Virus record (IMG/VR): IMGVR_UViG_2541047775_000006 | DNA length: 31,163 bases | Strand: one strand, 5' to 3' | Source of the DNA: a virus | Taxonomy: Duplodnaviria; Heunggongvirae; Uroviricota; Caudoviricetes | In this document: piece after piece, positions 1 to 31,163 of the stretch | How positions within the stretch are numbered: the first letter of the stretch is position 1 | Layout: each line of letters begins with the position of its first letter | Notes under the pieces: model-generated | The model's database searches: none | Seen by the model: only the letters and a program-made list of their open reading frames with translations | Told to the model about the DNA's origin: nothing | Made by a program: the position numbers and the translations under genes

Positions 1-342
1 ATCCAGAAAACGGGCGTAAACCTTACGCCTGACCACCGTTCCGCCGACCAGACTCTGCAGGTCTTCCGCCATCCCGGTGACCATGCCGTGCAGATTAGAG
101 ACTTTCAGCGTTGGCCTTGCACTGGCTCCTTTGCCGTTCATCTCAAATCCACTTCCCTGAATGGGATAGGCCTGATACTGCCGCCCCTGCCAGGTGACTG
201 GTTCACCTTTTTCGTTCTGCTCATTACAGAAGAAATAACGATCTCCGCCGACCTCTGTCAGATCAATTTCCCAGAGCACGACCAGCGCGGATTGCTCCGT
301 TTTAGTGCACTCATTGAGTGTTTCCTGCTGTATATCCTGCAT
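1..342 (-). CDS. minor tail protein L (lambda gpL-like), 3' end cut by window edge
   Basis: Minus-strand ATG at 342 (TGATG overlap with upstream stop) translates MQDIQQETLNECTKTEQSALVVLWEIDLTEVGGDRYFFCNEQNEKGEPVTWQGRQ..., matching my recollection of the lambda L N-terminus. ORF runs off position 1, so it is absent from the ORF track. Confidence 0.8.
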   Translation of the reverse strand, partial: MQDIQQETLNECTKTEQSALVVLWEIDLTEVGGDRYFFCNEQNEKGEPVTWQGRQYQAYPIQGSGFEMNGKGASARPTLKVSNLHGMVTGMAEDLQSLVGGTVVRRKVYARFLD

Positions 343-683
343 CAGTGAGTGACCTCTTCAAAGGTACAGTTAAAATCGGTATACATGGCATTATCCGAAA
401 TGCTCCACTCCCTGCAGACAACCCGGACAGTCCTGTTGTGTTTTGGCGGACGCCACAAAAAAGCACGAACCCCGGCATGACGGGATAAAAAACTGTCCAG
501 CGCGGCACGGGAATATTCATCCGTGACACGAAATACCGGTTTAAACGTTTTCAGATCTGCATTCAGACCACCAGCCCGTCGCTGTTCATATCCGTCACCG
601 AACTTTACCGTAATAACAGATGGCTTTCGTGTCGTCTCCATCCCCTCGCGGGGGATCCAGTTAAAAACTTCAGACTCAGGCAC
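342..683 (-). CDS. minor tail protein M (lambda gpM-like)
   Basis: Track ORF 342..728 contains KPSVITVKFGDGYEQRRAGGLNADLKTF..FLWRPP, resembling lambda M. Probable GTG start at 683 preceded by GGAGG; the track start at 728 is a TTG that would overlap the tape measure by 50 nt. Confidence 0.8.
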   Translation of the reverse strand: MPESEVFNWIPREGMETTRKPSVITVKFGDGYEQRRAGGLNADLKTFKPVFRVTDEYSRAALDSFLSRHAGVRAFLWRPPKHNRTVRVVCREWSISDNAMYTDFNCTFEEVTH

Positions 684-3600
684 TGCATAATCCTCCGTCC
701 CGACGTGATGACTGCATAATTGACACAACCCTGCTGTCGATCAGATCCACCAGTCCCTTGGCTGACTGCGTATCTATCTCGCCATTGCTCCCTTTATTCT
801 GAATACTGATGTGATATACGGGAGAATAAACAAATCCACCGCCACCATTCACATTGCCAATGGCTCTGACTCCAAGAGAGCCGTCCGCTGCCCGAGTCAG
901 TGGCATGATAGCTTCAGGCCCGGCCTCGCCCATCAGCCCGGCACCTTTCGCAAAAGCAAAATACGTCGGGGTATCCACAATGGTGTTACTGTAAGCACTC
1001 AGATTTGCCGATGTATAAACACCACCTTTTGCGTTTGCCACTGCACCGGAAAGCCAGTCGCCGACTGTACCAAGCCATCCTCCGGCACCGGACATGCTTT
1101 TGGAAAGTGACTTCAGCCCGTTAACGATGGCAGCGTTCATCAGAATTTTTGAAACTTCCTGGAGAATTGAACTCCCCCAGTTTCTCCAGTCCACAACATT
1201 TCCGGCCAGTGCATCGGAAATATTTGATACCAGCCCGTCCATAGTGGAAACGACAGCATCTGCCGCCTGCGAAGCATAATCGGTGGCACTGTCTGCCCAG
1301 TTCGTCAGTCCCTCCTGGAGTCCGGCATTCCAGTTACTGCGTAAAGCATCAGCCTTTGCATAATAATCCTGCTGATCGCTGAGACGCTCTTCCAGATATT
1401 TTTCATTCAGAGATTTTTCCTGTTTCCACAGGGCTTCTTCAATTTCTCCGGCCTGATACTGTCTCAGTAGCTCGTTATTTTTCTGCTCAAACTCCTGCCG
1501 GATGCTCCACATTTCCTGAAGTCGTTCACGCATCCGTGAGCCTTCACCATATCCCAGTAACTGAGCCTCATTTGATGCTCTGACACTGGCATTACTGTCC
1601 GCCAGACTGCTCTCATACGCAGCAAGCTGCTCACGAATCTTTTTCTGGTCGATGAGTGCTGCATTCTGCAAAAGCGTTTTTTTCTGCGCTTCTGACAGGG
1701 TTGATAATTCGCCCTGGCTGACCTGATATTTCATCTTAGCCAGTTCAGTATTCTGCCCTGCCAGTGCTATTTGCTCTTTTTGCTGTTTAATCAGTTGCTT
1801 ATAAGTATCTTCTATTTTTTCCGCTTCGGTCTTTTTATGCGCTTTGGGTTTATTTGCCTGGTTATTTCGCCATGCATCCAGTGAGTTATTTATATAATTC
1901 AGTCTTGCTGTCTGATACGCCTCTCCCACAAAGCCGAGATCATCCGCAGCATAACCCAGGCGGGCACGCTCACGAGCTTCCCCCTTCAGGCGGGACAGAG
2001 CCAGTTCGCGCTCGCTGTTATTCAGTGCGGTCTGCTGTTTATCATCCAGGGTTGCCTGTGGTAGCCGTAACGGTACATTCACCAGCCCCTGTCGCTGCTG
2101 AAGTAATTCATTACCGAGCCCGAGAAGGCGATTAAACTCGGTATGCTGCCCATTCATGATCAACAGGGACTGATACGCTTTGTTTTGTTCCGCTGCCTGT
2201 TGACGGATCAACGCCACCCGTCGCTCCTCCAGCCCGGCAAGCACATCCTGAATGGATTGCGCTTTGCCCTGCATTTGAGTGAGGCGAGACTGTTCAACTG
2301 CCAGTTGATTTGTTGCTTCTGCAAGCCCTTCTGTGACAGTTTTTACCGACGTCATGTGGTTAATCATAAAACCGTTATCGGTTGTCCAGCCCGGGTTTGC
2401 CAGCACATACTGATAGCCAGCAATTTTTTCCTGTAAGGATTTAATCTTACTTTTCTGCTCGTCAATTAACCTGTTTTGCTCCTTCAGTGCCTGTCGCGTC
2501 TTTTCCTCATTATCTGACGCTTCAGGAAGCGACATTGCCGACGTTTTCTGGCGAATTTCGTCGATTGTTGCGGCATACTGGCGTGCAGATTCTCTGGCCT
2601 GCTCCTGATTCTGATACATCGTGTACCAGGCCGCAGCCCCCAGCATGACGAGTCCCGGCACACCACCAACCAGCCCCAGCGCGCCACTTAATAAACGACT
2701 CCCCACTGACGTAACATTATTCAGCGTTGTCTGTGCCGCTGTTCTGGCCGCAATATTACGGGTAAGTGACACCTGGGCAGCTGTCAGCTTCGCTTCTGCT
2801 ACGGCCTGCCTTTCGGTACCGCGAGCAGCAACAACCGCCTGTTGCGCACGATAAACCGCCGCACGCGCCCTGGCGGTTGCTATCTGTGTCCCCCGAAGTT
2901 GCACTTCAGCAAGAGCCACTTCGTTTCTGGCTGCAGTAATTAATCCGGCAGTTGCAGATCCAGCAGACGACGCCATATTGCCAAAATATCGGGCTACCCC
3001 GACGGCAACCAGAGCACCAGCAGCGGTTGCCACGGTGTCAATATTGCCTGCAATACCATTCAGCACACCGGAGAGCGTCTTCGTCACTCCGCTTGCCTCG
3101 TTCGCACCACCAACCCAGGCCATAAAGGCGTTTTCAACTTTGGTTGCAGAGGATGAAACCGTATCAGGCATTGCTGCATATTCATCACGCAACGCCCCAA
3201 GCTGACTAATCAGTGCAGGAACAACCTTATCGGCGGTCAGTTTTCCGTTATCCGCCATGGCCTTCAGATCCTTACGGGCAACCCCCATTCCCGCAGCCAG
3301 CGCACGAATAACACGATCGCCGTTCTCATTCACCGAGTTAAACTCTTCACCGCGCAGCACTCCCTGCGCCAGTGCCTGACTGAACTGCGTGATCACCGAA
3401 CTGGCTTCTGCTGTACTGGCACCGGATAATTTCAGGCCCGTGGAGATCGCCTCGGTGACTTTCAGTACCTCCTCAGAACTGTAACCATACTCCCGCATGG
3501 AAGCTGCAGAACGGGCAAAAAGGCTGGCGTTATCAGAAAACGCCGTCCCCGTTCTCTGGCTGATCGCCATTAATTCACGCTGTGATGACTGAAAATCATC

Positions 3601-3921
3601 ACTGGACTGTGAGGCCTGCTTCAGACGGGCATTTACTGAATTCCACTCATCGGCGAGAGAAATAAGATGACCGGTAGCAAAAGCCCCGGCAAATGCCCCC
3701 GCCATGTTCAGTGCCGAAGATTTAGCTGTATTTATCTGATCCGTCACTTCTGCCAGTGCACGCCGCATTTCACGGGATGCAGCAGCGGACTGTCGGCCTC
3801 CGTTCTGCATGGTACGGTAGTAATCCTGCCCCATACGCGAAGCCCGGGAGATCTCTGACTGGAATGACCGGGAATTTGCCGAGATTTTAATAATCAGTTC
3901 ACGTAATGTCGCCACACTCAT
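676..3921 (-). CDS. tail length tape measure protein (gpH-like)
   Basis: 1081-aa ORF, coiled-coil/Ala-Gln-rich, positioned between G-T and M as in lambda. ATG at 3921. Confidence 0.9.
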   Translation of the reverse strand: MSVATLRELIIKISANSRSFQSEISRASRMGQDYYRTMQNGGRQSAAASREMRRALAEVTDQINTAKSSALNMAGAFAGAFATGHLISLADEWNSVNARLKQASQSSDDFQSSQRELMAISQRTGTAFSDNASLFARSAASMREYGYSSEEVLKVTEAISTGLKLSGASTAEASSVITQFSQALAQGVLRGEEFNSVNENGDRVIRALAAGMGVARKDLKAMADNGKLTADKVVPALISQLGALRDEYAAMPDTVSSSATKVENAFMAWVGGANEASGVTKTLSGVLNGIAGNIDTVATAAGALVAVGVARYFGNMASSAGSATAGLITAARNEVALAEVQLRGTQIATARARAAVYRAQQAVVAARGTERQAVAEAKLTAAQVSLTRNIAARTAAQTTLNNVTSVGSRLLSGALGLVGGVPGLVMLGAAAWYTMYQNQEQARESARQYAATIDEIRQKTSAMSLPEASDNEEKTRQALKEQNRLIDEQKSKIKSLQEKIAGYQYVLANPGWTTDNGFMINHMTSVKTVTEGLAEATNQLAVEQSRLTQMQGKAQSIQDVLAGLEERRVALIRQQAAEQNKAYQSLLIMNGQHTEFNRLLGLGNELLQQRQGLVNVPLRLPQATLDDKQQTALNNSERELALSRLKGEARERARLGYAADDLGFVGEAYQTARLNYINNSLDAWRNNQANKPKAHKKTEAEKIEDTYKQLIKQQKEQIALAGQNTELAKMKYQVSQGELSTLSEAQKKTLLQNAALIDQKKIREQLAAYESSLADSNASVRASNEAQLLGYGEGSRMRERLQEMWSIRQEFEQKNNELLRQYQAGEIEEALWKQEKSLNEKYLEERLSDQQDYYAKADALRSNWNAGLQEGLTNWADSATDYASQAADAVVSTMDGLVSNISDALAGNVVDWRNWGSSILQEVSKILMNAAIVNGLKSLSKSMSGAGGWLGTVGDWLSGAVANAKGGVYTSANLSAYSNTIVDTPTYFAFAKGAGLMGEAGPEAIMPLTRAADGSLGVRAIGNVNGGGGFVYSPVYHISIQNKGSNGEIDTQSAKGLVDLIDSRVVSIMQSSRRDGGLCSA

Positions 3922-3931
3922 TCTCCGGACG

Positions 3932-3952
3932 AAAAAAAACCGCCGAAGCGGT
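3932..3952 (-). terminator. terminator-like hairpin with U-run between gpT and tape measure gene
   Basis: Plus-strand aaaaaaaACCGCcgaaGCGGT; on the minus strand this is a 5-bp GC stem with UUCG loop followed by 8 U, ending about 10 nt before the tape measure ATG. Confidence 0.45.
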
Positions 3953-3961
3953 TATGTTGAC

Positions 3962-4650
3962 TCACTGAGACACTATTAAAAGCGCGTTTTCCAGTCCAGC
4001 AAATGGATCTGATACGCCTTCTGTCTGCTCCTTCTCCCACTGAAGAAGCGCATCATTCAGTGGCACTTTGACCCCCTGCGCACCGTAAACAGCTGAAACA
4101 ATCTGGGCAGCCCGGATATCAGCCCGTTCGTCCCCCAGCGGGCTGAACCTGTCAAATTCTGCCCACATCATGATTTCTGATGCGGACATTTCCCGGCGTA
4201 ACTCTGACAATGTGCGCCCCATCCTGAGCGCCAGCATCATCAGAAAACGCATCCCCGGAAGCGCTACTTTTTTTTAACCTCGCCGGCATCACTGATTAGT
4301 TCCAGAGACTGCCGAAGAAGCCGCGCATGCACCGGGCCATACACGGCAATCACCTGTTCACGATCATCCTCTGAAAATACAGGTTGCAGTCCGGTATCAC
4401 ACAGAACATCGATGAACAGTTCAACATCCGCTTCCAGATTTCGGCGGGCGCGCTCCGCAACGGATAACGGTGTCTCATCATCTTTTGCTTTAACGATCTC
4501 CTGCCAGCGCAACCAGGCTTCTGCAGAAGGTTCCCGTAATACAACCGTTGCCCCTTCCCATTCAGGCACATCAACAGTTTTATGGCGAAACCCCGACATC
4601 GTTGCCAGTGCCAGATTACGGATATTTTTAGTCATCACATCTATCCTCAT
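3962..4650 (-). CDS. tail assembly chaperone G-T fusion via programmed -1 frameshift
   Basis: Slippery heptamer A AAA AAG (4273..4267, minus strand) at the 3' end of G. A -1 slip continues in-frame into track ORF 3962..4252 (frame checked by coordinate arithmetic). Conserved lambda G/GT arrangement. Confidence 0.75.
4264..4650 (-). CDS. tail assembly chaperone G (gpG-like)
   Basis: 128-aa ORF ending ...DAGEVKKK directly upstream of the T frame. ATG at 4650 overlaps the V stop (TAATG). Confidence 0.85.
   Translation of the reverse strand: MRIDVMTKNIRNLALATMSGFRHKTVDVPEWEGATVVLREPSAEAWLRWQEIVKAKDDETPLSVAERARRNLEADVELFIDVLCDTGLQPVFSEDDREQVIAVYGPVHARLLRQSLELISDAGEVKKK
4267..4273 (-). other. -1 ribosomal frameshift slippery site (AAAAAAG)
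   Basis: Run of 8 A then G at the G stop codon; X XXY YYZ pattern. Confidence 0.7.
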
Positions 4651-5354
4651 TAACTGACGGTAACAGTGCAGGAAGTAGAGGTCACTTTGTTAACCGGGCT
4701 TGCTGAATCAGAAATCTCGCAGGTATATGCACCCGCATCACCGGATACTGCCGATGCCTTACTGAACGTTGCCGCCGTCTGTCCGGAAACAGGAGAACCA
4801 CCTTTCTTCCAGACATAAGAATAAGGCGGCACACCACCCGCAGCCTCAACCGCCATTTCAAGTTTCGATCCGGAAGCAACCCGCAGCGTGCTTTTTAAAT
4901 CGACCTTCACTTTCAGCGGCTCTGTCGTCAGCACAGGTTTACCTTTCAGGCGCAGAGAAAACGTTGCAGCCACAACACCATTGGTTCCTGCAGACCAGGT
5001 ATGCTGACGCACCTCTGCCATAAAGGTAAATCCGTTGCCTGACGGAAAAATAACTTTAAAGCCATACGTGGTGTCATTGTCATAGGCACTGCGCAACGCG
5101 TTCTGGGCAGCATTGAGGTAAAAGTTGCCTGACATGGAAATCTCTGAAGCAGCACCAAGGCCGTTAATATTTTCCTGCTCAACAGAACACAGCGTGGTGA
5201 CATCAATATCCTGCTTTTGTCCTGCAGTAAACTGCACCTCTTTGATTGTACAGCTCAGGCCAAGATAGCTGGCAGAATCCAGGGTTTCTGCTGTTACCGG
5301 TGCAGACGAAATCATAATTTTCGTCAGTTGCGAACGCTCAAAATTAGAGGACAT
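4650..5354 (-). CDS. major tail protein (gpV-like) with C-terminal Ig-like domain
   Basis: Track ORF 4650..5405; probable ATG at 5354 (MSSNFERSQ...) preceded by GGAGACGAGT. Ig-like C-terminus (PPYSYVWKKGGSPVSGQTAATF...YTCEISD). Confidence 0.8.
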   Translation of the reverse strand: MSSNFERSQLTKIMISSAPVTAETLDSASYLGLSCTIKEVQFTAGQKQDIDVTTLCSVEQENINGLGAASEISMSGNFYLNAAQNALRSAYDNDTTYGFKVIFPSGNGFTFMAEVRQHTWSAGTNGVVAATFSLRLKGKPVLTTEPLKVKVDLKSTLRVASGSKLEMAVEAAGGVPPYSYVWKKGGSPVSGQTAATFSKASAVSGDAGAYTCEISDSASPVNKVTSTSCTVTVS

Positions 5355-5370
5355 ACTCGTCTCCTGAAAA

Positions 5371-5392
5371 TAAAAAACCCGCCAGCGGCGGG
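5371..5392 (-). terminator. terminator-like hairpin upstream of major tail gene
   Basis: Plus-strand aaaaaaCCCGCCagcGGCGGG; on the minus strand a 6-bp GC stem followed by UUUUUUAUUUU, between the tail-terminator gene stop (5414) and the V start. Confidence 0.45.
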
Positions 5393-5413
5393 TGGGTAAA
5401 ATCATTAACGACC

Positions 5414-5758
5414 TCAGGCTATTACCTGAAATTCAAGCGTGGCTCTGCTCAGACGGGAGTCAGGATCATACCCCTGCGTTTTAGAAATAACGGAGGGTGC
5501 CAGTTTCCTTACTGCATCAAGCGCCTGCTCACGAATATCATCTGCGTCATCAGGTACTGTCGCCCAGACATCGATCTGCACGGTAATTCTGGATTCAGCC
5601 TGCCCATCAAGCACATCAGATGCCGTGTCAGACACCACAGAAAACACCAGCCACGGCGGAGATACCGCAGGCTTTCCCTCCGTCAGCGGGACCACATAAG
5701 GATAAACCTGTCCTCCGGCCAGCTGAGACAACAGGGAATACAGTGTGCCCTCCCTCAT
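5414..5758 (-). CDS. tail completion/terminator protein (gpU position; my DUF3168 assignment is tentative)
   Basis: 114-aa ORF between head-tail genes and major tail gene; ATGA start/stop overlap with upstream gene. Confidence 0.6.
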   Translation of the reverse strand: MREGTLYSLLSQLAGGQVYPYVVPLTEGKPAVSPPWLVFSVVSDTASDVLDGQAESRITVQIDVWATVPDDADDIREQALDAVRKLAPSVISKTQGYDPDSRLSRATLEFQVIA

Positions 5759-6201
5759 TTACTTAAGACCTCATCAATAGCCTGATTCATTCGCTGTATG
5801 GCAACCTGCGCCGCCAGCTCCTCTGTCGTATCGAAAGCCGGGCGAATGAATGGATGCGCGGGCATGTTTATCGTTCCCAGCTCCACAAAGCGCCAGTAAA
5901 ATGCATTTCGGGGATCGCTGGCTTTCATGCTGTTATCACTGTTTCCGGTTCGCAGGTTCCGTCCGCGAATGTGGACACCCGAGATAATTTCCCCCCGACG
6001 CTTTGAACGCTGAGTGAGAACAACCACATTTTTCTTCAGTTTCCCGGTTCGCTCCGGCGCACGTTCAACAACTGCATCCCGCATAACTTCAGCACCGGCA
6101 CGGGTGGCATCGCGCAGAACCTTATTGTTTTCTGCCCTGCTGAGCGTCTCCAGATCCCGTGCAATATCCGCCAGGCCGGAAAAATCAAGACTGAAATCCA
6201 T
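5755..6201 (-). CDS. head-tail joining protein (HK97 gp10-like)
   Basis: Track ORF 5755..6204; ATG at 6201 overlaps the upstream stop (ATGA). Position in the HK97-type module. Confidence 0.65.
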   Translation of the reverse strand: MDFSLDFSGLADIARDLETLSRAENNKVLRDATRAGAEVMRDAVVERAPERTGKLKKNVVVLTQRSKRRGEIISGVHIRGRNLRTGNSDNSMKASDPRNAFYWRFVELGTINMPAHPFIRPAFDTTEELAAQVAIQRMNQAIDEVLSK

Positions 6202-6539
6202 CACACATTCCCCTTCAGGCTGCAGAGTATTTCAAGCCGGGTAGCGCGTGCATCCGGTATTGGTGGACCTTCTATACCCAGAATGGCCCCTTTAAATGCA
6301 CCGGTCAGCACTTTCAGACGTGAAGTCGCTGTCACATCGCGCCGGAATCTCATCCAGACTCTGACCGTAGCCTGAGCGGTTTCTGCTCCGCCTGAGATTA
6401 TCTCCCTCCCGCTGATACCCTTAACTTCTGCCCATACGGTAGCTCCCTCCGTCACCGTCTCCACCGGATGCCCTGACGGAGAGCGGGCGGTGGTGACATT
6501 CAGAATAATTACGCGATCACGTAATCTGCCCGCCTGCAT
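6201..6539 (-). CDS. head-tail adaptor / head closure protein
   Basis: 112-aa ORF, ATG at 6539 preceded by AGGAGGAG. Position between connector and gp10-like genes. Confidence 0.6.
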   Translation of the reverse strand: MQAGRLRDRVIILNVTTARSPSGHPVETVTEGATVWAEVKGISGREIISGGAETAQATVRVWMRFRRDVTATSRLKVLTGAFKGAILGIEGPPIPDARATRLEILCSLKGNV

Positions 6540-6547
6540 GTCTCCTC

Positions 6548-6865
6548 CTACAAAGGAATAAAACGATAAGGCTCCAGCAGAGAAGAAAAACCAAACGGGA
6601 CTGGTGCCTTGCTGACATCTGAGGAATTTTCCCGGTTTTCGTACCAGTGCCCGACCAGCAACATGAGCGCCAGCAAAACATCATCAGCTATAAGCACCCC
6701 TTCAGGATCACCTTCCGGCACCGTCTCCTCATAAAGCTTACGGTTGATAAAATTTTCTGCCTTGCGGCAGGCAGCCCGGAAATACAGCATCAGTAACTCA
6801 TCATCAGTTGCATCATCTGTATCAATACGGCACTGCGCCCTGAGTTTTTCCACTATTGCTGCCAT
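6548..6865 (-). CDS. head-tail connector protein (gp6-like)
   Basis: Probable start at internal ATG 6865 (MAAIVEKLRAQCRIDTDD...) preceded by AGGAG. Upstream part of track ORF (to 7045) overlaps the capsid gene and a terminator hairpin. Confidence 0.6.
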   Translation of the reverse strand: MAAIVEKLRAQCRIDTDDATDDELLMLYFRAACRKAENFINRKLYEETVPEGDPEGVLIADDVLLALMLLVGHWYENRENSSDVSKAPVPFGFSSLLEPYRFIPL

Positions 6866-6897
6866 CAGAAACTCCTGCCCGCAACACTGTGCGGGCA

Positions 6898-6920
6898 TAA
6901 AAAAACCGCGTCGGCGCGGT
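6898..6920 (-). terminator. intrinsic terminator-like hairpin downstream of major capsid gene
   Basis: Plus-strand aaaaaaaACCGCGtcggCGCGGT; on the minus strand a GC stem then 7 U. A second hairpin (TGCCCGC...GCGGGCA, 6876..6897) follows. Partial terminators after capsid genes are common. Confidence 0.5.
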
Positions 6921-6941
6921 CTGTAACTGAACAACGAGTGG

Positions 6942-8159
6942 TTATTTGCCAGTGAGCGCCTTGATGGCTGCCACATCTTCCAGCACACAGTCAAAACGAT
7001 GGAAAGCCAGAAATGCCACCTGATCAAACTCAGCATAACGCTCAACCAGACGTTTCAGTTCCATATAAGTAACGCGGCGAATGATAAAGCGGTTGAAATC
7101 CCCCAGGAAAATGAATTTTTTTCCGGTACCAATCCCGTCAATAGCCTGATCAATAACATAAGGGATCCCCAGCACAGTAGCCGGCGTACCGCCTGCAATA
7201 TCCGGCAGCCATAACGGGCGTTTCTGCCCATCCTCCATCTCTTCAATAGTCTGCAATGTGGCATCATTGAATGCCCAGCGGTATTTCGGCCCACCACGAT
7301 ATGCCGGATCAATGGCATGTTTCAGGGCATTCATTTCTTTCCAGGTGAAAGCGGCAGAGGCTGCAGTCTGGATGGTTCCCGTCACCGACGCTGCCAGCCC
7401 TTTTGGCTGTAACGGTGATCCCGTTCCGGTCCCCTGAACCAGATATTTTGCCTCTCCACGACCAATACGCTGGGCAATACGGTTTGCCAGATAAGATTCA
7501 ATATCCACCCCACTGTCCTGGAGCAGCTCATTGGACACACGAATTATTTTTGATGACAGCTTTTTAGCCCCCAGAATAGCGGTCCCGAACGTCACATCCT
7601 GTTCCGTTGCGGCTGTATTTTCCGCCAGCAGTTCGCCCTCTTCAGTCGTGCCATCAGACGTTGACCAGGTGATATCCTGCCCGGTTGATGTGGTCAGAAG
7701 TTGCGCCACACTGGCAATCCCGCCATAAGCCTTCATGGTGTCAATGATTTTGTTACGCATCTGCGTGGGCACCGTATATCCGCCCTGAGAATCCGTTGTT
7801 ACACTCTGAGCCCGCAGTTCACGCATCAGATTACGCTCTTCAGCATTCAGTTCTGCAAATCCGGCACGCAGAAAACGGTTAAATGCCGCAGCGCGCTTCT
7901 CTTCCACCGCCTTTTTCCCGTTCTCCGCCTCATTATTCTGGCGCTCTTCCGGCCCGGACTCATCCACATATGCCTGATCCTGACGGCGCAACTCTTCTTC
8001 ACGGGCGATTTGCTCATCCAGCGCATCCAGCTCAGCTTTCGCCCTGTTCCACTCTGCCCGTTGCTCATCAGCCCATGCGTTATCACCAATTTTTTCATGC
8101 AGTGCACGCATATCCTTTGCAATGGTGTTTCGTTTTTGCTTCATCTCATGAAGTTTCAT
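6942..8159 (-). CDS. major capsid protein, HK97 family
   Basis: 405-aa ORF with coiled-coil N-terminal delta region and conserved C-terminal core; flanked by protease and portal. Confidence 0.9.
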   Translation of the reverse strand: MKLHEMKQKRNTIAKDMRALHEKIGDNAWADEQRAEWNRAKAELDALDEQIAREEELRRQDQAYVDESGPEERQNNEAENGKKAVEEKRAAAFNRFLRAGFAELNAEERNLMRELRAQSVTTDSQGGYTVPTQMRNKIIDTMKAYGGIASVAQLLTTSTGQDITWSTSDGTTEEGELLAENTAATEQDVTFGTAILGAKKLSSKIIRVSNELLQDSGVDIESYLANRIAQRIGRGEAKYLVQGTGTGSPLQPKGLAASVTGTIQTAASAAFTWKEMNALKHAIDPAYRGGPKYRWAFNDATLQTIEEMEDGQKRPLWLPDIAGGTPATVLGIPYVIDQAIDGIGTGKKFIFLGDFNRFIIRRVTYMELKRLVERYAEFDQVAFLAFHRFDCVLEDVAAIKALTGK

Positions 8160-8173
8160 CGTCAGTAGTATCC

Positions 8174-8773
8174 TTATGCATTAAGAAGGGTCAAAAGACG
8201 CTCACGCGCCATTCGTTCGTTAACAGCTTTCTTCAGCGCACCACTCGCCCGCGCTTCCTGCCAAGCTTTCATTGAGCGGACACCAGAGTCTGCGTCCTGA
8301 TAGGCCGGATATGTCACCGGGCTGACGTCATACAGACGAGAAATGCGCGTGATTTCCCGGATAACAATCCCCTCGTCGTCTTCATACCAGCTCTCTCCGT
8401 CACGGGCGACACGAAACGCGAACGAGGACTGATTAATGTCACCACGCAACATTGGAGACAGCACCAGGTCACAAATAGTCGGAGTATCCGGTGCAACAAT
8501 GTCATAACGTAAACCGCGTTCATCCACCGACAATGACAACGTGCCGGCAGAACTTCGTCCGAGAATGAAATTAGGATCATGATTAAACAAGCCACGTACA
8601 TCATCATTCAGTACATCATCAAAAGCCCCCGGCTTGATGATTTCACGAAATCCCCACAGAGGTTCTGAACGACTGTTAAATACCGAGCCATACCCCAGAA
8701 TGTGGGTCGGGGCATTATCATATTGTTCCGCCCGCACCTCCCCGCTGTAACAGCGCGTTTCACGGTCATTCAT
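8174..8773 (-). CDS. prohead maturation protease (HK97 gp4-like)
   Basis: 199-aa ORF between portal and capsid genes; overlaps portal stop by 8 nt. Confidence 0.85.
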   Translation of the reverse strand: MNDRETRCYSGEVRAEQYDNAPTHILGYGSVFNSRSEPLWGFREIIKPGAFDDVLNDDVRGLFNHDPNFILGRSSAGTLSLSVDERGLRYDIVAPDTPTICDLVLSPMLRGDINQSSFAFRVARDGESWYEDDEGIVIREITRISRLYDVSPVTYPAYQDADSGVRSMKAWQEARASGALKKAVNERMARERLLTLLNA

Positions 8774-16928: not shown

Positions 16929-17924
16929 TCAGGACAGCACACCAATCGCCAGCGCGCGATCGATAAAACGAAATATCAGCTCCAGTTGGGAACCATACTT
17001 CTCTTCAAATGCCACGGTATCCGCATGCAGCTCGTCGTGATGCTTTCTGCACAAAGGCAACACAAAAAGGTCATGCGCTTTTGTTCCCATTCCACCCTGA
17101 CCGTGACCTATCAGGTGGTGGGGATCATCAGCGGGCTTTCCACAACATGCACACGGCTGTGTCTTAACCCAGCGCGTGTACTTTTCATTAACCCAGCGGC
17201 GACGTTTTGGGCGTAACATAAAAGACTCCGGCGACTCCGGATCCACTTTCAGCGCCAGCACCTTTTTCGCCTTATCCCGGATGATGCTGGTGGCAGGAAC
17301 CGAAGGCACAAGGTCACTTTCCCGGGTAACAGTCGGCACAACAGGCTTCGGTAATCTCAGTGCCTTACGGGCTGCACTTTCCGGTAAGGCATCCGCCAGA
17401 TCATTACGAATCAGCCACCAGCACAGTTCCGGCATTGTCACAACGTGACTGTCATCAAAACCGAGATCCCGACGCACAACAGACAACACCCAGCGGGCAC
17501 AGTTATCCGTTGCCATTGATTCCAGCCGTTCCGTGAACTGATCGCGCAGCTGATTATCGCAGTGCCAGCACAGACGGATTGCACCCGGAGCGTGTCGCAT
17601 TGTGGTCATGTTCTCGCTGTGCCAGTCGGAATGAGGCCACTGGCAGCCTTTTTCACGAAGTAACCAGCTTTCAAGACATTCCACGCCACCAGCACGACGG
17701 ATCACTGCCTCATTGCGGAACACGGCCCGAACGGCAGGATCATCCGCCAGCGGTTGTGATGCCGCCGGAACGGCACCACTGGCGAAAGATGAATAACGTT
17801 CCGGCTCAGGCTCCAGCAGGACACGCCCCTGCATAAACAGGGGCATCAGCTCTGAACCTGGTCTGAACAATACGATCCCCATACGCGGGGCAATTTCAGG
17901 GGTCAGTAGTGCTCTCACGGTCAC
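16929..17924 (-). CDS. DUF968 (YdfU-like) protein with C-terminal HNH-like zinc motif
   Basis: 331 aa; C-terminus CACCGKPADDPHHLIGHGQGGMGTKAHDLFVLPLCRKHHDELH. Start codon uncertain (GTG at 17924 or ATG at 17882). Confidence 0.7.
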   Translation of the reverse strand: MTVRALLTPEIAPRMGIVLFRPGSELMPLFMQGRVLLEPEPERYSSFASGAVPAASQPLADDPAVRAVFRNEAVIRRAGGVECLESWLLREKGCQWPHSDWHSENMTTMRHAPGAIRLCWHCDNQLRDQFTERLESMATDNCARWVLSVVRRDLGFDDSHVVTMPELCWWLIRNDLADALPESAARKALRLPKPVVPTVTRESDLVPSVPATSIIRDKAKKVLALKVDPESPESFMLRPKRRRWVNEKYTRWVKTQPCACCGKPADDPHHLIGHGQGGMGTKAHDLFVLPLCRKHHDELHADTVAFEEKYGSQLELIFRFIDRALAIGVLS

Positions 17925-17925
17925 C

Positions 17926-18735
17926 TCAATGAACGGTATCGAGCAGCTTTAACAGCTCAGGGAATCGGGATTCGAAGAAGTGCGGCTGCGTCTCGCGCGG
18001 ATTTGCAGGACTGGTGATGTTCTTGCCGAACATGCAGCCTTTCGCCGTCAGCGACCAGAATTTTTTGATGTTGTTAATCGCGGTACGGCTGTATCGTTCG
18101 CGCTGCTCGACGATCCCCAGCTTCACCATCTGGTGATATGCCTGATTAGCCGTCAGGCGGATACCATACTGTTTCAGCAGTGCACTTAGCGACAGCGTGG
18201 GGCGACTTGAGCCATCGGGTGCATCGGCAGGAGCATCAATGGCATAGCGCGGTGCCAGATTCGGTAAGCCAACAGCCTCCTGGAGTTTCTGACAGGCACC
18301 AAGCACTGAAGAGTTAGACAGGTTTAATTCCCGGCGCATAAAGTCCAGCAGAATCACACCAGCCTGCATCTTGTCAGCAGCCTGTCCGGATAATTTATCC
18401 GGTGCGCTGGTTACCATGTCAAAAGTACGGATCACCTTCAGATGGAATGATGGACTGATCCACATTGCATAGGCATACACCAGTTCCTTGCAGACATACG
18501 TTCCCCGTTCATTTCCCCCATGAATCACACTCACCGGGTCAACCCCCAAATTCTGGGTGTTGGTCAATTCATGAACAAGCTCAACAGTTTGTTGGCTGGA
18601 AAGAAACTTTCCTGGCTCCTTGGTTCTGGCATTTGCACCAGATGCTACTGCTGCGCGATGCAGATCGTTCAGGCTGTAACGCCCATAAGCATCACGACGA
18701 ACTTCAATACCATCAATGACCATCAGATTATTCAT
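17926..18735 (-). CDS. KilA-N domain protein (antirepressor-like)
   Basis: N-terminal KilA-N signature MNNLMVIDGIEVRRDAYGRYSLNDLHRAA...; AGGAGA SD. Confidence 0.8.
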   Translation of the reverse strand: MNNLMVIDGIEVRRDAYGRYSLNDLHRAAVASGANARTKEPGKFLSSQQTVELVHELTNTQNLGVDPVSVIHGGNERGTYVCKELVYAYAMWISPSFHLKVIRTFDMVTSAPDKLSGQAADKMQAGVILLDFMRRELNLSNSSVLGACQKLQEAVGLPNLAPRYAIDAPADAPDGSSRPTLSLSALLKQYGIRLTANQAYHQMVKLGIVEQRERYSRTAINNIKKFWSLTAKGCMFGKNITSPANPRETQPHFFESRFPELLKLLDTVH

Positions 18736-18754
18736 ACTTCGTTTCTCCTCTTAA

Positions 18755-19144
18755 TCAGGCGGCTGCACCCGCCGTTTTCTCGTACTTACTGATAGTGATC
18801 TCGACCTTCCCTTCCGGGATAACTGGTCCCCACTCCACCAGCATTCTTTTCACCTGGCTGTCGTCTTCCCACACACCCGCGTGGGTCAGGGCGTCAAACA
18901 GCGCCTTGTTATAGTTGTCCAGATCGCGGATCCGGTTATCCGGAGGAAACAACACGATCTCCACTGAAGCAGGTGCCGACGTTGGTTTCGGCAGACGACG
19001 TAACTGCTCAACTATTGCTGTGCACGCCGCACTCTGGAATTTTCGCCCCGCCGCGCTTATCAGGCTCTTACCAGCAAATGCCCCTTTGTTGGGGTGTCGC
19101 CAGTAGGTGTTCACGCTGGGCGGAAAAGGCAGTATTAGCTTCAT
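18755..19144 (-). CDS. rusA: Holliday junction resolvase RusA
   Basis: 129 aa MKLILPFPPSVNTYWRH...RDLDNYNKALFDALTHAGVWEDDSQV, matching RusA catalytic core; ATGA coupling with dam. Confidence 0.85.
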   Translation of the reverse strand: MKLILPFPPSVNTYWRHPNKGAFAGKSLISAAGRKFQSAACTAIVEQLRRLPKPTSAPASVEIVLFPPDNRIRDLDNYNKALFDALTHAGVWEDDSQVKRMLVEWGPVIPEGKVEITISKYEKTAGAAA

Positions 19145-19794
19145 GCCACCATCTCCCTGACCAGTTTTTCCGCCTGCTGGCGAACCTGCGCCAGAAATGC
19201 CTCACCACATGCCTCAAGTTCATCGCGCCCGATGTAGCTGATTGCCGCTCCCTTCCAGGTCTTGTCGAAAACAGCAATAGCACCAGCGAAGAAAGCACCT
19301 GTTGGCACCTGCTTTTCGTCTTTCGGGATAAACCAGGCAGGCAGTTCAAAACCAATACGCCCGCGAATAAAAGCAATATGGTCCGCATCTTCCGGCCACC
19401 ACACTTCGCTGGTGGCAGCTTTGATCAGGAAAACATAGCGCCCGCCCTTATCACGCATGGCACTGGCATGTTTCATGATGTAACGCATGCCGGTGATGTA
19501 TTGCCCCTCATGCTGACTGGCGCGGCTGTATGGGGGATTACCAAAGGCAGCACCTTTAAGCTCCGCAAGACGTTCTGACCAGTCATGCGCCAGCGCGTTG
19601 TCTTCCGCCGTGTAATACGCAGCACATTTGGCGTTATCACCGTCAGTAAACAGATCCAGAACAAACGGGCCAAACAGAGTGTTAATTCCCCAGAAAATGT
19701 TGTCCGGCGTGCGCCACTGATCGCCCACTTCCTTCAGTTCATGGGCTGGTTTGTTCCGCAGTTCCACCAGTGCCTGACAATATTTATTACTCAT
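19141..19794 (-). CDS. phage DNA N6-adenine methyltransferase (Dam family)
   Basis: NPPY motif (AAFGNPPYS); start ATG 19794 overlaps upstream stop (TAATG). Track start 19827 is 11 codons upstream. Confidence 0.8.
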   Translation of the reverse strand: MSNKYCQALVELRNKPAHELKEVGDQWRTPDNIFWGINTLFGPFVLDLFTDGDNAKCAAYYTAEDNALAHDWSERLAELKGAAFGNPPYSRASQHEGQYITGMRYIMKHASAMRDKGGRYVFLIKAATSEVWWPEDADHIAFIRGRIGFELPAWFIPKDEKQVPTGAFFAGAIAVFDKTWKGAAISYIGRDELEACGEAFLAQVRQQAEKLVREMVA

Positions 19795-20282
19795 TAAGCC
19801 CCCACGTAATTCCCTGACAGATACCACTCTTCACCCGATGCTGCGCGCTTGCTGCTTTTCTGTAAGCACTGCTCACGACGCGCCAGAAAATTGTTTCGTT
19901 CTGGCTGGGAGTGGCTTTCACGGAATGCCGCCATCCACACCGTTGCAGCACGACGGTATAAGCCCCTGGACTCCAGTTCTTCAGCATGACGGGTCAGGCA
20001 CAAAATCACCCAGGGGTCGTTAGTGCCGACATAGAAATTGCTCACAGGTATGGTTTCAAGAACAGGTTGCAGTTTCTCCTCCTGCGATATCTCAGCCTGG
20101 TGTGGGAAATGTCTGCGTGTTTTCCCTTCACAACGGTGAGCCACACGCCCACTCTGACGTAACTTGCTTGCTGACTGCAGTACGCGCTGCCGTGAGTAAC
20201 CTGCAAAAGCATCCGCAATGTCTCCGGAAGTACAGCCCGGATGGGCTTCAATGAATTTCTGAACTTCATTCAAAAGACTCAT
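19794..20282 (-). CDS. hypothetical regulator with PerC-like C-terminal motif
   Basis: 162 aa from ATG 20282; motif ESRGLYRRAATVWMAAF resembles PerC/Pch proteins as I recall them. Confidence 0.5.
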   Translation of the reverse strand: MSLLNEVQKFIEAHPGCTSGDIADAFAGYSRQRVLQSASKLRQSGRVAHRCEGKTRRHFPHQAEISQEEKLQPVLETIPVSNFYVGTNDPWVILCLTRHAEELESRGLYRRAATVWMAAFRESHSQPERNNFLARREQCLQKSSKRAASGEEWYLSGNYVGA

Positions 20283-20284
20283 GA

Positions 20285-21226
20285 TCACCCCCTGAATCCT
20301 TCCGGGATCTGGCTGTAGTCCACGTTGTCGTAACTGGCTTTGAAGTACGGGTCTTCACGTTTTTCTGTGTGCGTGCTGACGGACGGCGATAAGCGCAGGG
20401 AAAGCTCATCCCATTTTTCCCGCAACTTCGACGGGCTGAGCACGTTACGGCACCAGAACGGATCACGGCTGACGCGGCTGTACATCTCGCAGATTTGTTT
20501 GTGAGTACGACCATCCTGCACACACATCAGGCGAATTTCGTTTGCCCATGCTGTCCAGTTCGGTTCTTTGGGACGAACCACCTCGCCGTCACATTCGGCG
20601 GCCTGCTCGTACAGGGCGATGATTTTTTTCCAGAGCCACTGTGCGCAGGTCAAATCATCCTGCGTTCCCCACTGGCGCTTTTTAGGGCTGAATACAACCG
20701 CATCAGGATGGCGAGTTAAAAAATCCTGTTCAGCCGTCTGCGTGTCCGGTTGCAAAGCGTCCGGACGAGAAGGTTTTTTATCTGACGGATCATGTTTTGA
20801 TTTTACTGACGGATCCCCGCCAGATTCTGACGGGTGAAAACACGCTTTTTTGCCAGATTTCGACGCATCAAATTTTGACGGGTCAGATTTTGATGCGTCA
20901 GATTTTGACGGGTCAGAATCTGACAGTTGAGAAAATGCCGCAGCCTGAAGCTTCGCAACGTTAAGCTGATAAACATTCGACGCATTGCGGTTACCCTGGC
21001 GACGCGCCTTACGCGTTAACCAGCCTTCTGCTTCCAGCCGTGCGATAGCCGTTCTGACGGTACTCATCCCCGCGCCAATCTGGCGGGCAATGGTTTCAAT
21101 TGATGGCCAGCACACACCCTCGTCATTACTGAAATCAGCCAGACGGGCCATAATTGCCACACTGGATAATTTCATGCCTGACGCTGCGCAACCATCCCAT
21201 ACATAGCCGGTTAATTTGGTGCTCAC
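20285..21226 (-). CDS. replication initiation protein (O-like, N-terminal HTH) containing origin iterons
   Basis: 313 aa; GTG start with AAGGAGGTG SD, GTGA overlap with rha stop. Central low-complexity linker (SDSDPSKSDASKSDPSKFDASKS) is encoded by tandem DNA repeats. Confidence 0.75.
   Translation of the reverse strand: MSTKLTGYVWDGCAASGMKLSSVAIMARLADFSNDEGVCWPSIETIARQIGAGMSTVRTAIARLEAEGWLTRKARRQGNRNASNVYQLNVAKLQAAAFSQLSDSDPSKSDASKSDPSKFDASKSGKKACFHPSESGGDPSVKSKHDPSDKKPSRPDALQPDTQTAEQDFLTRHPDAVVFSPKKRQWGTQDDLTCAQWLWKKIIALYEQAAECDGEVVRPKEPNWTAWANEIRLMCVQDGRTHKQICEMYSRVSRDPFWCRNVLSPSKLREKWDELSLRLSPSVSTHTEKREDPYFKASYDNVDYSQIPEGFRG
20781..20930. repeat. tandem approx. 15-bp iterons (putative replication origin) inside O-like gene
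   Basis: At least 6 tandem copies of CAGATTTTGACGGGT-like units (20821..20929) plus degenerate ACTGACGGATC copies upstream, next to an AT-rich tract. Analogous to lambda ori inside O. Confidence 0.7.
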
Positions 21227-21768
21227 TTACGCACCTCCTTATGCTTTTCGTTCAGTTCCGAGTCCACCAGCCCGGCAACGAATACACCATCGTTGATGTA
21301 GTCGTAGAGCGATGAAGCCAGCGGAGACTGAACTGAAACCAGCATCGGATAAAGTTGTTCTAACCAAACGCGGTGAATTTCAGCCATGTAGAGGTAAACA
21401 ACGTGGGCATTGTGCGCGACACATGAAGTATCAACCTTTCCGATCAGCGCCTGTTCCATCTGGTTAAAGGCATTGATGTATGCCTCTTTGAACCGGGCTG
21501 CACGTTTGCCAGTAAAGCCCATAGCAAGGAACGCGAAGCCATCGCGGGTGATTTGATAGCAAGGTAGTTTGCGGCCTGTGCAATCGGTGTAATCACTGGG
21601 CTGAAAATTCAGCTCAGTGAATTCAACAGAGCACTCAAGCGTCTGGATTTTTTGAATAACGTTTTTGTGCTGCTTGCAGAAATATTCGGCAACGGCCAAA
21701 GAAGAGGTAACAGCCTTCCCATGGATAACATCAATTTTAGGGTGAGTTTGGGTAGGGGTGGTTGCCAT
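21223..21768 (-). CDS. Rha family phage regulatory protein
   Basis: ATG at 21768 with GAGGATG SD gives MATTPTQTHPKIDVIHGKAVTSSLAVAEYF...ITRDGFAFLAMGFTGKRAARFKEAYINAF. Track ORF extends to 22062 through non-coding repeats. Confidence 0.75.
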   Translation of the reverse strand: MATTPTQTHPKIDVIHGKAVTSSLAVAEYFCKQHKNVIQKIQTLECSVEFTELNFQPSDYTDCTGRKLPCYQITRDGFAFLAMGFTGKRAARFKEAYINAFNQMEQALIGKVDTSCVAHNAHVVYLYMAEIHRVWLEQLYPMLVSVQSPLASSLYDYINDGVFVAGLVDSELNEKHKEVRK

Positions 21769-21930
21769 AGTGACATCCTCATGTGCGAATTTTGAAAACT
21801 CACCACATGGGACGCCAATCACAGAGGTGGTGAGACGTACAGGGTTGGCGTAACCGGTCGCACATGACCCCGGCGCATCTTTCGATGCCCCTGCACGCCC
21901 CACCATAATTTGGATGTGAGGAAACGTGCG

Positions 21931-21954
21931 CAAAAAAACCGCTGAAGCGCGGTT
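21931..21954 (-). terminator. terminator-like hairpin (tR1-like) upstream of rha
   Basis: Plus-strand aaaaaaAACCGCtgaagcGCGGTT; on the minus strand a stem then 7 U, about 85 nt downstream of the DUF4222 gene stop. Confidence 0.45.
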
Positions 21955-22039
21955 ATGCGCATGTGCGAATTTCAGGACGCCAATCCCGGCACCCGCTTTA
22001 TAAGGTGCCTGAACAGTGTAACGTCCCGGAATGGCAGAA

Positions 22040-22231
22040 TCAATCATTACTGGTTTGCTCATGATCGTCCCTTATCTCCCTGAACTTTTGCCTGAAATGC
22101 TCAAGTGGGCTGAAGCATTCATGTTCATAGCCTTCACGGAGGTAGATAACCCGTTGTGTTTCCGGCTCCCAACGAATGACTCTGACGGGCACTCCGTGGT
22201 GATCTTTGAACCAGCGGTTAACTTGTCGCAA
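22040..22231 (-). CDS. small hypothetical protein (DUF4222-like)
   Basis: 63 aa [40 protein letters not shown]...; TTG start at 22231 preceded by AAGGAGA at optimal spacing. A paralogue sits at 29157..29399. Confidence 0.6.
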
Positions 22232-22410
22232 AGGACTGTCTCCTTCTGCCGGTTGAAATCACCCACAGCCCACTCTGCAAAGCTGTGGGTTACAATTTCC
22301 CTGTCACCTGGTACATTCACTGCATAGCAATACTCCACCTTCGCTTTTCCACCCGGTACAGGAAGCGCAATCAGTTGCGAGCGACGGTAGTGTGTTGTTA
22401 AACTGTTCAT
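22072..22410 (-). CDS. hypothetical protein; 3' half overlaps next gene out of frame (possible frameshift)
   Basis: ATG at 22410 forms ATGA with upstream stop. N-terminal ~60 aa look protein-like; C-terminal ~50 aa are low-complexity and overlap 22040..22231 by 160 nt. Confidence 0.4.
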
Positions 22411-23048
22411 GCGTTAGTTTCTCCACAACCAGAAGCAATCGACGCCACGACGCCCGGAGCTGCACACTCGCGGGCGTTACTCTTTTCCGGCGCACAAAAA
22501 ACACGAAATAACAGTGTTAAATGCTCCTGCCACTTCGCCATTACTTGGTAGCTGTTCTCTTCGATTTGCTCACGCTCAGCCTGGTCAATAACTCCATCAG
22601 CAGTTGCCTTGCGTAAGTACTGGGAATGCTTGCCAATCCATTCTATTGACTCCATCAGCCGCTGATTAATGTCACCATTGTCAATGTCATCAATGACCAC
22701 CAGCGGCACAAACACCCCATTACTACGACGGGCTATTGCATCCGTTACATGCCTGGTACCACTGGCATCCTGTAAAACCATGGCCCACTCAAGTGGAAAA
22801 ATTTGATCCCCACCGCTACGCAGTCTGTTATGCAATTGATCTTTTGCTGGGGTGATATCATCAGATTTATACAAACCAAGAATTTCTGCTGCTTCCTCAT
22901 AGCCATGAGGTAAATCAGCAATCGTTCTTCGTATTGCTGCCACCAGCCATGCTGGTTGCTTATCAACTTTCCATTCAGGTTCTTTACCCACGTTTAAGCC
23001 CTCATATCTGTGGTTTCTGTAAATCGATTTATCCATTAGATTTTTCAT
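22407..23048 (-). CDS. early regulatory protein at the cII position (function unassigned)
   Basis: Probable ATG at 23048 ([13 protein letters not shown]...), just 5' of the cro stop; track ORF start 23105 would overlap cro by 77 nt. Confidence 0.55.
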
Positions 23049-23229
23049 AAAGCTCAGGTTTAAATGGCAACCGTCCGCAAGTTCTATATGCAGCCTCTGC
23101 TGCACGTCCTTTTGGAATTAACTGGCCAGGACGGTTTCGCCACTGATAAACGGCTTCAGTTGTTATGCCGAAAAAAGCAGCAACTTTCTCAATGCTGCCG
23201 AAGTAGCTTTCGATATCGTCAGTCGTCAT
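23029..23229 (-). CDS. cro: Cro-like HTH repressor
   Basis: 66 aa, divergent from cI across a 97-bp operator region; HTH-like segment VAAFFGITTEAVYQWRNR. Confidence 0.7.
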   Translation of the reverse strand: MTTDDIESYFGSIEKVAAFFGITTEAVYQWRNRPGQLIPKGRAAEAAYRTCGRLPFKPELYEKSNG

Positions 23230-23326
23230 ATGCCCTCCAAACTAAGTTTTATTAGATGTTAATTATCAATCTATCTTAGGTCAATAAAAACTAAGATTAC
23301 TTAGTAATTAAAGAAATGGTGCTCCT
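23230..23326. promoter_or_regulatory. OR-like operator/promoter region (divergent cro and cI promoters)
   Basis: Three 16-bp operator-like sites sharing half-site ACTAAG/CTTAGT: ACTAAGTTTTATTAGA (23241..23256), CTTAGgtcaataaaaaCTAAG (23276..23296), ACTAAGATTACTTAGT (23290..23305). Confidence 0.65.
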
Positions 23327-23953
23327 ATGGAAACGGTTGGTCAGCGTATAAAAGCTCTGAGAAGAGTTACCAGAACGTCCCAGAAAGAATTGGGTAAATT
23401 TTGTGGAGTAAGTGACGTTGCTGTGGGGTACTGGGAGAAAGACATCAATGTCCCTGGTGGGGAAGCACTTTCAAAATTAGCGAAGTTCTTCAATACGTCA
23501 ATAGATTACATTCTTTATGGTGCGGAGTTTGAAGGCAAACTCGTCACAAACATGCGCAGAGTTCCTGTAATCTCGTGGGTTCAGGCTGGGCAGTTTACTG
23601 AGTGCAGGACAGCAGAAGTGTTTAGTGAAGTAGACAAGTGGGTAGATACATCATTAAAGATTGGTGATAACTCATTTGCATTGGAGGTTAAAGGCGACTC
23701 CATGACTAACCCTAACGGCCTCCCAACAATACCAGAAGGCGCAACAGTGATTGTAGATCCTGATGCAGAACCCCGGCATGGAAAAATAGTCATCGCTAGA
23801 CTTGATGGAACAAACGAAGCCACAGTAAAAAAATTAGTTATCGATGGCCCTCAAAAGTTTTTAGTGCCATTAAATCCCCGGTACCCCAACATCCCGATCA
23901 ATGGTAATTGCCTCATCATTGGTGTAGTCAAAGGAGTTCAATACGAACTCTAG
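23327..23953 (+). CDS. cI: CI-like repressor (HTH_XRE plus S24 LexA-like peptidase)
   Basis: 208 aa; N-terminal HTH (QKELGKFCGVSDVAVGYWEKD), C-terminal peptidase with Ser in GDSM and Lys in VKKL; GGTGCTCCT ATG. Confidence 0.9.
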   Translation: METVGQRIKALRRVTRTSQKELGKFCGVSDVAVGYWEKDINVPGGEALSKLAKFFNTSIDYILYGAEFEGKLVTNMRRVPVISWVQAGQFTECRTAEVFSEVDKWVDTSLKIGDNSFALEVKGDSMTNPNGLPTIPEGATVIVDPDAEPRHGKIVIARLDGTNEATVKKLVIDGPQKFLVPLNPRYPNIPINGNCLIIGVVKGVQYEL

Positions 23954-23972
23954 CCCCCCCTTTTCTCTAACC

Positions 23973-24006
23973 AAAACACCGAACTAAGAAAAGTTTGGTG
24001 TTTTCT
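23973..24006 (+). terminator. terminator-like hairpin after cI
   Basis: AAAACACC...GGTGTTTT, an 8-bp stem followed by CTCTT, about 20 nt after the cI stop. Confidence 0.45.
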
Positions 24007-24017
24007 CTTGCCATTAA

Positions 24018-24033
24018 AACTAAGTTAAGTTAG
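24018..24033. promoter_or_regulatory. OL-like operator site (ACTAAGTTAAGTTAGA), possible pL region
   Basis: 16-bp site matching the OR half-site pattern; possible -35 TTGCCA (24009..24014) and -10 TAGATT overlapping it, directed to the plus strand. Confidence 0.4.
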
Positions 24034-24142
24034 ATTTTATATCAAAGATAACGAACAGGCAGGACGCCCACGAAGTAGCCGCCTGGGGCATATGAAGTCC
24101 AGGATGATTCGTTAGTACCAAAAAAGCGCCCTACCGGACGCT

Positions 24143-24175
24143 TCGCTCTTTAAAAATCAGTAACCCTCACTTTGG
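24143..24175 (+). promoter_or_regulatory. boxA-like motif with short downstream hairpin (nutL-like)
   Basis: CGCTCTTTAAAAAT resembles lambda nutL boxA CGCTCTTAAAAATT and rrn boxA (from memory); followed 11 nt later by CCCtcacttTGGG. Confidence 0.35.
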
Positions 24176-24309
24176 GCCTGGATCTGGTGGCCTGGGACGA
24201 GGTGGAATATGAAAAGGCTCTATTGGTCGACTCATTATCCAATCCTATTATGTCTCATTTCTTCGGTTTCGGTGGTTTCGGCTTCGGAGGTACATGTCCG
24301 TGAACTGGA

Positions 24310-24804
24310 TTATGCTTGTTGGTCATCATTAATATCCGTTAGTTCATTCTCTAGAGGTAGATCTCCCGCACACCAAGCTATAAATTTTTCTTTGGTTGTT
24401 AAATCGTACTTAGTTGGAACACCAGCAAAAATACAGGCCCGAATGAAAGCCGCTCGTTCAAGTGATTTCCATGGATTACTATCAGTATCTTGGATTTTTA
24501 AATACCTAGCTTGCAACTGATCTTCAGGAAGGGTATCAGACTCAATCAGCAGTCTTTTGTAATGCCTCGCTTGCTCTTTAGACATTCCAGCCTCTTGGCC
24601 AAACTGATAGACCAACTGAAGAACCGAAAGTACGGCAACAAACAAACCGAAAATAAATAAATTACTGTACGGGGCGAAAACTGAAAAACCGAGAACGATT
24701 AACATCAACGTTATTAATTTATCAATGCGAGTTAACAACGTGTAATTCATCTTCTCCAATACATAAGAGTAGTGAACATAAAATTTATAATCGTCTCTGG
24801 TCAT
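24310..24804 (-). CDS. unrecognised membrane protein, convergent to cI (candidate exclusion/defence moron)
   Basis: 164-aa uninterrupted ORF in AT-rich DNA; hydrophobic segments LITLMLIVLGFSVFAPYSNLFIFGLFVAVLSVLQLVYQF, then a charged soluble C-terminal domain. No family recognised by eye. Confidence 0.6.
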   Translation of the reverse strand: MTRDDYKFYVHYSYVLEKMNYTLLTRIDKLITLMLIVLGFSVFAPYSNLFIFGLFVAVLSVLQLVYQFGQEAGMSKEQARHYKRLLIESDTLPEDQLQARYLKIQDTDSNPWKSLERAAFIRACIFAGVPTKYDLTTKEKFIAWCAGDLPLENELTDINDDQQA

Positions 24805-24905
24805 ATTAGTCTCAGTTTTCCTTGGGTGGTTTTGGAGGAACTGGAGGCTTTTGTCTTAACGGCACATGCCTCTCCTCATACTTATCTACACATAGATCCA
24901 TATAA

Positions 24906-25053
24906 ATCCTTATCGTTGTTGGGGAGGGTTACATAATAACCAAATCCTTGTTGTTGGGGAATAACCAGGTCCACCTCGCCTGATGTGGCTAAAAGCAGGC
25001 ACATAACAGCTAAGTATTTTCAACCAGAGAGAATCCTTAGCGTTGTGGTGAAT
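24906..25053. repeat. three imperfect approx. 20-bp direct repeats flanking a 15-bp palindrome
   Basis: ATCCTTATCGTTGTTGGGGA (24906), ATCCTTGTTGTTGGGGA (24944), ATCCTTAGCGTTGTGGTGA (25033); palindrome GGTTACATAATAACC (24927..24941). Confidence 0.6.
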
Positions 25054-25193
25054 GCGCAGGCTGATGCGCGAAAGACATTGCAGCTATTGCGGAAAAGAGC
25101 TGTTCGGCGGGGCAATTAAACGCCCGTGAGAGTCTGAAATAACCGCAAGCCGGAGATCAGCACCGGTCACCACAACAGCCACTGCTTTGGCGG

Positions 25194-25322
25194 TACCAGT
25201 TTGTACACTTGCTTCCGGCTGGTACCGCTCTTTTTACAAAACAGAGAAGAGCATCACCGGACGACGGGCTCATAACCCAATCCATCCGGGCGGCTGCCAC
25301 CGCAGGTGTTCTTCTCTGTTTT
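25194..25322 (+). promoter_or_regulatory. structured leader of early-left operon: hairpin, boxA-like motif, long stem-loop
   Basis: GGTACCAG...CTGGTACC (25194..25228) followed by GCTCTTTTTACAAAA (boxA-like), then a perfect 13-bp inverted repeat AAAACAGAGAAGA / TCTTCTCTGTTTT (25238..25250 and 25310..25322) enclosing a GC-rich 59-nt loop, ending about 35 nt before the rdgC-like ATG. Confidence 0.5.
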
Positions 25323-25358
25323 GTGGAGAAACTAATACATTGTGCAGAGGAAAATAGA

Positions 25359-26276
25359 ATGAAATTACCAAAATTTCGTAACGCAATTGTGTACCGAGCA
25401 ACATTACCTAGTATACAGGCTATTGAAGGTCATCTTCTCGAACTCCCTTATTCTGAAATCGGGGAAACAGAATTTTCACGGTCCTCTTTTGTAGAGAATC
25501 CTGTCACTGGTGAACTGGTAACTCCGATATCTGGTGGGTACGCAATGGTAATCCGTCATGATCAGAAAATAATTCCCCGACATGTCGTCATGAAAGAAGC
25601 TAATTCTCGAATCCAAACAATCGAAAATATGTCCGGGAATAAATTAAAGCGTGCCGAACGACTGGCCATTATTGATAACGTACGAGTAGATCTATGCAAA
25701 CAGGCATTTGTTAAGTCTACGCTGATTCTTGCATTGTACAGCACTGATGAGAAATTATTGGTAATCAACACAACCAATAAAATAATAGCCGGTATGGTAT
25801 GCGCAATGCTGATTAAGGTTGTCGGTTCAGTGAAAACAGAAACAATCAACATCAGTGATATCAAGAATGGACTGACTACACGCCTGAATAACTACATCAA
25901 TGGTGCAGCCAATGCATTTGAAGGATTCACTGTCGGAAATTATATTCAGCTATCACGCTACGCAGATCAAAAGGAAATTATTCGCTACTCAGCTGAGCAT
26001 GAGTCAATTCAAAGCGAACTGGCCGATAGCCTTAGTAGTAGTTTCACTGCTGATAAAATGGAGTTATCCGGTTGCGGTGTGACCTTCATTCTTACCGAAA
26101 ATTTCCATTTTTCGCGCATCAATACTCAATCTCAGACATTTAATGATGAAGATGATAAAGCATTCCAGTGGCGTCATCAGACTGGCGCTGACCTTTTCCA
26201 ATTCAGCAAGGTAGTTAATTTGATGTGTGACCTTCTTTCTTACAAAGAAGATAAAAGCCAAAATCCAACAACTTAA
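25359..26276 (+). CDS. RdgC-like recombination-associated protein
   Basis: ATG at 25359 with GAGG SD gives MKLPKFRNAIVYRATLP... (RdgC begins MLWFKNLMVYRL as I recall); central VIRHDQKIIPRHVVMKEA...KLKRAERLA parallels RdgC. Track ORF start 25209 lies inside the leader hairpin. Confidence 0.6.
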   Translation: MKLPKFRNAIVYRATLPSIQAIEGHLLELPYSEIGETEFSRSSFVENPVTGELVTPISGGYAMVIRHDQKIIPRHVVMKEANSRIQTIENMSGNKLKRAERLAIIDNVRVDLCKQAFVKSTLILALYSTDEKLLVINTTNKIIAGMVCAMLIKVVGSVKTETINISDIKNGLTTRLNNYINGAANAFEGFTVGNYIQLSRYADQKEIIRYSAEHESIQSELADSLSSSFTADKMELSGCGVTFILTENFHFSRINTQSQTFNDEDDKAFQWRHQTGADLFQFSKVVNLMCDLLSYKEDKSQNPTT

Positions 26277-26280
26277 AAAA

Positions 26281-26324
26281 ATTGCAGCAATCATCCCATG
26301 TCAAATGGGCTGGATTGCTGCAAT
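26281..26324. promoter_or_regulatory. 44-bp near-perfect palindrome between rdgC-like and HD hydrolase genes
   Basis: ATTGCAGCAATC atCCCATgtcaaATGGGctg GATTGCTGCAAT: 12-bp perfect outer arms plus a 5-bp inner stem, flanked by A-runs. Confidence 0.55.
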
Positions 26325-26366
26325 CAAAATTCAGAGCGGTGCAGCGCATATAACGTGGAGAACAAA

Positions 26367-26903
26367 ATGTCATTTATTAAAACTTTTTCCGGGAAGCATT
26401 TTTATTATGACAGGATAAATAAAGACGACATCGTGATTAACGATATCGCGGTTTCCCTTTCAAATATCTGCCGCTTTGCCGATCATCTTTCTCACTTCTA
26501 CAGTGTCGCCCAACATGCGGTGCTTTGCAGCCAGCTGGTGCCGCAGGAATTTGCTTTTGAAGCGTTAATGCATGATGCAACAGAAGCGTATTGCCAGGAT
26601 ATTCCCGCTCCACTGAAACGCCTTCTTCCTGACTATAAACGGATGGAAGAAAAAATAGACGCCGTAATCCGTGAGAAATACGGGTTACCCCCGGTTATGA
26701 GCACGCCCGTGAAATATGCCGATCTCATCATGCTGGCAACCGAACGCCGCGATCTCGGGCTTGATGATAGCTCTTTCTGGCCTGTACTGGAAGGTATCCC
26801 GGCAACAGAGATGTTCAAAGTGATTCCACTGTCGCCAGGCCATGCCTACGGGATGTTTATGGAACGTTTTAACGAGTTATCGGAGTTACGCAAATGCGCA
26901 TGA
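26367..26903 (+). CDS. HD-domain phosphohydrolase (YfdR-like 5'-deoxynucleotidase)
   Basis: ATG 26367 with GGAG SD (MSFIKTFSGKHFYYD...); HD motifs H (AQHAV), HD (LMHDATEAY), D (QDIP). Resembles prophage CPS-53 YfdR as I recall. Confidence 0.65.
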   Translation: MSFIKTFSGKHFYYDRINKDDIVINDIAVSLSNICRFADHLSHFYSVAQHAVLCSQLVPQEFAFEALMHDATEAYCQDIPAPLKRLLPDYKRMEEKIDAVIREKYGLPPVMSTPVKYADLIMLATERRDLGLDDSSFWPVLEGIPATEMFKVIPLSPGHAYGMFMERFNELSELRKCA

Positions 26904-27256
26904 ATGTTTTCGAAATGGAAGGGTTTCTTCGCGGGAAATGTGTACCACGAGATCTGAAAGTGAATGAAACAAATGCTGAGTACCTGGTACGTAAATTCGA
27001 TGCGCTTGAAGCTAAATGTGCGGCACTGGAAAACAAAATAATACCAGTGTCAGCTGAACTGCCGCCAGCAAATGAAAGTGTTCTGTTATTTGATGCTAAC
27101 GGAGAAGGCTGGCTAATTGGCTGGCGTTCTCTCTGGTACACCTGGGGACAAAAAGAAACCGGAGAATGGCTGTGGACATTTCAGGTCGGGGACCTTGAAA
27201 ACGTCAATATCACTCACTGGGCAGTAATGCCGAAAGCACCGAAGAATAAAAAATGA
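26894..27256 (+). CDS. DUF551-like protein
   Basis: 120 aa; C-terminal GEGWLIGW...THWAVMP motif; start overlaps upstream stop. Confidence 0.55.
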   Translation: MRMNVFEMEGFLRGKCVPRDLKVNETNAEYLVRKFDALEAKCAALENKIIPVSAELPPANESVLLFDANGEGWLIGWRSLWYTWGQKETGEWLWTFQVGDLENVNITHWAVMPKAPKNKK

Positions 27257-27456
27257 GCGTGATAAAAACTCATACAGGAATTGTTATCACCCGAGACGGT
27301 CCGCAGGTAAAAAAACTGCACCAGACAAAGCGGATGTGGGTCGTCGGAAAAAACGAGTTTTACCACAAAGAAACCGGACGCCGCCACTTTGCAGAAAATA
27401 CTCGCCGCCGACTGCTGATCGATACCATCAAGCCTATCGAGGTGAAGCATGTTTAA
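27253..27456 (+). CDS. hypothetical small protein
   Basis: 67-aa ORF, ATGA coupling to upstream gene. Confidence 0.5.
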   Translation: MSVIKTHTGIVITRDGPQVKKLHQTKRMWVVGKNEFYHKETGRRHFAENTRRRLLIDTIKPIEVKHV

Positions 27457-27688
27457 ACAGAACGAAAAATCTATCGCTCAAATTGCTGAGTATATCCCGC
27501 GTGCGTGCCGGGATATGCAGTTGCAGGAAGCCAAAGCACGCCTGGAGAAAAAAATTGCGCTCTATATCGATGACGGCTGTGATGCCGCCGTTCTTAACGC
27601 GGCGTTCGCGCCAGCTCTTAACAGTCATACGCGAAAGTCTTTTTTTTCGTGCATCGCAGCGCAGATCCGTAAAGGAGGCAACCAGTGA
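27449..27688 (+). CDS. hypothetical small protein
   Basis: 79-aa ORF, start overlaps upstream stop. Confidence 0.5.
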   Translation: MFKQNEKSIAQIAEYIPRACRDMQLQEAKARLEKKIALYIDDGCDAAVLNAAFAPALNSHTRKSFFSCIAAQIRKGGNQ

Positions 27689-28284
27689 GCAACATTAACT
27701 ATCAGGTACTGCGTGAAAAGGCAGAGAAAGCAACTAAAGGAAGCTACATCGTAGGGCATACATCTGTTAACCAACACGGCAATTTAACAGGAGTTTTTGT
27801 TTGTCAAAAATGGAAAGGAGAACCCGGTGGCGTAATTGCAGAATGTCACGTTAACTGCCTGGTTGAAACAGATGCTCAGGCTTATGCAAACGCTGAATTC
27901 ATAGCAGAGGCTAACCCGGCTACCGTGCTGGCACTGCTGGATGAACAGGAAAGAAACCAGCAATACATCAAACGCCGCGACCAGGAGAACGAGGATATTG
28001 CGCTAACGGTAGGGAAGCTGCGCGTTGAGCTTGAGGAGACAAAATCAAAACTCAACGAGCAGCGCGAGTATTACGAGGGAGTTATCTCTGATGGGTGCAA
28101 GCGTATTGCTGAACTGGAAGCGCGGGAAGTTCAATTACCGACTCGCTACGACCTTCGATATGGACACCCGATAAATGCAGATGAGCGACAAGTCATGATA
28201 CCTAAAGAAAATGGCAGTTGGCTTTACCTGATTGACCTAGAACACGCATTACGCGTCGCTGACATTCGTATCAAAGGAGAGTGA
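27685..28284 (+). CDS. Ead/Ea22-like protein
   Basis: 199 aa, GTG start with AAAGGAGG SD; N-terminus MSNINYQVLREKAEKATKGSY and central coiled coil typical of Ea22-like proteins. Confidence 0.6.
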   Translation: MSNINYQVLREKAEKATKGSYIVGHTSVNQHGNLTGVFVCQKWKGEPGGVIAECHVNCLVETDAQAYANAEFIAEANPATVLALLDEQERNQQYIKRRDQENEDIALTVGKLRVELEETKSKLNEQREYYEGVISDGCKRIAELEAREVQLPTRYDLRYGHPINADERQVMIPKENGSWLYLIDLEHALRVADIRIKGE

Positions 28285-28285
28285 T

Positions 28286-28549
28286 ATGGCCACTTTAACA
28301 AAAAAAGAACGGGCATGGTTGAATGAATTACAGGACGTTCTTGATCGCTGTCCATCACCAAAAAAAATTGGTTTTTACACCATTGGCGATAAAACCATTT
28401 ACCTGTATGACCTACGCCGCATGGATGAAATCATGGAGGCTCTTGATAATCGTTCGTCGATGGATTGGTGTGTTGCTGTCCATGATATGAATGCAGGGTT
28501 TGATGAAAAGATTTTGTTCCCCTCATCAGTTGAAAGCACTGCGGGTTAA
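28286..28549 (+). CDS. hypothetical protein
   Basis: 87-aa ORF, AAAGGAGA SD, tightly packed in operon. Confidence 0.5.
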   Translation: MATLTKKERAWLNELQDVLDRCPSPKKIGFYTIGDKTIYLYDLRRMDEIMEALDNRSSMDWCVAVHDMNAGFDEKILFPSSVESTAG

Positions 28550-28559
28550 GGAGTAACAC

Positions 28560-29072
28560 ATGACCACTATAACCAAAGAGCGACTGCTGACAATCAAGCA
28601 GTGGCGCGAAACATACGGACCGGGTAGCAACGTTGTGCTTCCAGCAGAAGAAGCGGAAGAGCTGGCACGGATTGCGCTGGCATCACTGGCAGCAGAGCCG
28701 GTGGCAAAGATTATAGCTCATTACCCATTAGGAGTTGACGTAGGCAAACAAAAATTCGTACAGGCCATTAGAGAGCTTCCTGACTTTGGCGGATATCTAT
28801 TTGCCGCCCCTCCAGCGCCGATAGTGCCGGAAGAAATGTATTGGCAGGATGCGCCAGTTGAAGGCAGCAGCAAAGCGGCTGCATACGCTACAGGCTGGAA
28901 CGATTGCCGCGAAGCCATGCTTCAGTCCGGAAACTTTCGGGAAAATAAAGATTCGTCAACCAATAATTTTCGGAAAATCCCGGAAGCGTCAACCAGCTCT
29001 CCGGTAACTCCGGATGGTTGGATAAGCTGTAGTGAGCGAATGCCGGACGACAGGCAGGAGGTGAATCAATGA
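28560..29072 (+). CDS. hypothetical protein with DUF551-like C-terminal fragment
   Basis: 170 aa, TAAGGAG SD; C-terminal DGWISCSERMPDD resembles the start of a DUF551 domain but ends shortly after. Confidence 0.5.
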   Translation: MTTITKERLLTIKQWRETYGPGSNVVLPAEEAEELARIALASLAAEPVAKIIAHYPLGVDVGKQKFVQAIRELPDFGGYLFAAPPAPIVPEEMYWQDAPVEGSSKAAAYATGWNDCREAMLQSGNFRENKDSSTNNFRKIPEASTSSPVTPDGWISCSERMPDDRQEVNQ

Positions 29073-29152
29073 GCTGGCCTGATGCAATCGTAACTCTGGG
29101 GGTGGTATTCGCAGCAGCGTTTGTTGTGTTCTCGATTTGTCGATGGGGATAA
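29069..29152 (+). CDS. 27-aa hydrophobic peptide (unannotated small ORF)
   Basis: ATG 29069 forms ATGA with upstream stop, preceded by GGAGGTG at ideal spacing; MSWPDAIVTLGVVFAAAFVVFSICRWG, one predicted TM helix. Confidence 0.45.
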   Translation: MSWPDAIVTLGVVFAAAFVVFSICRWG

Positions 29153-29156
29153 CCAC

Positions 29157-29399
29157 ATGTTCGCTTTGATTCAACGCGGTCAGATATACACGGACAGAGC
29201 TGGATACCCCGTGGTGATTACTCGCATCACTGAGCACTCAGTGTTCTTTCGACGGATGGACGGACGATCCGGGCGGGTACGCATTGGTGAGTTAAACTGC
29301 CTGTTCGAACATATTGACCACCAGGAGTACCGCAAAATTCTCGCGGACACTGAGCAGGAAAAGCACCTGAAAAAATTACGAGCCATAAAAAGGAAGTAA
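29157..29399 (+). CDS. small hypothetical protein (DUF4222-like paralogue)
   Basis: ATG at 29157 (MFALIQRGQIYTDRAGYPVVITRITEHSVFFRRMDGRSGRVRIGELNCLFEHID...); track start 29121 is further upstream. Confidence 0.55.
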   Translation: MFALIQRGQIYTDRAGYPVVITRITEHSVFFRRMDGRSGRVRIGELNCLFEHIDHQEYRKILADTEQEKHLKKLRAIKRK

Positions 29400-29402
29400 A
29401 GA

Positions 29403-29549
29403 ATGAATAAAGCATTTGAACGATGGGTCCACCAGCGTTACGGCAATCGCTATGACCTGACGCGAGATGTTGACGGCTTCTACTGTCGTGAAGTTGTGAA
29501 GCGAATGTTTGAAGTGTGTTGCCACTGCCGTGGGCTGAGTGTTGTGTGA
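29403..29549 (+). CDS. 48-aa Cys-rich small protein (unannotated small ORF)
   Basis: ATG 29403 with AGGAAG SD; MNKAFERWVHQRYGNRYDLTRDVDGFYCREVVKRMFEVCCHCRGLSVV. Confidence 0.4.
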   Translation: MNKAFERWVHQRYGNRYDLTRDVDGFYCREVVKRMFEVCCHCRGLSVV

Positions 29550-29557
29550 GGTAATAC

Positions 29558-29794
29558 ATGGGCAATGTGATTCAACTGGCTCCCAATGAATGGGTTTGTG
29601 AAAGCGTTCTTATCGCAATTACCGGGCTCAAACCAGGCACAATTCTTCGGGCCCGGAAAGAATGCTGGATGGTTGGAAGAGAGTATATTCACGTATCACC
29701 AGACGGTAATCCAAAGCCTTCCAGTGAATGTATGTATAACAGAAAAGCAATAGATGCCTGGGTCGCCTCAATGAAAAACAAACAACCTAGGTGA
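29558..29794 (+). CDS. xis: excisionase (Xis-like winged-helix)
   Basis: 78-aa ORF immediately upstream of the integrase; motif ITGLKPGTILRARKE...REYIHVSPDG. Confidence 0.7.
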   Translation: MGNVIQLAPNEWVCESVLIAITGLKPGTILRARKECWMVGREYIHVSPDGNPKPSSECMYNRKAIDAWVASMKNKQPR

Positions 29795-29849
29795 TTTAAT
29801 ATCATGAAATATGTAAGCTCGTATCGCTCTTGGGCGTCTGGAGGTATCG

Positions 29850-31163
29850 ATGGATAAAGTCAAATATCCAACAGGCGTCGAAAACCACGGCGGCACATTA
29901 CGCATCTGGTTTAATTTTAAAGGTAAACGTGTCAGGGAAAATCTTGGTGTCCCTGACACTGCCAAGAACAGGAAGATCGCCGGGGAACTGCGGACATCAG
30001 TATGTTTTGCCATCCGCACAGGAAGCTTTGATTATGCTGCACAGTTCCCTGACTCCCCCAACCTTCAGGCTTTTGGGGTAAGTAAAAAAGAAATTACGGT
30101 GAAGGAACTTGAAGAAAAGTGGCTGGATCTGAAACGAATGGAAATCTCTGCAAATGCATTCAATCGCTATGAATCCGTTGCAAGAACGATGGTTCCGAAA
30201 ATTGGAGGCAGTAGACTGGTGTCATCGGTAACCAAAGAGGAATTGCTGTATATCAGGAAAGATTTGCTGACCGGGTATCAGAATTCAACGAAAAACAAAG
30301 CAGCAGCAAAAGGACGGAGCGTCGTTACTGTAAATTATTACATGACGACAATCGCTGGAATGTTTCAGTTTGCTGCAGATCACGGTTACTTAGAAGCAAA
30401 TCCCTTCCAGGGAATTAAGCCTCTTAAAAGAGCCAGGGCAGAGCCAGATCCGCTAACTCGTGACGAATTTATTCGCCTGATAGATGCTTGCCGACATCAG
30501 CAGACGAAAAACCTGTGGTCATTGGCTGTGTACACAGGAATGCGTCACGGTGAACTGGTCTCCCTGGCCTGGGAAGATATCGATCTGAAGGCAGGAACAA
30601 TTACCATCAGGCGCAATTATACGAAACTTGGTGAGTTCACTCTACCGAAAACTGAAGCAAGCACAAACAGGGTTGTGCACCTTATCCAGCCCGCTATCAG
30701 TGTCCTGAAAAATCAGGCTGAAATGACAAGACTGGGTAAGCAGTACAACATCAAGGTGCAACTACGTGAATATGGACGTTCAGTGAACCATGAATGTACT
30801 TTCGTGTTTAACCCTCAAGTGGTTAGAAAAAGCGAACAGGTAGGTTTTGTCTACAAAGTCGATTCTGTAGGTGACTCATGGGAAACAGCCATTAAGCGTG
30901 CAGGGATCAGGCATCGAAAGGCATACCAGTCACGACACACTTATGCGTGCTGGTCATTATCTGCCGGAGCAAACCCAAGCTTCATTGCCAGCCAGATGGG
31001 CCATGCAAGTGCCCAGATGGTATTCAATGTATACGGAGCATGGATGACTGACAGCAATGCAGAACAGATCGCAATGCTGAATCAGAAGCTGACAGATTAT
31101 GTCCCAATGATGCCCCATAGTCACCAAAGTGACACCAGAGGCTTATTAAAATCAGTAAGTTAA
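29850..31163 (+). CDS. int: tyrosine integrase (lambda Int family)
   Basis: 437 aa, GGAGG SD; catalytic signature residues visible (R in YTGMRHGEL, SRHTYA box, Tyr in NVYGAW). Stop codon is the last 3 nt of the window. Confidence 0.9.
   Translation: MDKVKYPTGVENHGGTLRIWFNFKGKRVRENLGVPDTAKNRKIAGELRTSVCFAIRTGSFDYAAQFPDSPNLQAFGVSKKEITVKELEEKWLDLKRMEISANAFNRYESVARTMVPKIGGSRLVSSVTKEELLYIRKDLLTGYQNSTKNKAAAKGRSVVTVNYYMTTIAGMFQFAADHGYLEANPFQGIKPLKRARAEPDPLTRDEFIRLIDACRHQQTKNLWSLAVYTGMRHGELVSLAWEDIDLKAGTITIRRNYTKLGEFTLPKTEASTNRVVHLIQPAISVLKNQAEMTRLGKQYNIKVQLREYGRSVNHECTFVFNPQVVRKSEQVGFVYKVDSVGDSWETAIKRAGIRHRKAYQSRHTYACWSLSAGANPSFIASQMGHASAQMVFNVYGAWMTDSNAEQIAMLNQKLTDYVPMMPHSHQSDTRGLLKSVS

Follow-up and report, generated by a model that had tools for sequence, protein, structure and literature searches.

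Positions ~20717-20930 of the window, by which we mean the whole 31,163-nucleotide stretch of DNA analysed here, probably constitute the replication origin of an SfII/SfIV/mEp460-type lambdoid prophage, placed in the linker of its own initiator, with host DnaB being loaded via a DnaT-type tail of that protein. The first part of this reading is the firmer one: judged from the sequence, the repeats in this stretch very probably are a replication origin of a lambda-like prophage inside its own initiator gene, to which the initiator would bind and from which replication would fire. The O-P pair of lambda is the textbook model of a phage origin capturing the host helicase. About one tenth of the sequenced lambdoid phages are nevertheless O-only, among them SfII and SfIV, two phages that convert the serotype of Shigella, and phages related to some Stx phages. 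A recent survey reports such O-only modules for 34 of 314 lambdoid phages and describes their replication as not understood (PMC12315714). For one O-only module, we present a base-level map of the origin, evidence of selection on the origin DNA itself and a sharp comparative rule, according to which a DnaT-type tail goes with the lack of a loader and a P-type tail with a P gene. This rule makes the question of helicase loading in O-only phages experimentally tractable and may also reveal the role of the invariant DnaT C-terminus in replication restart.

A repeat array within the initiator gene

The initiator gene (20285-21226, minus strand, GTG start, 313 aa) is an O-like mosaic according to the ORF list, Pfam, PHROG and BLAST. 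It matches PHROG 391 ('replication initiation O-like', 1e-134) over its full length and is 98% identical at nucleotide level to the replication gene of Shigella phage SfIV/SfII. A preliminary description of this DNA had noted tandem repeats of ~15 bp in the gene, which were thought to code for the linker of the initiator, and both observations held. Tandem Repeats Finder, the check suggested at that stage, recovered an array with a period of 15 at 20854-20917 (4.3 copies, score 86, consensus CAGATTTTGACGGGT) and also returned a period-30 reading of the same repeats. A repeat search extended the family to 20806-20928 and found each unit to be internally dyad-symmetric.

The repeats are best described by the 10-bp palindrome TGACGNRTCA, of which the complete array (20783-20930, not assigned to a strand) holds seven good copies and one degenerate copy. 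Sites with at most one mismatch, read on the plus strand, are located at 20783-20792, 20807-20816, 20828-20837, 20861-20870, 20876-20885, 20891-20900 and 20906-20915; together with a degenerate half-site at 20921-20930, this amounts to seven to eight sites. Four to five of them follow each other in a strict 15-bp tandem, and the remaining three stand at spacings of 33, 21 and 24 bp. A position weight matrix of 346 sites gives WTCTGAY-NC-RTCARAW as the extended site. The whole window contains 33 matches to the palindrome, compared to 13.1 +/- 4.1 in shuffled sequences (0/100 shuffles reached 33), and seven of the 33 are packed in 133 bp. The same concentration is seen among 70 homologues, in which the motif density is 21.9 per kb for the linkers and 0.41 per kb for the surrounding DNA (550 kb). 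At the protein level, the repeats encode DPSKS/DASKS-type peptides at residues ~100-150 of the minus-strand ORF, and the linker to which they belong (residues ~100-160) is disordered in the AlphaFold model, with a pLDDT of ~30 for residues 102-160. Slippage together with gene conversion, rather than selection, could partly account for the homogeneity of the repeats.

Constraint acting on the DNA of the linker

The 70 homologues share the HTH_36 type of N-terminal domain and come from Escherichia, Pantoea, Providencia, Yersinia, Rahnella and other genera. Throughout this set, the N-terminal domain co-occurs with a TGAYNCGTCA array. The motif lies at gene nucleotides ~291-470 in nearly all of the genes, whatever their C-terminal domain, and three to eight sites are present in 66 of the 70 genes, with one or two in the other four. 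Codon usage in this region differs markedly from that in the adjacent domains: the commonest synonymous codon has a fraction of 0.85-0.92 at residues ~105-170 versus 0.5-0.62 in the domains on either side (16 non-redundant genes; Mann-Whitney p = 1.3e-13), a p-value that is inflated because the 70 genes are phylogenetically related. In the per-codon table, which covers 50 non-redundant genes, GAT, CCG, TCA and GTA codons are fixed at 96-100%. Of 346 serine codons in D[PATS]S, 323 (93%) are TCA, compared to 471 of 2174 (22%) elsewhere in the same genes. The stretch under DNA-level (synonymous-site) constraint, 20717-20926 without strand assignment, reaches ~65 bp past the last iteron and was taken as the full cis-acting origin.

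But could the repeats simply be a slippage-prone, low-complexity linker devoid of any role in cis, while the true origin lies elsewhere or initiation depends on recombination or restart and uses no fixed origin? Such a view would fit the variation in copy number among alleles at least 97% identical (six to nine sites, in 15-bp steps), the predicted disorder of the linker and the presence of an RdgC-like recombination-associated protein in the early-left operon. It is, however, difficult to reconcile with synonymous sites that are nearly fixed exactly where amino-acid conservation falls below that of the folded domains, with TCA serine codons at 93% of the sites, with the dyad symmetry of the units and with the 21/24-bp spacing that the three isolated sites keep across genera. 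It is equally at odds with the finding that the repeat type changes with the N-terminal DNA-binding domain. Initiators of the mEp460 type and those of loci L017, L075 and L082/L083 have the same C-terminal domain joined to other N-terminal domains, and their genes carry four to seven different repeats of 22-23 bp at the same position. Phage phiNP shares the N-terminal domain and the 15-bp repeats with the window, while its C-terminal domain is different. We therefore regard a mere linker as highly improbable.

The reading of the repeats as an origin is thus supported by four independent comparisons: the conserved position of the motif, the fixed choice of codons, the covariation of repeats and N-terminal domain and the homology of the C-terminal domain to lambda O. 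These lines of evidence, including the DNA-level constraint, also back the resemblance to lambda ori within O that had been pointed out in the preliminary description, and the origin in the window is an unexceptional representative of the lambda kind. A description of the origin is absent from the SfI and SfIV genome papers.

An AT-rich tract flanking the array had been mentioned as well. Such a tract exists, but it is weak, and it overlaps the last two sites instead of flanking the array. The best 40-bp window (20768-20807, without strand assignment) has 70% AT, which corresponds to the 97.7th percentile of the whole window, and covers the two most conserved, GATC-containing sites; we consider it a modestly AT-rich candidate unwinding element. 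It is located on the promoter-distal side of the iterons, i.e. downstream along initiator transcription, as in lambda, in which the tract is stronger with 80% AT over 40 bp directly past iteron 4. Matches to the DnaA box TTWTNCACA occur at chance level in the window and are missing in 20700-20950, and an involvement of DnaA boxes was rejected on the basis of the chance-level matches. A consensus scan points to a pR-like promoter upstream of cro (23256-23284, minus strand; a consensus match only, 9/12), and the genes are arranged in the order cI / cro / CII-like / ... / initiator.

Domains of the initiator and its gene neighbourhood

The initiator begins with an HTH_36 winged helix, continues with the disordered linker encoding the origin and a C-terminal domain of the lambda-O type, and ends in a DnaT-type tail. 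Its N-terminal domain (residues 1-98; 20933-21226, minus strand), which presumably binds the iterons, matches HTH_36 (PF13730, 4e-11), consists of helices and a beta-wing in the AlphaFold model and retrieves MarR-type winged-helix DNA binders in Foldseek, some of them solved on DNA. The helical C-terminal domain (residues 162-280; 20387-20743, minus strand) is of the lambda-O type (tblastn against lambda O: E 7e-23, 36% identity over 149 aa; 37% in the alignment). The designation of the gene as O-like hence applies to the C-terminal domain, but not to the N-terminal domain, which matches HTH_36 and not Phage_rep_O (PF04492), the family matched by lambda O. Against PDB sequences, whole-protein phmmer returned MarR-type winged-helix proteins only, with DnaT absent, and a profile of the C-terminal domain yielded nothing meaningful; owing to the dominance of the N-terminal domain, all hits of full-length Foldseek were winged-helix regulators. 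The C-terminal half of the initiator is 96% identical at nucleotide level to that of mEp460_4F5.

The window spans tail genes to integrase and fits an O-only module: its early region has an O homologue but lacks a helicase, a loader and a primase. No homologue of lambda P, DnaC or DnaB was detected by tblastn in the whole window or by Pfam among the early-left genes, in agreement with the preliminary description, which had also correctly listed the next genes. A P-family (PF06992) gene is absent downstream of the initiator; its place is taken by a PerC-like gene (19794-20288, minus strand; PF06069, 6e-9), the start of which overlaps the initiator stop codon, and by a phage Dam (N6-adenine) methyltransferase (19141-19827, minus strand; PF05869, 6e-45). 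GATC is enriched in the putative origin, and Dam is possibly connected with these sites. Immediately upstream, in the same rightward operon, lies a Rha/Ash regulator gene (21223-22062, minus strand; Phage_pRha 2e-32, Phage_ASH 1e-14).

A loader might nonetheless be hidden in a non-homologous phage gene close to the initiator, for which the PerC-like gene, the Rha/Ash gene and a 112-aa ORF at 22072-22410 come into question. The PerC-like gene overlaps the stop codon of the initiator in the way P overlaps O, and 33 of 50 loci with a DnaT-type tail have an ORF of a ~110-aa family upstream of the initiator. On closer comparison, the PerC-like ORFs form a cluster of only 20 members in the 81 loci overall and are not a conserved partner; the gene 3' of the initiator varies between Dam, other methylases, KilA-N or nothing. 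The ~110-aa ORF is missing in the other 17 of the 50 loci and occurs in P-type and DnaC-type modules as well, while SfIV, despite having the same initiator, lacks an adjoining Rha/Ash gene. None of the three candidates is conserved with DnaT-tail initiators, and all were rejected; we judge a loader of this kind to be very improbable.

A DnaT-type tail as a possible substitute for a loader

How could a phage without a loader deliver the host helicase to its origin? The preliminary description had missed the clue that tells most about an alternative helicase route, the DnaT-like tail. The last residues of the initiator (302-313; 20288-20323, minus strand) read VDYSQIPEGFRG and are presumed to be a docking peptide for a host factor. 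SQIPEGFRG in the initiator and SQIPPGFRG at the C-terminus of E. coli DnaT are identical in 8/9 positions, and the peptide IP-x-GFRG is invariant across 18 DnaT orthologues. In hhalign, only the tail was aligned between initiator and DnaT (probability 75%, E 2.6e-5), and again only the tail when a more diverse alignment was used (probability 91%, E 1e-6). The tail DY-x-IP-x-GFRG also ends the DnaT_C-type initiators that mobile elements carry. One BLASTP fragment (PNWTAWANEIRLM versus PDWQPDADFIRLA, E 0.79) had suggested that the C-terminal domain as a whole might be the DnaT three-helix bundle, an idea that was rejected because both hhalign runs aligned the tail only; the initiator has no DnaT N-terminal domain, and homology to the three-helix bundle was not detectable by profile search or hhalign. 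Strict mimicry of the local host DnaT was likewise discarded, as genera with a GFRG-ending DnaT harbour tails in GFRS or GFRT.

Tail type and loader were compared across about 80 related loci, with the loader being sought within 2.6 kb of the initiator. All 51 loci with a GFR tail (52/52 with a looser pattern) lack a P or DnaC-like gene within this distance. By contrast, in each of the eight loci with a W..PE.WE..L tail, the stop codon of the initiator is overlapped by a lambda-P gene (PF06992), and the same holds for the lambda-O-like locus L012. This association between tail type and presence of a loader (Fisher p = 4.5e-10, likewise inflated by relatedness) is consistent over two different C-terminal folds, and no neighbour gene other than the loader is conserved on either side of the initiator in the compared loci. 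A search of viral contigs with the alignment of the C-terminal domain returned only alleles at least 97% identical and did not widen the comparison. A loader is also missing in another 17 related loci, in which the initiator has a long C-terminus of a different kind, so the DnaT tail is not the sole loader-less solution.

These findings make it a serious, if tentative, possibility that the tail acts as an adaptor for the helicase route. In DnaT, the C-terminal domain docks on PriA and forms filaments on lagging-strand ssDNA, while the recruitment of DnaB/DnaC is unknown (PMC13377028); for the extreme C-terminal peptide (residues ~165-179), the DnaT literature examined states no function. The tail may alternatively serve a different end, such as competition with host DnaT to stop replication restart of the host, a degradation or regulatory signal or self-association of the initiator. 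Being a short linear motif, located in a segment of the AlphaFold model that has low confidence and is probably flexible, it would suit such purposes, and DnaT binds ssDNA less cooperatively once its residues 154-179 are removed (PMC4132743), which hints at a role in self-assembly. We nevertheless consider them quite improbable, since they leave the mutual exclusion of tail and loader over two C-terminal folds unexplained.

Taking the loci jointly, the adaptor reading can be generalised, although this wider version is rather doubtful: the last 10-30 residues of lambdoid initiators might be interchangeable adaptor peptides that set the route of helicase delivery. W..PE.WE..L or lambda-like DWIYG would lead to phage P, acidic DDDFI to a phage DnaC-like loader and DY-x-IP-x-GFRG to host PriA/DnaT/DnaB-DnaC, rendering a phage loader unnecessary. 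If true, this would explain the replication of O-only lambdoid phages, and the invariant C-terminal peptide of DnaT would gain a function in partner docking during helicase loading.

Proposed mode of initiation

We suggest that HTH_36 winged-helix dimers would bind the seven to eight dyad sites and form an O-some-like complex, with pR transcription running through the origin. Strand opening may then occur in the adjacent, modestly AT-rich and synonymously constrained stretch 20717-20807. Neither a helicase nor a loader is encoded in the phage module. Instead, the initiator appears to have retained the lambda-O-type C-terminal domain and to have swapped its extreme C-terminal peptide for the tail of host DnaT (DY-x-IP-x-GFRG). 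This tail would most likely dock the origin-bound initiator on the partner of DnaT's own tail, be it PriA, DnaT itself or the DnaB-DnaC complex, and host DnaB could subsequently be loaded in the absence of a phage loader.

Comparison with known systems

The closest model is ori-lambda, the anatomy of which is described in PMC7466680. As here, the middle part of the initiator gene harbours the origin in lambda and in the Stx phages 933W and P27, whose origins have six iterons; it occupies the linker that joins the N-terminal DNA-binding domain to the C-terminal domain. Lambda further shares with the window multiple dyad-symmetric initiator sites, a repeat type specific to the N-terminal domain and an initiator gene that follows cro and cII in the pR operon. 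The differences concern the repeats, with four 18-19-bp iterons at 20-24-bp spacing in lambda versus seven to eight 10-bp cores at 15-bp spacing, and the helicase route: lambda has a P gene and an O protein ending in TDWIYGVDL, whereas the window has no P gene and a DnaT-like initiator end.

Iteron plasmids (pSC101, R6K, RK2, P1) resemble the window in having tandem iterons and just one winged-helix initiator of the Rep type and in relying on the host's DnaB-DnaC. Recruitment could accordingly follow the style of pSC101 RepA, R6K pi or RK2 TrfA, with the C-terminal domain contacting DnaB or DnaB-DnaC directly, possibly together with DnaA, and the tail being irrelevant to loading. We regard this as unlikely. 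Unlike in iteron plasmids, the origin in the window has no DnaA boxes, lies inside the initiator coding sequence and stands in a lambdoid phage context.

The tail-dependent route that we favour connects the initiator to DnaT (primosomal protein I), a component of the PriA-PriB-DnaT restart preprimosome in E. coli, with which it shares the C-terminal S-x-x-D-x-x-IP-x-GFRG. It differs from DnaT in being a putative sequence-specific origin binder and in missing the N-terminal domain, the acidic PriB-binding linker and a detectable three-helix bundle. DopC of Cellvibrionales/Oceanospirillales likewise combines an HTH_36-type N-terminus with a DnaT-type C-terminus (Brezellec et al. 2017, PMC5509034). 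DopC, however, has no iterons, is always followed by the P-like gene DopE and has the DnaT C-terminal motif in full; the initiator in the window combines a lambda-O-type helical domain with the tail only. The DnaT_C-type initiators found on mobile elements share the HTH_36-type N-terminus and also have repeat-encoded linkers and a DY-x-IP-x-GFRG end.

The O-only modules of phage LLS and mEp460_4F5 (Genome Res 2025, PMC12315714) have a single O homologue without helicase or loader, like the window, and the passage of that paper on their replication mentions neither iterons nor a DnaT-like tail. What the present analysis adds to the O-only modules is a map of the iterons, the constraint at the DNA level and the rule linking tail and loader.

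Results and Discussion

The repeats lie within the initiator gene (20285-21226, minus strand; 313 aa), which starts with GTG at 21226, ATG being the start codon in most fetched homologues. Its N-terminal domain belongs to Pfam HTH_36 (4e-11), whereas lambda O carries Phage_rep_O at this end. PHROG 391 'replication initiation O-like' covers the full length (1e-134), and clear homology links the C-terminal domain to its counterpart in lambda O (37% identity, tblastn E 7e-23), the two sharing the motif WGT..DLT.A.W ... WANxIRLM..DGR.H ... FW..NVLSP.KLRxKW. Shigella phages SfIV and SfII have replication genes with 98% nucleotide identity to this one, variously annotated as replication protein O or primosomal protein.

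Tandem Repeats Finder detected 4.3 copies of a 15-bp repeat (consensus CAGATTTTGACGGGT) at 20854-20917, and a repeat search widened the array to 20806-20928. The internally dyad-symmetric units are best described by the 10-bp palindrome TGACGNRTCA, of which seven sites (at most one mismatch) start at 20783, 20807, 20828, 20861, 20876, 20891 and 20906, with a half-site at 20921-20930. At this stringency the whole window contains 33 matches compared to 13.1 ± 4.1 in shuffles, and seven of the 33 are packed into 133 bp. The position weight matrix of the sites, WTCTGAY-NC-RTCARAW, is a 14-18-bp imperfect palindrome, a shape that would suit a dimeric winged-helix binder. Peptides encoded by the repeats are DPSKS/DASKS-like; in the AlphaFold2 model this region is a disordered linker (residues 102-160, pLDDT ~30) joining two confidently modelled domains, a winged helix (residues 1-98) and a helical C-terminal one (162-280). 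The AT-rich tract claimed in the preliminary description is modest: the best 40 bp (20768-20807) reach 70% AT, the 97.7th percentile of the window, and overlap the last two iteron sites, whereas lambda has 80% AT over 40 bp, after iteron 4. Matches to DnaA boxes in the window are at chance level, with none at the origin.

The two most conserved sites, TGACGGATCA and TGACGGATCC (20783-20816), both include GATC; of the 70 homologous genes, 69 have GGATCCGTCA and 45 have a second GATCC[GA]TCA. The origin contains 9.8 GATC per kb and the remainder of the gene 3.6, and most loci have a phage Dam methylase gene one or two genes downstream. The origin may be controlled by methylation.

We compared 80 related loci, one genome per species, with the window (81 in total). 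In the 70 genes of the same N-terminal type, defined by MS[TV]KL..WDGCA..MARLAD, the coding-strand motif TGAYNCGTCA clusters at gene nt ~291-470, independently of the type of C-terminal domain, with 3-8 copies in 66 genes and 1-2 in the remaining four. This clustering spans Escherichia, Shigella, Pantoea, Erwinia, Providencia, Proteus, Yersinia, Rahnella, Edwardsiella and others, with 21.9 motifs per kb in linkers versus 0.41 in the flanking DNA (550 kb). The serine of the linker D[PATS]S is encoded by TCA in 323/346 cases (93%), compared to 471/2174 (22%) elsewhere in the same genes. Among 50 genes at most 93% identical, codons are nearly fixed at D138 (GAT, 100%), P139 (CCG, 96%), S140 (TCA, 100%), V141 (GTA, 98%) and S143 (TCA, 100%), while in the N-terminal domain the commonest codon averages only 0.48 over conserved columns that are 4/6-fold degenerate. 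Synonymous fixation across 16 non-redundant full-length homologues stands at 0.85-0.92 for residues ~105-170 (~20717-20926) and at 0.5-0.62 on both sides (Mann-Whitney p = 1.3e-13), and amino-acid conservation is lower in the middle of the initiator than in its flanks. The p-values overstate independence because the sequences are related, yet where the signal lies is clear. A linker devoid of any cis-acting role, to which its disorder would be suited, is hardly probable beside such codon fixation. The constraint runs on for ~65 bp beyond the last iteron (20717-20782), where the DNA is GC-richer with small palindromes (GTCCGGAC and TTGCAA); this segment may serve for loading or unwinding, or be bound by a host factor.

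Repeat type follows the N-terminal domain. Phage phiNP has the N-terminal domain and 15-bp repeats of the window and a different C-terminal domain; mEp460_4F5 shares the C-terminal half (96% nucleotide identity) and differs in its N-terminal domain and repeats (23 bp x 2.5 and 12 bp x 2.7). Four loci (L017, L075, L082, L083) combine the window-type C-terminal domain with other N-terminal domains and have, at the corresponding position, 22-23-bp repeats of their own in 4-7 copies. Iteron number among IMG/VR alleles at least 97% identical is 6, 7, 8 or 9, in 15-bp steps (L087-L166; 308, 313, 318 and 323 aa, respectively). Twelve IMG/VR contigs with the same C-terminal domain and an mEp460-type N-terminal domain have none of these sites. 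This pattern is known for the lambda family, whose origin sits in mid-O and is made up of iterons and an AT-rich tract (PMC7466680). We consider it highly likely that the array is a lambda-type origin, predicted to be bound by the winged-helix domain of the initiator at 7-8 dyad sites; strand opening would occur in the adjacent AT-richer, synonymously constrained stretch 20717-20807.

How is the helicase then recruited? The window extends from tail genes to the integrase, and lambda P, a P-like protein, E. coli DnaC, a phage DnaC-like protein and DnaB gave no tblastn match in it (best E-value 0.006, spanning 19 residues). Past the initiator follow PerC-like, Dam, RusA, KilA-N and DUF968/HNH genes; the early-left genes are RdgC-like (PF04381, 9e-31; 25209-26276, plus strand), YfbR-like, DUF551 and Ead/Ea22. 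No Red/RecT-type recombinase was found among the window ORFs scanned. According to a 2025 survey, 34 of 314 lambdoid phages encode an O homologue only, none of them studied and their replication not understood (PMC12315714). An unrecognised phage-encoded loader analogue is very unlikely: no other gene consistently adjoins the initiator across the 81 loci, the PerC-like cluster having only 20 members and a ~110-aa upstream ORF occurring in 33 of 50 GFR-tail loci and in P-type modules too. The window member of this upstream family is a 112-aa ORF without Pfam match (22072-22410, minus strand); in SfIV it directly abuts the initiator.

The last residues of the initiator, VDYSQIPEGFRG, match the E. 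coli DnaT C-terminus SQIPPGFRG at 8/9 positions, and S..D..IP.GFRG is invariant in 18 DnaT orthologues. Profile-profile comparison with DnaT aligns only the tail (33 columns, probability 75%, E 2.6e-5; with a more diverse DnaT_C alignment 18 columns, 91%, E 1e-6), therefore the helical domain is not detectably DnaT-like. Searching 1.84 billion representative proteins with a DnaT profile also returned many proteins of 270-580 aa that close with a full DnaT C-terminal domain (~100 residues) ending DY-x-IP-x-GFRG; in their N-terminal parts and repeat-rich linkers these proteins resemble mobile-element initiators, fitting the earlier description of DopC, which joins HTH_36 to a DnaT C-terminal motif (PMC5509034). 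Large proteins of this kind (P0350, P0383, P0317, P0340) have long linkers in which peptides such as SVTPGDSGVTQSVT or NVTRNVT are repeated; these are probably iteron-encoding too, which points to a wide distribution of initiators with a DnaT C-terminus and an origin in the linker.

Across the 81 loci, tail type tracked the presence of a loader gene (Fisher's exact p = 4.5e-10). None of the 51 initiators ending in GFR[GST] has a P- or DnaC-like gene in the 2.6 kb downstream (none of 52 with a looser tail pattern), whereas a lambda-P-family gene (PF06992, 1e-57 to 7e-62) follows, and overlaps the stop codon of, all eight ending in W..PE.WE..L and likewise L012, whose tail WIDGIE..L is lambda-O-like. 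A single initiator ending in GGTDDDFI has an IstB/DnaC-like AAA+ gene next. This locus (L078:3777-5412, uncultured Serratia MAG) is of the same N-terminal family; its end resembles the acidic SSB C-terminal tip, the AAA+ gene (PF01695) overlaps the initiator, and it may represent a third kind of tail-loader pairing. The rule holds within both C-terminal folds, lambda-O-type (15 GFR-tail loci without loader, eight P-type tails with P) and Phg_2220_C (37 GFR-tail loci versus L061 with P-type tail and P), and it is therefore the tail, not the fold, that tracks the loader. Beside this association, a tail function unrelated to loading is improbable.

Another loader-less solution is found in 17 initiators with ~90 extra C-terminal residues (ending ..IW(K/Q)...AA), neither DnaT tail nor downstream loader gene, and Providencia, Proteus, Yersinia, Rahnella and Buttiauxella as hosts (L014, L018-L022, L024, L043, L054, L059, L065, L066, L070, L079-L081, L084). 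Four assemblies labelled Vagococcus, Chryseobacterium, Martelella and a Bacillota MAG (L045, L056, L067, L077) hold enterobacterial-type prophage replication modules, probably on contaminated or misbinned contigs.

In published structures, the DnaT C-terminal domain docks on PriA and filaments on lagging-strand ssDNA, the route of DnaB/DnaC recruitment being stated as unknown (PMC13377028); removal of residues 154-179 lowers the cooperativity of ssDNA binding (PMC4132743). The DnaT literature covered assigns no function to the extreme tail. We tentatively favour a model in which the DnaT-type tail attaches the origin complex to whichever host protein is the partner of DnaT's own tail, this docking replacing the phage loader. 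DnaT is mostly confined to gamma-proteobacteria (PMC13220808), which fits the enterobacterial hosts of these phages. A plasmid-like route, in which the initiator's C-terminal domain contacts DnaB-DnaC directly, is rather unlikely.

Compared with known systems, this origin is an ordinary lambda-type one, save that its iteron sequence is new and its N-terminal fold different. O-only modules were already on record, unexplained, and the link to DnaT had been hinted at both by automated annotation ('primosomal protein I') and in the DopC paper. Within the searchable literature, two things appear to be new: the map of the origin at base level, including the constraint on its DNA, and the mutual exclusion of DnaT-type tails and loader genes.

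Follow-up and report, generated by a model that had tools for sequence, protein, structure and literature searches.

The textbook models of processive antitermination are the N/nut system of phage lambda and the put RNAs of phage HK022. In lambda, boxA and boxB work with NusA, NusB, NusE, NusG and the N protein, which has an N-terminal arginine-rich motif and is encoded downstream of pL. The put RNAs bring about read-through of terminators with no phage protein, and mutations in the beta′ zinc-binding domain of RNA polymerase block this. In the bacterial rrn operons, the antitermination leader is arranged as boxB-boxA-boxC and involves NusA, NusB, NusE, NusG, SuhB and S4, and the rrn-type boxA protects long untranslated transcripts against Rho; boxA-protected CRISPR arrays were reportedly described by Stringer and colleagues in 2020. 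Among the closest known likenesses to the element described below is putL/putR of HK022, a cis-acting RNA of about 65–75 nt right after pL in a lambdoid phage without N (King et al. 1996; Hwang et al. 2022, PMC9378689). The phages closest to the prophage studied here, SfII, SfIV and SfV, have been reported to have no N (PMC3851460), and a 2025 paper guessed at 'put RNA-mediated' antitermination for this phage group, with no element identified (PMC12315714).

We have analysed a 31,163-nucleotide stretch of viral DNA (IMG/VR record IMGVR_UViG_2541047775_000006, hereafter the window). Positions 24008-25358 form an untranslated leader of 1.3 kb, which belongs to the early-left (pL) operon of a lambdoid prophage of the SfV/ST64B type without an N protein. 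This pL leader is a chain of exchangeable, mobile RNA modules. From 5′ to 3′ it runs from pL/oL through an element that we call L, a hairpin with an rrn-type boxA and an antisense gene to an STnc100-like domain closed by an intrinsic terminator, the three-way stem-loop B2 and the first early gene, rdgC. The features at its two ends are as follows.

23327-23953: cI (LexA/S24-type repressor) gene
23973..24004, + strand: intrinsic terminator of the cI transcript, a 13-nt inverted repeat AAAACACCGAACT/AGTTTGGTGTTTT with a T-run after it
24008-24036, + strand: probable pL promoter, TTGCCA-17-TAGATT, from a promoter scan
24017-24040: operator copy ACTAAGTTAAGTTAGAT, overlapping pL; the whole promoter/operator unit spans 24008..24040 (+)
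25359..26276, + strand: first early-left gene, rdgC-like, 305 aa (phrog_724, E = 4e-77; RefSeq annotation rdgC)

The operator motif at pL is also present in three oR copies (23239-23311), and we infer that the pL transcript starts near 24044. A sigma70 match of at least 9/12 lies at the same place in 154 of 189 distinct relatives, as against 16 of 205 control windows. The layout in which the repressor terminator leads into the promoter is common to SfV, ST64B, SPN3UB and ZF40, and the arrangement of repressor terminator, promoter and L was confirmed in five relatives using a built-in terminator scan.

The initial annotation had found no recognisable N gene in this DNA, and the present analysis bears this out: the window holds no credible Arg-rich ORF, PHROG and Pfam scans returned no N family, and an Arg-rich, N-like ORF is missing from 160 out of 161 L contexts, the single exception being a context in Xenorhabdus bakwenae that encodes an N-like protein. 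The ORF at 24209-24520, which had been placed at the N position, does exist and is no N (no PHROG match, one sub-threshold Pfam family); the real gene there is the antisense one at 24310-24804(-). Since SfV, SfIV, Kati and ST64B are viable and have the same layout, prophage decay is not the explanation. Among the phage records, the sets bearing L, put and N do not overlap.

The part of the leader that is transcribed first is element L, which begins about 6 nt into the pL transcript, taking the start given above, and is built as follows.

24050..24113, + strand: element L, a 64-nt three-helix leader RNA (conservation, covariation, RNAalifold)
24050-24055 / 24108-24113: helix P1
24058-24060 / 24066-24068: mini-hairpin P1a, loop AGGAC
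24058-24079: 22-nt core GGCAGGACGCCCACGAAGTAGC
24082-24086 / 24099-24103: helix P2, loop GGCAUAUGAAGU
24104-24107: conserved junction AUGA

Element L is a real structured RNA. In its alignment, 96% of the cells are paired, compared with 22–43% in slid controls, and compensatory double changes are seen in 11 of the 14 pairs, heavily in two helices, with 184 cells changed on both sides; none of 500 shuffles matched this covariation. RNAalifold independently gives the same structure, and G-U pairs are confined to the + strand, matching the direction of transcription from pL. The covariance model of L (R1) scores the window's copy at 90.4 bits. Conserved stretches include CCCACGAAG and GGCAUAUGAA, and the core is identical in nearly all copies found, an invariance that is partly an artefact of exact-match scans and is also seen in a blastn-derived set. 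Because the core is invariant, mutual information over the alignment yielded no extra (pseudoknot) pairs. The thermodynamics of L are unremarkable (z = +1.2 for the fold of 24040-24210 against shuffles). A hammerhead or other small ribozyme was considered for the three-helix junction and rejected, as the junction strand lengths and order misfit and Rfam has no match. An Rfam search at E ≤ 10 over 23900-25450 gave two spurious matches only, L being absent from them, and a full-text literature search for the core sequence matched no paper. Element L is a strongly conserved, previously undescribed structured RNA.

In at least 170 distinct phage or prophage contexts across Enterobacterales, which are not phylogenetically independent, element L follows the repressor gene. 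Conserved copies were seen in 51 phage records, in over 120 viral contigs and in 92 stretches from species-representative genomes; besides SfV, ST64B, Gifsy-like phages, ZF40 and YeP1, the carriers include some T5-like phages, which have L in their pre-early region. L is always transcribed first, from a repressor-adjacent sigma70 promoter, the operators of which differ among phages. In the window, 14 nt separate the end of the −10 hexamer (24036) from the start of P1 (24050), and in relatives the L core, which lies 8 nt into the element, begins mostly 20–32 nt past the −10. The core is constant from E. coli to Aeromonas, and likewise in T5-like Providencia phages save for a 2-nt longer P1a loop; this constancy across hosts points to a conserved host partner. 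Each genome holds a single copy, with no second one in the window, its pR operon included. In a search of E. coli K-12, only a decayed L turned up in Rac (10.5 bits), and the annotated KilS RNA is a different element. The pL leader of lambda has GCAGGACGC and AUGAAG in common with L, which at 5.3 bits with R1 we treat as a curiosity.

A rather improbable reading is that L works in trans, as an abundant early small RNA or decoy (for example an anti-defence RNA, or a sponge that soaks up an RNA or protein of the host) released from the 5′ end of the pL transcript. Being made first and from a strong promoter, being kept in temperate and virulent (T5-like) phages alike, and having STnc100-like, C4 and isrK modules as neighbours, all of them known phage small RNAs, would suit such a role. 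However, L is followed by neither a terminator nor a conserved processing site, the sequence directly 3′ of P1 is unconserved, there is one copy per genome, and no published small RNA was matched in the full-text search for the core.

The position of L just past pL, where putL stands in HK022, calls for a closer comparison. Both RNAs combine conserved unpaired nucleotides with helices and occur in temperate phages of Enterobacterales with a similar host range. They share no sequence or structure similarity, however, and their covariance models are negative in both directions. L consists of the closing helix P1, a mini-hairpin and P2, whereas HK022 put is composed of two long stems and a 5′ triplex; L occurs once, without a counterpart in the right operon, whereas HK022 has putR. 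For this comparison the put alignment underlying the model R2 was rebuilt from GenBank records, and R2 scores HK022 putL at 94.8, HK639 at 99.3 and HK022 putR at 39.9 bits, the last recovered unaided. Run with filters off and at E ≤ 10, R2 left the pL leaders of the window and of seven further L phages without a match, and R1 had no match in HK022. Short words are in common, CGAAC..GGC and CAGGAUGA, but they sit in covarying or variable positions, and chance words were all that blastn gave when the leader was compared with the immunity region of HK022. A diverged member of the put family of HK022 within this leader, whether as L or as B2, is thus hardly credible. An RNA-based, put-like route, which had been suggested together with the long stem-loop of this leader, is still the best reading; the stem-loop is not a put RNA, and the element that fits best is the one at 24050-24113, which the initial annotation had missed.

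Downstream of L lies a cassette of three features.

24123..24142, no strand assigned: hairpin AAGCGCCCTACCGGACGCTT with A6 before it, directly 5′ of boxA on the + strand
24143..24156, + strand: boxA CGCTCTTTAAAAAT, a putative NusB/NusE-type binding site with one mismatch to GCTCTTTAACAA
24310..24804, − strand: antisense 'moron' of 164 aa, membrane-like (phrog_6315, E = 9e-64)

The boxA-like motif that the initial annotation had noticed at 24143 is a genuine boxA, at the position given and kept in relatives. It is the sole site in the window within one mismatch of the 12-mer GCTCTTTAACAA, with nothing comparable on the pR side; as about 2.7 sites within two mismatches are expected by chance, the match alone is not significant, and it is the conservation in relatives that makes the site real. 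Most relatives have GCTCTTTAACAAT here, which is identical to the E. coli rrn boxA (rrnH leader); counted against rrn boxA GCUCUUUAACAA, the window agrees at 11/12 positions, and most relatives at 12/12 plus the following U. Conservation extends up to a mosaic junction directly after AATC, beyond which the sequence differs completely among relatives, and this immediate divergence on the 3′ side means that there is no conserved boxB. Indeed, no conserved boxB hairpin was seen among the relatives within a few nucleotides 3′ of boxA, and the 24040-24210 segment folds no better than shuffles. The T5-like Providencia phage PR1 carries an identical boxA 14-mer 9 nt past its copy of L, and boxA thus adjoins L in two unrelated contexts.

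This boxA (CGCUCUUUAAAAAU) is almost identical to that of lambda nutL (CGCUCUUAAAAAU; in fuller form CGCTCTTAAAAAT), and in both cases it lies about 100 nt into the pL transcript. It also agrees with the lambda-type boxA consensus CGCUCUU(U)A. In contrast to lambda, the leader has no boxB after boxA, no N and no nutR, and its hairpin precedes boxA where that of lambda nutL follows it. The initial annotation had listed a second boxA-like motif further downstream and pointed to the nut sites of lambda. That both motifs are nut sites for a very divergent or lost N is very unlikely, and this reading is already largely refuted. The near identity to the lambda boxA and the N-like protein in the one Xenorhabdus bakwenae context speak for it. 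The second motif, however, is the U-tract of a terminator-like hairpin, no conserved boxB or pR-side counterpart accompanies the first, Arg-rich ORFs are missing as described above, and viable phages (SfV, SfIV, Kati, ST64B) share the layout.

The rrn leader offers another parallel: relatives have the exact rrn boxA GCUCUUUAACAAU, the order is again structured RNA followed by boxA, and a boxA of this type would guard a long untranslated transcript. The differences are that no boxC is recognisable here (rrn boxC being UGUGUGGG), that the context is that of a phage, and that boxA is present in just 23 of 174 L leaders; after boxA, the relatives share only AAUCUGG, compared with ACAAUCUGUGUGGG in rrn. 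All 23 of these boxA contexts have a larger antisense ORF downstream, and an antisense cassette is present in 23/23 contexts with boxA versus 50/151 without it (Fisher p = 2e-10). At the level of sequence, this shows rrn-type boxA elements travelling with antisense gene cassettes in phage leaders. On the − strand, the hairpin at 24123-24142 resembles an intrinsic terminator, with a stem and T6, that would serve the antisense gene; its loop varies and its stem is maintained in 16 distinct viral contexts, with boxA adjoining in all of them. Because this hairpin doubles as the − strand terminator of the antisense gene, boxA may be hitch-hiking with the cassette. The antisense protein has a weak similarity to Rac SieB (29% identity, E = 0.026) and is a hypothetical protein in RefSeq.

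Between the antisense gene and rdgC, three further RNA modules follow.

25035..25177, + strand: module A, an STnc100/PasD-like RNA domain (fold; mosaic distribution)
25041-25050 / 25167-25176: closing helix of module A, GTTGTGGTGA / TCACCACAAC, with three hairpins inside
25189..25235, + strand: B1, an intrinsic-terminator-like hairpin GGCGGTACCAG...CTGGTACCGC with the U-tract TCTTTTT (fold)
25231..25330, + strand: B2, a long leader stem-loop with a basal helix of about 24 bp and two inner hairpins

Module A is a mosaic unit that is also present in the P1-like RCS47, in IME207 and in the Ackermannviridae phage T751, while E. coli K-12 prophage CPS-53 has lost A, B1 and B2. STnc100 (RF02076) and PasD are prophage small RNAs (bioRxiv 10.64898/2026.05.13.724894). 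With module A and B1 they have in common a closing helix set in a GGUGAAU...CACC frame, an intrinsic terminator after it, and GC-rich first and last hairpins. They differ in that the interior of module A is replaced and that it lies in a pL leader, whereas STnc100 stands downstream of a late regulator. Against RF02076 (gathering score 47 bits) module A gave no match at E ≤ 10 over 23900-25450, and the SfV and ST64B versions from the corresponding leader position score 39.5 and 35.1 bits, under that gathering score. The window also holds a bona fide STnc100 in its late region, at 14714-14913(-) with 140 bits, and in an alignment module A shares with it the GGUGAAU...CACC frame and an 8-bp closing helix with compensatory changes. 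Judged from these alignments and matches, the STnc100/PasD family is shown to reach pL leaders, P1-like plasmids and virulent Klebsiella phages.

The stem of B1 (25189-25229) is predicted to have 11–13 bp and about −21.7 kcal/mol, and a simple terminator scan misses it because its loop of 15–19 nt is unusually long. In this leader as in those of SfV and ST64B, a strong terminator-like hairpin with a U-tract separates pL from the first gene; the U-tract is invariant, and ST64B and others have a different stem sequence. It is this U-tract that had been taken for a second boxA, GCTCTTTTTACAAAA, which starts at 25227 instead of 25229 and has more than two mismatches to the boxA 12-mer. Its GCTC is not kept (GTCC in SfV, GACC in ST64B), while the T-run and the preceding GC-rich hairpin are, which identifies it as a terminator U-tract and not a boxA.

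The inverted repeat that had been reported next to it is real, with 59 nt between its arms as described, and is larger than the proposed 13 bp: 15 bp are perfect (25236-25250 / 25310-25324), and the repeat extends to 25-nt arms with 84% complementarity. Folding supports the structured leader, the 304-nt segment 25037-25340 having z = −6.2 against shuffles, and so does covariation, since the stem of B2 is kept in relatives via compensatory changes. B2 occurs in 32 distinct versions, and RNAalifold gives 34 pairs, 7 of them with compensatory changes. Conserved motifs of B2 are GACGGGCTCATAACCCAATCCA and GGAGAAAC. The inner hairpin varies in length by non-multiples of 3, so that B2 is non-coding, and a small ORF across B1 and B2 (25187-25357) was rejected as coding for indels of the same kind. 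A scan of 24800-25500 detected no tRNA or tmRNA. An RNase III processing hairpin would have at least 20 bp of near-continuous double-stranded RNA and be cleaved in vivo; the covarying helix of B2 has about 24 bp.

The leader anatomy above rests on tool results; what it does we infer from them. The likeliest role of L, together with boxA and the Nus factors where an antisense cassette lies in the leader, would be to make pL transcription termination-resistant, as a functional analogue of nutL and putL. RNA polymerase leaving pL would transcribe L first, and the unpaired conserved nucleotides of L may be recognised by a conserved partner in the host, which would be RNA polymerase itself or else Nus factors. 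The elongation complex would thereby be turned termination-resistant, as with nutL/N and HK022 putL, and boxA would load NusB/NusE and shield the untranslated, antisense-crossing stretch from Rho. The modified complex would pass terminator B1, at which polymerases not started at pL would halt and release an STnc100-like small RNA. B2 would most simply be an RNase III-type processing or stabilising hairpin, giving the early mRNA a defined 5′ end. This combination of leader anatomy and L-led antitermination is the best explanation as a whole, which we put forward tentatively. Also possible, though somewhat doubtful, is the broader claim that L represents a new class of antiterminator RNA acting in cis. 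On this view L would directly bind RNA polymerase, Nus factors or both, boxA would help where it is present, and L would stand in for N in a large group of Enterobacterales temperate phages and some T5-like phages.

Some findings count against antitermination. Unlike in lambda and HK022, there is no second L or boxA in the pR operon. In ZF40, YeP1 and SPN3UB, simple scans restricted to the intrinsic type detected no canonical terminator on the sense strand up to 2 kb from L, so that a need to overcome intrinsic terminators is not general; our own terminator counter, run over 148 loci, was discarded as too permissive, its antisense hits exceeding its sense hits. In addition, L contains CsrA-like GGA motifs, in the CAGGACG hairpin loop and in GGAUGA. 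It is conceivable, if unlikely, that L is a structured 5′-terminal element for stability or translation control, perhaps bound by CsrA at GGA and blocking 5′-end-dependent RNase E decay, a kind of protection that Yakhnin and colleagues are said to have found in 2013 for flhDC mRNA and CsrA. L is indeed only about 5–17 nt from the inferred 5′ end, CAGGACG is presented in the loop of a 3-bp hairpin, GGAUGA is nearly invariant, the first genes after L are very diverse, and several L phages have no predicted terminator nearby. A stabilising stem, however, has no need of about 24 constant unpaired nucleotides (CCCACGAAGUAGC, GGCAUAUGAA), the second GGA is missing in ZF40 and an Aeromonas phage, and the adjacency of boxA and the absence of N would be left unexplained.

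Returning to antitermination led by L, its meaning lies in the phages concerned. Many lambdoid phages have neither N/nut nor put, among them Salmonella ST64B, Gifsy-like prophages, many E. coli prophages and the Shigella phages that convert serotype, and L and the ribosomal-type boxA are the best candidates for pushing transcription into the early genes of such N-less phages. The location of L at the exact position of nutL and putL makes access to the delayed-early genes a simple reporter question. Should RNA polymerase or Nus factors prove to be bound by L, nature would have a second RNA-based way of controlling termination, and L would be a compact tool with which to insulate synthetic operons.

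The window is a lambdoid E. coli prophage, and the 1.5 kb around the boxA-like motifs and leader stem-loop of the initial annotation is 100% identical in several clinical isolates. Gene-family scans also placed a CII-like gene left of the cro/cI region, and the features that define the start of the early-left operon are as follows:

23029-23229, minus strand: cro (gene-family scan)
23327-23953, plus strand: cI, LexA/S24-type (gene-family scan)
23973-24004, plus strand: cI terminator, directly 3′ of the cI gene
24008-24036, plus strand: pL promoter, sigma70-like (TTGCCA-17-TAGATT), directly after the cI terminator
25359-26276, plus strand: rdgC, a pL operon gene (family scans)

One copy of the operator motif overlaps the promoter and three further copies lie between cro and cI; the promoter with its overlapping operator is pL/oL. 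Transcription from pL runs rightward into rdgC, a 5′-nucleotidase gene, Ead/Ea22, excisionase and int (family scans), and the motifs therefore sit in the 1.3-kb untranslated leader of this operon.

When the window was aligned with SfV, a near-identical block was seen right after two unrelated pL promoters. This block, element L (24050-24113, plus strand), was found by blastn in 51 phage records and is annotated in none of them. The carriers include SfII, SfIV, SfV, ST64B, SPN3UB, SEN34, mEp237 and Yersinia YeP1-3, as well as Pantoea AH07, Pectobacterium ZF40, Citrobacter phiNP, Klebsiella phages, Aeromonas pAEv1818 and T5-like Providencia phages. Among the matches listed, more than 120 viral contigs carry its 22-mer core GGCAGGACGCCCACGAAGTAGC, which is also present in 92 stretches of Enterobacterales species-representative genomes (genera including Escherichia, Citrobacter, Enterobacter, Klebsiella, Kosakonia, Pantoea, Erwinia, Pectobacterium, Serratia, Yersinia, Xenorhabdus and Photorhabdus). 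Wherever a temperate record is annotated, element L lies 120-170 bp 3′ of the repressor gene and on its strand, with a strong promoter immediately upstream and varying early-left genes downstream. Of 189 distinct upstream contexts, 154 have a promoter matching at 9/12 or better within 90 nt, compared with 16 of 205 control windows, and the core mostly starts 20-32 nt past the -10 hexamer, so element L begins about 5-17 nt into the transcript. It occurs once per locus, with no copy found on the pR side, and no right-hand (pR-side) site was found in the window. Rfam 15 gave no match to it at E ≤ 10, and a full-text literature search for the core sequence found no paper. Element L is an undescribed, widely distributed structured RNA, known here in 99 distinct versions of 72 nt, and its structure has three helices:

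24050-24055 / 24108-24113, plus strand: P1
24058-24060 / 24066-24068, plus strand: P1a
24082-24086 / 24099-24103, plus strand: P2

In a 52-sequence alignment these helices are paired in 96% of cells, against 22-43% with slid partners, and compensatory changes affect 11 of the 14 pairs (184 cells), a level that none of 500 shuffles reached. RNAalifold, unaided, returned the same structure, and the top mutual-information pairs of the alignment are its base pairs. Since G-U pairs occur on the plus strand, the folded molecule is the RNA of the pL sense strand. Scarcely any variation is seen in the unpaired core, the P2 loop GGCAUAUGAA or the AUGA junction; the invariance of the core is partly built in by the exact-match scans, and is seen too in the blastn-derived set. 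The fold energy is not special (z = +1.2 against shuffles).

In element L variants whose P1 helix is GUCAUC or CCACC (Gifsy-like, mEp237 and an Aeromonas phage; comparison loci L011, L012, L014 and many IMG/VR loci), a second conserved block, ACGCGCAGCAGGU..AACGUUCCGCYRGCC, follows about 10-60 nt 3′ of the element and has a small covarying hairpin within it, just ahead of the first ORF. A decayed element L (10.5 bits) lies between racR and ydaG in the E. coli K-12 Rac prophage (locus L232, 9517-9553, minus strand), followed by the second motif common to the Gifsy-like and mEp237 leaders; the annotated Rac small RNA KilS is farther downstream and unrelated to it. The lambda pL transcript (locus L234, 571-579, minus strand, and neighbours) starts AUCAGCAGGACGCAC...AUGAAGGUGA and then reaches boxA, and shares with element L the 9-mer GCAGGACGC and AUGAAG at a similar distance from the start. 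Homology is unproven, the covariance model of element L scoring the lambda sequence at only 5.3 bits.

A put-like RNA was one reading of the initial annotation, and a put-like mechanism has been suggested for LLS-, ST64B- and phiNP-type phages, in which N is missing, with no element named (PMC12315714). Our covariance model of HK022-type put RNA, trained on putL of HK022, phiEt88, S9-5, CobraSix and HK639, recovered HK022 putR from outside the training set (39.9 bits). It had no match in the pL leader of the window or in those of seven other L-carrying phages (E ≤ 10, filters off), and the model of element L had none in HK022. The short words common to both (CGAAC..GGC, CAGGAUGA) occupy positions that covary or vary. 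Element L is not a put RNA, and the nut-site reading was likewise rejected, boxB, N and nutR all being missing. Family scans and an arginine-rich-motif scan of the window upheld the earlier view that there is no recognisable N, and the ORF at 24209-24520 belongs to no credible family (family scans). The search for Arg-rich ORFs in relatives gave an N-like ORF in 1 of 161 distinct L contexts, that of Xenorhabdus bakwenae (locus L200; MHNFHGYDNARKRRHERRKEL..., about 1250 nt downstream of element L); therefore L and N can co-exist. According to the SfIV genome paper, N, cII and cIII are absent from SfII, SfIV and SfV (PMC3851460).

The boxA-like motif CGCTCTTTAAAAAT was correctly placed at 24143. 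Alone it is weak evidence, because about 2.7 sites with at most two mismatches are expected by chance per window; conservation in relatives identifies it as a genuine boxA. Sixteen distinct viral contexts carry GCTCTTTAA[C/A]AA at the equivalent place, usually as (A/C)GCTCTTTAACAATC, of which the 13-mer GCTCTTTAACAAT matches the boxA of the E. coli rrnH leader exactly; the window's version is almost identical to lambda nutL boxA. Two features accompany it:

24123-24142: hairpin AAAAAAGCGCCCTACAGGACGCTT, preceding boxA in all 16 contexts
24310-24804, minus strand: antisense moron gene (phrog_6315, 9e-64), 164 aa, membrane-like

Similarity among relatives ends just past boxA, so the hairpin and boxA form a separate module. 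The moron noted earlier as antisense to the 24209-24520 ORF is thus a real phage gene; it is weakly similar to Rac SieB (29% identity, E = 0.026), and in Rac, too, sieB is antisense within the early-left operon. Rrn-type boxA protects untranslated transcripts against Rho, and boxA in the leader may play this shielding role. BoxA is present in 23 of 174 distinct leaders, all 23 closely followed by a larger antisense ORF (144 aa or more), compared with 50 of the 151 leaders lacking boxA (Fisher p = 2e-10, the contexts not being phylogenetically independent). Such a strict association supports a role in Rho shielding. Alternatively, boxA might merely travel along with the terminator of the antisense cassette, since the hairpin read on the minus strand is terminator-like (stem + T6) for that gene. 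The virulent T5-like Providencia phage PR1 (locus L013, 2001-2100, terminal repeat) has element L (76 bits, with 2 nt more in the P1a loop) and, 9 nt 3′ of it, the identical 14-mer CGCTCTTTAAAAAT with neither hairpin nor antisense gene; both lie ahead of the A2/A1 genes in its pre-early (first-step-transfer) region.

The 300 bp upstream of rdgC are a mosaic, whose component units are found separately in other phages:

25035-25177, plus strand: module A, a multi-branched STnc100-like domain closed by GTTGTGGTGA / TCACCACAAC (fold)
25189-25235, plus strand: B1 hairpin, 11-13 bp, about -21.7 kcal/mol, then TCTTTTT
25231-25330, plus strand: B2 stem-loop, 32 distinct versions

The second proposed boxA exists, starting at 25227 rather than 25229, but is the U-tract of B1. 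The adjoining inverted repeat, described as 13 bp, is real and has 59 nt between its arms; it is perfect over 15 bp (25236-25250 / 25310-25324) and extends to 25-nt arms. Folding confirmed that the leader is structured (25037-25340, z = -6.2 against shuffles), and covariance across relatives supports the B2 basal helix (about 24 bp, compensatory changes in 7 pairs), above which lie two inner hairpins and conserved motifs; length changes in B2 rule out coding. In relatives the B1 stem is swapped for other sequences, with GCTC becoming GTCC or GACC, and the T-run is kept. In the consensus fold the base of B2 contributes a conserved GGAGAAA that pairs with the B1 U-tract.

Among phages, the STnc100-like RNA domain seen in this pL leader is widespread. 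Module A recurs in P1-like RCS47 and Klebsiella phage IME207, both beside tRNA genes, and in an Ackermannviridae phage. Same-position diverged versions score below threshold against Rfam STnc100 (SfV 39.5 bits, ST64B 35.1 bits), and when module A is aligned with the window's bona fide STnc100 (14714-14913, minus strand, 140 bits) the closing helix is kept with compensatory changes. STnc100 and PasD, both prophage small RNAs, associate with Hfq, and their function is unsettled (bioRxiv 10.64898/2026.05.13.724894; PMC12370729). The RCS47 copy is directly 3′ of tRNA-Asn/Thr with a second nearby (locus L005, 3001-3143 and 3700-3820), that of the siphophage IME207 just before tRNA-Ser/Arg (locus L006, 3001-3142), and that of Klebsiella phage T751 (Ackermannviridae) inside a 2.6-kb stretch without annotated genes (locus L233, 1506-1612); many unrelated Klebsiella phages match the first 37 nt of the domain at 94-100% identity. 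Direct repeats AATCCTT..GTTGT lie at 24905-24919, 24943-24957 and 25032-25046; as the last of these forms the 5′ edge of module A, the first two resemble partial duplications, or scars left by recombination, where the modules join.

Elsewhere in the prophage, the pR operon has, upstream of an antirepressor-like gene, a C4 antisense RNA (21823-21910, minus strand, 75 bits) and isrK (21932-22008, minus strand, 62 bits), a pair also carried by SfV and ST64B; this unit is a P1 immI-type module within a lambdoid prophage. The gene at the expected Q position (15268-15981, minus strand) encodes an AraC-family HTH protein (PF00165, PF12833), with no recognisable Q there; three tRNA genes (14993-15239, minus strand) follow, and then the full STnc100 RNA, ahead of the lysis genes.

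Without N, a polymerase from pL would face 1.3 kb of untranslated RNA, an antisense gene and a strong terminator-like hairpin before rdgC. Element L would be the best-placed candidate for altering the polymerase, because it is transcribed first, is pL-specific, keeps the same unpaired nucleotides in hosts that have RNA polymerase and Nus factors in common, and excludes N and put. Against this role weigh its ordinary fold energy, the lack of a right-hand site and a terminator scan that found no canonical terminator within 2 kb in three relatives (ZF40, YeP1 and SPN3UB). That element L is instead a 5′-end stabiliser is a serious alternative, as it has CsrA-like GGA motifs. If element L does alter the polymerase, B1 may halt the unmodified ones, which would insulate kil-type early genes in the lysogen and release an STnc100-like RNA. 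The lambda N leader has an RNase III-type processing or stabilising hairpin, and B2 could be its counterpart. These roles of L, boxA, B1 and B2 are inferred.

Taken together, the finding of the initial annotation is real but was mis-assigned: the window has one true boxA, one terminator U-tract and a conserved leader hairpin, and it lacks N. Upstream of all three lies element L, the most plausible N substitute.

Follow-up and report, generated by a model that had tools for sequence, protein, structure and literature searches.

SLATT proteins are toxic effectors in the DRT10, CBASS, and RADAR systems. Members of this superfamily are ~150-180 aa long and combine an N-terminal helix with a two-TM hairpin, whose outer loop is very short, and with cytoplasmic helices. 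They are found on mobile elements in conflict contexts, where a signaling or reverse-transcriptase partner (CD-NTase/SMODS, SLOG, TIR, or RT) is encoded beside them.

Lambdoid phages provide a second group of comparators. SieB is expressed from the prophage and aborts a superinfecting phage. In lambda, sieB (34482..35036, plus strand) is a membrane-protein gene that lies within the leftward pL operon, antisense to it and not far from the immunity region, and P22 sieB is regulated at the translational level. RexB is the membrane component of RexAB, a lysogen-expressed abortive-infection system next to cI; it has four TM helices, needs RexA, and is co-transcribed with cI, upstream of pL. P22 SieA, T4 Imm, and HK97 gp15 are the comparators for a block at the stage of DNA entry. 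Finally, in hok/mok and in mgtL/mgtP-type leaders, a membrane-protein gene is preceded by a short leader ORF that reaches up to or into its ribosome-binding site.

Here, we compare these systems with a locus in a 31,163-nt stretch of Caudoviricetes DNA (IMG/VR record IMGVR_UViG_2541047775_000006), hereafter the window. An integrated lambdoid prophage that adjoins yecE in E. coli SCU-482 and in other genomes matches the window at 100% identity, and the phage backbone is SfV/SfIV/ST64B/e14-like. An earlier note, made from the sequence alone, described the locus as a single protein of no recognizable family. Instead, we found a two-gene unit in which a proline-rich micro-ORF lies directly upstream of the main gene on the same strand (Table 1). 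The main protein belongs to phrog_6315 and has a consistent, sub-threshold similarity to SLATT 2TM effectors. The reading we prefer, to which we give slightly less than an even chance, is that the lysogen expresses this two-gene cassette as an abortive-infection or exclusion module whose effector permeabilizes the membrane.

Table 1. Features of the slot in the window and alternative cargos of the same slot in relatives (window positions unless a relative's locus is named)
Feature	Position	Strand	Remarks
cI	23327..23953	+	HTH and S24 (S24/LexA-type); convergent with main gene
cI terminator hairpin	23973..24004	+	immunity-gene boundary; fold z = -4.67
Probable pL	24008..24036	+	TTGCCA-17-TAGATT; from promoter scan, operator repeats, and layout of relatives
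oL operator copy	24019-24034		ACTAAGTTAAGTTAGA; inside probable pL
Invariant early-left leader element	24050..24113	+	~60 nt; in heteroimmune phages; slot context, not cassette
Predicted intrinsic terminator for minus-strand cargo	24120..24144	-	9-bp GC-rich stem, GGUA loop, 6 U
Main gene	24310..24804	-	ATG start; 164 aa; WP_001513551.1; phrog_6315
Coupling junction	24805..24814	-	micro-ORF stop TGA at 24814..24812, 7 nt before main ATG
Micro-ORF	24812..24901	-	29 aa, proline-rich, MDLCVDKYEERHVPLRQKPPVPPKPPKEN; unannotated in RefSeq
Micro-ORF Shine-Dalgarno	24911..24907	-	AAGGA; within cargo module
Candidate -10	24938..24933	-	TATTAT; reads TATAAT in E. coli M10; weak -35
Shared cargo module, candidate promoter/5'UTR	24905..24970	-	two CCCCAACAAC..AAGGATT repeats, 24959..24942 and 24924..24904
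Alternative cargo, SfIV	L002 3331-4028	-	
Alternative cargo, Kati	L076 1053-1487	-	
Alternative cargo, PhiR29_1	L078 1633-2361	-	
Alternative cargo, mEp460_4F5	L077 1732-2100	+	HTH_17 domain; weak PADLOC mad1 match
Alternative cargo, SfV	L003 3091-3387	+	
Alternative cargo, 97-3250	module at L079 2501-2555		WP_000559922.1; phrog_1244; soluble coiled-coil/Zn-ribbon

The slot downstream of cI

The main gene is convergent with cI and opposite in strand to its other neighbors, rdgC, yfdR, and the rest of the early-left operon, in agreement with the earlier note. The note had also placed the gene antisense to pL. Where is pL in this phage? Between cI and rdgC, the plus strand has just one good sigma-70-like site, which lies just past the cI terminator, and we regard it as the probable pL. 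This site contains an operator copy, and operators of the form ACTAAG-N4-xTTAGx also occur in the cI-cro intergenic region at 23241-56 and 23290-305, the latter as a perfect palindrome. Heteroimmune relatives with other cI alleles have the same layout: at the same position they carry TTGACA-16-CATAAT together with their own repeated operators, and the stretch 23954-24050 co-varies with the cI allele. Positions 24971-25358 cannot hold cI-specific operators because they are ~99% conserved across heteroimmune phages, including Stx phages. Since pL is placed at ~24008-36, the cassette would lie inside the pL leader in antisense orientation, and a pL transcript would traverse it antisense on the way towards rdgC.

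The note further likened this position to that of lambda rexAB. The cI-adjacent location holds, but the rexAB analogy does not. By its layout, lambda sieB is the better positional analogue, because sieB is antisense inside the pL operon whereas rexAB lies upstream of pL.

Directly downstream of the probable pL, the leader contains an invariant element that is present in SfII, SfV, SfIV, ST64B, YeP1-3, phiNP, and Pantoea AH07. In some of the phages, a hairpin and then a boxA-like CGCTCTTTAA (24144-24153) come after this element. In ST64B, the levels of the ncRNA STnc1310 and of the genes located downstream of CI increase along with those of the lytic genes (PMC7067206). The leader element may be the equivalent of STnc1310, or it may be a put/nut-like antitermination leader. 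A search of the window for a second, putR-like copy found none, and an Rfam scan of 23000-26000 returned nothing at E up to 1. Farther downstream, upstream of rdgC, the plus strand of 25130-25345 is predicted to form a very stable structured region (MFE -83 kcal/mol, z = -5.06). Within it are a strong terminator-like hairpin, GCGGTACCAG..CTGGTACCGC with TCTTTTT after it, and an inverted repeat with 25-bp arms. This region is unannotated and is ~99% identical in many lambdoid and Stx phages. Because such a terminator-like structure lies upstream of rdgC, the sequence suggests that the early-left genes need antitermination.

On the minus strand, the slot has signals of its own at both ends. The predicted terminator, in which the first three of the six U residues pair into the base of the stem, occurs only in relatives with minus-strand cargo (the window, SfIV, PhiR29_1, and E. 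coli 97-3250), and the hairpin is absent from SfV and ST64B. At the upstream end, we consider 24905..24970 a candidate cargo promoter. A consensus promoter scan found no strong site there, and the same 55-57 bp of the module precede unrelated cargos in 328 further complete E. coli genomes. The direct repeats in the module could be binding sites for an unknown regulator. A third AAGGATT-type copy is located at 25032-25046.

How often is the slot occupied by the cassette? We detected the slot flanks in 2,924 of 5,426 complete E. coli genomes. The cassette itself is present at ≥95% identity in 51 of the 5,426 and in a diverged form in ~54 more, a prevalence of ~1-2% of complete E. coli genomes. 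Thus, among close relatives, the cassette is present in some and absent in others at the same site, as is characteristic of a moron. A moron would also have a terminator and a promoter of its own and a deviant base composition. Here, the slot-specific terminator is predicted, the promoter is only a candidate with a weak -35, and the DNA is AT-rich as had been claimed: the GC content of the main gene is 0.378, compared with 0.496 across the window and 0.512 in the structural region. We agree with the earlier description to the extent that the gene is moron-like, in the sense of an autonomously organized cargo gene in a variable slot by cI. The alternative cargos of the slot (Table 1) are all uncharacterized. 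"Defence hotspot" stays an inferred label for this site because these alternative cargos have no known defense annotation.

The 164-residue protein and its relatives

The main gene is without doubt a real gene. An ORF of at least 164 aa arose in only 1 of 2,000 shuffles of the 1.4-kb cI-rdgC intergenic stretch, which rules out a chance ORF. The window protein matches phrog_6315 at 9e-64. It has 72 close homologues in Enterobacterales, and a profile search recovered at least 221 family representatives at 50% identity, all of them single-domain proteins of ~150-180 aa. In an alignment of 28 homologues (53-90% identity), 42 columns are invariant. These 72 close homologues, the 221 clusters, and the many invariant residues show that the ORF is under clear selection. 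Despite this conservation, WP_001513551.1 is named "hypothetical protein" in RefSeq and is equally "hypothetical" in PLSDB and phage records.

The ORF call, hydropathy, and an AlphaFold2 (AF2) model all agree with the earlier description of N-terminal hydrophobic segments followed by a charged C-terminal domain. The hydrophobic segments span residues ~29-45 and 48-66 and are separated by an uncharged loop of four residues, PYSN. K/R residues border the hairpin on both ends. Over the C-terminal 98 residues the protein has a net acidic composition, with 12 K/R vs 17 D/E. The AF2 model (pLDDT 74, pTM 0.66) consists of a long helical hairpin (residues 3-41 and 48-88) and four short helices. Because hydropathy and the AF2 hairpin agree, the protein is predicted to be an inner-membrane, N-in/C-in two-TM hairpin with a helical cytoplasmic C-terminal domain. 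It has no signal peptide, enzyme, or adhesin features. The C-terminal tail of the family appears to be polymorphic through gain or loss of a stop codon: past the stop of the main gene, the frame runs on (24260-24309, minus strand) as ..SSSRTCTSEAETTETEE.., and this extension is translated in some homologues (P0002, 186 aa; L023, 189 aa).

Two-TM proteins of phages include class II holins, and we ruled out this identity on size and location. Class II holins are ~70-110 aa and are encoded in the lysis cassette with the endolysin, whereas the protein described here has 164 aa, including a cytoplasmic domain of ~95 aa, and its gene lies in the immunity/early region, antisense to the lytic operons. 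Kinship with SieB or RexB was rejected by hhalign. The SieB comparison gave a probability of 0.5%, and the query had no match to PF14163, a model that lambda SieB itself matches at 1e-29. The RexB comparison indicated no relationship. The cassette resembles RexAB in that it would be a membrane component expressed in the lysogen next to cI, an expression pattern that we infer.

What family, then, does the protein resemble? The window protein by itself has no match in Pfam, NCBIfam (even at E=10), or PADLOC. Diverse members of the family are more informative. When 92 of them were scanned singly, NCBIfam SLATT_4 was the most frequent match (41/92, best E 2.2e-5), followed by SLATT_1 (13/92) and then by a SLATT-containing mobilome CxxC family. 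The family consensus matches SLATT_4 at 3.3e-5, and the members align to positions 24-129 of the 154 in the profile, i.e., beyond the TM hairpin. The best SLATT_4 score is 24 bits, against a curated cut-off of 55. The defense-catalog search that the note had proposed gave a divided result: PADLOC 2.0 has no model for the window protein, yet the family consensus matches its CBASS "2TM effector" model at 2.7e-4, and one family member matches RTasSLATT.

Structure comparison was similarly mixed. SLATT-named entries account for 9 of the best 50 Foldseek matches among BFVD viral structures, including ranks 1, 2, 4, and 5. The probability of these matches reaches 0.93, but their E-values are ≥0.18 and so are not significant. 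UniRef labels two of the homologues SLATT. A wider profile search that included distant members (5.8 billion proteins) recovered none with a precomputed SLATT Pfam domain and yielded no transitive link to SLATT above threshold. We found no solved structure for SLATT or for this family. The sources of the SLATT signal (NCBIfam, PADLOC, Foldseek, and UniRef) are partly independent of one another. We read the phrog_6315 proteins as a divergent SLATT-like branch, nearest to SLATT_4, and not as proven SLATT members, because all scores fall far under the curated cut-offs and no precomputed SLATT domain was recovered.

The likeness to the SLATT superfamily extends to length, to the hairpin with its very short outer loop, to the helices that flank this hairpin on its N-terminal and cytoplasmic C-terminal sides, and to occurrence on mobile elements in conflict contexts. 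Unlike SLATT systems, the cassette has no adjacent CD-NTase/SMODS, SLOG, TIR, or RT partner. The micro-ORF is the sole same-strand neighbor of the main gene, and the flanks are phage regulators and early genes on the other strand.

The weakness of the SLATT signal leaves room for a milder function. A two-TM protein could act in non-lethal superinfection exclusion, with no suicide pore, by blocking either the entry of phage DNA or the membrane receptor or channel on which the incoming phage relies. A small inner-membrane protein with no enzymatic partner would suit such a role, and the position and expression logic are those of other prophage Sie genes. However, a conserved cytoplasmic domain of 80 residues and tight translational gating by the micro-ORF suit a dangerous effector better, and SLATT-like signals recur in independent libraries. 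We consider an entry block unlikely.

The proline-rich micro-ORF

The first equivalents of the micro-ORF came from Fels-2, Yersinia vB_YenM_42.18, Providencia PSTNGR2lys, and "Elizabethkingia" EKP1, four phages in which the main protein shares only 31-37% identity with the query. It is kept in 66 of 67 loci (64 from IMG/VR and 3 from genomes). The micro-ORF even accompanies a homologue of 26% identity, and P2-like phages are among the diverged carriers. The peptides have no PHROG match and share the consensus ..YEE[KR]H[MLV]P-x4-P-x-PPK, after which comes a short charged tail, acidic in most cases. The N-terminus and the tail vary. Indels are in frame, and nearly every main-clade member has a His-to-PPK spacing of 12. 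A median pN of 0.37 compares with a median pS of 0.85, and median dN/dS is ~0.35. The in-frame indels, fixed spacing, and dN/dS indicate that the peptide is both translated and selected.

The junction between the two ORFs is also distinctive. In most loci it reads cTGAGGTnnnnnATG, such that the Shine-Dalgarno of the main gene overlaps the stop of the micro-ORF. The distance from this stop to the main ATG is 4-20 nt across loci, and mostly 7-8 nt. This is classic translational-coupling geometry, and coupling itself is what the sequence would predict. The micro-ORF and main gene are in no fixed relative frame, and therefore a frameshift or read-through product is excluded. The fold at the junction is no more stable than that of shuffled sequences (z = 0.39), and we found neither a conserved RNA hairpin nor a common RNA structure there across 21 loci. 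These results disfavor a classic attenuator.

Is the peptide itself functional? The micro-ORF could be only a cis-acting translational coupler or leader, with no function for its product. We take this as a serious possibility, if somewhat short of an even chance. Polyproline runs (PPP to PPPPP) are EF-P-dependent stall sites, and this fact, along with the overlap of stop and Shine-Dalgarno in most loci and the variable N-terminus and tail of the peptide, speaks for a leader that works purely in cis. On the other hand, the motif outside the prolines (YEE[KR]H[MLV]P) is retained at a fixed spacing from PPK under a dN/dS of ~0.35. The proline run is followed by 2-7 codons before the stop, a variability at odds with a single occlusion model. 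An arrest peptide or a ligand would each account for the conserved motif outside the prolines, and an arrest peptide is compatible with a leader acting in cis.

As in mgtL/mgtP-type leaders, a proline-rich micro-ORF could make expression of the downstream gene sensitive to EF-P or to the state of translation. Unlike hok/mok and mgtL/mgtP, the cassette has no conserved RNA switch that we could find, and it is the sequence of the micro-ORF peptide that is conserved. The arrangement also differs from that of SieB, which has an internal esc start where the cassette has a separate upstream micro-ORF.

The resemblance to mok/hok, where the leader ORF likewise overlaps the ribosome-binding site, raises the question of whether the cassette serves the prophage itself. 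It might be a hok/mok-like addiction or stabilization module, or might control the phage's own lytic growth, with the micro-ORF licensing a toxin and antisense pL transcription or RNA acting as the antidote. A small membrane protein encoded antisense to a strong regulated promoter would be in keeping with this arrangement. We consider it quite improbable, given that its 164 aa and folded cytoplasmic domain set the protein apart from the much smaller type I toxins, that no conserved RNA structure was found around the junction, and that unrelated soluble cargos share the slot and upstream module, as at a general cargo site.

Distribution and a proposed role

Outside the lambdoid slot, the cassette is found in other phages and at other sites. 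At lambdoid loci, the main gene is followed at a distance of 300-600 bp by a convergent cI of the S24 type, which occurs in many alleles (30-100% identity). The P2-like phages Fels-2 and vB_YenM_42.18 carry the cassette antisense in the early operon, with cII/fil on one side and the replication genes on the other. The Providencia phage has an antisense copy inside its early-left operon, and the EKP1 copy is located between Q and the holin gene. Across the loci examined, the rule is that the cassette is an autonomous unit antisense to a lytic operon. Such placement is to be expected of a gene meant to be active in the lysogen and silent while its own phage grows lytically.

Several of these records merit comment in their own right. 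In Fels-2 (L004 4001-4459, plus strand) and vB_YenM_42.18 (L005 3983-4453, plus strand), the SLATT-like gene and micro-ORF are unannotated, and the annotated CDSs on the opposite strand, STM2733.1.Fels2 and vBYenM4218_008, are probably mis-calls. A literature search for STM2734 gave no match. In EKP1 (L007), for which the host is given as Elizabethkingia, the homologue is near a Q-like antiterminator, DUF4222, and a lambda-type lysis cassette. EKP1 thus resembles an enterobacterial lambdoid phage, and its host assignment may be questionable. Finally, a Salmonella paralogue of 158 aa and ~27% identity (P0221, L081/L082 4001-4477) lies beside sopE2 and pphA-like genes, in surroundings that look like a prophage remnant, and lacks the proline-rich ORF. 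P0266, a cluster member of identical length, is present on at least 1,000 Salmonella contigs.

The Salmonella paralogue bears on a further alternative. Morons often encode host-fitness functions, and the cassette could be lysogenic-conversion cargo that acts outside phage conflict, e.g., in envelope stress tolerance or colonization. The paralogue is fixed beside sopE2, and the exact window protein occurs on at least 1,000 contigs. Nevertheless, the protein lacks the features of a secreted protein, enzyme, or adhesin, its only family resemblance is to immune effectors, and few complete E. coli genomes carry the cassette. We consider a host-fitness role very unlikely.

How might an abortive-infection or exclusion module of this kind work? 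We propose that, in the lysogen, cI silences pL, and the cassette would be transcribed from the promoter module of the slot and would halt at the slot terminator, short of cI. Ribosomes would translate the 29-aa proline-rich micro-ORF first. Synthesis of the 164-aa protein would be coupled to this event, because the micro-ORF stop overlaps the main ribosome-binding site, and would probably be throttled by it, possibly through EF-P-sensitive polyproline pausing. The peptide may also act directly on the 164-aa protein. The protein would enter the inner membrane as an N-in/C-in hairpin with its helical domain in the cytoplasm. A superinfecting phage would serve as the trigger, after which the membrane would most likely be permeabilized or depolarized, as in the distantly similar SLATT 2TM effectors, and the infection would be aborted or the invader excluded. 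Upon induction of the prophage, antisense pL transcription through the cassette should shut it off.

A more specific version of this proposal makes the micro-ORF a sensor of the state of translation. A polyproline, arrest-like nascent chain, with its conserved H-x-P twelve residues upstream of PPK, would gate re-initiation at the overlapping ribosome-binding site of a SLATT-like pore toxin. The two genes would thereby make up a minimal abortive-infection system that responds to interference of a superinfecting phage with host translation (EF-P, tRNA, or the ribosome), and antisense transcription from pL would silence it. We regard this version as a long shot. In the library that we searched, no paper joins SLATT with a proline-rich peptide.

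What does the cassette mean for phage and host? It is a widespread, compact, and uncharacterized module with an unusual regulatory partner, and it overturns nothing established. If it is an anti-phage module, it would be a very compact system of ~600 bp that is common in Enterobacterales prophages and absent from PADLOC 2.0. It would also mean that a SLATT-like membrane effector works without a nucleotide-signaling or reverse-transcriptase partner, which raises the question of what triggers the effector. The conserved, unannotated proline-rich micro-protein provides a concrete and testable handle on this question. If it proves to be a sensor, this class of effectors would gain a new activation logic, in which a leader peptide takes the place of a nucleotide-signaling enzyme in arming a solo SLATT effector. 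Our analysis also defines a plug-and-play slot for antisense cargo in the pL leader of SfV/e14-like prophages, with a shared promoter module and a slot-specific terminator. This slot is present in roughly half of complete E. coli genomes and carries uncharacterized genes, making it a place to mine for prophage-encoded functions.

Follow-up and report, generated by a model that had tools for sequence, protein, structure and literature searches.

Three related short sequences, R1, R2 and R3, lie in the same orientation between a moron cassette and the RdgC gene of the prophage studied here, and they raise the question of whether such an array represents binding sites for a regulator, the scar of an insertion or parts of another element. 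The window (the whole stretch of 31,163 nucleotides that was analysed) holds the immunity region of an SfV/e14/CPS-53-type lambdoid prophage, and prophages of the SfV/e14 type are common, with 1860 of 5426 complete E. coli genomes (about one-third) matching this stretch. The phage has no N-like gene. Its operators are ACTAAG-N4-CTTAGT palindromes, found within 3 mismatches at OR (23241 and 23290) and at pL (23983 and 24019). pL, the promoter expected to transcribe both the repeats and the RNA module described below, is located ~900 bp upstream of the repeats; the distance from pL to the module, which is on the same strand, is ~1 kb, and the early-left leader transcript should therefore include the module. 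The moron cassette runs on the opposite strand and has a terminator-like site (24178-24162) downstream of its ORFs. Its 164-aa ORF appears by inspection to have two transmembrane segments, and the moron protein has no match in Pfam or PADLOC. The features of the locus are collected in Table 1.

Table 1. Coordinates of features in and around the early-left leader of the window
Feature	Position	Strand	Details
P22_Cro-type cro	23029-23229	-	
S24/HTH repressor gene	23327-23953	+	
pL, TTGCCA-17-TAGATT	24008-24036	+	operator ACTAAGTTAAGTTAGA overlaps at 24019-24034
Structured conserved pL leader element	24050-24160	+	ends in boxA-like CGCTCTTTAAAAA; left border of variable moron cassette
Moron cassette	24310-24901	-	29-codon proline-rich ORF (24901-24812), then 164-aa ORF (24804-24310)
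R1, ATCCTTATCGTTGTTGGGGA	24906-24925	+	most decayed stub; copies H1 3' strand and P1 5' strand
Palindrome, GGTTACATAATAACC	24927-24941		5-bp arms; between R1 and R2
Weak candidate moron promoter	24933-24961	-	putative -35 TTCCCC in R2 reverse complement, 17-nt spacer, putative -10 TATTAT
R2, ATCCTT---GTTGTTGGGGA	24944-24960	+	3 nt shorter than the other two copies
R2 pseudo-module	24944-24990	+	R2, then GAAT, then degenerate P2-like segment with 10-nt insertion
H1 hairpin, CATAAC-A-GCTAAG..(loop)..CTTAGC-GTTGTG	25001-25048	+	minimum-free-energy folds
R3, ATCCTTAGCGTTGTGGTGA	25033-25051	+	functional copy; conserved junction follows
Structured RNA module, ~135 nt	25040-25178	+	alignment A1, pair counts
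P1, 9-bp closing helix	25042-25050 with 25168-25176		
P2	25054-25058 with 25065-25069		loop GGCUGA; AAU junction before it
P3	25149-25153 with 25163-25167		loop AGAUCAGCA; abuts P1 3' strand directly
Intrinsic terminator, GCGGTACCAG..CTGGTACCGC then TCTTTTT	25190-25235	+	~15 nt past module; counterpart of STnc100-model terminator hairpin
Long imperfect hairpin	25236-25324	+	end of conserved leader cassette
RdgC gene	25359-26276		downstream of leader
HD-domain gene			downstream, beside RdgC gene
STnc100 core	14774-14887		scaffold model: 18.6 bits, E = 0.001, second-best in window

The three copies are present where the earlier note had put them, with 38 bp between the starts of R1 and R2, 89 nt between those of R2 and R3, and the palindrome between the first two. 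Their relatedness is well beyond chance: a degenerate repeat pattern finds 2 matches at up to 2 mismatches in the whole window against 0.06 expected, and gapped local alignments of the extended R1, R2 and R3 units score 33, 27 and 28, compared with shuffled means of 13-15 (p <= 0.001). Of 88 unique related loci, 41 show all three units in this layout. Because repeats this short often turn up as two-copy matches, a resemblance by chance or a replication-slippage artefact unrelated to the neighbouring features could be imagined; these figures, and the placement of the units on breakpoints (see below), make it vanishingly improbable. What the earlier note described as 20-bp repeats with an embedded palindrome stands as regards the copies and the palindrome, but the unit exceeds 20 bp (AACCA..AATCCTT-N0-3-GTTGTKGKGAAT) and the palindrome is specific to the window's moron type—i.e. 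SfIV-type relatives that keep R1 and R2 have ATAACCAGATTAACCG or similar instead. The palindrome holds a candidate minus-strand -10 hexamer, TATTAT (24938-24933). The region had also been taken for a 430-bp non-coding stretch, but the flanking long ORFs are really ~555 bp apart (24805-25358), and this interval includes the 29-codon minus-strand ORF.

When aligned to their surroundings, R1, R2 and R3 are evidently paralogous copies of one unit, in which the 3' strand of a hairpin (H1) is followed by the 5' strand of a second helix (P1). Specifically, the left half of R3, ATCCTTAGCGTT, is the H1 3' strand and pairs leftward with 25001-25013, while its right half, GTTGTGGTG, is the P1 5' strand and pairs rightward with 25168-25176; the GTTGTGGTGA of R3 is the inverted partner of TCACCACAAC at 25167-25176. 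P1 closes a module with the layout P1, AAU junction, P2, variable insert and P3, and the fold of 24995-25240 (z = -2.8) gives H1, P1, P2, P3 and the terminator hairpin. R1 and R2 have no match to the scaffold covariance model of this module and no partner strands in the folds. The R2 unit continues into a degenerate version of the sequence found 3' of R3 (GAAT..CAGG..CTGATG), broken by a 10-nt insertion, and the R2 region is apparently a truncated pseudo-module that holds the 5' third only, without an H1 partner and without P3.

The module is a member of a large scaffold family. A scan with the 21-nt core TGAATGCRCAGGCTGATGYGC found the scaffold in at least 120 viral contigs and at least 120 bacterial genome records. 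Among the matches listed, the genome records are mostly from Alpha-, Beta- and Gammaproteobacteria; phage sources include Pseudomonas, Burkholderia and Erwinia, and Rhizobium records are found too. The conserved cores are UGAAUGCRCAGGCUGAUGYGC and GCCGG-AGAUCAGCA-CCGGC. With the 21-nt core, 101 unique modules of 86-238 nt were gathered, and in all of them a P1 of variable sequence ends in invariant U-A and G-C pairs, the AAU junction leads to P2 (GCRCA-GGCUGA-UGYGC), and a free insert separates this hairpin from a P3 that directly adjoins the 3' strand of P1. The P2 and P3 loops are complementary to each other (GCUGA and UCAGC). N-type copies extend P1 to ~20 bp.

The helices covary. Of the P1 pairs, 5-7 vary, with as many as five pair types at a single position, and P3 shows compensatory changes. 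The variable pair of P2 is G-C 96 times and A-U 5 times, with zero mismatches, in a set gathered by exact match to the P2 core, so that conservation of P2 and its loop is by construction. In alignment A1 (63 sequences), 95.4% of cells are paired and 13 pairs are changed on both sides (109 cells), the P1 statistics being somewhat favoured since the covariation set kept modules with at least 4 contiguous P1 pairs (115 of 128). The covariation score of this alignment is 0.254 vs 0.101 in shuffles, with 0 of 500 as high, and slid partners reach a maximum of 0.117. H1 is also general: in 67% of modules an uninterrupted run of at least 8 nt complementary to part of the 15 nt preceding P1 lies upstream, compared with 33% of shuffles, and in relatives H1 is often 12-15 nt long with unrelated sequences.

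Within the window, 25040-25178 holds all elements of the family, i.e. both cores and the covarying closing helix that abuts P3. It scores 96.2 bits with the scaffold covariance model, a value that is by construction because the window sequence was in the training set; independent support comes from a 143-nt stretch that is 98% identical in the P1-like phage RCS47 and in phage IME207, each time beside tRNA genes. IME207 is a Klebsiella-infecting phage that was deposited as Salmonella phage IME207. Among relatives, two unrelated interiors of ~115 nt occur between the P1 arms: variant A in the window, mEp460 and Stx2 phages, and variant B in SfIV, SfV, SKA5 and e14. The ends of variant A alone recur in many unrelated phages.

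The contexts of the module are recurrent. Among 95 diverse modules, 20 follow a CI/C2-like repressor gene in the same orientation, and 3 precede an N-like gene by 15-67 nt. P22-like contigs have the module after a boxA/boxB nutL and before the N-like gene, and in an HK639-like contig it follows a putL-like sequence as a separate element. A tRNA gene is found within 1 kb of 24 of 122 modules, always on the same strand (24/24), compared with 7.8% for random positions. At least 20 of the 101 modules have an intrinsic terminator next, and several begin at a -10 element. From these arrangements, the module would seem to be either a unit of its own between an antitermination site and the first gene, or a small RNA gene that stands alone.

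How R1 and R2 came to lie upstream of a complete copy is indicated by where homology ends. When the 88 unique related loci are compared with the window, the left end of the homologous segment falls at 24907-24915 in 35, at 24937 in 2, at 24971 in 44 and inside the same moron in 7, and the right end at 25335/25336 in 81. These ends fall on unit boundaries, and the boundaries of the R1 and R2 units are thus mosaic joints. Twelve distinct classes of upstream neighbour are joined at the repeats, and the repeats remain with the downstream leader across all of them, not with any one moron. R1 and R2 are absent from 44 of the 88 loci, which keep the leader, module and terminator. Where present, R1 and R2 are >90% identical, but their carriers are close relatives, so this identity neither supports nor excludes selection. 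In the phage SKA5, pL is followed by a perfect 92-nt 5' stub of variant A, a ~530-bp cassette, and then H1 and a complete variant-B module, which looks like stub formation caught early. Moron-free relatives exist as well: in two loci (L228 and L240) pL abuts a complete module, and in such relatives the module begins within a few nt of the pL start site. Lambdoid phage genomes carry short conserved boundary sequences at mosaic joints, as described in the phage-mosaicism literature. R1, R2 and the leader start resemble these in coinciding with breakpoints between unrelated moron cassettes; unlike anonymous boundary linkers, however, the boundary here is a duplicated fragment of a functional RNA gene. 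The suggestion of "a scar of an insertion" was therefore essentially right, in that both R1 and R2 duplicate the module's 5' edge in truncated form and sit on moron-swap breakpoints.

The same comparison bears on a regulatory role. Three direct repeats of similar sequence, in non-coding DNA and close to a divergent moron, invite the reading that they are operators or iteron-like DNA-binding sites for CI, Cro or another regulator of pL or of the moron promoter, as the earlier note proposed. We regard this as extremely unlikely. The real operators are different palindromes at OR and pL, and no ACTAAG-N4-CTTAGT match with up to 3 mismatches occurs within 24805-25060, while pL itself is 900 bp distant. 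The 38- and 89-nt spacings are irregular, the copies differ by indels, and R3 contributes one strand each to two RNA helices whose covariation spans hundreds of phages with differing repressors. R3-type sequence is also found in virulent phages and in P1-like phages, adjoining tRNA genes. The earlier note reasoned that regulatory sites should persist where regulation is the same, and for R1 and R2 this does not hold in half of the loci. For example, SfIV, which has R1 and R2, and e14 of K-12, which lacks both, have nearly identical repressor genes and pL/operator sequences; e14 and SfIV thus share repressor and pL yet differ in R1/R2, and the stubs are unneeded for CI control. It is also very unlikely that R1 and R2, once transcribed from pL, pair with the 3' strand of P1 as decoys or alternative partners and so modulate module folding and read-through of the terminator. 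By inspection, GUUGUUGGGGA could pair with UCACCACAAC with two mismatches, and the terminator does directly follow the module, but this pairing is absent from both minimum-free-energy and centroid folds, half of the related loci keep module and terminator unchanged without R1/R2, and where R1 drifts among relatives, the 3' strand of P1 shows no compensation.

A further reading, compatible with an origin as truncated copies, is that R1 and R2 now provide shared minus-strand expression signals for the leftward morons; we hold it tentatively, as possible rather than probable. Here the reverse complement of R2 would supply a -35-like TTCCCC and the spacer a -10 element, while CCCCAACAAC, the R1 reverse complement, would begin a 5' UTR common to the morons, ahead of the Shine-Dalgarno sequence that each moron has of its own. 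The sequence CCCCAACAAC..AAGGA does immediately precede the first moron ORF. All classes with R1 have a minus-strand ORF whose start codon is 13-16 nt from the edge of this repeat, and at least 4 unrelated first ORFs begin at this distance in loci keeping R1 and R2. The cassette has its own terminator-like site but no recognisable promoter, and the candidate is positionally conserved, as TTCCCC-17-TATTAT in the window (8 of 12 hexamer positions) and TTCCCC-16-TATAAT in one related locus, L014 (9 of 12). By contrast, promoter-like matches are at chance level (2 observed vs 1.3 +/- 1.3 expected from shuffles), the commonest type, SfIV, has only TAATCT at the -10 position, a stricter scan requiring at least 9 of 12 matches finds no site there, and the morons of e14-type loci are expressed in the absence of both repeats. 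That morons share a 5' UTR or promoter here is nevertheless plausible. The link to a moron promoter that had been proposed is not supported as iterated sites, but may hold in another form, with R1 directly upstream of moron ribosome-binding sites on the minus strand. The constant distance from R1 to the start codon suggests that "mere scar" is perhaps an incomplete description, and hints at an acquired function on the other strand.

As for the complete module, it has no match in Rfam even at E <= 10, and no Rfam family overlaps the modules in 18 other loci. The variant-B paralogue of SfIV aligns to the full-length STnc100 model, terminator included, with 38.4 bits (E = 6.6e-7), which is below the STnc100 gathering threshold of 47 bits (RF02076) and does not make it a member by score; the window's true STnc100 (14714-14913) has 140 bits. 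The scaffold covariance model, untrained on STnc100 and variant-B targets, finds the variant-B copies of SfIV (29.9 bits, E = 7e-7), SKA5 (29.7 bits, E = 8e-7) and K-12 e14 (23.9 bits, E = 3.5e-5), the STnc100-like unit of RCS47 (32.1 bits, E = 1.7e-7), and the core of the window's STnc100 (Table 1). The match in e14 sits under the frameshifted pseudo-ORF ymfH. STnc100 and PasD, of lambdoid and Stx prophages, are homologous Hfq-associated sRNAs of unknown function (bioRxiv 10.64898/2026.05.13.724894; PMC12370729). STnc100 and the module share their architecture: a closing helix whose 5' side ends in GGUGAAU, internal hairpins, a 3' hairpin CACCGG..CCGG followed by CACC, and a Rho-independent terminator a few nt downstream, and both are carried by prophages. 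They differ in P2 and in the insert, and the STnc100 model gives the window module no match. Their locations differ too: the module belongs to the early-left leader, past the repressor gene, and STnc100 to the late region, where it adjoins tRNA genes. The scaffold is also far more widespread than annotated STnc100. Judging from these model matches, STnc100 (RF02076) is the only curated relative of the scaffold, which is barely catalogued although it is widespread among phages.

In phage lambda, the N leader contains a structured, RNase III-processed hairpin between nutL and the N ribosome-binding site. The module shares this operon slot, and in the window it follows the conserved pL leader element, but it has no sequence or structural homology with the lambda hairpin, and the N leaders of lambda and P22 contain no module. 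Lambdoid phages without N carry other structured RNAs immediately downstream of pL, the cis-acting antiterminators put of HK022 and the putL-like RNA of HK639 (PMC9378689). The window phage is like HK022 and HK639 in being without an N-like gene, and has a terminator directly after the module. We reject identity with HK022 put, as blastn-short of 24900-25340 and 24040-24165 against the HK022 early region gives chance matches only. The HK639 putL-like RNA is likewise distinct from the module, being upstream of it in related contigs, and the HK639 pL operon has no match to the module model. Unlike put RNAs, the module also occurs alongside N and nutL, and in tRNA arrays of virulent phages.

Several further identities were considered and rejected. 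The phi80 M3 RNA, an RNase P substrate described as hairpin-like and without a T-loop, is not the module, and the M3-like RNA of HK639 is annotated elsewhere, downstream of its CII-like gene. The co293 sRNA of e14, located near icd, is another element. So is the svsR sRNA of NC-SV, at the 3' end of cI (PMC12803456). The invariant core includes AUG CGC AGG CUG AUG CGC, the starting point of the SfIV_34 and ymfH ORFs, but protein coding does not fit: module lengths lack 3-nt periodicity, compensatory changes occur in the helices, the ORF of K-12 carries a frameshift, and, by inspection, the SD spacing is wrong. Integron attC sites, IS200/605-type or MITE ends, type III antitoxin repeats and RfaH ops are set aside as well, since the core motifs are unlike theirs; in addition, the module is co-oriented with tRNAs and with downstream terminators, and no cognate protein genes are adjacent. 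No tRNA is called at the modules by ARAGORN (related loci only) or by Rfam, which argues against a tRNA or tmRNA. Separately, the variable arm of the module sometimes contains tRNA-like sequence. A literature search for the core sequence strings found no match among the papers covered.

We conclude that the repeats are probably one working copy, R3, and two truncated, decaying 5'-edge copies, in tandem, of a structured leader RNA module. R3 alone belongs to a complete module, forming H1 leftward and, rightward, the P1 helix that closes the ~135-nt fold, in which the P3 hairpin would be stacked on P1. The module would be transcribed from pL as part of the early-left leader, with termination predicted at 25235. 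R1 and R2 were most probably left by recombination that used the conserved edge of the module as a joint for inserting or replacing moron cassettes in the interval from pL to the module. They lack partner strands and are not needed for CI/pL control. Their reverse complement would now form shared sequence directly upstream of the moron ribosome-binding sites, because R1 and R2 lie where the leftward morons begin. Our best guess for the module itself is a processed or stable leader RNA related to STnc100, with a slot between the antitermination site and the first gene.

A bolder extension, which we consider unlikely though worth stating, is that the scaffold represents an unrecognised and very widespread class of phage RNA with tRNA-like topology, perhaps engaging a universally conserved host machine. 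By this analogy, the closing helix stacked on a 5-bp hairpin would correspond to an acceptor stem on a T arm, and the second hairpin, with its loop complementary to that of the first, would recall the elbow formed by the D-loop and T-loop. The 21-nt core is invariant across several proteobacterial classes, in copies that were collected by exact core match. With this core, and with a placement first after the early promoter or in tRNA arrays, the module could engage a conserved host machine, and might then signal processing, or act as a decoy for enzymes or nucleases that recognise tRNA. On this view R1 and R2, as stubs, could be footprints of module mobility between phages.

For the biology of these prophages, the repeats themselves are modestly interesting and the parent RNA is the more valuable lead. 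In place of a speculative operator array, the early-left leader of SfV/e14-type prophages now has a concrete anatomy, and the K-12 pseudo-ORF ymfH is seen to overlie a structured RNA, not a protein gene. The locus also offers a worked example of moron-cassette exchange, in which recombination at the conserved edge of an RNA gene would leave datable stubs. STnc100, a poorly understood prophage sRNA, is now tied to a much larger and strongly covarying scaffold family, whose members have a fixed slot after nut/put sites in temperate phages and occur in tRNA arrays of P1-like and virulent phages. Should the module turn out to signal processing or to mimic a host factor, early phage transcription would have a general feature that has so far escaped notice.

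The structured RNA module (P1, AAU, P2, variable insert, and P3) is also found beneath existing annotations and among tRNA genes. For example, in the e14 prophage of E. coli K-12 the pseudo-ORF ymfH lies over a variant-B module (the type of SfIV, SfV, SKA5, and e14; 23.9 bits, E = 3.5e-5), together with the module's terminator and a long hairpin, and the ymfH ORF is probably an annotation artefact. In the P1-like phage RCS47, modules alternate with hairpins of the H1 type, i.e. the hairpin directly 5' of the module, with tRNA-Asn and tRNA-Thr interspersed; the last unit of the array resembles STnc100 and carries a T-run. One of these modules is overlapped by the annotated plp CDS. Several H1 loops, at this locus and others, present a T-arm-like GGTTCGAnTCC, and the variable arm of some modules (L224 and L166) contains a nearly complete tRNA-like sequence, in which a D arm, an anticodon arm, and a T arm (GGTTCGATTCC) are recognisable.

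Features found in the window and in related loci
Feature	Location	Strand	Remarks
STnc100, bona fide	window 14714-14913	-	140 bits
tRNA genes 5' of STnc100	window 14993-15239	-	
C4 antisense RNA and isrK	window 21823-21910 and 21932-22008	-	
Conserved structured element	window 24050-24160	+	directly 3' of pL
29-codon proline-rich ORF, MDLCVDKYEERHVPLRQKPPVPPKPPKEN	window 24812-24901	-	
25-bp imperfect hairpin	window 25236-25324	+	between terminator and RdgC gene
Variant-B module under pseudo-ORF ymfH	L004 (K-12 e14) 3071-3197		annotated ymfH 3076-3387
H1-type hairpin/module array	L127 (RCS47) ~980-2320		3' of dmt
Modules with tRNA-like variable arm	L224 at 7020; L166 at 8139 (oriented coordinates)		IMG/VR contigs
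Weak scaffold-model match	L251 (phage lambda) 44855-44943	+	between tR' and S; 14.9 bits, E = 0.03

The STnc100 of the window sits directly 3' of three tRNA genes. Phage lambda has a weak match to the covariance model of the module (CCGUUGUGCUGAAU...CAGCACAACCC) in the place that tRNAs and STnc100 occupy in other lambdoid phages, and this match may be a module relic in the late leader. Just upstream ends an ORF (~15260-15500, minus strand) that, judging from its sequence alone, has an AraC-type C-terminus. It may be the AraC-like regulator that the earlier note names, and it lies 10 kb away from the repeats.

Next to the repeats, the good Shine-Dalgarno of the proline-rich ORF is located within the reverse complement of the truncated copy R1, and the 164-aa moron ORF starts (ATG at 24804) 7 nt past the end of this small ORF. 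Homologous small ORFs are carried by two related loci (L014 and L125); the product could be either a small protein or a leader peptide of the polyproline kind. On the other side, the imperfect hairpin is kept in 81 of 88 related loci, as far as the right-hand mosaic joint (25335/25336).

The start of a 279-aa ORF (21223-22062, minus strand) is preceded and overlapped by the C4 antisense RNA and isrK. The AR_0013 prophage is identical, and there the RefSeq annotation of this region includes a Rha-family regulator. This is the layout by which P1/P7 and Gifsy-type elements are known to control their antirepressor.

The element directly 3' of the early-left promoter pL is common to SfIV, SfV, SfII, e14, ST64B, ZF40, mEp237, SPN3UB, and Yersinia phages. 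One of its hairpins reveals covariation (CCTGG/CCAGG in the window vs CCCGG/CCGGG in e14), and its 3' end consists of a hairpin and a boxA-like CGCTCTTTAAAAA, with AGCTCTTTAACAA as the SfIV counterpart. We found no similarity between this element and HK022 put. The pL leader element may represent the antitermination site, nut- or put-like, of these phages, which are devoid of N.

Follow-up and report, generated by a model that had tools for sequence, protein, structure and literature searches.

The palindrome at positions 26281-26324 of the window (the whole stretch of 31,163 nucleotides of phage DNA that was analysed) is a copy of an RNA stem-loop, hitherto unannotated, that lies just after rdgC, and it most likely shapes the processing and stability of the mRNA of the early-left operon. 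The element is an intercistronic mRNA stem-loop of a kind already known, and it is present in more than 250 prophage loci.

The window is a lambdoid prophage of the SfV / mEp460 / cdtI type, and its + strand here carries the early-left (pL-type) operon: rdgC comes first, followed by yfdR, which encodes a 5'-deoxynucleotidase of the HD hydrolase family, and by further + strand genes, some of which resemble genes annotated in mEp460 as Ea22-like and DUF551. Ahead of rdgC lies a cI-like repressor gene (23327-23953), flanked by operator-like dyads (CTAAG-ATTA-CTTAG and CTAAGTTAAGTTAG) at 23231-23327 and 24005-24040 that are presumably OR and OL. The boxA-like consensus YGCTCTTWA is matched exactly at two + strand sites, 24144-24152 (CGCTCTTTA) and 24572-24580 (TGCTCTTTA), the first of them downstream of a promoter-like sequence (24008-24036) and followed by a small CCC..GGG hairpin. 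These sites hint at a nutL-type site and at processive antitermination of the early-left operon; no obvious N gene was seen. Between the presumed pL and rdgC there is also a 164-aa ORF on the - strand (24310-24804) that has no Pfam match and whose transcription would run head-on into that of the early-left operon; L002 has a counterpart at this position, annotated as a hypothetical protein. Closer to rdgC, a canonical intrinsic terminator (25191-25237, +; GCGGTACCAG-N19-CTGGTACCGC followed by TCTTTTT) separates the immunity region from the gene. The leader that holds it (25036-25335) is 99% identical to mEp460 and matches no Rfam family; some 1.0-1.1 kb ahead of the hairpin, 122 related loci share a leader motif, CATAACCCAATCCATCCGGG. 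The 3' part of rdgC itself contains a 24-nt direct repeat (26072-26095 and 26220-26243, +), 88% identical, its copies 148 nt apart.

The gap between rdgC and yfdR had been described, in a sequence-only reading of this DNA, as 90 nt long with A-runs flanking a palindrome of perfect 12-bp arms and a nested 5-bp stem. This description holds. The gap extends from the rdgC TAA (26274-26276) to an ATG at 26367, the outer arms are complementary at 12 of 12 positions, and nested inside them CCCAT (26295-26299) pairs with ATGGG (26305-26309) across the loop GTCAA. An asymmetric 2x3 internal loop, with AT on one side and CTG on the other, separates the two stems, which together make 17 bp (12 + 5). An A run precedes the stem and CAAAA (26325-26329) follows it; a point absent from the earlier description is that the upstream run becomes U6-7 directly after the stem when read on the - strand. 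Structure prediction on both strands, which had been proposed as a check, gives a stable hairpin each way, with -25.9 kcal/mol (z -4.0) for the + strand RNA and -27.6 kcal/mol (z -2.9) for the - strand RNA. The coordinates of the features are collected in Table 1.

Table 1. Features of the rdgC-yfdR gap and its borders, in window coordinates.
Feature	Position	Strand	Basis or remark
Phage rdgC, upstream cistron	25359..26276	+	Pfam RdgC, E 5.4e-31; RefSeq name rdgC
A run between rdgC stop codon and stem	~26275-26281	+	Sequence, - strand fold
5' outer arm, ATTGCAGCAATC	26281..26292	+	The family's variable arm
Inner stem-loop, CCCAT-GTCAA-ATGGG	26295..26309	+	Sequence, fold
3' outer arm, GATTGCTGCAAT	26313..26324	+	Within the near-invariant G/U-rich strand AUGGGYUGGRUUGCUGCA (26305-26322)
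Single-stranded linker, CAAAATTCAGA	26325..26335	+	Flank statistics, unpaired in fold
Hairpin 2, GCG-GTGCAG-CGC	26336..26347	+	Short G+C stem, GUGCAG/UUGCAG loop
Shine-Dalgarno GGAG (26357-60) and yfdR ATG (26367-69)	26357..26369	+	Sequence, annotation

An open reading frame at 26298-26903 begins inside the palindrome, as had been noted, and the proposal that yfdR instead starts at 26367 agrees with the annotation of mEp460, with a homology that restarts upstream of this codon and with the GGAG that precedes it. Gene calling is corrected accordingly, the ORF from 26298 being spurious. A fusion of RdgC to YfdR by readthrough of the stop codon was rejected: the window and L003 have the two genes in frame with a stop-free interval, L045-type loci do not, and the continuity of the frame is therefore a coincidence.

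By itself, a perfect 12-bp inverted repeat is just mildly unusual, the longest inverted repeat having arms of at least 12 bp in 5 of 60 dinucleotide shuffles of the window (loop of at most 40 nt). The case beyond chance therefore rests on conservation in related loci. This conservation, together with strand-specific pairing over more than 250 loci, makes it hardly credible that the palindrome is a product of chance with no function. The same grade applies to the idea that AUGGGUUGGGUUGCUGCA codes for a micropeptide (MGWVAA...). The inner arm always has an AUG or GUG, but the tiny reading frame has no Shine-Dalgarno sequence, its AUG lies inside the stem, and its length (from 7 aa to more than 30 aa) and C-terminus are unconserved.

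The family was assembled from loci anchored on the RdgC protein (92 in IMG/VR, plus genomes of Kluyvera, Raoultella and Enterobacter); a genome-contig search with the RdgC protein gave three loci only, and a second search of viral contigs, with a protein alignment as query, returned the same loci as the first. The hairpin stands at the same place in the RdgC-anchored loci, even at 66-69% protein identity, and a search with its 3' half (ATGGGYTGGRTTGCTGCA) found at least 120 further contigs. Three types of gene precede it: RdgC of type A, RdgC of type B, which shares only 20-24% identity with type A and closely resembles the chromosomal protein, and, as type C, an unrelated gene of 389 aa. In an independent sample of type B loci, anchored on the protein and collected without use of the motif, about 76 of 80 carry the element. 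At least four genes follow it, among them yfdR, a diverged yfdR, a 99-aa gene and a gene whose product begins MNHIEFIEK. With three upstream types and at least four downstream genes, the element is independent of its neighbours. The base of the stem lies 4-9 nt past the stop codon in all lineages (4 nt in the window). In type C loci (L089) an unassigned stretch of some 350 nt separates the 389-aa gene from the hairpin, and in a relative with RdgC of type B (71% identity), at L286:2098-2160, a classical terminator (GGGCTATC..GGTAGCCC and TTTTTT) takes the place of the family hairpin, so that the element is not obligatory after rdgC. The suggestion that the gap between these two genes of the operon holds a structured element is thus borne out by conservation in related loci.

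A covariance model built from 47 variants has, with filters off, a single match in the window (26278-26326, +; 57.6 bits, versus 27 on the - strand) and finds one copy in each related locus; it has no match in mEp460. A dispersed extragenic palindrome of the REP/BIME or other type was rejected on these grounds, and no other copy of the half-site or of the core TTGCWGCAA occurs within the window. A scan of 23000-29000 against Rfam 15 gave no match at the element even at E<=10, RefSeq annotates nothing at its position, and a search of the literature for a stem-loop or small RNA adjoining phage rdgC, or for boundary sequences, found nothing relevant. The Pas sRNAs occur in an unrelated context. 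An integron attC-like site was also rejected by eye, the arm GTTGCTG misfitting the consensus core GTTRRRY.

The two strands of the hairpin have varied very differently. Its 3' strand (AUGGGUUGGGUUGCUGCA) is G/U-rich and almost invariant across lineages. The 5' strand varies between lineages (GCAGCAAUUACCCCAU, AGUGACCUGCCCCAU, CAGCUAUUCACCCA, AAGCAUCUAACCCAU and AGCGACUUAACCCAU are examples, and GCAGCAACCCAACCCAU is perfectly complementary) and stays complementary, largely by means of G.U pairs. When column entropies are summed for each arm over the protein-anchored variants, the 5' arm comes to 17.4 bits and the 3' arm to 4.8 bits; G.U cells number 135 and A.C cells 53, nearly all of the latter in the outermost columns. 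L089-L208 were left out of these asymmetry statistics, and the protein-anchored sets used instead, because those loci had been found by their 3'-arm sequence and are invariant there by construction. At least seven of the eight core outer pairs form in 41 of 51 variants by + strand rules, versus 5 of 51 by - strand rules. Most unique protein-anchored variants (38/51) fold better than versions with a shuffled 5' half (p<=0.05), the other 13 having no significant outer stem, and the fraction of paired cells is 74% in register, versus 25-46% when the partner is slid by one to three columns. Selection on an RNA helix predicts such an asymmetry: transitions in a C/A-rich strand turn pairs into tolerated wobbles, whereas transitions in a G/U-rich strand produce mismatches. 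The wobble pairing kept by + strand rules thus points to an element that functions as a structure of the + strand RNA and not as a DNA site. An RNA-level role is favoured, and processing was among the options that the sequence-only reading had offered.

Folding energies and individual substitutions show the same pattern. Variants rich in wobbles fold 8-12 kcal/mol better on the + strand than on the - strand (-25.2 versus -13.4 in L191), whereas the window-type stem, which has no G.U pairs, is for this reason equally stable on the two strands (-25.3 versus -24.5). The window itself has a G-to-A change at 26314 that faces U at 26291, and this T26291-A26314 pair is U.G in L003 and C-G in L047. 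All the rare changes of the 3' strand are matched by a compatible partner: G to A in L261 and L263 faces U, so that a standard pair is kept, A to G faces C in L279 and L277 and U in L037 and L252, and C to U in L026 and L279 faces A or G. Three C-G pairs and an A-U pair of the inner stem are kept in essentially all aligned variants, and the inner loop is free both in sequence and in length (3-6 nt). Pairs changed on both sides are few (3 pairs, 6 cells), because the 3' arm hardly varies; RNAalifold on a MAFFT alignment recovered the inner 4 bp only, and a column-shuffle control for the pair counts was uninformative, the 3' columns being invariant. The divergent loci L287 and L288 form a hairpin from other arm sequences and retain the AAAAUUC flank. 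In L002/L027-29 and in L212-type loci the 5' arm has decayed, and a substitute partner, CAGCAAUUC, lies 11 nt downstream of the G/U strand.

These data weigh against the binding site for a dimeric protein that had been put forward from the sequence alone: the sequence of the 5' arm is unconserved, its wobbles pair in + strand RNA only, and the half-site occurs nowhere else in the window. A DNA-level element in a wider sense, either two half-operators (ATTGC-W-GCAAT) 33 bp apart for a dimer or a cruciform or linker that promotes module exchange, is in our view improbable. Each arm is itself nearly palindromic, the 3'-arm region forming a 13-bp dyad in many variants (GGTTGC-T-GCAACC / GATTGC-T-GCAATC), the fold as single-stranded DNA (-16.6 kcal/mol) has a z of -6.1, and a mosaic junction falls exactly at the 3' edge. 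However, most lineages have a 5' arm that is neither conserved nor palindromic and whose substitutions, C<->U and A<->G transitions, only pairing in RNA can accommodate; TTGCWGCAA is found nowhere else in the window, and junctions at a conserved element are expected from the conservation and need not reflect a purpose. An operator of the CI/Cro type was rejected, since the immunity-region dyads, CTAAG..CTTAG, are of unrelated sequence.

Nor does the hairpin resemble a terminator or attenuator of the + strand, another of the early suggestions, for its tail (CAAAAUUCAG) has no U tract and the Shine-Dalgarno sequence and ATG stay largely unpaired. Rho-independent terminators share with the element a stable hairpin and, in the window lineage, the U6-7 tail of the - strand; they differ from it in that its gene-bearing strand has no U tract, the - strand tail is unconserved and the stem is long and interrupted. 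A simple terminator scan, which takes only uninterrupted stems with loops of 3-8 nt, did not list the palindrome on either strand. An intrinsic terminator on the - strand of the window lineage, which would stop antisense transcription coming from the int side, agrees with the strength of the - strand fold, which is followed by UUUUUUUAAG, with a window-type stem as stable on that strand as on the other, and with A runs upstream of the stem in L283 and L271 (adjacent) and in L133 and L128 (three bases off). Against this, most lineages lack the U tract, among them those of L236 type and of L003 type, the latter with neither an A nor a T run, and in L047 the run consists of T; - strand rules break the stem of most variants; no sigma-70-like promoter of the - strand was found anywhere in 24000-28500; and no convincing - strand gene ends at the palindrome. 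This reading is of low probability as a conserved function, and such a terminator may be an extra role specific to the window lineage.

Conservation in the gap continues beyond the hairpin. The family consensus tail is MNC-N-AAAUU, and among 64 unique flanks the C at 26325 and the AAA at 26327-26329 are invariant (64/64 each), and the two positions that follow (26330-26331) are U in 51 and 44. Further on, about 10 nt upstream of the Shine-Dalgarno sequence, the loop motif of hairpin 2 recurs before several downstream genes that are unrelated, and 142 of the 164 protein-anchored loci have it; phages of the mEp460 type have this loop and lack hairpin 1. The loop of hairpin 2 and the 3' arm of hairpin 1 could pair over 6-7 nt. 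When the gap is folded as a whole, the centroid structure leaves the Shine-Dalgarno sequence and ATG largely unpaired, and the minimum free energy structure adds only a weak 4-bp helix there.

The preferred substrate of RNase E is AU-rich RNA that is unstructured and has U at +2 (PMC5222698), and the linker next to the hairpin offers a segment with these three properties. The other half of the arrangement is a stem-loop immediately 3' of the upstream stop codon, conserved as an RNA structure. Stem-loops at the new 3' and 5' ends left by a cut protect the cleavage products. Taken together, the unpaired invariant motif, the flanking hairpins and the preference of RNase E lead us to interpret the gap as an intercistronic module for processing and stability, with predicted cleavage in AAAUU and hairpins that protect the ends, a reading to which we assign a probability of about 0.5. 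The proposed module has four parts: the hairpin with the G/U-rich 3' strand, the single-stranded C-N-AAA-UU, the G+C hairpin, and the Shine-Dalgarno sequence with the start codon. An endonucleolytic cut in the unpaired AAAUU, a candidate site of RNase E type although the motif is weak as a specificity signal for this enzyme, would leave hairpin 1 as a 3'-terminal barrier to 3'-to-5' exonucleases on the rdgC segment, and hairpin 2 would become the 5'-terminal stem of the downstream segment. Expression of the first gene would thereby be uncoupled from that of the rest of the operon. The stabiliser hairpins associated with RNase E sites in papB-papA, in malE-malF (REP) and in the puf operon of Rhodobacter are alike in having a stem-loop after the upstream stop, with unstructured AU-rich RNA next to it, inside a polycistronic transcript. 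Unlike REP, the present element is single-copy and not a dispersed repeat, and it differs from the stabiliser hairpins in its conserved sequence on the G/U-rich 3' strand and in its second conserved hairpin.

The main alternative to an RNase E-type module, though an unlikely one, is that RNase III cuts within the stem itself, an irregular duplex equivalent to about 19 bp, and splits the rdgC and yfdR messages as it does at intergenic sites of the T7 early mRNA. The stem of the window is long, with 12 bp, the asymmetric 2x3 loop and then 5 bp, one relative (L175) has a perfect stem of 17 bp, and both the intercistronic position and the structure conserved on the + strand would suit the enzyme. 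E. coli RNase III sites typically span about two helical turns, and most members of the family fall short of this, with 13-17 pairs, mismatches and many G.U pairs; cutting in the stem would also leave the invariant single-stranded C-N-AAA-UU unexplained. Known RNase III sites of phages (T7 R0.3-R1.3, and the N-leader and sib of lambda) likewise lie between genes of early transcripts and have irregular stems interrupted by an internal loop; most of the present members are shorter and have more mismatches and wobbles. Unlike lambda sib, the element has no link to retroregulation of int.

Weaker than cutting by RNase III as an alternative, and very improbable, is an alternative pairing operated by the ribosome. 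Here the G/U strand (B) would pair either with the 5' arm (A) or with a downstream segment (C; UGCAGC / CAGCAAUUC), and a ribosome finishing translation at the rdgC stop codon, 4 nt short of the stem, would melt A:B and alter the downstream fold. GCUGCA (26317-22) can indeed pair with UGCAGC (26340-45), which lies partly in the loop and partly in the stem of hairpin 2, a B:C' helix replaces A:B in L002 and L212-type loci, and the base of the stem keeps its short distance from the stop codon in all lineages. However, B:C has 6-7 bp against the 12-17 bp of A:B, segment C is missing in L047 and L209-type loci, and neither fold pairs the Shine-Dalgarno sequence or the ATG, so that no output of such a switch is evident.

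A broader and distinctly unlikely reading takes the hairpin, linker and hairpin 2 as a dedicated cis-RNA module that would either have a specific partner (for example a phage or host RNA-binding factor, or RNA polymerase) or be a ribosome-operated A:B/B:C switch setting early-left expression past the first gene, and that would in either case also serve as a recombination socket for cassettes of the first gene (RdgC-A, RdgC-B and others). Among known cis-acting structured RNAs of lambdoid early operons, put of HK022 shares with the element the presence of two tandem stem-loops. The put RNA is about 70 nt long and lies at the promoter or about 270 nt from it (PMC9378689), whereas the present element comes after the first gene, downstream of a terminator. 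In the early region of HK022, whose record does not annotate the put sites, the covariance model reached at most 11.8 bits, inside the O gene and IS903, which is nothing meaningful. A put-like RNA was rejected on position and on this mismatch, and a nut site because the rdgC-yfdR gap has no + strand boxA match.

As a short conserved sequence between interchangeable genes, the element also marks recombination joints between phage modules. Homology of the window to mEp460 and about 50 sequenced phages runs across 25036-25335, halts at 25335 and restarts at 26325, so that the interval 25336-26324 forms a module that can be replaced. This module and the palindrome end on the same base, the first base of the invariant flank is the first base of the homology with mEp460-type phages, and the mosaic joint with these phages is thus pinpointed in the window at 26324/26325, the 3' edge of the palindrome. 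In mEp460 the slot is occupied by gp35, a hypothetical gene, by yfdQ (DUF2303) and by other hairpins. In E. coli the rdgC module is rare (24-35 of 5426 complete genomes), and the yfdR segment is found in 2960 of the same 5426; strain SCU-482 is identical to the window (100%) over 25336-26420. In type C loci the joint with rdgC-type loci falls at the former rdgC stop codon. Recombination joints fall at the edges of the element because it is conserved while both of its neighbours vary, and module exchange there looks like a consequence of the conservation, not a function. A putative parallel is offered by the conserved linker or boundary sequences proposed in the modular theory of lambdoid phage evolution. 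These share with the element a short conserved intergenic sequence between interchangeable genes, with a joint at its edge; the conservation of the present element differs in carrying the signature of an RNA structure, and in view of this signature module exchange looks like a by-product.

The family adds to the known structured RNA motifs a well-sampled one that Rfam lacks, and gives it a fixed early-left slot in prophages of Escherichia, Klebsiella, Enterobacter, Kluyvera, Raoultella and Salmonella. It is also a neat case of strand assignment by wobble asymmetry, in which a frozen G/U strand and a partner drifting through wobbles identify the functional strand without an experiment; its general interest is otherwise modest, unless a specific partner or a switch should be found. 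If the processing model is true, it would explain how the first early gene of these phages, which encodes the RecA-modulating RdgC, could be expressed at a level that differs from that of the genes behind it.

Follow-up and report, generated by a model that had tools for sequence, protein, structure and literature searches.

A conserved 27-codon gene for a predicted membrane peptide and a gene for a catalogued 48-residue protein ahead of the excisionase gene of an Escherichia coli lambdoid prophage

What is encoded at the end of a prophage early operon, just before the genes for excisionase and integrase, and which of the short open reading frames (ORFs) found there are genes? The question is raised by positions 29069-29549 of a 31,163-nucleotide stretch of viral DNA (IMG/VR record IMGVR_UViG_2541047775_000006), hereafter the window, where an initial annotation made from the sequence alone had placed two small ORFs, of 27 and 48 codons. 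Both are indeed present, but the interval consists of three tightly packed genes, as a DUF4222 gene that had gone unmentioned (29157-29399) lies between them (Table 1). The stop codon of the 27-codon ORF, hereafter the micro-gene, is separated by 4 nt from the DUF4222 start, the DUF4222 stop by 3 nt from the start of the 48-codon ORF, and the end of the latter by 8 nt from xis. The joint explanation that we favour, to which we assign a probability of about 0.6, is that the interval represents the last genes of the prophage leftward early operon before xis and int, combining a micro-gene for a membrane peptide with a 48-residue protein linked to xis.

The DNA of the window belongs to a lambdoid prophage of E. 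coli. Chromosomal prophages in several E. coli strains match the 1.4 kb around both ORFs with 100% identity, and the equivalent prophage of O104:H4 outbreak strains does so with 92-98%. At the matching chromosome locus, the order of genes in RefSeq is rdgC, yfdR, several small "ea" genes, an Ea22-like gene, DUF551, DUF4222, a 48-residue hypothetical protein, excisionase and integrase. The + strand carries, at 23327-23953, a gene for a CI-like repressor with a helix-turn-helix (HTH) domain and an S24 peptidase domain, and the - strand carries a CII-like gene. From about 23.3 kb onwards, the + strand of the window therefore corresponds to a leftward, pL-type early operon, with xis and int at its distal end, beside yecE. 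The strands of the CI-like and CII-like genes and the distal position of xis and int thus make the earlier label of an early-left operon a reasonable one. No sigma-70-like promoter was seen on the + strand close upstream of either ORF.

Table 1. Features at the distal end of the early operon, in coordinates of the window
Feature	Positions	Strand	Evidence
Upstream partner gene, 170 aa, Ea22/EaA/DUF551 type	28560..29072	+	DUF551 profile positions 1-16 of 68; phrog_60
Shine-Dalgarno sequence AGGAGGT of the micro-gene	29056..29062	+	Ends 6 nt before ATG; sequence read
27-codon micro-gene, predicted single-pass membrane peptide MSWPDAIVTLGVVFAAAFVVFSICRWG	29069..29152	+	Conservation, pN/pS 0.32
DUF4222 gene, 80 aa, WP_000457723.1	29157..29399	+	PF13973 E = 8e-14; phrog_285
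48-aa small protein, predicted soluble, MNKAFERWVHQRYGNRYDLTRDVDGFYCREVVKRMFEVCCHCRGLSVV, WP_001030156.1, PHROG 3871, directly upstream of xis	29403..29549	+	Profile match, synteny
Excisionase, DUF1233 family	29558..29794	+	PF06806 E = 9.5e-33
Tyrosine integrase, distal end of the operon	29850..31163	+	3' end overlaps yecE in the identical chromosome locus

An ORF of 27 codons is by itself uninformative, since 61 ORFs of at least 20 codons overlap the surrounding 3 kb, and its significance has to come from conservation. Across everything that was fetched, the micro-gene is represented by 57 nucleotide and 40 amino-acid alleles, all of the latter exactly 27 residues long, and up to 32 of 78 sites differ between nucleotide alleles. 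The copy in phage PhiR49_2, for instance, diverges by about 30% at the nucleotide level without loss of its start or stop, is of the same length and retains both peptide ends. As some of the loci in the pooled statistics were retrieved by a pattern that fixes parts of the micro-ORF, we relied for conservation on two samples of loci that are independent of the sequence of the micro-gene itself. In IMG/VR loci picked solely through the DUF4222 neighbour, 79 of 80 copies are intact, the exception being a 1-nt insertion in a run of G, while 84 loci picked solely through the last seven codons of the upstream gene contain 79 copies of the family, 77 of them intact, one with a nonsense codon and one that has lost its stop. 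The check proposed with the initial annotation, namely whether the frame is lost in homologous phages, has thus come out in favour of the ORF, whose frame is kept.

Selection acts on the encoded amino acids. In the sample selected through the upstream gene, the pooled pN/pS is 0.32, a ratio that is noisy over 26 codons, and four comparisons among four divergent alleles, which are not independent of each other and are blurred by recombination between alleles, give values of 0.32-0.43 (Fisher p from 2e-4 to 1e-2). In parallel, entropy is concentrated at the third codon position (0.85, vs 0.38 at the first and 0.28 at the second). Since diverged homologues agree in frame, length and start signals and the sequence is under purifying selection, we conclude with high confidence that the 27-codon ORF is a genuine protein-coding gene. 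A chance ORF whose conservation is owed to a recombination linker, to a structured RNA or to an 82-codon antisense ORF (28989-29237) is the least credible of the readings considered and has largely been refuted already. It could draw on the antisense frame being open in 56 of 57 alleles and sharing wobble positions with the sense frame, and on the coincidence of the micro-ORF edges with mosaic junctions. However, neither the length nor the start of the antisense open frame is conserved, the former ranging from 47 to 230 codons between contexts, and we attribute this frame to codon composition; the RNA of the micro-ORF folds no better than shuffled sequence (z-score +1.5), and no Rfam family was found within 29000-29600. 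Alleles that differ by about 30% of their nucleotides nevertheless keep the start, the stop, the 27 codons, the Shine-Dalgarno (SD) sequence and the hydrophobic helix.

The signals for translation are equally regular. The ATG of the micro-gene (29069-29071) overlaps the TGA of the upstream 170-residue gene (29070-29072) in an ATGA, and the last codons of the latter, R-Q-E-V-N-Q-stop, hold both the SD sequence of the micro-gene and the overlapping stop. In many loci the micro-gene follows the same C-terminal ending, in the form PPQEVNQ-stop or RQEVNQ-stop. All loci read have the ATGA overlap and an SD-like element, the latter being a purine run (GGAGG, AAGGTG or AAGGGGA) in all upstream contexts. 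In each of the records read, the last 4 nt of the annotated upstream gene are the first 4 nt of the micro-ORF. The strong SD sequences and operon-style coupling described at the outset are therefore borne out, by AGGAGGT and ATGA for the 27-codon ORF, by AAGGAAG just before the 48-codon ORF and by the tight packing of the genes.

It was also correct that the 27-codon ORF is unannotated, as it is absent from RefSeq/PGAP and from every phage record inspected. In all fifteen annotated records examined, the upstream gene is followed by an 84-nt gap in which the micro-gene is not called. A few GenBank submissions do call it, naming the product "hypothetical protein" or "bacteriophage protein" (e.g., AOM45384.1 and EIL24003.1). 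The peptide has no match among Pfam, PHROG, NCBIfam and PADLOC models, with Pfam and PHROGs searched at E <= 1. Two apparent links to longer proteins were discarded. A 90% protein cluster that holds one allele of the micro-gene and is headed by an unrelated 121-residue DUF551 protein is a clustering artefact, and the seven longer proteins matched by a concatenate of four alleles are all accidental products of deletions, frameshifts or stop loss, with no natural domain fusion among them.

The neighbours of the micro-gene change while the junction with the preceding gene does not. Upstream proteins belong to at least three overall architectures unrelated to each other and end either in the DUF551-type W-M-P-L-P-E-P-P-Q-E-V-N-Q or in R-N-G-L-I-S-V-E-D-I-L-R. 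The constant partner of the micro-gene is the 3' end of the preceding gene, with the SD sequence and the overlapping stop. In the window, the DUF551 domain of the upstream gene is almost wholly deleted, with 16 of 68 profile positions left, and the terminal codons and the coupling signal are kept. Downstream, the micro-gene may be followed by DUF4222, by hok/sok, by a toxin-antitoxin pair, by an inverted KilA-N gene or by nothing. The conserved C-terminal codons double in the window as the SD sequence of DUF4222; as the C-terminal motif is also kept where no gene follows, it is not conserved merely in that capacity.

Copies were found by tblastn and blastn in 933W, VT2-Sakai, Min27, BP-4795, YYZ-2008, ArgO145, Stx1 phages, a P1-like phage and others, and the micro-gene also occurs in O104:H4 prophages. 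Outside exo-xis regions, it lies beside replication genes in vB_EcoS-613R10 and is carried on P1-like plasmids. Besides exo-xis regions, the locations of the pair made of the micro-gene and the preceding 3' end thus include a nin-type region and P1-like phage-plasmids. Among 5426 complete E. coli genomes, at least 391 (at least 7%) contain the micro-gene, a lower bound set by what blastn can detect with a query of 90 nt. A motif scan of one genome per species, with a strict pattern by which more distant relatives could be missed, returned Escherichia and Shigella only, plus two contigs of less than 450 bp labelled Xanthomonas and Acinetobacter, which are probably contamination. The 13-kb Rac region of K-12 holds no copy.

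The peptide family follows the consensus M-[STN]-W-P-[ED]-A-[FIL]-x-x-x-G-x-[AV]-x-A-x-A-[LF]-x-V-[YF]-S-I-C-R-W-G. Near-invariant positions are found at the ends (W3, P4 and A6; I23, C24, R25 and W26) and at the small residues G11, A15 and A17, and all of these except A17 are conserved outside any search constraint. The rest of the core is variable yet hydrophobic throughout, so that the conserved M-x-W-P-D/E-A and S-I-C-R-W-G ends flank a single hydrophobic helix. Over residues 6-24, the Kyte-Doolittle mean is 1.7-2.8 and the summed Hessa-scale value is about -2.6 to +1.0 in most alleles, several alleles being slightly above zero on the latter scale. On both scales hydrophobicity is in the transmembrane range, in agreement with the earlier description of the product as essentially one transmembrane helix, and the peptide has the general make-up of small single-pass membrane proteins (no more than 50 residues, with one hydrophobic segment of membrane-spanning length). 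From these features, the product is likely to be a membrane peptide, which would insert in the inner membrane as a single helix. The presence of D/E5 at the N-terminal end and R25 at the C-terminal end, read with the positive-inside rule, predicts an N-out/C-in topology, with the acidic M-x-W-P-D/E-A end in the periplasm and the S-I-C-R-W-G end in the cytoplasm. Conservation gave no clear peak at the helical periodicity of about 100 degrees, and no packing face is claimed.

What might such a peptide do? E. coli has small single-pass inner-membrane regulators, such as KdpF (29 residues), AcrZ, MgtS and CydX, that consist of one helix, are often missed by annotation, are often translationally linked to a partner gene and bind a larger membrane protein. 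The micro-gene product resembles them in having fewer than 50 residues and one hydrophobic helix. It differs in that it has no sequence relationship to them and is borne by phages within an early-left operon. In particular, the KdpF model TIGR02115 (cut-off 26.85 bits) scores 14.7 bits (E = 0.024) with the best allele and does not match the allele of the window. On the proposed mechanism, the micro-gene would be translated by termination-reinitiation coupled to whichever Ea22/EaA/DUF551-type gene precedes it, as suggested by AGGAGGT and by the universal ATGA overlap, and such coupling would restrict the peptide to pL-type early transcription, after infection or induction. The peptide may then modulate a membrane protein to which its juxtamembrane ends, which are strongly conserved, would bind. 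Partner binding in place of toxicity is a tentative proposal, modelled on the small single-pass proteins already known from E. coli; non-specific membrane damage appears less likely.

The main competitor is a toxin, either membrane-damaging in the manner of TisB, DinQ or Hok or inhibiting cell division in the manner of Kil, that would aid the early lytic shutdown of the host; host killing or division inhibition of the Kil kind had already been contemplated in the initial annotation. Size and a single hydrophobic helix do recall type I toxins, the early-left operon is the home of lambda kil, and in 933W and a related record hok/sok follows the micro-gene at a distance of about 150 nt, which shows that this neighbourhood can harbour toxic small peptides. 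We nonetheless consider a toxin unlikely, less so than the further alternatives discussed below. TisB, DinQ and Hok/Gef are similar in length and hydrophobicity, whereas the micro-gene lacks an antisense RNA (no Rfam family within 29000-29600), a promoter of its own and a structured leader, being embedded in a long operon and coupled through the ATGA overlap. Lambda Kil and Rac KilR are likewise small early-left-operon products of lambdoid phages. However, Kil and KilR are soluble FtsZ inhibitors and not transmembrane peptides, the 27-residue product is predicted to be transmembrane and has no homology to them in Pfam or PHROGs, and in Rac kilR sits elsewhere in the operon. None of the Pfam, PHROG, NCBIfam and PADLOC models, toxin families included, matches the peptide, and its short polar ends are more conserved than its hydrophobic core, which suggests specific recognition rather than bulk membrane insertion.

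A different possibility is that only the act of translation matters, by ferrying ribosomes to the next gene or by blocking Rho-dependent polarity, and that the peptide itself is functionless. The ATGA overlap upstream, the stop codon placed just before the DUF4222 start and the SD-like GGGGA inside the last codons would suit such a role, which is nevertheless very unlikely given the selection on the amino-acid sequence (pN/pS 0.32). The length is, moreover, invariant at 27 codons, and the micro-ORF and its C-terminal motif are kept in the absence of a co-directional downstream gene in 933W, ArgO145 and vB_EcoS-613R10. A more elaborate reading, to which we give little weight, is a mobile two-gene cassette, composed of the micro-gene plus the 3' end of its Ea22/EaA/DUF551-type upstream gene, in which the peptide would be the membrane partner (anchor, sensor or toxin-like effector) of the soluble upstream protein, in a hitherto unrecognised module that might influence lysis-lysogeny or superinfection in Shiga-toxin phages.

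The 48-residue protein presents a different case. The claim that its ORF is unannotated does not hold, as it is already WP_001030156.1 in RefSeq and matches PHROG 3871 in full (E = 7.5e-33, residues 1-48 on profile positions 1-48); it is an already catalogued family. Members of PHROG 3871 are of the same size and go by "hypothetical protein" or "bacteriophage protein" throughout Enterobacteriaceae, the copy of the window differing by an uncommon W39C substitution. The 104 relatives, all unnamed, come from Escherichia, Shigella, Salmonella, Citrobacter, Klebsiella, Enterobacter, Cronobacter and Pantoea. Their alignment has a core of the form R-Y-D-L-x-x-D ... G-x-Y-x-R-E-V-V-K-R-M-F-E-x-W, with Y17, D18, L19, Y27, R29, E30, V32, R34 and M35 invariant. 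The AlphaFold2 model (mean pLDDT 81) has helices at residues 3-13 and 29-42, which suggests a soluble protein made of a helix, a short hairpin and a second helix; fold searches with the 48-residue protein gave no significant match.

The same alignment bears on the suggestion that a CCHCRG cluster binds metal. The string CCHC is real in the window, which has four Cys and one His in 48 residues, but its first Cys is unusual, position 39 being W in 35 of 37 homologues, and metal binding is unsupported. An alignment of 38 family members offers no position at which Cys or His is invariant or nearly so: position 28 may also be Y, S, F or A, position 40 R or Y, position 41 Y or E, and position 42 L, R or F. 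There is also no match to a zinc-finger family. Judged from this alignment, the protein is not a conserved metal binder, and a small zinc or metal binder acting through C28 and CCHC is highly improbable.

The position of the 48-residue gene is more telling. The gene that comes next downstream in Escherichia, Salmonella, Klebsiella and Pantoea is of the excisionase type and may belong to DUF1233, Exc (PF07825) or PrtN (PF11112), while the upstream neighbour changes. In one case the gene is followed by a 69-codon ORF with no Pfam match, which we only assume from its position to be Xis-like. From gene order, in the form of this positional lock to the excisionase start, a functional tie to xis may be put forward with caution; if the tie exists, the protein would probably act with the excision module or tune its expression.

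The region has a literature of its own. The exo-xis small proteins of lambda and Stx phages include orf60a, orf61, orf63, Ea8.5 and Ea22 (PMC10834534). The two ORFs share with them the region, a presumed early pL-driven expression, a mosaic organisation and, in the upstream partner, an Ea22/DUF551-type protein, whereas neither is among the named exo-xis genes. A term search of the Ea22 structure paper (PMC10834534) found neither "transmembrane" nor "small ORF", and the other exo-xis papers that were term-searched describe no such peptide. Similarly, a literature search with the peptide sequences, the neighbouring DUF551 and DUF4222 families and the exo-xis papers returned no mention of either ORF, and the supplements of the Ribo-seq paper on small genes of Sakai contain no matching peptide string.

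Among small single-pass membrane proteins and small accessory genes of phage early operons, the 27-residue peptide, predicted to span the membrane, constitutes a new family. It is carried by medically important prophages (933W, VT2-Sakai, BP-4795 and O104:H4), yet it stands outside RefSeq annotation and the family libraries searched. The exo-xis region modulates the induction of Stx prophages and is only partly understood, and studies in which exo-xis or "ea22"/DUF551 genes were deleted may have removed or de-coupled the peptide unnoticed. The gene call is solid and relevant to Shiga-toxin phages; on the other hand, many unannotated small membrane proteins are now coming to light. For the 48-residue protein, the new point is its strict position before excisionase-type genes of at least three Pfam families, which makes a role in the control of excision testable. 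As for the gene that separates the two, an identification with RcbA (Rac YdaC) was considered and rejected; RcbA of K-12 is a DUF1187 protein (PF06688), and the gene of the window scores 51.3 bits against PF13973, for which the cut-off is 27.

The 170-aa product of the gene preceding the micro-gene, the conserved 27-codon ORF with a predicted single-pass membrane peptide, joins W-I-S-C-S-E-R-M-P-D-D to R-Q-E-V-N-Q through an internal deletion, and this truncated DUF551 allele is the most frequent form adjoining DUF4222 (56 of the 80 loci chosen by their DUF4222 neighbour). The Ead/Ea22-like gene is labelled by RefSeq as a partial pseudogene (27685-28119), whereas its frame is open in the window. 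Positions are given in the table.

Location of features in the window and in phage PhiR12_1
Feature	Position	Strand	Remarks
STnc100 sRNA match	window 14714-15239	-	140 bits; adjoins three tRNA genes
Ash/Rha-type antirepressor-like gene	window ORF 21223-22062	-	
C4 antisense RNA and isrK matches	window 21823-22008	-	immediately upstream of Ash/Rha-type antirepressor-like gene
Ead/Ea22-like gene	window 27685-28284		199-codon ORF, GTG start, open; full Ead_Ea22 Pfam match
'DUF551 domain-containing protein'	window 28560-29072	+	only first 16 of 68 DUF551 profile positions kept
69-aa ORF (MGLDCVPISTYCRDAGETVDAVNKRIQRGIWKEG...)	~2005-2214 of L003 (PhiR12_1, PV340549.1)		directly after 48-aa gene

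In protein P0145, from ENA contigs, the micro-gene allele (MNWPEAFAITGVAM...) is part of a stop-loss fusion, which reveals a second small hydrophobic ORF (MSDDISLAMEGALAVIVVVGVYCLVVLLMDRLGS) following the micro-gene in this context; this ORF may represent another unannotated membrane micro-gene. E. coli-type micro-gene alleles are also present in Actinobacillus phage vB_Apl-pPE4, where the copy has hok-like neighbours, and in Xanthomonas and Acinetobacter contigs (L019 and L022, each <450 bp), and these three loci look like cases of doubtful host labels or of contigs that are themselves E. coli phage contamination.

The PhiR12_1 69-aa ORF occupies the slot held by xis in other phages; it is unannotated in the GenBank record and has no Pfam match. 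The integrase 3' end overlaps the yecE start by 19 nt (5646-5664 of locus L001; ~31145-31163 at the window end), and the prophage seems to rebuild the 5' end of yecE, which we take to be the attachment site of phage phiP27. Elsewhere, the C4/isrK matches together with the Ash/Rha-type gene suggest a secondary immunity module of the P1/P7 or Gifsy type within the lambdoid prophage.
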